In this document: in pieces, positions 1 through 32,000 of the stretch
How positions within the stretch are numbered: the first letter of the stretch is position 1
How the letters are laid out: each line of letters starts with the position of its first letter
DNA from: Limisalsivibrio acetivorans
GTDB lineage: Bacteria > Chrysiogenota > Deferribacteres > Deferribacterales > Geovibrionaceae
Length of the DNA stretch: 32,000 nt
NCBI RefSeq assembly: GCF_000421105.1
Contig: NZ_ATWF01000001.1
Location: 328,668-360,667 of the forward strand
Reading direction: 5' to 3'
The notes under the pieces: generated by a model
Told to the model about the DNA's origin: nothing
The model's database searches: none
Seen by the model: only the letters and a program-made list of their open reading frames with translations
Program-made: the position numbers and the translations under genes

Positions 1-1203
1 GAAGCCCTCTTCATCGATCTTTGCAAGATCGCCCGTGAAGAGCCAGCCGTTGCGGATGGTTTCGTTGGTGAGGCCGGGCATGTTCCAGTAACCCTTCATC
101 ACGTTCGGACCCCGCACGATAAGCTCGCCAACCTCGCCCAAGGGGAGCTCCATCTCTCTCTCATCCACAACCTTAACCTCAACGCCGTCTAGTGCAGGAC
201 CAACGGAGAGGGGCTTCTGCTTCTTTGTGAAGTTTACGGAAACAACGGGGGAAGCCTCTGAAAGGCCGTAGCCTTCGATGATAGGCTTACCGAACTTTTC
301 GCTGAAGCCTTCTATGATCTCCTCGGGCAGTGGGGCACCGCCGCTTACATGGAGGCGGATAGGGTAAACGAACTTCCTGAACCATGCGGGCATGCTCGAT
401 TTGTTAAGTGCGATATACACCTGGGGAATGCCGAGGAAGAAGGTGGGCCGCTGGAATATGAGAACCTTCTTGAAGCTCTTCTTCTTAAGCTCCTGAACCC
501 CTTTAAGTATAATAATCGATGCTCCGCAGTAGGGGGGGAGGATTACGCATGTCATGAGTGCATAGGAGTGAAACGCCGGAAGAAACAGTAGGAACCTGTC
601 GTTTCGCTTTACCTTGAATCGCTTAAGACAAGCATCCGCATTGGACACAAGGTTGCTGTGGCTGAGTACAGCCCCCTTGGGGTGTCCTGTTGTTCCAGAG
701 GAATAGATGATAACCGCCGTATCGTCACCCGATAGCCCCGTTTCCACATCGTTATCGGAGAAATCCGCAGACAGGGTGTAGAGGTTCTCCGAACGGAAGC
801 CGGTCTCCTCATAGCTCATTATACCCTTGAGGTTCTCAGCCTCTTTTTCGATGCCTGAGGCGGCCTCGTGGAAGGCGGGTGATGTTATAAGGTATTTCGC
901 ACCGCTGTCGTTGAGGATGTATGCCACCTCATCCCTCTTAAGGAAGGTGTTTACGGGTACGAATACCGCTCCGCATTTAGTTACAGCGAAGAGGCTTATG
1001 ATAAACTCCGGCGAGTTTTCAAGGAGACAGCATACCCTGTCCCCCTTTGAAACACCTTTAGTCATAAGGGCTGATGCTATGCGGTTGGTAAGCTTGTTTA
1101 TCTGATCGTAGGTGTATTTTTCACCTTCATATCGCAGGAAGGGCTTCCCTCCTCTTTTCGAAGCGTTTGAGAAGAGAATATTAGGCAGGTTTTCAAAACT
1201 CAT
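1..1203 (-). CDS. AMP-dependent acyl-CoA synthetase / long-chain fatty acid--CoA ligase; 3' end runs off the left window edge
   Basis: Hand translation of the minus strand from ATG 1203..1201 stays open to position 1 (401 codons): MSFENLPNILFSNASKRGGKPF... It contains the AMP-binding signature IIYSSGTTGHPKGAVLSH, then GYGLSEASP and GWLFTGDLAKIDEEGF. It is absent from the ORF track because no stop lies inside the window. Confidence 0.85.
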   Translation of the reverse strand, partial: MSFENLPNILFSNASKRGGKPFLRYEGEKYTYDQINKLTNRIASALMTKGVSKGDRVCCLLENSPEFIISLFAVTKCGAVFVPVNTFLKRDEVAYILNDSGAKYLITSPAFHEAASGIEKEAENLKGIMSYEETGFRSENLYTLSADFSDNDVETGLSGDDTAVIIYSSGTTGHPKGAVLSHSNLVSNADACLKRFKVKRNDRFLLFLPAFHSYALMTCVILPPYCGASIIILKGVQELKKKSFKKVLIFQRPTFFLGIPQVYIALNKSSMPAWFRKFVYPIRLHVSGGAPLPEEIIEGFSEKFGKPIIEGYGLSEASPVVSVNFTKKQKPLSVGPALDGVEVKVVDEREMELPLGEVGELIVRGPNVMKGYWNMPGLTNETIRNGWLFTGDLAKIDEEGF

Positions 1204-1795
1204 GGAGACCTCCGGGACGAACCCCCAGCTTCAGCATCCTCTGGAACAGTTCGCTTACAGGAAGGCCCACAACGTTGTCGTAGTCCCCCTCTATACGTTT
1301 GACCATAAGGCATCCCTTACCCTGTATGGCATAGGAGCCGGCCTTATCGAAGGGCTCTTCGGTTTCGATATACCAGTCTATAAAGTCATCGGTGAAATCC
1401 CTGAAGAATACCTTTGTGGATTCGTAGAAGCGTTCGCAGAATCCCTCACGCTTGTTTATAAGGGCAACGCCTGTGATAACCTCATGTTCGTTGCCGCTAA
1501 GCTTGCGCAGAGTATTACGTACATCATCGCCACTTTTGGGCTTTCCGTACATAATACCCTCATGAATTACGATGGTATCTGCGGCTATGATAAAGGCATC
1601 GTCATAAAGGTTGCTTACGTTGTAGGCCTTCATGGCGGCAACCTTCATTGCCTGATCTCCGAAGGGGTCACTATCGTTAAATTCTTCCTTCACATCGCTT
1701 GTTACGTACTGGAAGTTGATATTCAGCCTGCTCATGAGTTCCCTTCTTCTGGGGGAGCCGCTGGCGAGAATTATTGATTGATACATATTAGGCAA
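1193..1795 (-). CDS. maf: Maf-like nucleoside triphosphate pyrophosphatase (septum formation protein Maf)
   Basis: The 200-aa ORF carries the N-terminal IILASGSPRRRELM motif and the C-terminal KAGSYAIQG motif typical of Maf/YhdE. The start could be the 4th codon (MYQS, 1786). The stop overlaps the acyl-CoA ligase start by 11 nt. Confidence 0.9.
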   Translation of the reverse strand: MPNMYQSIILASGSPRRRELMSRLNINFQYVTSDVKEEFNDSDPFGDQAMKVAAMKAYNVSNLYDDAFIIAADTIVIHEGIMYGKPKSGDDVRNTLRKLSGNEHEVITGVALINKREGFCERFYESTKVFFRDFTDDFIDWYIETEEPFDKAGSYAIQGKGCLMVKRIEGDYDNVVGLPVSELFQRMLKLGVRPGGLHEF

Positions 1796-2315
1796 CCTCG
1801 GTAGAATTTTCTGCGTGTTCGAGCAGTTTGAGAGTCAGGTAACCTGTGACGGTTCCGGTCAGCACTGCAATAACGGCAAACCACGGAAGCAGAGCGTAGA
1901 GTGCATGGCTCCTGATATAGAGCGTATTCACCATAACAAACTGTATGCAGATATGGACAAATCCGCCCAGTGCTCCCATGCTTACCGGACTTATGTATTT
2001 AACGCAAAATTTGTGATATGTCAGCATGAAAAAAGCCGCCGCCATTGTGGCGGGGAGACCTATGGAGAGTTTCACTATCATATTCCCTGTGAGCAGGGGG
2101 ACCAGAACGCTCTTTATCAGAGCCACTGTGAAGGCTGCCGGAGCATCAAGAACCCAGATGGCGAGCATTATGCCTATATTTGAAAGCCCCAACCTTACAC
2201 CGGGTAACGGCAGGGGGATCATGTTTTCCACAACACCCAGAACGAGCGTCAGGGCAGCGTAAACACCTATGCGGGCGATCCTATCTTGATACTGCATCAG
2301 CCTCTGCCCCGTCAC
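1788..2315 (-). CDS. Gx transporter family membrane protein (Pfam Hpre_diP_synt_I type; the name is probably a misnomer)
   Basis: A 175-aa polytopic membrane protein. ENMIPLPLPGVRLGLSNIGIMLAI matches the conserved E-x-x-(I/L)-P-x-P-x-P-G-(V/I)-(K/R)-L-G-L-(A/S)-N core I recall for this family. It is adjacent to a NusG-II protein and ApbE, as is usual for the family. Confidence 0.7.
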   Translation of the reverse strand: MTGQRLMQYQDRIARIGVYAALTLVLGVVENMIPLPLPGVRLGLSNIGIMLAIWVLDAPAAFTVALIKSVLVPLLTGNMIVKLSIGLPATMAAAFFMLTYHKFCVKYISPVSMGALGGFVHICIQFVMVNTLYIRSHALYALLPWFAVIAVLTGTVTGYLTLKLLEHAENSTEVA

Positions 2316-2679
2316 TGCACTCTATATAGACAGCAACCTTGTTCGGTGCGCAGACCGCCGCCTCACCGCATCCGCTTATCCACCCTGTGCGTATGCAGAC
2401 CTTCGCATTGCAGTCCGATTCTATGAAGCGAACTCTGGAGTTATTGACCTCCAGGATAACATGATTTCCGATTTCATCGGTCAGGTCATACGTACTGTCA
2501 TGAAAGGGGAGGGTGCGTTTATCTTTCTCTGTGACTAAAATGATGCTGGGGGCTCCATCACCTGTGAAGATGCCTCGCAGGGATATGGCGAATATAAGAA
2601 GGATCGCTATAACCAGGGCATCGGCTATCCTAGGTTTCAAATCTCCCCCAGCCGCAGAGCTTAATTGCGGTTCTATCAT
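2281..2679 (-). CDS. NusG domain II-containing protein (DUF1312), membrane anchored
   Basis: A 132-aa ORF with one N-terminal TM helix. The C-terminal RFIESDCNAKVCIRTGWISGCGEAAVCAPNKVAVYIE matches the family pattern (CP-DK-C...GWI...G...CLPNK). It overlaps both neighbouring genes. Confidence 0.65.
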   Translation of the reverse strand: MIEPQLSSAAGGDLKPRIADALVIAILLIFAISLRGIFTGDGAPSIILVTEKDKRTLPFHDSTYDLTDEIGNHVILEVNNSRVRFIESDCNAKVCIRTGWISGCGEAAVCAPNKVAVYIECSDGAEADAVSR

Positions 2680-3580
2680 GCTTGTAAAGCATTACCGGGG
2701 TATCCAGCTTCTCACAAAGGATTTCAACCTCTTCGGGGGGGAGAAGGAAATACACCGTTGCAAGGCCATCCGCCTCCATACAGCTCTCTGCAATCACGCT
2801 GACACTTTTATAAAGCCTGGCAGGTTTTCCCGTTTTAGCATTGAGGATGTGGTGGTATATTACTCCGTCACGCTCGAAGAAACGTTCGTAATCGCCGCTG
2901 GTGGCTATGGCTTTGTCCTTGAGAAGAACAGTGGTAAGGATGTTTTCCGGATCGTCGGGGTGTTTGACAGCTATGCGCCATTTGCCGCTATTCTTCTCGC
3001 CGAAGGCGTATAGATCACCGCCGGCATTTACAATCCCTGCGGTTTCTCCAGCTTCCATCATTGCTTCTGCTGCTTTATCCACAATGAAGCCCTTGGAGTA
3101 TGCCCCTGTATCTATGGTTGTTTCGCTGACCTTTACAATCCTATCCCTTGTGAGCAGCTCCGCTTTTATCCCCGTTTTTGTGAGTGCGTGCTCAATCTCA
3201 TTCTCCGATGGAACACGGTAGGGACCCTCCGGGAATCCGTATAACTTAACAAGTCCGCCGGTGGATATATCGAACCTGCCGCCTGAAAGCTTGCTCAGTT
3301 CTGCGGCGTAGTCGAATAGGATGCGCCAGTTCTCAGAGGTTTCTATGAAAGCGCCGTCCTCTGCAACTGTGTAATTGTCCTCAAAGGATGTTATTCGATT
3401 CTCAAGGGTGTTAACAGTGTCTGCGGCTGCCTTGACGGCATCCTGCATCCCATTTTCCGAGCGGATCTCAACCAGTGTTCCGAGAGCATAAAAGATCCTT
3501 TTCTCCGGTTCATCTGCGCAGGATAATATCGTTATGCTTATTAGAAGGAGAAGTAGAGTTCTGCCGAGCAATGCGGGCAT
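2630..3580 (-). CDS. apbE: FAD:protein FMN transferase ApbE, probable lipoprotein
   Basis: A 316-aa ORF. It has a signal peptide with lipobox-like ILSC, plus ApbE-like segments (YALGTLVEI, DISTGGLVKLYGF, IATSGDYERFF, YHHILN, DGLATV). Confidence 0.85.
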   Translation of the reverse strand: MPALLGRTLLLLLISITILSCADEPEKRIFYALGTLVEIRSENGMQDAVKAAADTVNTLENRITSFEDNYTVAEDGAFIETSENWRILFDYAAELSKLSGGRFDISTGGLVKLYGFPEGPYRVPSENEIEHALTKTGIKAELLTRDRIVKVSETTIDTGAYSKGFIVDKAAEAMMEAGETAGIVNAGGDLYAFGEKNSGKWRIAVKHPDDPENILTTVLLKDKAIATSGDYERFFERDGVIYHHILNAKTGKPARLYKSVSVIAESCMEADGLATVYFLLPPEEVEILCEKLDTPVMLYKHDRTAIKLCGWGRFET

Positions 3581-4518
3581 ATATTCTCTCCGATGTATGA
3601 TTGTGTGCGGTAGCCTGAACGGTTAACAAGTATCCTTGAGCAGGAGGGGCAGAAGGTATCCTGATTTCCCGGAACATTGCCCAGGTATACGTAGTGAAGC
3701 TTTTTCAGGGCCTTGTCCTTCATGGTCTGCAAAGTTTCTGTCGGTGTTGCGGGCTCTTTAGATTTGTGGTTCGGGAAGTATCTGGACAGGTGCAGGGGAA
3801 TCCTTTTGTCTATTCCGGCTATGAAATCGATCATCTGTGTGAATGTTGCCATATCATCGTTAAGCCCGGGAATGACAAGGTTTGTCAACTCAAGGTGTAC
3901 CCCGCAGCTGTGCAGGATCCTGATGGTTCGTTTAACGTCCTCGAGCCTGCCGGAGATCCCTTTGTAGAAATCCTCTGTGTAGCCCTTAAGATCAATATTT
4001 GCTGCATCGATAAGAGGGGCAAGCTCCCTCATAGGCTCCTCATTGATAAAACCGTTGCTTACGATGATATTCTTAAGACCAGCTTCACGAAAGCGCACAG
4101 AGCAGTCGTATACAAACTCGTACCACACAAGCGGTTCGTTGTAAGTGTACGCTGCACCTATACTGTTTTCACGTTTGGCTGTTTTAACAAGATAGTCCGC
4201 AGAGGTTTCGTTCCGCTCAGTTTCTGATGTGCTTATGTTCCAGTTCTGGCAGAAGGGGCAGGTGAGGTTACACCCGTTTGTTCCAACACTAAGGATCTGC
4301 GAGCCGGGGTGGAAGTGATAGAGCGGCTTCTTTTCAATGGGGTCAACGCCGGCGCCTGCAACTTCGGCGTAGGCGGTCTGCATAAACTGGCCGTCTATAT
4401 TTTTACGTATGCGGCATATACCGCCGTTACCGGGGCTAATAACACAGCGGTGCGGGCAAAGGCCGCATTCAACCTTGCCGTCGGCCCGCTTTTCATACCA
4501 GCGAGCCTCGATATTCAT
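3541..4518 (-). CDS. AmmeMemoRadiSam-system radical SAM enzyme (PFL-activase-like)
   Basis: The N-terminal CGLCPHRCVISPGNGGICRIRKN cluster, then the radical-SAM motif GCNLTCPFCQNW. The track ORF extends to 4554. I prefer MNIEARWYE (ATG at 4518), which gives a TAATG 1-nt overlap with the ispB stop. Confidence 0.8.
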   Translation of the reverse strand: MNIEARWYEKRADGKVECGLCPHRCVISPGNGGICRIRKNIDGQFMQTAYAEVAGAGVDPIEKKPLYHFHPGSQILSVGTNGCNLTCPFCQNWNISTSETERNETSADYLVKTAKRENSIGAAYTYNEPLVWYEFVYDCSVRFREAGLKNIIVSNGFINEEPMRELAPLIDAANIDLKGYTEDFYKGISGRLEDVKRTIRILHSCGVHLELTNLVIPGLNDDMATFTQMIDFIAGIDKRIPLHLSRYFPNHKSKEPATPTETLQTMKDKALKKLHYVYLGNVPGNQDTFCPSCSRILVNRSGYRTQSYIGENICPHCSAELYFSF

Positions 4519-5492
4519 TATTCTTCCCTTTTTATCATGTGATCCGCAAGGCATTCAAGGGCCCTGCGGTATTCGCTCTCGGGGAACATGTCCAGATTCT
4601 GTTTGGCGAGGGCAGTATACCTGTCCACAACCTCTTCCGACTTCTTCTTTACATCGTATTTTTTCATCAGTGACGTGATGTAGTCAAGGTTTTCATCGGT
4701 GGTTTTGTCCGAAACAATTATACTTCTTATCTCTTTTTTCTCTGCCTCTGTGGCAGATTCAATAAGAAGGATTACGGGGAGGGTTATCTTCCCTTCGTTC
4801 AGATCCGTTCCGGGCTTTTTACCTGTTTTACTCTCATCACCAAGGTAGTCTAGGATGTCGTCACTCATCTGGAAGGCTATCCCCAGATTCTTGCCGAACT
4901 CTCTGAGTGCGACCTGTTTATCGTTGCCAGCCTCGCCAAGTATCGCTCCGATCTCGCAACAGCTGGAGAAGAGTATGGCGGTTTTGCTGTTTATTATCTT
5001 AAGATAGTCATCAAGGGTTATCTTTATATCTGCGGTTTTTACAAGCTGGAAGACCTCCCCCTCGCTCATGGTTCTGGCGGCAACTGCCAGAATCATCTGC
5101 ACCTCAGGGCTGCCATCCTTAACAAGGTTCATGAAAGCTCTGGAATAGAGAAAATCCCCGCAGAGAACCGTTATGTCATTTCCGAAGACGTTGTTTGCAC
5201 TCTTTCTCCCGCGGCGGTATTTCGCACCGTCGATAACATCGTCATGGAGAAGGGTTGCGGTATGGATATATTCCACTACGCCGCTGAGCACTATGGAACG
5301 GGGTCCATTATACCCGCAGAGGAGGGACGATAAAACGAGAAAAACGGGGCGAAGACGCTTACCGCCGCTCTCGAATACGTATGACGCTACTTCATTAACC
5401 ATCGGAACATCGGAGTCAAGGTTGGCAAGAAGCTCCTTCTCCACCTCATCCCTCTGGTTTTCAACCATTTTTAAGACATTTTCCAAGATCAT
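4518..5492 (-). CDS. ispB: All-trans polyprenyl-diphosphate synthase (octaprenyl/heptaprenyl type)
   Basis: A 324-aa ORF with both aspartate-rich motifs: LLHDDVIDGAKYRRG (FARM) and QMSDDILDY (SARM). GGKRLRP lies near the N-terminus. Confidence 0.9.
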   Translation of the reverse strand: MILENVLKMVENQRDEVEKELLANLDSDVPMVNEVASYVFESGGKRLRPVFLVLSSLLCGYNGPRSIVLSGVVEYIHTATLLHDDVIDGAKYRRGRKSANNVFGNDITVLCGDFLYSRAFMNLVKDGSPEVQMILAVAARTMSEGEVFQLVKTADIKITLDDYLKIINSKTAILFSSCCEIGAILGEAGNDKQVALREFGKNLGIAFQMSDDILDYLGDESKTGKKPGTDLNEGKITLPVILLIESATEAEKKEIRSIIVSDKTTDENLDYITSLMKKYDVKKKSEEVVDRYTALAKQNLDMFPESEYRRALECLADHMIKREE

Positions 5493-5651
5493 GCTCTTTT
5501 AGCTTTCCCTCTTGAGTTGAAATTTCGGGCTTATGCTACTATCCTAAATATGACAGTTTACAGTTTATTGATGAAGTCTGCCCGAAAAGACGTTCTCAGA
5601 ATATATTATTACTTGTTCTGTGTAAAGCAAAAGTAGGGCGAGGAGACAAGG

Positions 5652-6335
5652 TTGAGCTACACTAGCATGGAAGACGCACACCTTACATACTACAAACTGA
5701 TGGATGGCCTTGAAAGCCTGCTCAATATCGGTTCGGGGAAGGTTCTTGATCTTTCATTCAATGATTTTGTGACAGCACGGCACATGGTCGACAACAGAGG
5801 GGTTCATGAGGTCCGATCGGTATCGGACATGAAGGTTATCTGTTATCCCGGCATAGAAGCTGTTCGTATAGATAGGAACCTCTCCTACACTATCAGGAGG
5901 ATGCGGGCAGACACCATAGTATCCCTGGGCGGTTCCTTCCGGTTCCAGCCGATACACGACGTTATGTACTCAATCCATGGCTGCCTCTCCGTTGGGGGGA
6001 GGGTGCTTATAGCGGTTTATCCCGGTCTCTACAACATGAAAGGTAAGGATATGCTTGCGGCATATAGCGCCGGCTCAGGTATCCCTGTCGCAGAGAAGCT
6101 ATCTAGATGGCACAAAACCGTATTTAACACGATCTCAAACCTCTTTGTTAACGTGAAGCAGGAAGAGGTTATCATGGACACCGACCCTGGTGAGGTCATG
6201 GCCCTTTTCTCCTCGGACTGTTTCTACCGCTATCTCTTCCGTGATTCAGCGGATTACGACAAGTTCTTCTCCCTCATCGGGGAAGAGAACCGCTATGTTC
6301 TCTCATGGAAGGTTATTAACGCTCTTAAGGTATAA
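5652..6335 (+). CDS. Hypothetical protein, class-I methyltransferase-like fold with a degenerate SAM loop
   Basis: A 227-aa ORF with a TTG start 6 nt after GAGGAG. GKVLDLSFNDF sits where VLDLGCGTG would be. ADTIVSLGGSFRF and LSVGGRVLIAV resemble MTase post-II/III motifs. The family assignment is tentative. Confidence 0.45.
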   Translation: MSYTSMEDAHLTYYKLMDGLESLLNIGSGKVLDLSFNDFVTARHMVDNRGVHEVRSVSDMKVICYPGIEAVRIDRNLSYTIRRMRADTIVSLGGSFRFQPIHDVMYSIHGCLSVGGRVLIAVYPGLYNMKGKDMLAAYSAGSGIPVAEKLSRWHKTVFNTISNLFVNVKQEEVIMDTDPGEVMALFSSDCFYRYLFRDSADYDKFFSLIGEENRYVLSWKVINALKV

Positions 6336-6857
6336 TTATTTCCGGCGGTCGAGATATATGTTCTTATACATAACGTACCTGTCGGCGTAGTCACGAATCC
6401 CCTTTATATCCTCCGCACTCAGCTCCTTAACAACCTTGGCCGGGCTACCCATTATCAGCGAACCTGCGGGATATTTCTTTCCCGGAGGGACAAGACTGCC
6501 TGCGGCAACTATGCTGTTTTCGCCGATAACGGCGTCATCCATAACAACGGAGCCGATGCCCACTAGGACGTTGTTCTCAATGGTGCATCCGTGAAGGGTT
6601 ACGGAGTGGCCTATGGTTACAAAATCCTTCAATACTGTGGGGTAGGTATCCTTCGTGACATGGATCACAGAACCGTCCTGTACATTGGAGCACTTCCCGA
6701 TGGAGATCTTCTCCACATCACCCCGGATAACCACGCTGTACCATACACTGCTGTCGTCCCCTAATTCCACATCTCCAATGACAACGGCATTGTCAGCAAC
6801 AAAAACACGTTCGCCGTATTCGGGCCCCTTATCAAGTCTCCTGATGATGTTATCCAT
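6336..6857 (-). CDS. Gamma-carbonic-anhydrase-like / hexapeptide-repeat (LbH) protein, YrdA/PaaY family
   Basis: Left-handed beta-helix repeats are present (VIGDVELGDDSSVWYSVVIRGD, IGKCSNVQDGSVIH, IGHSVTLHGCTI). The track begins at GTG 6860. ATG 6857 lies 7 nt after AGGAGG (rc of 6865-6870) and is the likelier start. Confidence 0.85.
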   Translation of the reverse strand: MDNIIRRLDKGPEYGERVFVADNAVVIGDVELGDDSSVWYSVVIRGDVEKISIGKCSNVQDGSVIHVTKDTYPTVLKDFVTIGHSVTLHGCTIENNVLVGIGSVVMDDAVIGENSIVAAGSLVPPGKKYPAGSLIMGSPAKVVKELSAEDIKGIRDYADRYVMYKNIYLDRRK

Positions 6858-6877
6858 CACTTAACCTCCTAGCATGT

Positions 6878-6894
6878 ATGCGTTATTAACGCAT
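6878..6894. promoter_or_regulatory. Perfect 8-1-8 palindrome ATGCGTTA-T-TAACGCAT, candidate operator
   Basis: Read directly from the sequence. It lies 8 nt upstream of the SD of the gamma-CA-like gene, in the divergent intergenic region shared with the XRE-cupin regulator. Confidence 0.35.
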
Positions 6895-7020
6895 TCTCAT
6901 AAATGAATTATCTCAATTAAAATAACACACTATACAAAATAGTCCATCTGTTAAAGTAATAATCATTGTAAAGCATTTAGTATCCTCATTATTAAAGTTT
7001 GCATTTAATTAACGAAAAAC

Positions 7021-7051
7021 TTGACTTTATCACGATGTTTTAATATATAAT
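7021..7051 (+). promoter_or_regulatory. Sigma-70-like promoter for the XRE-cupin regulator
   Basis: TTGACT (7021-7026) is followed after 17 nt by TATATA (7044-7049), or after 19 nt by TATAAT (7046-7051). Confidence 0.5.
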
Positions 7052-7065
7052 ATAAATTAAGAAAA

Positions 7066-7623
7066 ATGAATATAGCGAGGAAGCAAATGGGCTATGGAAC
7101 AAAACTCAGGGAGATTCGTAAGAAGCTGGGGATGACACTCGAGGATATTTCCCAGAAAACCGGCTTTACCAAGAGCTTTATAAGCCAGATTGAGAATGGA
7201 AAGAACTCCCCCTCTATCGCATCCCTTAAAAAAATATGCTATGCACTCGGCACAACCATAAGCGAGCTCTTCGAAGACGAACGAAATATTGTTAACATCT
7301 TTAAGTACGAGGACTATAACGTACTTAAAAACAAAAGTATAACTATGACCTTCCCCGCATCCAAGCTGGTTAACAGGAAGCTTGAGCCGATTATTATCGA
7401 GCTCGACCCCTACAGCGAAACAGGCTCAGAGAGCTATCAGCACATCGGTGAAGAATTCGGCTACGTGCTTGAGGGTGAGATGAGTGTTGTTATCGGCAAC
7501 GAGGAGCATAACCTCAAACAGGGTGAGTCCATATACTTCAGTTCAAACCTTCCTCATAGGATAAGAAACCGGAATGATAAGCCCGCAAAGGCTTTTTGGG
7601 TGGGTACGCCGCCTAGCTTTTAA
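7066..7623 (+). CDS. XRE-family HTH transcriptional regulator with C-terminal cupin domain
   Basis: The HTH_3 segment is LREIRKKLGMTLEDISQKTGFTKSFISQIENGKNSPSIASLKKICYALG. The cupin segment is HIGEEFGYVLEGEMSVVIGNEEHNLKQGESIYFSSNLPHRIRN. ATG 7087 (MGYGTK), preceded by GAGGAAG, is probably the true start. Confidence 0.85.
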   Translation: MNIARKQMGYGTKLREIRKKLGMTLEDISQKTGFTKSFISQIENGKNSPSIASLKKICYALGTTISELFEDERNIVNIFKYEDYNVLKNKSITMTFPASKLVNRKLEPIIIELDPYSETGSESYQHIGEEFGYVLEGEMSVVIGNEEHNLKQGESIYFSSNLPHRIRNRNDKPAKAFWVGTPPSF

Positions 7624-7639
7624 TATGATTTGGGAAAAA

Positions 7640-8026
7640 TTCCATCCATGGAAGCCTTTGATTTATCTGGGAAATTCATCATCCTGAGAATTTCCCTGCT
7701 GCTACGCTTGGCAAAGCCTTCGCTTCGCTTACTTCCATATATTTTATGAAGCGGAGCTTAATAAAATATATTTCAGGGCTCCCATCCATGGGAGCCTTTT
7801 ATACATCAACCTCAAATTTTTTTTCTAAATGGGTTTTTAAGGGGTTCCTAAGGGGAAAGTTTTCCCTAAAAATTTCCCCTTAGTCTTAATTTTATCTATG
7901 GAGTTTACCATCCATGGAAATCCCATTGTTGTTCGGGCAGGGAAACCCTGCCCTCTCGCACTTCCGGCTGCGTCAGATCAGCAGAGCTGTTCTTCCTTTC
8001 GCCTACAGAGCCAACATCCGTGTTGG
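7640..8026. repeat. Series of inverted-repeat hairpins with covarying stems and a conserved ATCC(A/G)T centre
   Basis: Four hairpins share the conserved centre: 7640-7653 TTCCAT-CC-ATGGAA, 7777-7796 GGCTCCC-ATCCAT-GGGAGCC, 7904-7920 TTTACC-ATCCAT-GGAAA (imperfect), and 8011-8026 CCAAC-ATCCGT-GTTGG. They are interleaved with 7669-7696 GGGAAATTC-(10 nt)-GAATTTCCC, 7848-7883 CTAAGGGGAAA-(14 nt)-TTTCCCCTTAG, and 7935-7953 GGGCAGGG-AAA-CCCTGCCC. Confidence 0.75.
7777..7802 (+). terminator. Possible intrinsic terminator for plus-strand transcripts (XRE-cupin gene)
   Basis: A 7-bp GC-rich stem GGCTCCC/GGGAGCC with loop ATCCAT, followed by TTTTAT. It is the same structure as one hairpin of the array, so its role is ambiguous. 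Confidence 0.35.
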
Positions 8027-8430
8027 ACTTAATTAATCTGGGAAATTCCATAGATTTAATCGGTAGCTATAACGTTTACACTTGAGAGAAAACAACGTGA
8101 GACGTGAAGCGGTTTTTCGTTAAGCAGGTGACTAGTAGCCAATAATCTGTTTAGCTAATAACCCTCTTAATCTTCCCCGAATGTTTTACAGCCGAATAAG
8201 CTCTTTTGGAACCGCCCGGAAGTTTTGGCCGCACGTGACAGACGAGGTAATCTTAAATATTGAATACATTCATGAATGATATGCGTTTACACTCCTCAGC
8301 ATCAGCAAAACTTCAGGTGGAAAAAGAGTGAAATGAGGGCACCGCCATCACTTACGAATTTATGAATATAAATGAGTAACAATGGGGGCTGGAAAACCCT
8401 GAGGGAATAGTTTTGCATACTTTTGCGACA

Positions 8431-8486
8431 AAAGTATGGCGTGCTTTAGCACGAAACACATAAATATGTGACTTATTTCGAATATT
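8431..8486. repeat. Direct repeat copy 1 (~55 nt)
   Basis: aaagtatggcgtgctttagcacgaaacacataaatatgtgacttatttcgaatatt aligns by eye at roughly 80 percent identity with 8576-8630. Confidence 0.7.
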
Positions 8487-8497
8487 AGTATGAAAGC

Positions 8498-8538
8498 AAA
8501 AAAACGCAGGGAACTTTTTAGGGAACAAAGTTACCCGC
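8498..8538 (-). terminator. Possible intrinsic terminator on the minus strand
   Basis: The minus-strand RNA reads GCGGGUAAC-(15 nt loop)-GUUCCCUGCG followed by UUUUUUU (A-run 8498-8504 on plus). The stem has one mismatch or bulge. It lies about 210 nt downstream of the stop of the 8751-9440 gene. Confidence 0.4.
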
Positions 8539-8575
8539 ACCCCTCAAAAACCCTTATTAGGAATAAATTGCGCTT

Positions 8576-8630
8576 AAAGATATGGCGTGTTTTAGCGGAA
8601 AACATTAATCTGTGAATTATTTCGTATTCG
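8576..8630. repeat. Direct repeat copy 2 (~55 nt)
   Basis: aaagatatggcgtgttttagcggaaaacattaatctgtgaattatttcgtattcg is homologous to 8431-8486. A third partial copy of the tail (cattatcgaatatgaaatacaaaaac) lies at 8691-8716. Confidence 0.7.
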
Positions 8631-8750
8631 ACGATGTAAAGAATAAGACTAAGGGGAAGTTTTCTCTGAAGATTACCCTTCGTTAATTTTCATTATCGAA
8701 TATGAAATACAAAAACTAGCGTCTGAGTTAGATTATAAGCATAAAATATA

Positions 8751-9440
8751 TCAATCCCCTGTCTGCCGTCTGCTGTAGTCCCTCAGCACGGCTGAGAAAC
8801 GTCCTTGCTCATCAGTAACATTCTGGCGGATTGGCACAAAACCCAGCTCATCCTCTGCTATCCAGATAGCGCCCTTGTTTACCTCACTGATAAATGTGAG
8901 CATGCAGACAGTTGTGAAATCGGATCCTAGTCGGCCAGACTCGTTTTTGATATGTTTGAATGTGTAGTTTAGTAATTTAAACTCTTCGAGCTTGAATATT
9001 CTGTAGTCCTTTGCTTTGCCCGTTCCGCATAGTTCACTGCCGGGTGTACCCACACTGAGGCTGTCGTATTCATCGGGCTTGAGTGTCTTTGAACCGCCCG
9101 GATTGGACTGAACCAAGTAGTTTGCGCCCTCACGTTCTGCTGTAACAGAGCGTTCATCACCATCCAGCCTGAGGCTTCCGCTGTAGCGGAGAAGACCGTT
9201 TTCATCGAAGACGCTTTTCTCCTCAAGGAAGAAGCTGATCTCGTTGAACATATCCTTCTTTTTTACGTTTATTACTTTTTCGTGACGGACTATGCCATCT
9301 TCTCTGGAGCGCTTGAAGGTGAATGAGCCGAGATGCACATTATCTGAGTATACATCGTAGGTGGATTCGATAACAACATCCTCCTCGGCGAAAAGGGGGA
9401 GGGCGATGAACATAACGATAATAAACAGTAATCTTTTCAA
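8751..9440 (-). CDS. Hypothetical exported protein
   Basis: A 229-aa ORF with a TTG start 8 nt after GGAGG. It has an N-terminal signal peptide (MKRLLFIIVMFIALPLFAEE). I recognise no family motifs. Confidence 0.6.
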   Translation of the reverse strand: MKRLLFIIVMFIALPLFAEEDVVIESTYDVYSDNVHLGSFTFKRSREDGIVRHEKVINVKKKDMFNEISFFLEEKSVFDENGLLRYSGSLRLDGDERSVTAEREGANYLVQSNPGGSKTLKPDEYDSLSVGTPGSELCGTGKAKDYRIFKLEEFKLLNYTFKHIKNESGRLGSDFTTVCMLTFISEVNKGAIWIAEDELGFVPIRQNVTDEQGRFSAVLRDYSRRQTGD

Positions 9441-9498
9441 GGTACAAACCTCCAGATGGATTCTATAATAATGTAATTCCTTCCGGTGTATTTGAAAA

Positions 9499-9530
9499 GA
9501 AAAAAAGACCCTCCGCCATAACGAAGGGCC
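9499..9530 (-). terminator. Probable intrinsic terminator of fprA
   Basis: The minus-strand RNA reads GCCCUUC-(8 nt)-GGAGGGU followed by CUUUUUUU, starting 17 nt after the fprA stop. Confidence 0.5.
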
Positions 9531-9546
9531 TTTGGTTATTAATCTA

Positions 9547-10749
9547 TCAGTTTTCTAGAACGGCCATACCGAAATCACGTCCCCATGAGTATGCCTCCTT
9601 TAGCTCCTCTTCGGAGGGGGTCATCTTCGTTTTGAAAGCGGCCTGGGGTATCTTCATCCGCATGGTTTTCATGATATCTTCTGTCACCTTAACGCCTTCA
9701 CCGCTCCATCCATAGGAACCGAAGGCTCCGGCAAGACGGTTTACAAGGTTGAGCACAACGAAATATGCGATGAGGTTTAGGATAGGTTTGGGAGCCTTTG
9801 CATTAAGCGTAGGCGTGCCGATGAGAACACCGTGGGATATTTCAATCTCATCGATAATCTTTTCCACAGGGAGTGCCGCCGCATCAAGCATAACTGCTTT
9901 AAGGCCAGTTTCCTCAATACCGGATTTGATCTCCTCGGCAAGCTTCTTTGTGTTGCCGTAGGCCGTGGCATAAACCACTGCAACCTGCCTTTGCTCCATG
10001 TTCTTGTAGTAGCGGTTTGCCTGTTCTCTGTACCATTCGATGTACTTTGACGCATCCTCACGGATAATGGGGCCGTGGGAGGGGCATACCATATCAATCT
10101 TTATATCCTCTATCTTCTTGAGTGCTTTAAGGATATGCTCCTTATAGGGGCGCATGATCATGGAGTAGTAGAACTTGAAGGCCTCCATCGCTTCTTCCTT
10201 ATTCTTGAGCTTATCATTGAAAAGCTCTTCGCAACTGTAGTGTGCGCCGAGGAAGTCGCAGGGGAAGAGTATCTCCTCCTCCACGAGGTAGGTGAACATG
10301 GTGTCCGGCCAGTGGAGGAATGGTGTGTGGAAGAACCTGAGCGTTTTTCCGCCAAGATCAATAACGTCCTCATCACCAACAGCCCTGCCGTTGAATTCAT
10401 CATTTACGATGTTTTCGACGAAGGTTTTTGCCGTTTTGGAGTATATAACCTCTATATCAGGGTTTTTCTCTATGAGAACGGGGAGGCAACCGGAATGGTC
10501 CGGCTCGTTGTGGTTGAGGATTATATAGTCGATATCCGTAACTGGGCAGATCTCTTCGATGGCCTGAATATATTTATCTTTGAAGTCGAGCTTGTTTGCC
10601 TCGATTAGTGCCTTCTTTTCAGTGCCCACTACAAGGTAGCTGTTATAGGTGGTTCCATGCTCGGTGGGGATTACAACATCGAAAACCTCGAGCTCAGGGT
10701 CTCGTACCCCCACCCAGTAAACATCTTCCTTAATCTTAAATGACTCCAT
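9547..10749 (-). CDS. fprA: FprA-type flavodiiron protein (metallo-beta-lactamase-like plus flavodoxin domains; O2/NO reductase)
   Basis: A 400-aa ORF. It carries VYWVGVRDPELEVFD, TTYNSYLV, the diiron ligand motif LNHNEPDHSG, and a C-terminal flavodoxin-like VAVVYATAYGNTKKLAE. Confidence 0.9.
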   Translation of the reverse strand: MESFKIKEDVYWVGVRDPELEVFDVVIPTEHGTTYNSYLVVGTEKKALIEANKLDFKDKYIQAIEEICPVTDIDYIILNHNEPDHSGCLPVLIEKNPDIEVIYSKTAKTFVENIVNDEFNGRAVGDEDVIDLGGKTLRFFHTPFLHWPDTMFTYLVEEEILFPCDFLGAHYSCEELFNDKLKNKEEAMEAFKFYYSMIMRPYKEHILKALKKIEDIKIDMVCPSHGPIIREDASKYIEWYREQANRYYKNMEQRQVAVVYATAYGNTKKLAEEIKSGIEETGLKAVMLDAAALPVEKIIDEIEISHGVLIGTPTLNAKAPKPILNLIAYFVVLNLVNRLAGAFGSYGWSGEGVKVTEDIMKTMRMKIPQAAFKTKMTPSEEELKEAYSWGRDFGMAVLEN

Positions 10750-10897
10750 ATAAAGTCCTCCTGATTTCTATATTCTGAACTGTTCTTATTATCTTATCTG
10801 AACACAATAATATTTTTTATCCATATGTTCAATTTAAAAAAAGATGATTCGTGTCCGCCATTAGGTTTAATAACGTATATTCATGTATGTGGGTATT

Positions 10898-10922
10898 AAA
10901 AAAGGCCGCCTTAACAGCGGCC
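10898..10922 (-). terminator. Intrinsic terminator of the rubredoxin gene
   Basis: The minus-strand RNA reads GGCCGC-UGUUAAG-GCGGCC followed by UUUUUU, 19 nt after the rubredoxin stop. Confidence 0.7.
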
Positions 10923-10940
10923 TTGGGATTTCTTTACTGA

Positions 10941-11099
10941 TTAGTCCATCGGGTCGAAGTTGTCTTTGCCTACTCCGCACTCGGGACATACCCAGTCTTC
11001 GGGTATATCTTCGAACTTGGTACCTGGCTCAACACCGCCGTCCGGATCGCCTTTTTCGGGGTCGTAGATCCATCCGCAAACATTGCATACGTATTTCAT
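10941..11099 (-). CDS. Rubredoxin
   Basis: Hand translation gives [52 protein letters not shown] (52 aa), with the two CxxC pairs. AGGAGG lies 5 nt upstream. It is below the ORF-track length cutoff. Confidence 0.9.
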
Positions 11100-11129
11100 T
11101 GCTTCCTCCTTAACTGGAATCTCTATTAA

Positions 11130-11157
11130 AATATATCCTTTAAATGCGACAAGTCAA
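11130..11157 (-). promoter_or_regulatory. Sigma-70-like promoter for the rubredoxin gene
   Basis: On the minus strand, TTGACT (rc of 11152-11157), a 16-nt spacer, then TATATT (rc of 11130-11135). The -35 overlaps the stop region of the upstream DHH gene. Confidence 0.45.
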
Positions 11158-12143
11158 ATCCTTTTAGGTTCAGTACCCGTAATGCCGATTCTTTTAAGGA
11201 GCCTCTTCTTTATTTCTGTAACCGCTTCTTCGTAGGTTCTTTTTTCGAGACTTATCTGCCCTCCGGCGGATTTCATATGTCCGCCGCCAGTTCCGAGCCC
11301 TCTCACGATACTTGTGGCTATACGCCCTACAAGGCGGCGTGAGGATTTACATCGAAGGGAGAAGAAGCAGTAGTCATCTATCCTTCCGATGACAAAGGAC
11401 CACTTAACATCCCGCATTCTGAGAACAAAGTCGCTTGTTTCCGCTATGAGATCAGCGTTGCGAACATCGCCAAGGTTACAGAATACAAGGTCGTCAAGTA
11501 TCTCAGCTTCTTCGATCGCTTTCTTCATCGTCTTGAAATAGTATTTCGGGAGTTCGGGGTTCTCGATTTTGGTGAGTTTTTTTATGGATATGTGGGGAAA
11601 TACATAGGCCATCATATCCATATCGTGCTGTGTATTGCTTCTTCCGGAACCGAAGGTGTCGGTTTTCATGCCGTAATACAGTGCTGTTGCAATATTTGCA
11701 TCGGGGATAACGTCCAGCTTCTTCATATATTCAGTGACGATGGTGCACGTGCTCCCTGTTTTCGGGCGGATGTCATATATCTTGGTGCGCTTGGTCTGGG
11801 CACGGAAGTTATGGTGATCGATGACAACGTTTGGGAAATAGCCTTTTGGGATCATGACGTTGCCGGCGGTGGGCTGGGTGTCTACGACGATGAAATAATC
11901 GTACCTGGCAAAGTTCAGCTTGGATGATGGGTGCATATCTATCTTGCACGTTTTTATGAGTTCCCTGTTTTCCGCACGCCCGATAATGCCGTGGTAGGCT
12001 ATGGTACATCGCTTCTGCAGCTTTTTGTAAAGGAGCATCTTAAGGCCGGCCGCTGCGGATATGGTATCCGGGTCGGGGTTGTTGTGCGTTAGAATCAGAA
12101 CCTTGCGGTACGGTTTGATATCTTCCAGAATCTGTTCAATCAT
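11154..12143 (-). CDS. DHH/DHHA1 family phosphoesterase (NrnA-like oligoribonuclease / pAp phosphatase)
   Basis: A 329-aa ORF with THNNPDPDTISAA (DHH motifs I/II), VVIDHHN (DHH motif) and GTGGGHMKSAGG (the DHHA1 GGGH motif). Confidence 0.85.
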   Translation of the reverse strand: MIEQILEDIKPYRKVLILTHNNPDPDTISAAAGLKMLLYKKLQKRCTIAYHGIIGRAENRELIKTCKIDMHPSSKLNFARYDYFIVVDTQPTAGNVMIPKGYFPNVVIDHHNFRAQTKRTKIYDIRPKTGSTCTIVTEYMKKLDVIPDANIATALYYGMKTDTFGSGRSNTQHDMDMMAYVFPHISIKKLTKIENPELPKYYFKTMKKAIEEAEILDDLVFCNLGDVRNADLIAETSDFVLRMRDVKWSFVIGRIDDYCFFSLRCKSSRRLVGRIATSIVRGLGTGGGHMKSAGGQISLEKRTYEEAVTEIKKRLLKRIGITGTEPKRI

Positions 12144-12154
12144 AGGTTTCCCAC

Positions 12155-13249
12155 TTATTCAATGCGGTAGGTGAAGTCGAGAAGGAACTCCCCTTCGGTA
12201 TCTTCAAGGGAGTAGTTGTGTTTCTCTTGTAGATCCCTGATGTTCTTTATGAACTGGGGTCTGTCGAAAAAGCTTTTCACCTCAAAGGAGACCTCATCTA
12301 TGGAGAATGTGTGAATCTTATAGTCCGAGATGATCTCCCTCCGCTTGAGGAAATCCATGAAGGTCTTAACCCGTATGAATTTCCCGAAGTTTACAGCCCT
12401 GATTTCATAGTTGCTGTCCGTTGTTTTAACACCGGGAGCCTTGATTAGCTCCCTTCTAACATAATCCAGTGTTTTCCCTGCCGAGGAGCGGAACGCCTCG
12501 TTGGCGCAGGAGATTCTGCTTTCATTAACGGCCTTGCTGACGACCTTTATGGTGTTGAACTCTTTTTTTCTTGAGTAGGGCTTTGTGAAAAGCTCTACCG
12601 TACAGTACACAAGATCTCCGGTTTCTTCAAAGGAAGTGTTAACGCTGAGCATAAAAAGATACTGGGCGAGGGATGCGGAGTAGGCGGCTATAACGTCTGC
12701 GGGGCTTGGTACATCGGGCAGCCCTGAAAGGAAGTCGTCGTTATACTTCGTGGTGAAGCGTCTCTGCTCGAAGAGCTCTTTCGCTGTAGAGAGGAGCCTC
12801 TCCTTCATCTCTTCGTTCTCGGGTAGGCCGGTTATCTCAAATACGGCGCTGTTGGTGGCCTCACGTATGTAGTAGTTGATATTGTTTATGGCGATATCGT
12901 CGATATCCGCCATGATCCGGTAGGTCACCTCTGTTTCTTCCGCCTTTCGCTCAAGGATCCTGTAGCTTGTTATGAAGCGGTAGAACTCTTCGGTTATCTC
13001 CGGGATATTCTCACCCGCAGGCCTGTTTGATGAGTTGAAGAATCGGTTGAGTGTATTTTTAAGGGCTTTGTTGAAAGCCTCATCCTCTGCTTTTTTAACG
13101 TTGCCGTCTTCGATAACGGCGATGCCCGTCCCCTCTATCTCTACCGCAAGGGCAGTGGAAACGCTCATCAGCAGAAAGAGGAGCATAATAGCTGTCCAGT
13201 TTTTCATCCGGCTATCTTTAACCTTATTAGTCCAAGTTGTCAACTTCAT
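12155..13249 (-). CDS. Hypothetical exported protein, translationally coupled to lptD
   Basis: A 364-aa ORF. ATG 13249 lies 5 nt after GGAG and overlaps the lptD stop by 23 nt. It has a signal peptide (WTAIMLLFLLMSVSTALA-VE) and no lipobox Cys. I recognise no family motif. Confidence 0.6.
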   Translation of the reverse strand: MKLTTWTNKVKDSRMKNWTAIMLLFLLMSVSTALAVEIEGTGIAVIEDGNVKKAEDEAFNKALKNTLNRFFNSSNRPAGENIPEITEEFYRFITSYRILERKAEETEVTYRIMADIDDIAINNINYYIREATNSAVFEITGLPENEEMKERLLSTAKELFEQRRFTTKYNDDFLSGLPDVPSPADVIAAYSASLAQYLFMLSVNTSFEETGDLVYCTVELFTKPYSRKKEFNTIKVVSKAVNESRISCANEAFRSSAGKTLDYVRRELIKAPGVKTTDSNYEIRAVNFGKFIRVKTFMDFLKRREIISDYKIHTFSIDEVSFEVKSFFDRPQFIKNIRDLQEKHNYSLEDTEGEFLLDFTYRIE

Positions 13250-15398
13250 CTGTGCTCCGTATGGTTGAAACCGGGCTCCGGAAGGTTCCCAGACCCCTCA
13301 ATGTTATTGTAAGATAAATAATCTGTTCTGTGCTGGAGCGCTGTCCATCCTTATCCAGCGGGTTATAGTCCTTTGATATGAATGTGAACCCGGCATTCCA
13401 GCAGTCGGATTTATATATGGCGTCCACGGTGTATGTCTTTGTGTCCAGATCTCCGATGCTCAGGTTCCTGTTATATCCGGAGGTCTTGGCGGAAAGCCTC
13501 AGATCAAGCTTCGGGAGTGTAACACCGAGGGAGTATTCAAGGGAGGTGTTCTCATCCCCCTCCTCGTAGTCGTCATCATCCTCTTTGTTGTCGTAGGTGT
13601 ACTCCTCGGAGACGAAGAAGAGGCCGTGCCTGAATTCTACCCTTTCGTTCAGATAATCGGTATCGTTGCTGTAGTAGTCGTATTTGTGCCTGGCGTAGAT
13701 GTATATATCCTCGCCGTACTCCATTTCCGCTGTTGTTGTGAGAGGTGTGAACCGGGACTGATCCTCGTGGAGGTCATAACCCTGATCGAAGCCCCCTTTG
13801 AAGGTCCAGTCATCCCCTTTGAGGTAGTTTTTGAGTGTATAGGTGTATAGCTTTCTCTTCTCAATTTCGTCATAGGGGATTCTATCCGGTATGCCGGAAT
13901 GGTTTAGCTCGGGTATCTCCTCGTAGCGGAATGTGTTGTATATGGAGTGTTTGAAGCTGTCGTATTTTCTGTAAATCTCGTTTAGTGAAATCTGCCACGC
14001 TCCTTTGTATAGCCTGCGGTTTATTACCCCGCCATCCTCTTCGATCTCTGCGTAGAAGTGGTCTCCAGTCTCCTTTACGCTCACTTCTTTGTCAAAGTCG
14101 CTCCAGTGTGTGGCGTAAACGGTAATAGAAGGGCGTAATGTGGCGATCTGCATGTTGATGGGAACATAAAACTCCGTTGAGGCGTGCAGTCGGGTGTATT
14201 TCTGCTGTATGGAGCGTGAATTCTCTGTATCCATATAGTAGCGGTATTCGGAATAGCGCACACGGTCGAAGTCTGCCCTGTAGTTGATACCGAAGTTTGT
14301 GAACCGGAGGTTCTTCTTAACGTAGAGGTTGGGTGAGCGGTATACATCGGTGCGTTTGTAGCTGTCGTCGTAATCCCGATACTGCATGTCGTTCTTGAGG
14401 CGAACTGCGGCATCGGCGTATTTCCATCTGCCGATAAACTTTGCCTCGGCGTAGAATTTGTTATCCGGGTTGTCGTATTGGGTCTGGCTCTGAAGCATCT
14501 CAAGATCGCCAAGGTCACGCAGATAACGGAAGTCGGAGACGTAGTTAACATCAAGGTAAAGCTCTGTATTTTTGGAAGTTTTAAGGTTTGTATCCTGAAA
14601 CAGCATCCAGCGGTCCTGCTCATCGGATTCGCTCATCCAGTCGTCCATATATTCGCCGTACAGGTATACACGCTCGTTCTCCGTTATCACATGCCTGTAT
14701 TCGCCGATCATCTGATAAAGTCCGCTGGTGTATGGGGTCAGACCGATGGTGAAGTCCTTGTTTACATCGATATCATGGAAGTATTTAAGCCCCAGATAGC
14801 TTCCCCGCTTTGAAGAGCTACCTATCTTCGGGATAAGCAGGCCGCTCTCACGCTCTTTCTTAATTGGGTAGACGAAGTAGGGGGTGTAGGCTATGGGTAC
14901 ATCCTTTATACGCATGGCGGCGTGGTTTGCCTTTATGTATTTACCGATATCCATCCTTGCATAGGAGGAGGTGAAGGACCAATCGGGGACAGGACCGGAG
15001 CAGGTGGAGAATCTGCTTTTGTTGAGTATGTAGGTAACATCCCCCGTTCTTTCCAGCTTCTCTGCCTGAAACCTGTGGAATGGTTCAACGAACCCTTCAG
15101 CATCGTAGAATGTGCCTTTCTCTGTGTTTGTATCGTATTTGAGACGGTTGCAGGTAAACTGGTTGTTTCCCTCAAGAACCCTTACAGAACCGAAGGCTTC
15201 GAGCAGGCCCGTTTCCTTGTTGTATCTAACCCTGTCCGCTTTCATTGTGGCGTTGTCCCGCAGGATCACAACATTCCCCTCGGCGTTGAAGGTTTTGTTG
15301 TCCGGGCTGGTTATGGTATCCGCCGTAAGGGTAACGCTTTCTGCATAAGCAGATATAGCGAACAGAAAGAGTAGAGAGAATAGAAGTAAGGGTCTCAT
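13227..15398 (-). CDS. lptD: LPS-assembly outer-membrane protein LptD (OstA/Imp)
   Basis: A 723-aa ORF with a signal peptide, an N-terminal OstA-like segment (AEGNVVILRDNATMKADRVRYNKETGLLEAFGSVR) and a long Tyr/Asp-rich beta-barrel region. Confidence 0.9.
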   Translation of the reverse strand: MRPLLLFSLLFLFAISAYAESVTLTADTITSPDNKTFNAEGNVVILRDNATMKADRVRYNKETGLLEAFGSVRVLEGNNQFTCNRLKYDTNTEKGTFYDAEGFVEPFHRFQAEKLERTGDVTYILNKSRFSTCSGPVPDWSFTSSYARMDIGKYIKANHAAMRIKDVPIAYTPYFVYPIKKERESGLLIPKIGSSSKRGSYLGLKYFHDIDVNKDFTIGLTPYTSGLYQMIGEYRHVITENERVYLYGEYMDDWMSESDEQDRWMLFQDTNLKTSKNTELYLDVNYVSDFRYLRDLGDLEMLQSQTQYDNPDNKFYAEAKFIGRWKYADAAVRLKNDMQYRDYDDSYKRTDVYRSPNLYVKKNLRFTNFGINYRADFDRVRYSEYRYYMDTENSRSIQQKYTRLHASTEFYVPINMQIATLRPSITVYATHWSDFDKEVSVKETGDHFYAEIEEDGGVINRRLYKGAWQISLNEIYRKYDSFKHSIYNTFRYEEIPELNHSGIPDRIPYDEIEKRKLYTYTLKNYLKGDDWTFKGGFDQGYDLHEDQSRFTPLTTTAEMEYGEDIYIYARHKYDYYSNDTDYLNERVEFRHGLFFVSEEYTYDNKEDDDDYEEGDENTSLEYSLGVTLPKLDLRLSAKTSGYNRNLSIGDLDTKTYTVDAIYKSDCWNAGFTFISKDYNPLDKDGQRSSTEQIIYLTITLRGLGTFRSPVSTIRSTDEVDNLD

Positions 15399-16538
15399 TT
15401 AAATGCCGTTTTCCCAGAGAAGTTTACGAGCCGCAGCACATAGATAGAGCGATCCGGAAACAAGTATATCAGCATTTCCCGCGACTTCAACCGCTTTATT
15501 AAGGGCTTTAGAGCAGTCGGGTATCAATGTGTAAGGTCCCGACGGGAGTTTGGAGAGATTTACGCTCCTCTCGTTATCCGGTATTTCGGTGAGGATAACC
15601 TTTCGGCAGTATCGCTCTGCGATGGCTGTCATCTTTAGAATATCCCGCTCTTCGGTGGAAGAAAGAACGATAACGGCTGGAGGAGGACCCATGCCGGTGA
15701 GCAGGCTAAGAAGTCCGTTGGGGTTATGGGCACCATCCAGTATTATGTTGCCTATTCTCTCCATTCTGCACATGGGGAGTATGGGGTCTTCGCAGAGGAC
15801 ATCTTCTTTCAGCAGGTGTGAGCAGACAGCCTCGGCAAGCCTGAGGTTTGCATCATAGGGTCTTGGAAGTCTCTCGTTTTCGGAGAACGGCTTGATGAAG
15901 ATAGCTTTATCCCGGAGCTTTACGCGGATTAAATCAGCCACATCACCGGTGTTTGCGCCGACGAAAACGGGTGAGTTCTTTTTGACTATGGCTAGCTTCT
16001 CCCACGCTATCTTGAATATGGTATTCCCCAGATATGCGGCGTGGTCGTAGGCTATGGTTGTTATTACCGGGGTCTTGTTTTCTATAATGTTGGTGGCGTC
16101 GAACCTTCCGCCGAGTCCTGTTTCGAGGATGGTGTAATCGGGGGAGTTCTCCGCAAAATAGAGCAGGGCGCATACGGTTAAAGCCTCGAAATAGCTTAGG
16201 TTGTGTTCTGTGCAGAGGTCTTTGATGCCGCTGAATATCCTGTCGAAATCATCCACTGAGATCAGATCGTAATCCAGAACAATTCTCTCACGGACCGTTT
16301 CTATATGTGGTGAGGAGAATAGGGCGGTTTTATACCCCTGTTCCTCAAGGATATCACGGATGAAGGAGCATGTGGAGCCTTTGCCGTTTGTGCCGGCTAC
16401 ATGGATAACATGACCCAGAGAAGATTCCTCAAATCCGAGAATATCCAGCACAGTCTCAATGCGCCCGAGGGTGAGCTCAAGGTTTTTGAACTCCCCTGTT
16501 ACTCTGTAATGTTCACCGAAGAGTGTTTCGGAACTCAA
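15399..16538 (-). CDS. folC: Bifunctional folylpolyglutamate synthase / dihydrofolate synthase
   Basis: A 379-aa Mur-ligase-family ORF with the P-loop HVAGTNGKGST, followed by FSSPHI. The TTG start directly abuts the accD stop. Confidence 0.88.
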   Translation of the reverse strand: MSSETLFGEHYRVTGEFKNLELTLGRIETVLDILGFEESSLGHVIHVAGTNGKGSTCSFIRDILEEQGYKTALFSSPHIETVRERIVLDYDLISVDDFDRIFSGIKDLCTEHNLSYFEALTVCALLYFAENSPDYTILETGLGGRFDATNIIENKTPVITTIAYDHAAYLGNTIFKIAWEKLAIVKKNSPVFVGANTGDVADLIRVKLRDKAIFIKPFSENERLPRPYDANLRLAEAVCSHLLKEDVLCEDPILPMCRMERIGNIILDGAHNPNGLLSLLTGMGPPPAVIVLSSTEERDILKMTAIAERYCRKVILTEIPDNERSVNLSKLPSGPYTLIPDCSKALNKAVEVAGNADILVSGSLYLCAAARKLLWENGI

Positions 16539-17387
16539 TTACTGTTTTCCGAAGAAATCCAGCACGGTGTGTATGTTGTTTTTCCAGTCCCTTCTATGGG
16601 AGACAAAGTCCACCATACCGTGTTCCTGCAGGAACTCTGCACGCTGGAAGCCCTCGGGGAGCTTCTGGCGTATGGTTTGTTCGATAACTCTGGGTCCTGC
16701 GAAGCAAATGAGTGAGCCGGGCTCAGCAATAATAATATCCCCAAGCATCGCATAGCTTGCGGTAACTCCGCCGGTGGTGGGGTCTGTCAGCAGTGATATA
16801 TGACCTAGTCCTTCTTTCTTAAGCTTAGTGAGGGCGGCGGAGGTTTTTGCCATCTGCATGAGGGAGAGTATACTCTCCTGCATCCTAGCACCGCCGGAAC
16901 AGCTTATGGTTACAACGTGTCTTCCATGGTGGATGCCGTTCTCCACAAGGCGGGTTATCTTCTCACCCACAACGCTTCCCATACTTCCGCCAAGGAAGGC
17001 GAATTCGAAGGCGCCGATATTAACCTCACGCCCGTTAACAGCTCCAACGCCGGAGATGAATGCATCGTTTATTCCGGTTTTTCTGACAGCCGCCTTGATC
17101 CGGTCGGGGTACTTCTTTGAATCACGGAATTTCAGCGGATCCAGTGAGCGGATGCCGGAGTCAAACTCCGTGAATGTATTCTCATCGGTTATGAATCCGA
17201 TCTTCTGTAATGCTGAGACGGGAAAATGAAAATCGCATTTTGGACAGCACTGAAAGTTGTCTTCAATCTCCTGGCAGTAGCTAATCTCGCCGCAATGGGA
17301 GCATTTCGACCAGAGATTCTCCTTTATATCCTTCTTAGTAGAGCTGACTTTCTTGATCTTTTCCGTCAGGAAGTCCTTTATACCCAT
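16539..17387 (-). CDS. accD: Acetyl-CoA carboxylase carboxyltransferase beta subunit
   Basis: A 282-aa ORF with the N-terminal Zn ribbon CSHCGE...CCPKCDFH, and a carboxyltransferase core (GGSMGSVVGEKI, SGGARMQE). Confidence 0.92.
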   Translation of the reverse strand: MGIKDFLTEKIKKVSSTKKDIKENLWSKCSHCGEISYCQEIEDNFQCCPKCDFHFPVSALQKIGFITDENTFTEFDSGIRSLDPLKFRDSKKYPDRIKAAVRKTGINDAFISGVGAVNGREVNIGAFEFAFLGGSMGSVVGEKITRLVENGIHHGRHVVTISCSGGARMQESILSLMQMAKTSAALTKLKKEGLGHISLLTDPTTGGVTASYAMLGDIIIAEPGSLICFAGPRVIEQTIRQKLPEGFQRAEFLQEHGMVDFVSHRRDWKNNIHTVLDFFGKQ

Positions 17388-17442
17388 GGTTCCTCCTCGG
17401 CGGGCTTAGTAGTATAAGTATGATTGTTATTAAAACAGTAAA

Positions 17443-17471
17443 ATTCTATTTGTGTTCTATCATTTTTGCAA
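17443..17471 (-). promoter_or_regulatory. Sigma-70-like promoter upstream of accD
   Basis: On the minus strand, TTGCAA (rc of 17466-17471), a 17-nt spacer, then TAGAAT (rc of 17443-17448). Confidence 0.5.
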
Positions 17472-17476
17472 GTGCT

Positions 17477-18097
17477 TTAAGCGGGCCAGCGGTAAAATGA
17501 TCCTTTTGTGTCATTGTAAAGTGCCTCGGGAGTCTCTATTCCTCTGGCATACAGCTCTTTGAAGCAATTTGCCAGAAGGAGTGCGGTATGTGCCGCATCG
17601 AAGAGTGCTCTGTGCCTGTATGTTGCGGGGAGGGGTACATCCAGCTCAAGGTTTCTCATAAGGCTATCAAGGGAGTAGCTTGGCAGACCGGGAAAGGCGG
17701 CTCTGGCAAGTTTCACTGTATCGATAACCATGGGGGGCACATCCCCGAGTGAGTGTTTATCAACGCAGTGCATTATGAATGAGCAGTCGAACCTTGCGTT
17801 ATGGGCTGCTACAATGCTTTCGCCTGTAAATTCAAGAAAGGAGGGTATAACCTCCCTGTCGGTGGGCTTCCCCTTAACCATGGTACGGCTGATTCCGTGC
17901 ACTGCATAGGCCTGATAGGGGATGCTGCATTCGGGGTCGATGAGTGTTTCGAATCTTTCGTTAAGGTTTATCTTAAAGCCCGGTTCCACACGAACTGCGG
18001 CTATCTCCAACAGCTTAGCCCCTTTTTTGGGTGATATTCCGGTGGTTTCCGTATCAAAAACCGTAAATGTAAGCTCGTCAAATCTCGTTGTTTTCAT
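17477..18097 (-). CDS. DEDD-type 3'-5' exonuclease (DnaQ / Pol III epsilon-like)
   Basis: A 206-aa ORF with ExoI FDTETTG, ExoII AAHNARFD and ExoIII HRALFDA motifs. It overlaps the rsmA stop by 20 nt. Confidence 0.8.
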   Translation of the reverse strand: MKTTRFDELTFTVFDTETTGISPKKGAKLLEIAAVRVEPGFKINLNERFETLIDPECSIPYQAYAVHGISRTMVKGKPTDREVIPSFLEFTGESIVAAHNARFDCSFIMHCVDKHSLGDVPPMVIDTVKLARAAFPGLPSYSLDSLMRNLELDVPLPATYRHRALFDAAHTALLLANCFKELYARGIETPEALYNDTKGSFYRWPA

Positions 18098-18896
18098 TTA
18101 TTATCCTGAATAGCTTTATGAAATCCTCCAGCTCCATTTCCTCCGCCCGTATGCTCTCCTTGAAGCCTGCACGTCTTATGAGTTCGGAGGCATTTCCGTG
18201 GGCGGCCATGTTGTTGCGAAGGGTTTTACGCTTCTTCTGGAAGCAAGTACGAACGAAGGTTAGGAACCGCTGTTCGGTTTCACTATCCTCAAGCTGTCTC
18301 TCCCTCGGGGTGAAGAGGAGTATGGTTGAGGTTACCTTTGTGTTGGGCCAGAATTGTCCGCCCGATATGTCACGCACCTTTTTCTTGGTGTAGTAGTAGT
18401 CGGTTAGTACGGTTATGGAGGAGTAATTCCTCGTTTTAGGTTTTGCATTGATCCTGTCCGCAACCTCTTTCTGGTACATGAACACCATGCTTTTGGTGCG
18501 GCTGTGGAGATCTGTGCATCTTACGGTGATATCCACAGAGACGTTATAGGGGAGGTTGCCCGCTATGATTAGATCCTCACCCTCAATAAGGCTGAGATCC
18601 GCTTTGAGGAAATCCTCGTTGATAACGGAGAAACCGGGGTATATATGCAGATATCTTTTCAGGAAGGAGGCTAGATCGCCGTCTATCTCCACAGCCTGTA
18701 CACTGGCACCCCTTTCAAGGAAGCGATGGGTGAGCACTCCGCAGCCGGGTCCTATCTCCATCACATTGCTACCTTTTCCAACTCCCGCACTTTCGGCGAT
18801 AAGCTCGAGTATGTGGGGATTGGTGAGGAAGTGCTGACCGAAGTATTTCTTTGTTCTTCCCGCTTCGGATTTGAATATGCTAAGCAGATCGAGCAT
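18078..18896 (-). CDS. rsmA: 16S rRNA (adenine1518/1519-N6)-dimethyltransferase
   Basis: It carries KKYFGQHFL and the SAM motif VMEIGPGCGVLT, then GNLPYN. The track ORF extends to 18968. I prefer ATG 18896 (MLDLLSIF), which overlaps the pdxA stop by 17 nt. Confidence 0.85.
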   Translation of the reverse strand: MLDLLSIFKSEAGRTKKYFGQHFLTNPHILELIAESAGVGKGSNVMEIGPGCGVLTHRFLERGASVQAVEIDGDLASFLKRYLHIYPGFSVINEDFLKADLSLIEGEDLIIAGNLPYNVSVDITVRCTDLHSRTKSMVFMYQKEVADRINAKPKTRNYSSITVLTDYYYTKKKVRDISGGQFWPNTKVTSTILLFTPRERQLEDSETEQRFLTFVRTCFQKKRKTLRNNMAAHGNASELIRRAGFKESIRAEEMELEDFIKLFRIINENNEI

Positions 18897-19842
18897 TTTC
18901 CACCATCTTAACAGCGGTTGTGAACGCCTTTTTAAGGCTTGAGTAACCGGCGGTGTTTTTTCCTGCAATGTCGAAGGCTGTGCCGTGATCCACAGAGGTA
19001 CGTACGATGGGAAGATTCAGCGTTACGTTAACAGCCTCCCCGAAGGCTTCCATCTTGACAGGGATCATCCCTTGGTCATGGTACATGGCAACGACAAAGT
19101 CGTATTCACCCTTGAGCGCCTTTGGGTAAACAGAATCTGCAGGAAGGGGACCATCGATGTCTATCCCCTTCCTGCGCAGTTTGCGGATCGCATCCTTAAT
19201 AAAGGTCTGCTCCTCTATACCGAGAGCACCGTTATCGCCCGCATGGGGGTTAAGACCGCAGACGGCTATCCTCGGTTCTCTGCCGACAAAGAAGGGGCCC
19301 GCTTTATGGGCGTTTGTTACGGCGGTAATGATCTTATCCTCGTTCAGGATCTCGGGAACCTCAGCGATGGCGTGGTGGGTAGTCGCTAGAACGCTTCGGA
19401 TCTTCTCTCCCACAAGGAGCATGGAGAAACTGGTGCTTCTGGTGAGGTAGCCGAGGAACTCGGTATGTCCCGGGTAGGGGTATCCTCCGAGCTGGATCGC
19501 CTTCTTATTTATGGGGCAGGTGCATAGCGCATCTGCATTGCCGCTCATGCACATGTCGACACCCTTTTCTATGAACATCATGGATGCTTTACCGTACTCC
19601 CCTCTGATAGTTCCGGGGATAAGCTCGAATTCTTCGGTAGCATCGGGTTCTTCAATAATTATGTCTTCGGGTATATCCCGTCCAAGAATTTTCTTGAAGG
19701 CGTGTTCCATAATGAACCTGTAGCCTATGAATACGGGCTCTGCAATTCTGTTTATCTCTTCATCAAGGGCGAGCTTGGCGGCAATCTCCGGGCCTACACC
19801 TGAAGGGTCACCTATGGTTACAGCAATTCTTATCTTTTTCAT
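18880..19842 (-). CDS. pdxA: 4-hydroxythreonine-4-phosphate dehydrogenase
   Basis: A 320-aa ORF with IAVTIGDPSGVGPEI, GHTEFL, CGLNPHAGDNG and MYHDQG motifs. Confidence 0.9.
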   Translation of the reverse strand: MKKIRIAVTIGDPSGVGPEIAAKLALDEEINRIAEPVFIGYRFIMEHAFKKILGRDIPEDIIIEEPDATEEFELIPGTIRGEYGKASMMFIEKGVDMCMSGNADALCTCPINKKAIQLGGYPYPGHTEFLGYLTRSTSFSMLLVGEKIRSVLATTHHAIAEVPEILNEDKIITAVTNAHKAGPFFVGREPRIAVCGLNPHAGDNGALGIEEQTFIKDAIRKLRRKGIDIDGPLPADSVYPKALKGEYDFVVAMYHDQGMIPVKMEAFGEAVNVTLNLPIVRTSVDHGTAFDIAGKNTAGYSSLKKAFTTAVKMVENARSA

Positions 19843-19996
19843 GACGGTAACGATAATCCACCAGTGTCTTATTTGGCAAGCATTATGATCACTAAACGGA
19901 GGAATTATGGGGATAAATTCACTTTCAATTTTTGCGTTTTAAACTATTATTAATACTTAACCGCTAAACTGATACGATCTTATGTGAGGAGATGAA

Positions 19997-22825
19997 ATGC
20001 CCCAGCTTACGAGAAATATCTTTGAGGAACTATCGGATAACATAAAGGGTGATGTATACACCGATACGGTGCGCAGATACCTCCATTCCACAGACGGAAG
20101 TATTTTCAGGGTGGAGCCCGCCTGCGTTATCTATCCCCTGGACAGGGAAGATGTTCTCGCCGTAACGGCCTTTGCCACACGCTACGGACTCTCAATACAC
20201 TCCAGAGGAGCCGGTTCCGGCCTTTGTGGTTCGAGTGTGGGGCGTGGTATTGTCCTCGATTTTACCAAATACATGAACAAGCTTATAGAGATAGACTCCG
20301 AAGGGAAAACCTTCACCTGCCAGCCTGGCTACCGGTTCGGAGAGCTGGAGGCGGAACTTAAGGGTAAGAATCTCTTCTTCCCGCCGGATCCCTCAAGCGG
20401 TGAATATGCCAGCTTCGGGGGCATGTACGGAACAAACGCCAGCGGAGCCCATTCGGTTAAATACGGCAACGTATCGGATTATATCGAGGATGCGGAGATT
20501 GTTTTCAGTGACGGTCTTGTCACAACCATAAAAGAGATCGAACAGACTCCCTATGATAAACTTCCTCCACGCTTCAGAAGGTTATTTGATCTTTATGAAA
20601 GGAACAGGGAGACCATAGAGAACGGCTACCCCGATGTTAAATACAACGTTTCCGGCTATAACCTACGCTCCCTAGTGGAGGATGGTCAGCTTAAGCTCGG
20701 TAAGCTCCTTGGCGGTTCCGAAGGGACCCTTGCCATAGTTACCCGCATGACCTTCCGCCTCCATGAAAAGCCCCCTTACGACAGCCTCGTTGTTGCCTAT
20801 TTCGATGATATCGTCAAGTCCGCAAAGGCTGTTCAGGCGGTTCTGCCCTCCGGTCCTTCCGGTATTGAGATAATGGATAAATCCCTGCTGAACCTTGCAC
20901 GTGAATCCGACGAAAAGCTCAAGAAGGCGATACCCGAGGGTATCGACAACGTTCTTATGATCGAGTACGACGGCTTTGATGAGAACGAAACGAGGGAGAA
21001 GGCCGAAGAAGCTATGAAGACGGTGGAGCATCTTACCACCGAAGCGAACGTCGCCGCCAGTGCCGATGAGAAGGCAAAGTTCTGGGCTGTGCGCAAGGCT
21101 GCGGTTCCGATACTCTATAAACTGCAGGGGCGCAAGAAGATCATCGCTCTTATTGAGGATGCCGCTGTACCTACGGACAACCTTGTGGAGTACTTCGAAG
21201 GGATCTACTCCCTCCTTGAAAAACACGGGTGCGATTTCGTCATTTACGGCCATATAGCCAAGGGGCTCCTCCACACAAGACCCCTCCTTGATATGAAGGA
21301 TCCCCACGATATAGACCTTCTCAAAATTCTTGCCGATGAATTGTTTGAGCTGGTTAGCTCCCTCGGCGGAGTCGTGAGCGGTGAGCACGGGGACGGCAGA
21401 ATCCGCTCCACCTATGTCAAGGACCAGTACAAGGACCTCTACGGCTGTTTTATGGAGACAAAGAGCATCCTTGATGGTGACTTTCTTCTCAATCCCGATA
21501 TAAAAACCATACATGACCCATATCAGATGCAGAAGTTCCTCCGTTTCGGCTCGGACTACGGCAGCAGGGATCTCACCGGGAAGATGCTGGTATGGAACGA
21601 AGGGTTCACCGATGAGGCTGAGAAGTGTCACGGGTGCTCAAAATGTACGACTGTTACCACCGCAACCCGCATGTGCCCCGTTTTTAAGGCCACAAGGGAT
21701 GAAACCGCCGCCCCGAAGGCGAAGGCGAACGTCCTTCGTGCACTGATCAGCGGCGCCATAGATAATGAATCCCTCTATGAGCAGGCCTTCCAGAGCGTCA
21801 TGAATAAATGCGTCAACTGCGGAAGCTGTGTTATGGAGTGCCCCTCTAACGTAAATATCCCGAAGCTCGCCATCGAGGCGAAGGGGCAGTATGTTAAGCG
21901 TGTCGGAGCACCCCTTGATAAGAAGATAGTATCAAGCTGCGATCTTATGGGTAAATACACCCATAAGGTGAGCCCGCTCATCGCCGCAAGTATGAAGCTC
22001 AAGCTTAACCGAAAGGCTATGGAGCTTGTTACAGGTGTATCAGCCGAGCGTCCCTTTGTATCTTTCAAAGGTAAGTCCCTCTATGAAAGACTGGATGGAA
22101 GAGAGTTTGGCGAAGGTGGGGATCTTAAGGTAGTTTACTTCGCAGGGTGCTACGCCGGATATATCAATCCGGAGATTGGCACAAGCGCAGTGGACGTTCT
22201 CGAAAAGCTCGGCTGCAGGGTAAGCGTTCCCGAACAGGTCTGCTGCGGTGTCCCCTTTATTTCCAAGGGTATGCTTGAGGAGACGAGAGCCAGGATCAAG
22301 AAGAACCTTGATAAATGGGGTGATATGGTCAAAGAGGCGGATCATGTCGTTGTTACATGCTCCTCCTGCGGGCTTTCACTTCTGAAAGAGTGGGCATATA
22401 TGCTAAGCGATGATATAATAAGCGAGATCAAAGAGAAGACGATCCATATAAGCACTCTGGTAAACCGGAGGCTTGACAGGCTTGATATGAAGGAGTGTGG
22501 CCTCAAGCTTGCATATCACAAGTCCTGCCATCTGAGGGTTCAGAAGGATGATAACGCTTCCGTTGAGATGCTGGGTAATATCCCCGGCGTTGAGGTGGAG
22601 GATATGAACAGCTCCTGCTGCGGTATGGCGGGAAGCTGGGGAATGATGGCGGAAAACTATGAAACCTCTGCTAAAATAGGCGAGCCTATGCTGCGTAAGC
22701 TGAATGCCGCACACTGCGACTACGGTGTTACCGACTGCCCCACATGCACCATCCAGATGGAGCACATGTCGGATAAAAAGATAAAACACCCCGTTGAGGT
22801 GCTTGCACAATGCTTGAAAGACTAG
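19997..22825 (+). CDS. Fused FAD-linked oxidase (GlcD-like) / 4Fe-4S / cysteine-rich CCG-domain oxidoreductase, YdiJ-like 2-hydroxyacid dehydrogenase
   Basis: A 942-aa ORF. It has an N-terminal FAD-binding PCMH-type region (RGAGSGLCGSSVG), two ferredoxin-type clusters (CHGCSKCTTVTTATRMCP and CVNCGSCVMECP), and two C-terminal CCG-like repeats (CCGVPF, SCCGMAG). Confidence 0.85.
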   Translation: MPQLTRNIFEELSDNIKGDVYTDTVRRYLHSTDGSIFRVEPACVIYPLDREDVLAVTAFATRYGLSIHSRGAGSGLCGSSVGRGIVLDFTKYMNKLIEIDSEGKTFTCQPGYRFGELEAELKGKNLFFPPDPSSGEYASFGGMYGTNASGAHSVKYGNVSDYIEDAEIVFSDGLVTTIKEIEQTPYDKLPPRFRRLFDLYERNRETIENGYPDVKYNVSGYNLRSLVEDGQLKLGKLLGGSEGTLAIVTRMTFRLHEKPPYDSLVVAYFDDIVKSAKAVQAVLPSGPSGIEIMDKSLLNLARESDEKLKKAIPEGIDNVLMIEYDGFDENETREKAEEAMKTVEHLTTEANVAASADEKAKFWAVRKAAVPILYKLQGRKKIIALIEDAAVPTDNLVEYFEGIYSLLEKHGCDFVIYGHIAKGLLHTRPLLDMKDPHDIDLLKILADELFELVSSLGGVVSGEHGDGRIRSTYVKDQYKDLYGCFMETKSILDGDFLLNPDIKTIHDPYQMQKFLRFGSDYGSRDLTGKMLVWNEGFTDEAEKCHGCSKCTTVTTATRMCPVFKATRDETAAPKAKANVLRALISGAIDNESLYEQAFQSVMNKCVNCGSCVMECPSNVNIPKLAIEAKGQYVKRVGAPLDKKIVSSCDLMGKYTHKVSPLIAASMKLKLNRKAMELVTGVSAERPFVSFKGKSLYERLDGREFGEGGDLKVVYFAGCYAGYINPEIGTSAVDVLEKLGCRVSVPEQVCCGVPFISKGMLEETRARIKKNLDKWGDMVKEADHVVVTCSSCGLSLLKEWAYMLSDDIISEIKEKTIHISTLVNRRLDRLDMKECGLKLAYHKSCHLRVQKDDNASVEMLGNIPGVEVEDMNSSCCGMAGSWGMMAENYETSAKIGEPMLRKLNAAHCDYGVTDCPTCTIQMEHMSDKKIKHPVEVLAQCLKD

Positions 22826-24072
22826 GGGGAGTATCCAGAGTATTTCCCGTTTACATTACGAAAAACCTTGGGGCCGCATTCCTTGCGGCCATCCTTATTT
22901 TAGTCTCGGCACCTTCTGCCCGCAGTGCAGAGGGTGACTACCTTGTGGGGCTTAACGCCTTTCGGGACGGCTTATATGAAATCTCCGAGATGAGCCTGAA
23001 CGAGTATCTTGCCGATGCATCGGAAACAGCAAAGATTAACTACAGCAAATACCTCCTTTACCGCATAAAAATAATCGGCGAAGACTACAAAGAGGCCTAT
23101 GCGTACTTTCAGCAGATCGAGGATGTGCAGGATGAGCGTTTCGACAGGGTACAGATGCTTACCGATCGTATGCGCATGCTTGTAAGGCTCGACTGTACGG
23201 GTGCGAAAACTTATCTGCAGGAGGATGCAGGGCCCCGGAGGATCGATATATATGTTGATTCCGAATGCCCGGTGGATTCGGATGTTGCAGACATTGTGGC
23301 GGATAAGGGGAGAGGAACGGATGTGCGTGTGAACGCAGCCCTGGAGATAAAGGACCACCCTGAATCGGTCAAAAAACTCTTTAACTCCTTGAATGAGAAG
23401 AAGCTTAATAAATCCCAGGCACGTTTTTTCGGACACTACTTCTACAAGAACGGAAACTTCCCCGACTTCTGGGATGTATACGAGGTTTATAAGGACAGGG
23501 ATATCCTGTCTCTGGCCTTTTCCCGGGTGTGGGATCTTAAAAAGTATAAGATCTATACAGATATATACGAGCTCCACGGCGACAAGTACAACTACGACAA
23601 AGGTGTATACTGCCGAGCTATAGAGGCATACAGAGAGCAGGACAAAAGCTTTGACTGTTCCCTTGCAGACAGGTGTATCCCCGGCGGTGGACGTGAGTTT
23701 GTAAGGCTTAAAACCGCCTGCCTTGTGAAAAACGGAGGCGAAGGTCTCACAGAATTCGTGGATGGTCTTTCGGATGAAAGGCTCATAGATATATGCGACT
23801 ACATACCGTACATGATAGATAAGAAACTCTATCCCGGCGATTTCGATGTCCTTAGCGGCTGTTCCAACAGAGAGAGCATTGCGCAGATCCTGCTGGACAG
23901 TGAGCGGTACAAAGAGCTTGAGTCTCTTATGCAGGATGCTGATGAGGACAGAGAGCGTTACTTCCTTGCCATGGCAAAGATTAAGCTTGGCAAAACCGAT
24001 GAAGCGAAGGGGATAACCGCTAAGGTTAAAGCCGAGGATATCAAGGCGTATCTGGAGAGCCAGCTTCAATGA
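22810..24072 (+). CDS. Hypothetical exported protein, helical-repeat (TPR-like) character
   Basis: A 420-aa ORF whose start overlaps the upstream stop by 16 nt. It has a signal peptide (AAFLAAILILVSAPSARSA-EG). I recognise no catalytic motif. I prefer it to the 365-codon antisense ORF because of operon context and the signal peptide. Confidence 0.55.
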   Translation: MLERLGGVSRVFPVYITKNLGAAFLAAILILVSAPSARSAEGDYLVGLNAFRDGLYEISEMSLNEYLADASETAKINYSKYLLYRIKIIGEDYKEAYAYFQQIEDVQDERFDRVQMLTDRMRMLVRLDCTGAKTYLQEDAGPRRIDIYVDSECPVDSDVADIVADKGRGTDVRVNAALEIKDHPESVKKLFNSLNEKKLNKSQARFFGHYFYKNGNFPDFWDVYEVYKDRDILSLAFSRVWDLKKYKIYTDIYELHGDKYNYDKGVYCRAIEAYREQDKSFDCSLADRCIPGGGREFVRLKTACLVKNGGEGLTEFVDGLSDERLIDICDYIPYMIDKKLYPGDFDVLSGCSNRESIAQILLDSERYKELESLMQDADEDRERYFLAMAKIKLGKTDEAKGITAKVKAEDIKAYLESQLQ

Positions 24073-24806
24073 GCAAACGGTGGAAAAGGGCGATAATAGC
24101 CCTGACTCTCGGTTTTATACTGGCCGCTGCGGGTATATACAACACCATGCAGGACAAGAGCTGGGATTACTACCGGGAGGCGAAAAAACTTTACGAGGAA
24201 GAGCGGTACTACGAAGCCCATGAAACTGTGAAGCAGGCGCTGGACGAGAACCAGTACAACCGCCGTGCACTCATACTCAAGGGTGATCTTTATGCTATCA
24301 TAACCGGTCTTGAAAATCTCAAAAACGCTAAAAAGCTCTACCAGCAGGGTATGAATCAGGCGATGCAGGGTGAGTACGATAAGGCAAAGCTCAGCCTGTC
24401 CCGTGCCTATGACCTTGCGGATAATGTGCCATCGGATTCGGTCTCCTACGAGGAGGCACTGGAGCTTATGAAGAAGATAGCCTCCGAATCGGAAACGGTT
24501 CTTAACAAGGCCCCCGAACAGCAGTTCAAGCGAGCTCAGAGACTATTTGAACAGGGTTACAGTGAGCGTGCCTTTGAGGCGCTTAACACCCTTCCCGAAC
24601 AGACCGAGCGCTCCATGCGCCTTCGGAGTGAGATAGCCTACAGGATTGGTTCAGAGAGGTATAACGAGCTCCTCGAAAGACAGAAACCGAGCGATGTTGA
24701 GCTGAACGATGCTTTGTACTGGCTGGAGCAGGTACGCCCCGGTGACCCTAACTATCAGGAGTCTCTGCGCAAGAAGGGCCGTCTGCGTGAGATGCTGTCG
24801 GAGTAA
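24069..24806 (+). CDS. Hypothetical membrane-anchored protein, TPR-like/coiled helical
   Basis: A 245-aa ORF with an ATGA start/stop overlap with the upstream gene. It has a single N-terminal TM helix (AIIALTLGFILAAAGIY) followed by a Glu/Lys/Tyr-rich helical region. Confidence 0.55.
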   Translation: MSKRWKRAIIALTLGFILAAAGIYNTMQDKSWDYYREAKKLYEEERYYEAHETVKQALDENQYNRRALILKGDLYAIITGLENLKNAKKLYQQGMNQAMQGEYDKAKLSLSRAYDLADNVPSDSVSYEEALELMKKIASESETVLNKAPEQQFKRAQRLFEQGYSERAFEALNTLPEQTERSMRLRSEIAYRIGSERYNELLERQKPSDVELNDALYWLEQVRPGDPNYQESLRKKGRLREMLSE

Positions 24807-24881
24807 CTGATTGAGTTAATCCTATCTTCGTGCTAAAAATACCCCCTGTTCCACACGGAACTGATAAAATTTCATGAATTT

Positions 24882-26300
24882 ATGGAGATAGAAAGGATGA
24901 AGGTTTACGATTTTACCGGCGTTAAGGTGCTGGTTGTCGGAGATATAATGCTGGACAGGTACTTCTTTGGAAGCGTGGGGAGGATTTCCCCCGAAGCACC
25001 TGTACCCGTGGTTAAGGTAAACAGTACCCGGGACACCCTTGGCGGTGCGGGAAACGTTGTGAGCAATATAGCCCATCTGGGGGCTGATGCCGTTGTACTT
25101 GGTTCCTGCGGCAGGGATGAGAATGCGGAGCAGGTCCGCTCCCTCCTTAGCGAGATTGGGGCGGAATGCAGTTTCATTGAGCGTGATTTCCCCACAGTGA
25201 CCAAGCTTCGTGTTGTGGGGGAGAAACAGCAGATAGTTCGGCTCGACTTCGAGGAGCCCGCTCCTCTTCAGTCTGATGATATGGAGGAGATGCGCCGGCG
25301 TGTGGATGACTCCATAGATGGGTGCGGTGCTGTGATACTCTCCGATTACGGCAAAGGTGTATGTACCGATGAGGTATGCAGATATATAATCGGCCGCTCC
25401 ATAGGCCTTGAGATACCCGTTATCATAGACCCCAAGGGGCATGACTGGACACGCTATAAGGGGGCGGATATCGTTACCCCCAATGTGAAGGAGCTCGGCG
25501 AGGTCGCCGGGAGAAACATCCCGAACGAGGACGATGAGATAATCGAATGCGCCCGTGAGGTTATCGAACGTTTCGGTGTTAAATCCATTATAGTAACCCG
25601 ATCCCAGAAGGGGATGAGTATTATCACCGAGGAGAGCGTTGTTCATATACCCACCGTTGCCAAGGAGGTCTACGATGTCTCCGGTGCGGGGGATACGGTG
25701 GTTGCCACATTGGCCGCTTCCCTTTCCAGAGGTGCAAGCCTCGAGGAAGCTGCGATCACAGCCAATAAGGCGGCGGGTATCGTTGTTAGCAAGATGGGCA
25801 CCGTCCCCGTTAAGATCGACGAACTGAACAGTCTTAACACAAGGCGTTCATATATGACCCTTGATGAATTCATGGACGAGCTGGAAGGGCTTCGTGGCAG
25901 GGGGAAGAAGGTTGTCTTCACCAATGGATGCTTCGATATCCTCCATAAAGGTCACGTGACCTATCTCAAGCAGGCCAAGGAACTGGGGGATGTGCTTGTT
26001 CTCGGGCTTAACTCCGATGAATCGGTGAGAAGGCTCAAGGGTGAATCGAGACCTGTTAACAGCGAAGAGGACAGGGCGGAGGTTCTGAGCGCTCTGGAAT
26101 CGGTGGACTACGTTGTACCCTTCGGTGAGGATACCCCTGCGGAGATGCTCTCCCGTATTAAGCCCGATTTCCTTGTGAAAGGGGGGGACTACACCCCAGA
26201 AACTGTTGTGGGGCGTGAGTATGCCGCAAAGACGGTAATAATCGACTTTGTGGACGGCTATTCCACGACTAAAATAATCGATAAGAGTAAAGGAGAATAG
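24882..26300 (+). CDS. hldE: Bifunctional D-beta-D-heptose 7-phosphate kinase / D-beta-D-heptose 1-phosphate adenylyltransferase
   Basis: A 472-aa ORF. It has an N-terminal ribokinase-like domain (VLVVGDIMLDRY, DVSGAGDTVVA) and a C-terminal cytidylyltransferase domain (FTNGCFDILHKGHVTYL). The start may be ATG 24897 (MKVYDF). Confidence 0.9.
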   Translation: MEIERMKVYDFTGVKVLVVGDIMLDRYFFGSVGRISPEAPVPVVKVNSTRDTLGGAGNVVSNIAHLGADAVVLGSCGRDENAEQVRSLLSEIGAECSFIERDFPTVTKLRVVGEKQQIVRLDFEEPAPLQSDDMEEMRRRVDDSIDGCGAVILSDYGKGVCTDEVCRYIIGRSIGLEIPVIIDPKGHDWTRYKGADIVTPNVKELGEVAGRNIPNEDDEIIECAREVIERFGVKSIIVTRSQKGMSIITEESVVHIPTVAKEVYDVSGAGDTVVATLAASLSRGASLEEAAITANKAAGIVVSKMGTVPVKIDELNSLNTRRSYMTLDEFMDELEGLRGRGKKVVFTNGCFDILHKGHVTYLKQAKELGDVLVLGLNSDESVRRLKGESRPVNSEEDRAEVLSALESVDYVVPFGEDTPAEMLSRIKPDFLVKGGDYTPETVVGREYAAKTVIIDFVDGYSTTKIIDKSKGE

Positions 26301-26301
26301 A

Positions 26302-27240
26302 ATGTATATAGTAACAGGCGGAGCCGGATTCATCGGCAGCAATATTGTGAAAGGGCTGAACGACAGGGGGATAGACGATATCCTCATAGTCGATAACCTT
26401 TCAAACTCTCAGAAGCACCTGAACCTTAACAGGCTTAAATACAGAGATTATGTTGATAAGAAAGATTTTTTCGAATTCCTAGGCTATATCGAGGAGGATA
26501 TCGATGTTATCTTCCATCAGGGAGCCTGCTCCAACACCATGGAGACGGACGGCCGCTACATGATGGAGAACAACTACGAGTTCAGCCGTGAACTCCTCCT
26601 CTTCGCCCTTGAGAAGAAGATCCGCTTCATCTATGCATCCTCCGCCTCAATTTACGGCAACGGGGACGACGGCTTTGTTGAAGCGGAGGAGTGCGAGTAT
26701 CCTCTGAATATCTATGCCTTCTCCAAGTTCAGCTTCGACAACTATATAAGAGGGCTCGGCAAGCTTAATTCCCAGGTTGTGGGGCTTCGCTATTTCAACG
26801 TATACGGTCCCCAGGAGAATCATAAGGGGAGTATGGCTTCCGTTGCATATCACTTCTTCAACCAGATGAAGGAGGACAACAAGGTCAAGCTCTTTGAGGG
26901 GAGCAAGGATTTCCGGCGGGACTTCATTCACGTTCAGGATGTTGTGGATGTTAATATGTTCTTCTTCGAAAACCCCAAGCTCTCAGGCATCTTCAACTGC
27001 GGAACTGGAAAGGCAAGAAGCTTCTTCGACATTGCAGAGGCTATGAAGGAGAGCTATCCGGATGTTGAGGTTGAGTTTGTTCCCTTCCCCGAGAAGCTTA
27101 AAGGGAAGTATCAGGCATATACCCAGGCGGATCTCTCAAAGCTTCGTGAGATTGGCTATGAGGGGGATTTCCGAACCCTTGAAGAGGGTGTTGGAGAGTA
27201 TTTGATGGTGCTGGAGAATACCGGCGGATATATAAAGTAA
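26302..27240 (+). CDS. hldD: ADP-L-glycero-D-manno-heptose 6-epimerase
   Basis: A 312-aa ORF with the Rossmann motif VTGGAGFIGSN, then YASSASIYG, YAFSK and RYFNVYGP. Confidence 0.92.
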   Translation: MYIVTGGAGFIGSNIVKGLNDRGIDDILIVDNLSNSQKHLNLNRLKYRDYVDKKDFFEFLGYIEEDIDVIFHQGACSNTMETDGRYMMENNYEFSRELLLFALEKKIRFIYASSASIYGNGDDGFVEAEECEYPLNIYAFSKFSFDNYIRGLGKLNSQVVGLRYFNVYGPQENHKGSMASVAYHFFNQMKEDNKVKLFEGSKDFRRDFIHVQDVVDVNMFFFENPKLSGIFNCGTGKARSFFDIAEAMKESYPDVEVEFVPFPEKLKGKYQAYTQADLSKLREIGYEGDFRTLEEGVGEYLMVLENTGGYIK

Positions 27241-27241
27241 T

Positions 27242-28282
27242 ATGGGCAGAACAGGGGGGCTAATACGCTTTCTGGACAGGTATGTGCTGCCCCCTTTCCT
27301 GTTCTCACTTTCCGTCTTCAGGATAAAACGCCCAATCCCCCGGAGCCTCAGGCGTGTTCTTTTCATAAAGAGCGCAGCCATAGGTGATACTGTGTTGATC
27401 TCTGCAGTGGTGGAGGATTTTCGCCGAAGCTTCCCCGGATGCAGCATTGTATTTGTCACAGGGCACGATAACGCACCTTTGGCAGGGATGATAGACGGGG
27501 TAGACAGGGTTGTGCCAGTTAACCACAAGGACCCCGTTGGGGCATTTCGTACCGTGAGGGGGCTGGGGGAGTTTGATCTGGCCATTGATTTCGGTTCATG
27601 GCCACGCTTCGATGCACTTCTAACGCTCTCATCAAAGGGGAAATGCCGTATCGGCTTCCGTACGCCCTCCCAGTACAGGCACTACTGCTACGATATAACC
27701 GTTCCACACTCCGGAACGCTCCATGAGCTTGATAATTACCGATGCCTCATAAAACAGGTGGGTGTCACCACAGGAGCAGAACCGTCCATAGGGCTTGATA
27801 AAGAGCCTGAAAAGGGGGATGTTGTTGTCTTCCACCCATTTTCCGGTGGAAGGCTTGCGGCGAAGAAGGAATGGCGGGATGATAACTGGGTAAAGCTGGC
27901 TTCCATGCTCGGAAATTGCGATATAGTCATCACAGGAGCAGCCAAGGATGCCCGAAGGGCGGAGGAGCTGGCGAAGCTGTGCGGAGGTAGGGCGTTCACG
28001 GGTAATAGCCTTGAGGATACGGCACGGCTTCTTGTCTGCTCTAAGCTTGTAATCAGTGTTAATACGGGTATAATGCATCTTGCGGCGGCTCTTGGTTGCC
28101 GTGTTGTGGATATATGCGGACCCGTCCGTCCGGACAGGTGGGGTGGATGCGGTAACGTAATATCACTGGCATCGGGCAAGCCTGTCATAAGCCTCGGTTT
28201 CGAGGATGTTAAGGGTTTTCCCATGGAAGAGATTACGCCGGAGCGTGTTTACGAGGCGATAAAAAGGTTGAGTGATGGCTAG
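27242..28282 (+). CDS. Glycosyltransferase family 9 (heptosyltransferase-like)
   Basis: A 346-aa ORF. The N-terminal VLFIKSAAIGDTVL matches the GT9 pattern (I-x-x-x-A-I-GD). The C-terminal region reads NTGIMHLAAALGCRVV. Confidence 0.8.
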   Translation: MGRTGGLIRFLDRYVLPPFLFSLSVFRIKRPIPRSLRRVLFIKSAAIGDTVLISAVVEDFRRSFPGCSIVFVTGHDNAPLAGMIDGVDRVVPVNHKDPVGAFRTVRGLGEFDLAIDFGSWPRFDALLTLSSKGKCRIGFRTPSQYRHYCYDITVPHSGTLHELDNYRCLIKQVGVTTGAEPSIGLDKEPEKGDVVVFHPFSGGRLAAKKEWRDDNWVKLASMLGNCDIVITGAAKDARRAEELAKLCGGRAFTGNSLEDTARLLVCSKLVISVNTGIMHLAAALGCRVVDICGPVRPDRWGGCGNVISLASGKPVISLGFEDVKGFPMEEITPERVYEAIKRLSDG

Positions 28283-29696
28283 GCGCAGTTTCTTTATCTT
28301 TCTTATTATCATAGATTTGCTTGCCTTTTATACTTCCCTTGAGGCGGCGGTGCTTTCAAGAACCGCAGTGGATGTTCTTTTCCCCGGGGTCATAGATTTC
28401 GAGTTCTCATTTGCCTACTTTGCAGGTCTCTGGTGGATCCCTCTCATACTCCTTGGAACCATCTCCTACAAAGGGCTCTACGGTGGCAGACAGCCCGCCA
28501 TGGAGGAGGCAAAGAACATTATGGGCGCTGTAACCTTCAGTCTGCTCATAGTCTTTGCCCTCGTATCCATCGGTCGCATGACCGATATGGTATCACGTCT
28601 TACGCTTTTCTTTCTCTGGTTCTATTCCATGCTTATCTTCCCCCTTCTCCGCATAGCAGGCAAAAGGGTTCTTTTTGCTCTAGGGGTGGGTACGGATAAA
28701 ATCCTTGTTGCCGGATGCGGTGCAGATTCCGCCTCTGCCGCTGAGGCGATTCTGGCGGAGAGGAACTACGGGTATGAGATATACGGCTTCTACGGGAAGC
28801 TTGAATGCGGCTCAAAGACTTTGCGGGCGGCGGGGCATGAATACCCAGTATACACCGGCGGAATCGATTCACTCCTCGAGGCTGTTAATACAGTGGTTTT
28901 CGTGGAGAGCGAGTTTACCCAGGATGAGATAACCGAGCTTACCACAAAGGTGCGCAGGCGGATAAAGGGTATTGTAACCGTTCCCGATGCAGGACGCGGG
29001 ATAATGATGAACAGTGAGTTTCATTACCTCTTTCGCCACAGGACATTCTTGCTTAAGGCGAAAAACAACCTCGCCTCACGCTTCAATAAATACGCCAAGA
29101 GAGCCTTCGACATAGCCTTCACCCTAGCAGTTCTCCCCTTTGTTGGGCTTATCATGCTTGTTGCGGGGATACTCATAAAGCTGGATTCGAGGGGGAACAT
29201 CTTCTACAGCCACGAGCGGGTGGGGGAGAACGGAAAGAGGATTCGTGTACTCAAGATGCGTTCCATGTATACCGATTCCGCCGAAAGGCTTGAGCATATC
29301 CTTAAGAACGATCCAGTGAGGGCAGAGGAGTGGAGACGGAGCCGCAAATTTAAGAATGACCCCCGCATAACCAAAGTGGGGCGAATCCTGCGCAAAACAT
29401 CCATTGACGAAATGCCCCAGTTTATCAATGTTCTAAAGGGTGATATGAGCGTCGTGGGTCCCAGACCCATAGTGGAAAGCGAGATAGAGGAGCACTACGG
29501 TAAAGACGGCGAATACTACCGCATGGTTAAGCCCGGTATAACAGGGCTGTGGCAGGTAAGCGGCAGGAGTGATACTGCATACGATGATCGTGTCCGCCTG
29601 GACAGCTGGTACGTTATAAACTGGAGCATATGGCTCGATATACTGATAATTATGAAGACCCTCGGGGTTGTGATAAAGAAAGAAGGAGCATACTGA
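28272..29696 (+). CDS. Polyprenyl-phosphate glycosyl-1-phosphate transferase (WbaP / exopolysaccharide-type bacterial sugar transferase)
   Basis: A 474-aa ORF with N-terminal TM helices and a C-terminal sugar-transferase domain (KRAFDIAFTL, LKMRSM, DPRITKVGRILRKTSIDEMPQFINVLKGDMSVVGPRP). It overlaps the GT9 gene by 11 nt. Confidence 0.85.
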   Translation: MMARRSFFIFLIIIDLLAFYTSLEAAVLSRTAVDVLFPGVIDFEFSFAYFAGLWWIPLILLGTISYKGLYGGRQPAMEEAKNIMGAVTFSLLIVFALVSIGRMTDMVSRLTLFFLWFYSMLIFPLLRIAGKRVLFALGVGTDKILVAGCGADSASAAEAILAERNYGYEIYGFYGKLECGSKTLRAAGHEYPVYTGGIDSLLEAVNTVVFVESEFTQDEITELTTKVRRRIKGIVTVPDAGRGIMMNSEFHYLFRHRTFLLKAKNNLASRFNKYAKRAFDIAFTLAVLPFVGLIMLVAGILIKLDSRGNIFYSHERVGENGKRIRVLKMRSMYTDSAERLEHILKNDPVRAEEWRRSRKFKNDPRITKVGRILRKTSIDEMPQFINVLKGDMSVVGPRPIVESEIEEHYGKDGEYYRMVKPGITGLWQVSGRSDTAYDDRVRLDSWYVINWSIWLDILIIMKTLGVVIKKEGAY

Positions 29697-29700
29697 GAAA

Positions 29701-31011
29701 TTGAGCAGGAGTTTTTATATAAGCACCTACGGGTGCCAGATGAACGAGTACGATTCGGAAAGGATAGGCGCATTCTTCACCGCCATGGGCTTTTCACAGG
29801 CAGATTCCCCCGAGGATGCGGACTACTGCCTTATAAATACATGCAGCGTAAGAGAAAAACCCCAGCACAAAGTCGGAAGTGAACTCGGGCGGCTTAAGCA
29901 GCTTAGAGGGAAAAATCCAGAGCTTAAGATAGGCGTGTGTGGATGTGTTGCCCAGCAGGAGGGGGAGAACCTTATCAAATCCTTCCCCCAGACAGACTTC
30001 GTCCTTGGAACCGATGCCGTGGGAAGGCTTCAGGAGGCTGTAAGCCTTGTGGAGAAGGGGGAGAAGGTCTGCTTCACCGAGATGGATTCCGGCGAGCTCA
30101 CTTTGCCCGGTTTTGAGAGGGAAACAGGCCCGAGCGCCTTCGTTACGATCATGAAAGGGTGTGATAACTTCTGCTCCTATTGCATCGTCCCCTATGTACG
30201 TGGGCGTGAGAAGAGCAGGGATGTCTCCGAGATACTGGATGAGATAAGCTATCTTACAGATAAAGGTGCCCGGGAGATAACTCTTCTTGGACAAAATGTG
30301 AACTCATACGGAAAAAACCTTGAAGAAAAAATAGATTTTCCACAACTTCTAACTAAGGTGAGTGAGATTGAGGGTGTGAAGAGGTTACGCTTTGTGACAT
30401 CCCATCCAAAGGATTTCTCACATGAACTTGTTGAGGCTGTTAAAGATATTGACGTGGTTTGTGAAAGCCTCCATCTCCCGCTCCAGGCGGGTTCCGATTC
30501 TGTACTGAAGAGGATGAACCGGAAGTACACCTACGGGGAATATCGTGATAAGGTTTTGGCAGCAAAAGAACAGATCCCGGGGCTTGCTCTTTCCTCAGAC
30601 TTTATTGTAGGATTTCCCGGAGAGACCGATGAGGATTTCCGCCGAACCATTGATTCGCTGGAGGAGATACGCTACGATACCCTTTTCGCCTTCAACTACT
30701 CCGTTCGACCCGGAACCGGTGCGGAGCGTTTTGAGGATGATGTGCCCCTCTCCGTTAAGAAGATGCGTCTGGCCGAGCTTCTGGATGTGCAGAGGCGTAT
30801 CTCTATGGAGAATTCCACCCGTTTCGAGGGGGAGAGCGTTGAGGTTATGGTAGAAGGGGCGAGTAAGCGTGATGCAAAACATTTCACTGGAAGGAACAGG
30901 CAGAATAGGGTAGTTAACTTTAAATCTGACAGGGATCTCAAGCCGGGGGACTTCGTTATGGTCTATATAGACGAGGCAAAGCCGAACAGTCTCCACGGAA
31001 GGGTAAGATAA
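29701..31011 (+). CDS. miaB: tRNA-2-methylthio-N6-dimethylallyladenosine synthase
   Basis: A 436-aa ORF with a TTG start. It carries YISTYGCQMNEYDSE (UPF0004 domain), the radical-SAM CDNFCSYCIVPYVRGRE motif, and a C-terminal TRAM domain. Confidence 0.92.
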   Translation: MSRSFYISTYGCQMNEYDSERIGAFFTAMGFSQADSPEDADYCLINTCSVREKPQHKVGSELGRLKQLRGKNPELKIGVCGCVAQQEGENLIKSFPQTDFVLGTDAVGRLQEAVSLVEKGEKVCFTEMDSGELTLPGFERETGPSAFVTIMKGCDNFCSYCIVPYVRGREKSRDVSEILDEISYLTDKGAREITLLGQNVNSYGKNLEEKIDFPQLLTKVSEIEGVKRLRFVTSHPKDFSHELVEAVKDIDVVCESLHLPLQAGSDSVLKRMNRKYTYGEYRDKVLAAKEQIPGLALSSDFIVGFPGETDEDFRRTIDSLEEIRYDTLFAFNYSVRPGTGAERFEDDVPLSVKKMRLAELLDVQRRISMENSTRFEGESVEVMVEGASKRDAKHFTGRNRQNRVVNFKSDRDLKPGDFVMVYIDEAKPNSLHGRVR

Positions 31012-31029
31012 CTTAAGAGGATTGGAATT

Positions 31030-31455
31030 ATGCAGGAAGTGACGATCAAACAGGTGCTGAAGGAGCCTATTACCCAGCGGTATATGGTACTGCTGGAGTC
31101 CTTGGATTCATTAACCGTTCTCCCTATCCCCGTCGGAAGCGACGGCGCAAGAATGATTCATAAACGGCTCTGCGGTGAAAATACCGATGAGAGAAACCTG
31201 ATAAACTCCATCGGTTTCCTTTTGAAGGGGCTGGATGATGTGAACGTGGACAGGGTTGTCATTGAGGATTACGTTGACGGAGTTTTCACAGCCAAGCTCT
31301 ACCTTAACGTTGAGGGTGTTGAGAAGGATATAGACTGTCGCCCCTCCGATGCAATCCGTTTTTCACTCAAAATGGATGTACCCCTTTACGTAAGTGAAAG
31401 AATAGTTACCGGAAAGACAGGGAGCCGAAAGCTCTGTTTCCAAAAGGAGTGCTAG
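31030..31455 (+). CDS. Bifunctional nuclease (BFN/DUF151) domain protein
   Basis: A 141-aa ORF. LPIPVGSDGARMI, VIEDYVDGVFTAKLYL and DIDCRPSDAIRFSLKMDVPLYV match the BFN-domain pattern (IDxRPSDAI). Confidence 0.8.
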   Translation: MQEVTIKQVLKEPITQRYMVLLESLDSLTVLPIPVGSDGARMIHKRLCGENTDERNLINSIGFLLKGLDDVNVDRVVIEDYVDGVFTAKLYLNVEGVEKDIDCRPSDAIRFSLKMDVPLYVSERIVTGKTGSRKLCFQKEC

Positions 31456-32000
31456 GAGTTTTCATCCGCAGGGCGCAGCATAGCCGCCGACATAACGGTG
31501 CTGCGGAAGAGTGTTGTGCCTATTATACCAGTAAGGATGCTTACTGAGATTATCATACAGAATATCGCTATCTGAAACGATACGGCGTAAACAGGGCTTG
31601 CTCCAGCGAGCAGCATTCCCGTTGCCATGCCGGGTATGAAAACCACACCCGCCGTTGCCATATTATTAATAACCGGAATCATGCTCATCCGTATGGAGGC
31701 CTTCTCCACAGACTGGAGCGCCTGCTTCAGGTTTGCACCCAGAGCGATTTTACCTTCGATTATATCTATGCTCTTCTGAACCTCACCCTCGAGCCTGTCC
31801 ACCATAAGTGCATAGGTATTCATAGTTTTGCCGATGGCCATCCCTGCGACGGGTATCGCCTTCTCTATCTCAAAGGGGATGATACGCAGAAAGTACATGA
31901 GGGATAGTGTCAGTCCGGATGATATGAGTATGGTGAGAAAGGCGGTTTTGTAGCTCCCCAGCCTCTTGTTTGCCCTCTGCCTTGCGGCATGGGTAGCGAA
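31452..32000 (-). CDS. UPF0014 / FetB-like ABC-type permease; 5' end runs off the right window edge
   Basis: The frame stays open by hand translation from 32000 (FATHAARQRANKRLGSYKTAFLTILISSGLTLSL-MYFLR...). The family-like core is GMAIGKTMNTYAL...ALGANLKQA...IPVINNMATAGVVFIPGMATGMLLAG. Confidence 0.65.
   Translation of the reverse strand, partial: FATHAARQRANKRLGSYKTAFLTILISSGLTLSLMYFLRIIPFEIEKAIPVAGMAIGKTMNTYALMVDRLEGEVQKSIDIIEGKIALGANLKQALQSVEKASIRMSMIPVINNMATAGVVFIPGMATGMLLAGASPVYAVSFQIAIFCMIISVSILTGIIGTTLFRSTVMSAAMLRPADENS

Follow-up and report, generated by a model that had tools for sequence, protein, structure and literature searches.

Dispersed, hairpin-rich repeat families make up most of a gene-free interval between convergent genes of Limisalsivibrio acetivorans

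The closest known systems to the DNA described here are the intergenic repeat mosaics of the REP/BIME, BOX and NIME types. REP/BIME elements and REPINs of enterobacteria and pseudomonads are imperfect intergenic palindromes, often located after convergent genes, that form mosaic clusters in both orientations and are insertion targets for particular insertion sequences (IS). BOX elements of Streptococcus pneumoniae and NIME/Correia elements of Neisseria use a modular hairpin vocabulary in variable copy number and order, have no transposase of their own, and fold as RNA in ways that could affect neighboring genes. The Limisalsivibrio acetivorans interval examined here, built largely from three repeat families designated E, T and M5, resembles both groups in these respects. 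Unlike REP/BIME, it has no RAYT gene to accompany it, its units are longer (141 and 488 nt), its loops rather than its stems are conserved, and E is common across genera with covarying stems. Unlike BOX and NIME/Correia, to which it has no sequence relation, it combines GGA-bearing E loops with a 488-nt multi-helix element, M5. The missing RAYT gene, the longer units, the conserved E loops of apparent CsrA type and an M5 element without known counterpart are the features that distinguish it from described mosaics.

The individual families also recall known RNAs. Like CsrB/CsrC and RsmX/Y/Z, E presents several GGA motifs in hairpin loops, and csrA is present in the genome; unlike those RNAs, E matches no Csr or Rsm family of Rfam, shows no evident promoter or terminator delimiting a small RNA, is dispersed in ∼170 copies instead of one to eight genes, and resides in a host with a FliW-type CsrA. 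M5 is long, multicopy, intergenic and conserved in structure, as are HEARO/omega RNA and ORF-less group II introns. Unlike these, it has neither an IscB/TnpB-type or reverse transcriptase gene nor an Rfam match, and it lacks GUGYG and domain V features. Similar elements have previously opened the way to new ribonucleoprotein systems, and M5 is of interest as a long, RNA-like, multicopy element that is well supported by covariation and for which neither relatives nor a partner protein are known.

The window, a stretch of 32,000 nt, belongs to a 2.97-Mb genome in four contigs (99.99% complete; Deferribacterota). A sequence-only reading had singled out a 1127-bp gene-free interval between convergent genes (7624-8750), described as AT-rich, full of repeats and holding a single ORF of at least 60 codons. 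These observations stand. The interval is bounded by an XRE-HTH/cupin ORF on the plus strand and a DUF6134 ORF on the minus strand (Table 1), its GC content is 0.33-0.44 against 0.45-0.51 in the flanking genes, and it contains nine direct-repeat families and ten inverted pairs. The sole ORF of at least 60 aa in the ORF list encodes 62 aa at 8352-8540 (minus strand); it falls within M5, is intact in 8 of 22 M5 copies, and is not conserved as a protein. The accompanying statement that the rest of the window is gap-free goes somewhat too far, as a second gap of 404 nt (10750-11153) contains no ORF of at least 100 aa.

No known IS, MITE or Rfam family matching the gap repeats was found. In the Rfam scan that the same reading had proposed (release 15, positions 7000-9400, E-values up to 10), no family came near its gathering score and all matches were of chance quality; the highest-scoring, Phe_leader, reached 31 bits where 55 are required and reflects a fortuitous resemblance to a hairpin with a U-run. 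ARAGORN detected no tRNA or tmRNA in the gap. A consensus scan of 7400-9000 found no sigma-70-like promoter, with 3.4 expected by chance, so independent transcription of E on the minus strand or of M5 on the plus strand is unsupported at this locus.

Table 1. Modules of the gene-free interval and its two bounding genes, in window coordinates.
Feature	Position	Strand	Evidence and remarks
XRE-type HTH + cupin regulator	7066-7623	+	ORF list; Pfam HTH_3 1e-15, Cupin_2 2e-19; ends at the island
Truncated start of a further E copy	7640-7660	-	Reads GGCUUCC-AUGGAU-GGAA; HP1-type hairpin with 3' arm cut short
E, full copy, four hairpins	7662-7802	-	Covariance model R2, nhmmer, fold, alignment A2
T, inverted relative to the T at the M5 end	7826-7888	-	Inverted repeats I1, I2, I4, I6; match boundaries at 7826 and 7888
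E variant, 'D' subfamily	7889-8034	-	nhmmer with E profile, 7893-8029 (-), E = 4e-6
M5 leader	8039-8065	+	Last 22 nt (8039-8060; HP4 3' arm + tail) of a D-type E, oriented as M5
M5 structured repeat, 488 nt	8066-8553	+	nhmmer, consensus fold, model R1 (287 bits here)
Decayed partial duplicate of M5 3' part	8569-8670	+	nhmmer 337236-337337 (+), profile positions 359-460; D2, D5
Unique AT-rich spacer	8671-8750	.	Self-BLAST coverage 1; adjoins DUF6134 stop codon
DUF6134 protein	8751-9440	-	ORF list; Pfam DUF6134 1.5e-6, barely over cut-off; ends at the island

The repeats of the gap far exceed chance. BLASTN of the gap against its own genome yields 289-343 matches at ∼79 places, many of which are islands of 0.5-1.7 kb. 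Module borders were taken from match starts and ends that pile up at fixed positions. About 900 of the 1127 gap bases (∼80%) belong to E, T and M5, whose orientations are mixed within islands; in the self-BLAST profile, only the AT-rich spacer (Table 1) and short linkers are unique. The gap is an ordinary member of ∼80 intergenic repeat islands and not a locus-specific feature. A k-mer census places the multicopy DNA of such islands at ∼86-90 kb (3% of the genome) in 200-240 stretches. This repeat-built DNA, ∼90 kb, accounts for most of the large gene-free gaps of the genome, and the assembly breaks at repeats because of it. For annotation, the gap is best described as part of dispersed repeat DNA, not as a unique regulatory locus.

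The sequence-only reading had offered an ncRNA gene, a decayed mobile element or a cis-acting site as the likely contents. It pointed in the right general direction, since non-coding, repeat-built DNA with RNA-like folding is indeed what the gap contains; the implied specialness of the locus was not borne out, given the ∼80 similar islands. As to whether the island is conserved in synteny or scattered, it is scattered, and T is its only part that BLAST detects in relatives (in a sister genus). In the nearest relatives found, Seleniivibrio and Deferribacteraceae MAGs, whose FprA is 73-74% identical, the DHH-FprA side is kept, but synteny is lost immediately beyond FprA, which has neither the XRE-cupin gene nor the DUF6134 gene as a neighbor there.

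In the reading that we consider probable, the gap is a patchwork of lineage-restricted, non-coding, structure-bearing families that act, at least in part, at the RNA level. Part of this explanation is that E, T and M5 accumulate in intergenic DNA, above all between converging genes. The island would be tolerated here with its two T palindromes facing outward as terminators, one for each incoming gene. E modules would act as RNA, their loops C-A-N-GGA-U-G and CAGGAUG offering CsrA-type sites, and transcripts crossing E on the GGA strand (minus here) could bind or titrate CsrA. M5, usually placed after a D-type E and ending in T, would be a plus-strand structured RNA under copy-by-copy selection; our best guess is that it is a non-coding RNA, not a relic, and that it both spreads and is expressed together with the E and T repeats.

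E is a 141-nt module of four hairpins, represented in the gap by one full and one D-type copy. Of 169 nhmmer matches in the genome, 135 are near full length. With covariance model R2, at least 147 copies are recovered here, and 13 of the family's 15 other genomes contain 4-34; by model search E is common to three other genera of the family. Copy number varies widely, from ∼170 here to 0-34 in relatives. The full copy scores 154 bits with R2 (G000:C1:336329-336468) and 132 bits with nhmmer, and its predicted fold (MFE -52.9 kcal/mol, z = -5.5) agrees with the family fold. Its HP1 has stem 7777-7783/7790-7796 around the minus-strand loop AUGGAU (7784-7789), and its HP4 has stem 7669-7677/7688-7696 around the minus-strand loop UCAGGAUGAU (7678-7687); the usual upstream linker of E occupies 7803-7825. 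The truncated E start forms direct repeat D4 with 7782-7807, and five genomic matches start at 7640. The D-type copy, to which ∼50 genomic matches correspond (starts 7887-7889, ends 8022-8034), has a fold of -49.1 kcal/mol (z = -2.95), with an HP1-type hairpin CCAAC-ACGGAU-GUUGG (loop 8016-8021), a next hairpin GGGCAGGG-UUU-CCCUGCCC, and an HP4-type loop AUGGAU (7910-7915).

Comparison across genera shows that E keeps its predicted fold by compensatory changes and that its loops keep GGA. In 40 copies from other genera, double changes occur in all 38 of the 38 modeled pairs. Paired cells make up 89% in these copies versus 62% in shuffles and ∼40% with slid partners, in an alignment that is model-fitted and hence favored. 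One-sided changes are biased toward G-U on the GGA strand (73 vs 26). At least ten stem sequences occur in other genera, with a first loop of the form (A)NGGA(U/C) and a last loop of the form C-A-(N)-GGA-(U/C)-G; GGA is kept in 38/40 HP1 loops and ∼36/40 HP4 loops. The consensus is A-N-GGA-Y for HP1 and CAGGAUG for HP4. Among GCTTCC-stem hairpins of this genome, selected on the stem alone without regard to the loop, the loops read AUGGAU (26), AAGGAU (24), AGGGAU (8) and ACGGAU (4).

Nearly all E hairpins are intergenic, with 54% located between convergent genes. In convergent gaps, their GGA strand is more often antisense than sense with respect to the incoming gene (31:20 and 39:21), so that mRNAs reading through would be expected to show mainly AUCCAU loops in place of GGA. 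Distant copies are 96-99% identical, which points to recent spread, and local tandem arrays are present.

These loops look like CsrA binding sites. CAGGAUG is the repeat of Escherichia coli CsrB, A-N-GGA-U hexaloops (C-ANGGAU-G) constitute the RsmE/hcnA-type site, and a hairpin followed by a downstream Shine-Dalgarno site is the two-site layout of CsrA control of hag in Bacillus. The genome encodes fliW-csrA at C1:1683490-1684028. Four flagellin leaders contain stem-AAGGA(A/C/U)-stem hairpins, and in three of the four a GGAGG Shine-Dalgarno sequence lies 15-30 nt downstream of the hairpin, the same two-site architecture as in Bacillus hag. Since these leader hairpins are of the same kind, E loops resemble the sites expected for the CsrA of this organism. 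To our knowledge, no RNA sponge or antagonist of CsrA has been established for the FliW-type system. The E module is conserved across the family and amplified ∼170-fold in one species; if its loops are CsrA sites, it would offer a way in which RNA could control CsrA outside the gamma-proteobacteria. Against an active sponge role at this locus stand the lack of a promoter-like site, the antisense tendency of the GGA strand, the mixed orientations, and the largely AUCCAU loops, on the csrA strand, of an island downstream of csrA. Because nearly all of the phylum has CsrA, its co-occurrence with E is uninformative. Literature searches on CsrA together with REP elements, and on the genomes of the family, returned nothing relevant.

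An island also lies directly downstream of csrA itself, with most of its loops reading AUCCAU on the csrA strand.

T is a ∼55-nt palindrome present in the gap as two copies in opposite orientations, one free-standing and one (8500-8553) forming the 3' end of M5. On the strand of the gene that runs toward it, each copy reads as a hairpin and then a U-rich tail. The free-standing copy, which is matched by the M5 tail (nhmmer, 336498-336560, minus strand), has its palindrome at 7848-7883 and on the plus strand an 11-bp stem followed by UCUUAAUUUUAUCU; on that strand it resembles a terminator that would act on the XRE-cupin transcript. T folds no better than shuffles (z about -0.7 to -1.1), which leaves terminators facing each incoming gene a plausible assignment for the two copies.

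M5 is the longest of the three families. The genome contains 22 near-full copies and 38 copies of at least 200 nt by nhmmer (32-38 by covariance model R1), which form subfamilies of 16 and 6 copies that are ∼70-75% identical to each other. The predicted core comprises 245 nt and 50 pairs, with a closing helix and two arms, one of which is long and variable at its tip; in the window the core spans 8169-8413. Outside the core, a hairpin at 8415-8438 corresponds to the site where IS-B, an IS30-family element, is inserted in other copies, and a further hairpin, CGUGC-UUUA-GCACG, lies at 8440-8453. The decayed duplicate downstream includes a degenerate T-like palindrome.

The alignment of M5 copies shows that this fold, too, is kept by compensatory changes. 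Paired cells in the core reach 99% versus 36-52% with slid partners, 18 of the 50 pairs have double changes, and 0 of 500 shuffles match the covariation score. The compensatory changes fall mostly between the two subfamilies, and each pair therefore represents few independent events. One-sided changes yield 36 G-U pairs on the plus strand versus 10 non-pairs. Among the helices that both strands are predicted to form, wobbles number 36 on the plus strand versus 14 on the minus strand, and this excess makes the plus strand the likely RNA strand. Private substitutions are 2.2x rarer in paired columns and ∼4x rarer in conserved blocks, a pattern that argues for selection, or gene conversion, acting on individual copies.

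With one exception, M5 copies occupy gaps between called ORFs: 16 in convergent gaps, 14 antisense and 4 sense in tandem gaps, and 3 in divergent gaps, where convergent gaps represent 14.5% of all gaps in the genome. In 14 of the 18 tandem gaps, it is the T end of M5 that faces the incoming gene. In most of the 16 copies aligned with their flanks, a D-type E directly precedes M5 on the same strand, and many 5'-truncated copies have one common 3' end. In the window, the M5 leader is a D-type E remnant beside an inverted full copy, which accounts for the inverted pair I3 with 7889-7910. Model R1 found no M5 in 15 genomes of the family or 67 of the phylum. A 19-base invariant M5 pattern occurs in two viral contigs and one metagenome contig; these are chance matches, and none fits R1. 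A replichore bias of M5 was considered and rejected on a by-eye look at positions and strands.

A bolder version, that two undescribed RNA classes coexist in these islands, E as a mobile cassette of CsrA sites and M5 as a large structured RNA, is a tentative possibility on the evidence above. E would then be a family-wide element that places or titrates CsrA in FliW-CsrA bacteria. M5, with its 245-nt core and a three-way junction, would be kept in ∼32 functional dispersed copies without a dedicated protein gene. The invariant single-stranded CUCCUCAG of M5, which is anti-Shine-Dalgarno-like, could in this case pair with another invariant M5 segment, CUGAGGG, or with mRNAs.

The three families may instead be purely selfish DNA of the REP, MITE or BOX kind, an account that we judge rather unlikely. 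The hairpins would then be single-stranded or cruciform substrates of a transposase or recombinase, and the GGA loops the recognition site of the mobilizing enzyme, without any RNA or CsrA role. The near identity of distant E copies and their local tandem arrays need no host function, and the almost exclusively intergenic location, enriched at convergent gene ends where insertions are least harmful, is what such DNA would display. The mixed orientations, the lack of promoter-like sites in the island, and the excess of E over its numbers in relatives fit equally. However, TnpB (PF07282), Y1/RAYT (PF01797) and reverse transcriptase (PF00078) each gave zero matches in this 99.99% complete genome; the PF01797 search did give matches in control genomes. 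The multicopy transposases seen are of IS30 and IS3 types only, with ends unlike E, T or M5, and for them the repeats are targets. M5 showed neither terminal inverted repeats nor target duplications. The excess of G-U on one strand in both M5 and E fits RNA better, and the E loops match the hairpins of the genome's own flagellin leaders. Movement of the families could involve a transposase or recombination between repeats.

M5 could also be a small-protein or type I toxin-antitoxin locus instead of a non-coding RNA, but this seems highly improbable. On the minus strand, the same 38-codon frame is open in 13 of the 16 subfamily-1 copies and in 4 of the 6 subfamily-2 copies, and the size and multicopy, IS-interrupted pattern recall hok and ldr loci, which in E. 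coli form LDR or hok-type repeats of ∼500 bp. The peptide, however, is not conserved between subfamilies (∼5/15 C-terminal identities), whereas RNA pairs are kept by double changes; it has no clear hydrophobic helix, and no other M5 frame is common to, or conserved between, both subfamilies. Little room is left for a locus-specific ncRNA gene or cis-acting chromosomal site serving the two flanking genes, a very remote prospect despite the large, ORF-free, hairpin-rich gap, and one largely refuted by dispersal, as families found at ∼79 other places with unrelated neighbors make up most of the gap, little of it is unique, and gene order in relatives breaks after FprA.

IS-A (IS30 family, 1074 nt) is present in 11 copies of 99.8-100% identity, at least 6 of which lie in or beside repeat islands, twice at the same position in the T loop. 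An origin of the families as MITEs of a resident IS, assessed for three IS types (IS-A, IS-B and the IS3 type), was rejected: the ends of IS-A and IS-B have nothing in common with E, T or M5, outside their own copies these match only the repeat DNA that flanks the IS-B query copy, and the IS sit inside the repeats. An IS3-type composite, with fragments around a subtilase gene, is an insertion into another M5 copy, and several of the apparently truncated M5 copies owe their state to IS insertions. Of the five copies of IS-B (IS30 family, 1118 nt, 99.5% identity), four are inserted in an M5 hairpin, GCAUACUUUU/AAAAGUAUG, at its loop, and the M5 flanks of these four are only ∼90% identical. The precise targeting of M5 and T hairpin loops by two IS30-family elements provides a clean natural example of structure-targeted insertion.

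The M5 family, a 488-nt structured repeat that ends in the terminator-like palindrome T, carries a segment, ACUCCUCAG, similar to the anti-Shine-Dalgarno sequence, with ACCUCCUCAG as the subfamily 2 version. The CCUCAG of this segment complements a CUGAGG elsewhere in M5, so the two might form a pseudoknot or an alternative pairing; neither side varies among the copies.

M5 and T also serve as landing sites for two IS30-family elements of the genome. In four of its five copies (99.5% identity), IS-B interrupts the loop of the same M5 hairpin at a single position, suggesting that its target is specific in structure or sequence. T palindromes hold three of the 11 near-identical IS-A copies, two of them at the identical base. 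Another M5 copy is interrupted at position 286 by a subtilase (Peptidase_S8) gene flanked by IS3-type fragments in inverted orientation, an arrangement like that of a composite transposon. Repeat islands, the intergenic patchworks of these families, also adjoin each of two CRISPR arrays, whose repeat we take to be type I-F-like; the leader-side region of one array contains one copy each of IS-A and M5.

At the fliW-csrA locus, where the two genes adjoin, a 1-kb repeat island begins ∼10 nt past the csrA stop codon and, read on the csrA strand, presents AUCCAU in most hexaloops. The leader hairpins of four flagellin genes bear AAGGA(A/C/U) loops, followed in three of the four by a GGAGG Shine-Dalgarno sequence 15-30 nt further 3'. 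This layout resembles a classical two-site CsrA operator and is a putative one.

The 404-nt gap elsewhere in the window lacks an ORF of at least 100 aa, and none of its DNA belongs to the repeat families.

Units of the E family, a four-hairpin module with GGA in its first and last loops, form three local tandem arrays, whose periods are ∼249, 129 and 416 nt; the second of these arrays has its unit boundary within the loop of the first hairpin. Copies of E also lie within the identical 639 bases in which three contigs end, indicating that the assembly broke at repeats and that C1 and C2 may be a single replicon.

Coordinates of the features (C1-C3, contigs of the L. acetivorans genome)
Feature	Position	Remark
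M5 segments	window 8292-8299, 8400-8407	
IS-B	C1:575642-576759, four other places	345-aa transposase
IS-A	C1:146348-147421, ten other places	1074 nt; 334-aa transposase
Subtilase gene between IS3-type fragments	C1:1830447-1833646	L070
CRISPR arrays	C1:1360905-1364373, 1372962-1374887	
fliW, csrA, repeat island	C1:1683490-1685163	L068
Flagellin genes	C2:462035, 417351, 414090, 574926	L125-L128
Gap	window 10750-11153	between FprA-like and DHH-family genes
E tandem arrays	C1:563372-564395, 477287-477680, 2131707-2133364	
Shared contig ends	C1:1-639, C2:584897-585535, C3:1-639

Follow-up and report, generated by a model that had tools for sequence, protein, structure and literature searches.

CsrA prefers GGA displayed in the loops of hairpins, with RUACARGGAUGU as the consensus obtained by SELEX (PMC4347634), and the apical hexaloops that it binds with high affinity carry CANGGANG (PMC4894983). 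In Campylobacter jejuni, an organism of the FliW type, CsrA also binds in the spaces between operon genes, and the leader of one mRNA, with two hexaloops that contain GGA, titrates the protein (PMC4894983). CsrA and FliW are both recorded for Denitrovibrio (acetiphilus) and Calditerrivibrio, from which BarA/UvrY is absent (PMC4682653, supplementary file 4). The RNAs CsrB/CsrC and RsmX/Y/Z of Gammaproteobacteria display many GGA motifs in the loops of tandem units, as does the array reported here. Outside the Gammaproteobacteria, to our knowledge, FliW is the sole established general antagonist of CsrA, and the Campylobacter jejuni leader is the sole RNA titrator of the protein to have been described. 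The REP/BIME, ERIC, BOX and Correia-type repeats are short structured intergenic sequences, specific to a lineage, that are transcribed with their neighbours and occur alone or clustered; they interrupt assemblies and mark points of rearrangement. The elements described below appear to resemble them in these respects. What REP-type repeats conserve is the sequence of the stem.

The array studied here lies in a stretch of 32 kb, the whole of which we call the window, within the convergent spacer between a gene for an XRE-HTH/cupin regulator and a DUF6134 gene. The latter runs in the same direction as the GGA-bearing strand of the array and lies ~720 nt upstream of it. Synteny between the window and a related locus (L001) stops after the XRE gene, which places the array at a synteny or rearrangement breakpoint. 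In other genera the spacer is absent and the XRE gene abuts the panB promoter. We found no counterpart of the spacer in 20 related loci. When the spacer was compared by blastn with every fetched locus, the only similarity was a 22-nt hairpin match to L001 and L002, and none fell in the contigs of the metagenome assembly OBLN01. Homology is visible only through a covariance model.

An initial annotation had described six hairpins in 7640-8026, and all six are present in the sequence. It had assigned CANGGANG to four of them on the minus strand (8026-8011, 7920-7904, 7796-7777 and 7653-7640), ACACGGAUGU to the hairpin at 8026-8011 and CAGGAUG to one loop, which is that of 7696-7669; each of these assignments was borne out. 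Five of the six minus-strand hairpins show A(N)GGA within ~390 nt, unlike that at 7883-7848, the loop of which carries AGGGA. The proposed match to published CsrA/RsmE sites, both the CANGGANG hexaloops and RUACARGGAUGU, also stands (PMC4894983, PMC4347634). The hand count of 16 GGA triplets on the minus strand of 7624-8075 was correct, but coding stretches of 452 nt in the window contain 16-19, so that the density is not exceptional and we dropped it as evidence. The features of the array and its flanking genes are collected in Table 1.

Table 1. Coordinates of the hairpins, module remnants and flanking genes of the array (window positions; h0', h1' and h2' are the hairpins of the module described in the text)
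Feature	Position	Strand	Evidence and details
XRE-HTH/cupin regulator gene; its stop codon borders the array	7087..7623	+	Pfam HTH_3 and Cupin_2
Hairpin fragment UUCC-AUGGAU-GGAA, h2'/h0' type	7640..7653	-	Sequence; model R1 at hairpin level only, 6.0 bits; fold z = +0.8
Direct repeat TTGATTTATCTGGGAAATTC	7658..7677	+	Repeat family D6, 90% identity; copy 2 at 8029-8048, 371 nt away
Only recognisable module, degenerate	7667..7796	-	cmsearch with R1, 23.2 bits; fold z = -5.4
h2' of the window module	7796-7777	-	GGCUCCC-AUGGAU-GGGAGCC
Inserted 35-nt hairpin in the window module	7771-7737	-	
Linker remnant GCGAAGCGAAGG in the window module	7730-7718	-	
h1' of the window module	7720-7712	-	GGC-UUU-GCC
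h0' of the window module	7696-7669	-	Loop UCAGGAUGAU
Module remnant without linkers and h1'	7844..7934	-	Model R1, 6.4 bits, E = 1.6; only suggestive
h2'-type hairpin of the remnant	7920-7904	-	UUUCC-AUGGAU-GGUAAA, one mismatch; z = +1.1
h0'-type hairpin of the remnant	7883-7848	-	Loop UUUUUAGGGAAAAC; z = -2.7
h1'-type hairpin GGGCAGGG-UUU-CCCUGCCC	7935..7961	-	Comparison with family consensus; in MFE folds of both strands
h2'-type hairpin CCAAC-ACGGAU-GUUGG	8011..8026	-	Sequence; R1 at hairpin level, 3.6 bits; fold z = -2.2
DUF6134 gene	8751..9440	-	ORF; Pfam DUF6134

The clustering of these hairpins is far beyond chance. Three exact copies of CCATCCATGG occur in 276 bp and none elsewhere in the 32 kb. 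Elsewhere, hairpins with a perfect stem and an NTCCNT/ANGGAN hexaloop are confined to ORFs and number about one per 30-40 kb, compared with three perfect and one imperfect example in the 387 bp of the array. On either strand the segment 7630-8040 folds better than every shuffle (z = -5.5 for minus, -5.0 for plus), and these values are too alike for the strand to be decided from them. Folded alone, two of the hairpins, those at 7920-7904 and 7653-7640, have z > 0 and are of marginal thermodynamic stability.

Related Deferribacterales contain a module of three hairpins to which the array can be compared. An intact module measures ~113 nt and reads, along the GGA strand, h2', linker GCGCCGUGCGNAGCGAAG, h1', linker CGCGAGCGUGU and h0'. 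The hairpin h2' has a stem of 7-8 bp, a closing C-G pair and the hexaloop A-N-GGA-N; h1' has 5-6 bp and a loop that is free to vary; h0' consists of an A/U-rich stem of 10-12 bp with the loop (A/G)CAGGA(N)G(U/C), of which CAGGA(N)G is reportedly the repeat of CsrB. A(N)GGA is kept in 33 of 35 h2' loops and in about 37 of 38 h0' loops, while those of h1' vary freely. The base 3' of GGA is mostly U, which matches CsrA sites, or else C or A, rather than the G of a Shine-Dalgarno GGAGG, although some copies (L082 and L083) carry the true Shine-Dalgarno loop CAGGAGG. Within a module the two GGA lie 62-73 nt apart, which is said to be at or beyond the range over which one CsrA dimer can bridge two sites. 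The linkers are nearly invariant, with 20 invariant columns and small covarying helices within them, among which is a 3-bp mini-hairpin in GCGCCGUGCGNAGCGAAG. A G-C to A-U double change favours the form CGC-CGU-GCG for the linker mini-hairpin and disfavours GCGNAGC with a GNA triloop.

Several other readings of the module were discarded. A small ORF that would begin with the AUG of AUGGAUGG was rejected because many copies lack this AUG, and a promoter built on the TATTAA box after h0' was rejected since no -35 element lies at a suitable distance. A hammerhead-type or other known ribozyme found no support in Rfam: seven module-bearing loci gave no family matches, ribozymes included, the window at gathering score gave nothing relevant, and the region 7400-9000, searched up to E = 10, gave no Csr/Rsm family or other relevant match.

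We built a covariance model (R1) from 33 module copies and searched the window with cmsearch, filters off. The minus-strand match of R1 at 7667-7796, in which the linkers are shortened and 49 nt are inserted, scores 23.2 bits (E = 3.9e-5); intact copies in relatives reach 90-120 bits. The remaining hairpins of the window match at the hairpin level only (E > 1), and R1 finds no second module site elsewhere in the 32 kb. Remnants of the invariant linkers GCGCCGUGCGNAGCGAAG and CGCGAGCGUGU survive in the window as GCGAAGCGAAGG (7730-7718) and AAGCGUAG; their other parts have been lost or replaced. A further linker remnant adjoins the hairpin at 7935..7961 (plus strand TCTCGCAC, cf. CTTCGCTNCGCAC). 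The direct repeat at 7658..7677 resembles the joint between modules, TTAATCAATAAAC...GGGAAAC, in the array of L002. In the fragment at 7640..7653 the lower stem is broken, and its remnant pairs through G-U on the minus strand only. The array would comprise about 2.5 modules plus fragments, and with most linker sequence gone its copies probably represent a relic that retains residual activity at most. The hairpins are not a single-copy conserved sRNA gene: the spacer is unconserved in relatives, the unit is dispersed at ~30 sites and the window copies are degenerate.

In relatives, more than 45 copies of the module were found at ~30 unrelated intergenic sites on contigs of one metagenome assembly (OBLN01), often in tandem. 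Exact pattern matches occur on 28 of these contigs, and R1 gives 49 matches at E <= 0.01, none of them inside ORFs, with arrays of up to four modules. A module usually extends from directly after a stop codon to 15-40 nt before the next start codon. It adjoins housekeeping genes that are unrelated to one another (proB, guaA, skp, purD, der, cca and a DEAD-box helicase gene), a pattern that looks like selfish spread rather than a regulon; in L001 and L002 it adjoins the orthologue of the XRE gene.

The initial annotation had argued from compensatory changes in the stems that the structure is under selection and that the GGA loop is its conserved feature. Only four stems inside the window bear on covariation, but the homologous family upholds the claim massively, and with it the selection on hairpin structure and the conserved GGA loop. 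Of 1044 pair cells in the alignment of the module family, 96.7% are paired, compared with 67% after shuffling. The cells include 304 double changes, and 23 of 28 pairs covary; slid controls reach 35-49%. The stems differ at nearly every position between copies and yet stay paired.

The family also bears on the choice of strand, which the initial annotation had left between a minus-strand RNA with GGA loops and a plus-strand RNA with anti-Shine-Dalgarno loops. The GGA strand is co-directional with the flanking genes at ~25 of 28 informative sites (binomial p ~3e-5). We rejected a replication-strand bias as the cause of this orientation, since at six sites (L066, L068, L070, L072, L076 and L078) the module follows the local gene against the majority of its contig; that it tracks the local gene points to a constraint acting on RNA. 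On the GGA strand G-U pairs outnumber A-C mismatches by 20 to 7, in an alignment that was itself fitted on that strand. The minus strand is thus the more likely RNA sense. The XRE-panB site (L001, L002 and L079), which is homologous to that of the window, is among the three sites with the minority orientation, and at this one site the plus strand of the array may possibly serve as the 3' UTR of the XRE gene.

A plus-strand origin for the array as a whole, whether as the 3' UTR of the XRE gene together with its terminator region or as an anti-Shine-Dalgarno sRNA with UCC loops, in either case with a terminator at 7777-7803 (GGCUCCC-AUCCAU-GGGAGCC followed by UUUUAUA), seems to us very improbable. 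The UCC strand is indeed co-directional with the XRE gene, both here and where L001 and L002 have the orthologous site, the first hairpin begins 17 nt past the XRE stop, and 7777-7796 forms a stable GC-rich stem followed by four U. Family-wide, however, the UCC strand is antisense to its neighbours at the same ~25 of 28 sites, A-C mismatches are rarer than G-U pairs on the GGA strand, 7777-7803 was not flagged by a terminator scan, and the h2 hairpins of other copies have no U-tracts in the UCC sense. The plus-strand loops, UCC/UCCU, recall those of RsaE/RoxS and LhrC in their complementarity to Shine-Dalgarno sequences, and LhrC genes are also tandem; unlike those sRNAs, the array has the loops AUCCAU or CAUCCUG in place of UCCC runs, its copies are dispersed, and both orientation and G-U pairs favour the other strand.

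The reading that we prefer, and that we judge to have about an even chance of being right, is that the array is a decayed tandem cluster of an interspersed repeat specific to Deferribacterales, which acts at the RNA level and likely binds CsrA. With the GGA strand in mRNA sense, modules would be included in mRNAs. Each module exposes two A(N)GGA loops, which could then provide high-affinity sites for a CsrA dimer. Through these sites modules may tether CsrA to the mRNAs in which they lie, or titrate it there, and they might bring the GGA-containing Shine-Dalgarno of the next gene within bridging distance. Judged from the loops, binding of CsrA is plausible: h2', with a 7-bp stem and a C-G-closed A-N-GGA-N hexaloop, has the CANGGANG form of Csr/Rsm sites (PMC4894983). 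The presence of csrA in the genome of the window is assumed from relatives; tblastn for CsrA, FliW and flagellin gave no matches in 820 kb of fetched genome fragments, an uninformative result as these genomes are partial. A close parallel is the flaA mRNA leader of Campylobacter jejuni (PMC4894983), in which A-N-GGA hairpins, two per unit, are likewise embedded in an mRNA and have a proposed double role as target and sink of CsrA in an organism that has no Csr sRNAs. That leader is a single conserved 5' UTR with sites 21 nt apart, the second of which lies over the ribosome-binding site, whereas the modules look mobile, have a spacing of 62-73 nt and stand upstream of unrelated genes that keep their own Shine-Dalgarno.

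Against this reading the most serious rival, though in our view an unlikely one, is a selfish structured DNA repeat of the REP/BIME or hairpin-transposon type that has no function as RNA and is represented in the window by dead copies. Linkers and loops would then be signals for a mobilising enzyme, the stems would have to stay paired for mobilisation as single-stranded DNA, and the orientation bias would come from the purging of UCC-sense copies that are harmful in transcripts. Much in the distribution fits: copies are dispersed beside unrelated housekeeping genes, form tandem arrays, often at contig ends, are restricted to one lineage, fall into subfamilies with related stems, frequently have TA-rich flanks, and turn over rapidly in array size between L001, L002 and L079; those of the window are decayed and sit at a rearrangement breakpoint. 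The initial annotation had reasoned that recurrence of the unit at many unrelated intergenic sites in both orientations would mark a DNA repeat, and the unit does recur at ~30 sites in relatives, but its orientation is not random. The bias of 25 to 3 tracks local transcription, sets the module apart from REP/BIME and similar repeats, and is not, as far as we know, expected of REP, ERIC or Correia-type repeats. No transposase, RAYT or other, was seen near any copy, and tblastn with a Y1 transposase sequence (IS200 TnpA) found nothing in 820 kb of genome fragments, which is a weak test; a pattern scan of viral contigs gave 0 matches. At its ends the module has no terminal inverted repeats, the 5' arm of h2' not being complementary to the 3' arm of h0', and it shows no strict target-site duplication, in which it also differs from a MITE. 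Unlike REP-type repeats it conserves no shared palindrome, its stems being hypervariable through compensatory changes and its loops and linkers invariant. A selfish repeat also leaves unexplained why both conserved loops coincide with the CsrA consensus, and the excess of G-U over A-C on one strand points to RNA or to one specific single strand.

The dedicated sponge RNA of the CsrB/RsmZ kind proposed by the initial annotation, transcribed from the minus strand of 8026-7640 with a promoter near 8066-8095 and a terminator at 7653-7635, appears improbable. Its structural part stands: if the minus strand is transcribed, five A(N)GGA hairpins fall within ~390 nt, that strand folds slightly better than the other (-5.5 against -5.0), relatives have CsrA, and a sponge could plausibly arise by tandem amplification of a module that binds CsrA. 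The gene around it is not supported. A consensus scan, which is not proof of absence, detected nothing sigma-70-like along the minus strand of 7624-8750, and thus nothing at ~8066-8095; the terminator-like 7653-7640 with its UUUUU has a stem of 4 bp and was not flagged; no Rfam Csr/Rsm model matches; and the locus is unconserved in any relative. Two of its six hairpins are unstable, its modules are degenerate beside intact copies elsewhere, and BarA/UvrY, the driver of such sRNAs, is absent from Denitrovibrio. The module family likewise departs from CsrB/RsmZ: it has no dedicated gene but is dispersed in mRNAs at dozens of sites, resembles them neither in sequence nor by Rfam model, has no promoter or terminator of its own that we could find, belongs to a phylum that uses FliW and is without BarA/UvrY, and adds to each unit invariant linkers free of GGA and a third hairpin. 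Binding of CsrA to the loops alone does not account for the invariance of these linkers. An RNA-level element with another partner (a different loop-binding protein, the 30S subunit in a standby or stabilising role through Shine-Dalgarno-like loops, an RNase processing module, or an unrecognised ribozyme with the invariant linkers as its core) would account for the 20 invariant columns and their covarying helices, for an orientation that tracks transcription and for the CAGGAGG loops. The base that mostly follows GGA is nevertheless not the G of GGAGG, Rfam offers neither ribozyme nor other family, and no specific candidate can be named; we accord this explanation very little probability indeed.

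Taking the preferred interpretation further, modules might be mobile CsrA-recruiting cassettes that spread into dozens of mRNAs, between cistrons and in untranslated regions, wiring unrelated genes to CsrA and, collectively or as tandem arrays like that of the window, supplying the RNA sink that is missing in FliW-type bacteria. We regard this extension as doubtful, if attractive. Were it true, a repeat with two consensus CsrA hairpins per unit would represent a new way to grow and buffer a global post-transcriptional regulon. Even with a partner other than CsrA, the family is unusual among bacterial interspersed repeats in combining variable stems, frozen loops and linkers, and an orientation that tracks transcription. 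It lies on the sense strand of many mRNAs, sometimes in tandem, and is open to experiment through concrete candidates, including model R1 and the intact copy L052:40-152(-), while the window itself holds a degenerate relic at a rearrangement breakpoint and not a dedicated sRNA gene.

As to the XRE gene beside the array, M8 (7087) is its true start, as shown by homologues, whose alignments begin at residue 8, and by a Logan gene call of 178 aa. Two short Logan contigs of run SRR1797350 are identical to the window.

The window comes from the genome of a member of the Deferribacterales. The hairpin array lies in the spacer between an XRE/cupin gene and a DUF6134 gene (see the table). The best homologues of the XRE/cupin protein are found in Deferribacterales and Denitrovibrio MAGs (89-79% identity). 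Since their alignments begin at residue 8 of the ORF listed from ATG 7066 (7066-7623), and a separate gene call predicts a protein of 178 aa, we place the start of the gene at 7087. All six hairpins that the initial annotation had located at 7640-8026 are present at their positions, and its motif readings were confirmed: CANGGANG occurs in four of them, the hairpin at 8026-8011 reads ACACGGAUGU, and one loop carries CAGGAUG. The count of 16 GGA triplets on the minus strand of 7624-8075 was also correct, but their density alone is equalled by coding stretches. The sequence CCATCCATGG has three exact copies within 276 bp and none elsewhere in the window. Outside the cluster, perfect hairpins with such a hexaloop appear about once per 30-40 kb, inside ORFs. 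Both strands of the cluster fold better than every shuffle, with two of the six hairpins unstable when folded alone. The hairpin cluster is more than chance.

Features of the spacer, its flanking genes and the best module match
Feature	Position	Strand	Remark
XRE/cupin gene	7087-7623	+	borders the spacer
Spacer without ORFs, 1.1 kb	7624-8750		hairpin array at its start
DUF6134 gene	8751-9440	-	far side of the spacer
h2'	7796-7777	-	part of the R1 match 7667-7796
49-nt insertion carrying its own hairpin			inside the R1 match 7667-7796
Shortened linker and h1' region		-	within the R1 match 7667-7796
h0'	7696-7669	-	part of the R1 match 7667-7796

In 17 of the related loci the panB promoter lies downstream of the XRE gene, no more than 40-130 nt away, together with a conserved leader, GCTTGGATCC..GGACCGAGAC, found at 6540-6604 of the relative's locus L003 and at the equivalent place, downstream of the XRE gene, in loci L001-L021. 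Against the Rfam pan motif (RF01749) this leader scores 34.1 bits, just under the gathering score of 36.2, so that routine annotation of Deferribacterales would overlook it. Both leader and panB operon are absent from the window, whose spacer has no blastn counterpart in any fetched locus. Synteny with L001, the closest relative, stops exactly after the XRE gene, at the repeat array (window 7624 versus L001:6538 onward); the repeats mark a rearrangement breakpoint there. Among the relatives, only the closest two (L001 and L002) have extra sequence after the XRE gene, and it consists of a repeated module; the window locus does not represent a conserved gene. A short element of type GTCATTCTGAACGCAGTGAAGAATCTC lies beside the module arrays at L002:1003-1030 and L002:6385-6410, and similar ones are found in the spacers after the XRE gene of L009 and L011, that is, in other genera too.

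Read on the UCC strand, the module consists of hairpin h0 (loop CATCCTG or CATCCATG), the linker ACACGCTCGCG, h1, the linker CTTCGCTNCGCACGGCG and h2 (loop NTCCNT); primed names denote the GGA strand. Copies are single or in tandem and often lie at contig ends, the largest arrays being those of L071 (4 copies, 94-nt period) and L002 (3.5 copies). Scanning metagenome contigs with the two conserved linkers only gave 34 loci. Six arose by chance in GC-rich coding DNA; the remaining 28 are contigs of a single assembly, OBLN01, which contains an L001-like organism, as its locus L079 is nearly identical to the XRE locus of L001. A covariance model of the module (R1; 113 positions, 28 base pairs) gave 49 matches at E <= 0.01, all in L001, L002 or OBLN01 contigs; in 25 loci of other genera it matched nothing but one weak site, in L004. 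That site is a 2 x 123-nt tandem array (L004:8723-8968) located between the stop codon of one gene and a cheW-like gene. It is distantly related to the module, with linkers of its own and an h2'-like hairpin GGCAC-AGGAC-GTGCC, and suggests that the repeat exists in a separate variant in each lineage of the Deferribacterales. Rfam holds no family for the module or the L004-type repeat, a module pattern scan of viral contigs found none, and a limited literature search found no description of the family. At L072:9430-9701 the tandem duplication takes in the last ~35 nt of the upstream gene (...GAAATCCGCCATGCGCCAGAAGTCTTAA), so arrays grow by local duplication of module plus flank.

The initial annotation had proposed selection on structure, and the module family in relatives bears this out. 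Over 38 copies, in an alignment fitted to the model, 23 of the 28 pairs show compensatory changes, standard pairs fill 96.7% of pair cells (control values: 67% for shuffles and 35-49% when the partner is slid), and double-change cells number 304 versus 85 in shuffles. A MAFFT alignment analysed with RNAalifold agrees with this (double changes in 25 of 28 pairs). Against freely varying stems stand 20 invariant linker and loop columns. Of 35 h2' loops, 33 contain A(N)GGA, as do practically all h0' loops, with the freely varying loop of the middle hairpin, h1', as an internal control. The structure of the module is under selection and so are its loops, and its conserved single-stranded features are the two A(N)GGA loops and the two linkers. 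Within the linkers, columns 34-42 of the module alignment form a mini-hairpin of 3 bp, CGC-CGU-GCG, in which three copies carry A-U for G-C, a double change. Columns 45-46/71-72 form a 2-bp helix around h1', with C-G replaced once by U-A. These helices are a hint of a folded core in addition to the three hairpins.

In the GGA sense, a typical module starts no more than ~20 nt downstream of the preceding gene's stop codon and leaves 15-40 nt to the start codon of the following gene, which retains its own Shine-Dalgarno; the adjoining genes have housekeeping functions and are unrelated to one another. Of 28 sites that could be judged, ~25 have the GGA strand running in the direction of the adjoining genes (binomial p ~3e-5), the three exceptions being the XRE-panB site, L059 and L060. 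At six sites where the local gene runs opposite to the contig majority the module follows the local gene, and in L078 two sites flip along with their genes, which argues that the orientation is tied to transcription and not to replication. Non-Watson-Crick cells on the GGA strand are G-U 20 times and A-C seven times (p = 0.02), a count to be read with caution because this is the strand on which the alignment was fitted. Gene orientation, tracking of the local gene and G-U excess together speak for the GGA strand as the one that acts as RNA. The family is a dispersed repeat of strongly structured units whose orientation follows transcription.

With filters off, R1 matches the window at 7667-7796 on the minus strand (23.2 bits, E = 3.9e-5). 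A second match, 7934-7844, is doubtful: hairpins 7920-7904 and 7883-7848 correspond to h2' and h0', and the middle part is missing. The remaining two hairpins are matched only as isolated h2'-type hairpins, and 7935-7961 resembles an h1' accompanied by a linker remnant. The six hairpins are therefore h2' and h0' of ~2.5 degenerate modules. Their orientation is uniform: the GGA strand is the minus strand, which is convergent to the XRE gene and co-directional with the DUF6134 gene, and the array lies ~720 nt downstream of the latter, past a weak terminator-like hairpin (8453-8440). As the orthologous site in L001/L002 is one of the three of minority orientation and its copies are partly decayed too, we interpret the window array as a relic left at a rearrangement breakpoint. 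The array is genuine though degenerate, and of interest for the repeat family to which it led. A 16-bp A/T-rich hairpin at 7737-7771, whose triloop reads GGA on the plus strand (ATATATTTTATGAAGC-GGA-GCTTAATAAAATATAT), is inserted into the recognisable module between linker and h2. The Logan contig SRR1797350_936, from a public short-read assembly of this organism, is identical to window 6314-7689 and stops at 7689, within the h0 hairpin, a slight hint of a unit repeated in the source genome, the assembly being fragmentary overall.

To judge from their sequence, the module loops are putative CsrA sites, identical in form to published ones. The h0' loop sequence is ACAGGAUGU; the SELEX consensus for CsrA, in which GGA occupies a hairpin loop, is RUACARGGAUGU (PMC4347634). 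In the module loops GGA is mostly followed by U, as in CsrA ligands, where a Shine-Dalgarno would have G. The literature lists both CsrA and FliW in Denitrovibrio acetiphilus and Calditerrivibrio, organisms without BarA/UvrY (PMC4682653 supplement), and in Campylobacter jejuni, of the FliW type, CsrA binds between operon genes and is titrated by an mRNA leader with two GGA hexaloops (PMC4894983). Modules would tether CsrA dimers on their carrier mRNAs, h0', at 25-45 nt from the GGA-containing Shine-Dalgarno of the following gene, would complete the classical two-site arrangement, and jointly the modules could form a CsrA sink. Against CsrA speak the functionally random neighbouring genes, the GGA-GGA spacing within the module (62-73 nt) and the invariant linkers, which it leaves unexplained. 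An RNA partner other than CsrA seems very improbable.

The main rival, a selfish structured DNA repeat whose loops and linkers serve mobilisation and whose orientation bias reflects purging of the harmful orientation, accounts for dispersal and turnover but leaves both the coincidence with the CsrA consensus and the G-U excess unexplained, and we consider it unlikely, though a serious contender. The dedicated sponge sRNA favoured by the initial annotation is a good deal less probable for the window array; promoter and terminator scans flagged neither of the sites proposed for it. Still less credit goes to a plus-strand reading, as XRE 3' UTR, terminator or anti-SD sRNA. In distribution the module resembles REP/BIME-type intergenic repeats, yet it has neither the conserved palindrome nor the random orientation expected of REP-type repeats; in what it displays it resembles Csr/Rsm RNAs and the flaA leader, yet it failed the tests for Csr/Rsm RNAs on Rfam match and gene autonomy. 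It is thus a member of neither kind. The family is a new form of interspersed structured repeat and may have a new function.

Elsewhere in the spacer, window 8430-8720 is a 146-nt tandem duplication (units 8430-8575 and 8576-8720, ~79% identity in the best stretch) with no counterpart in the fetched loci. Both units contain two hairpins: one resembles a weak terminator on the minus strand (8453-8440), the other is of the GGGAA...TTCCC type and related to that at 7848-7883.
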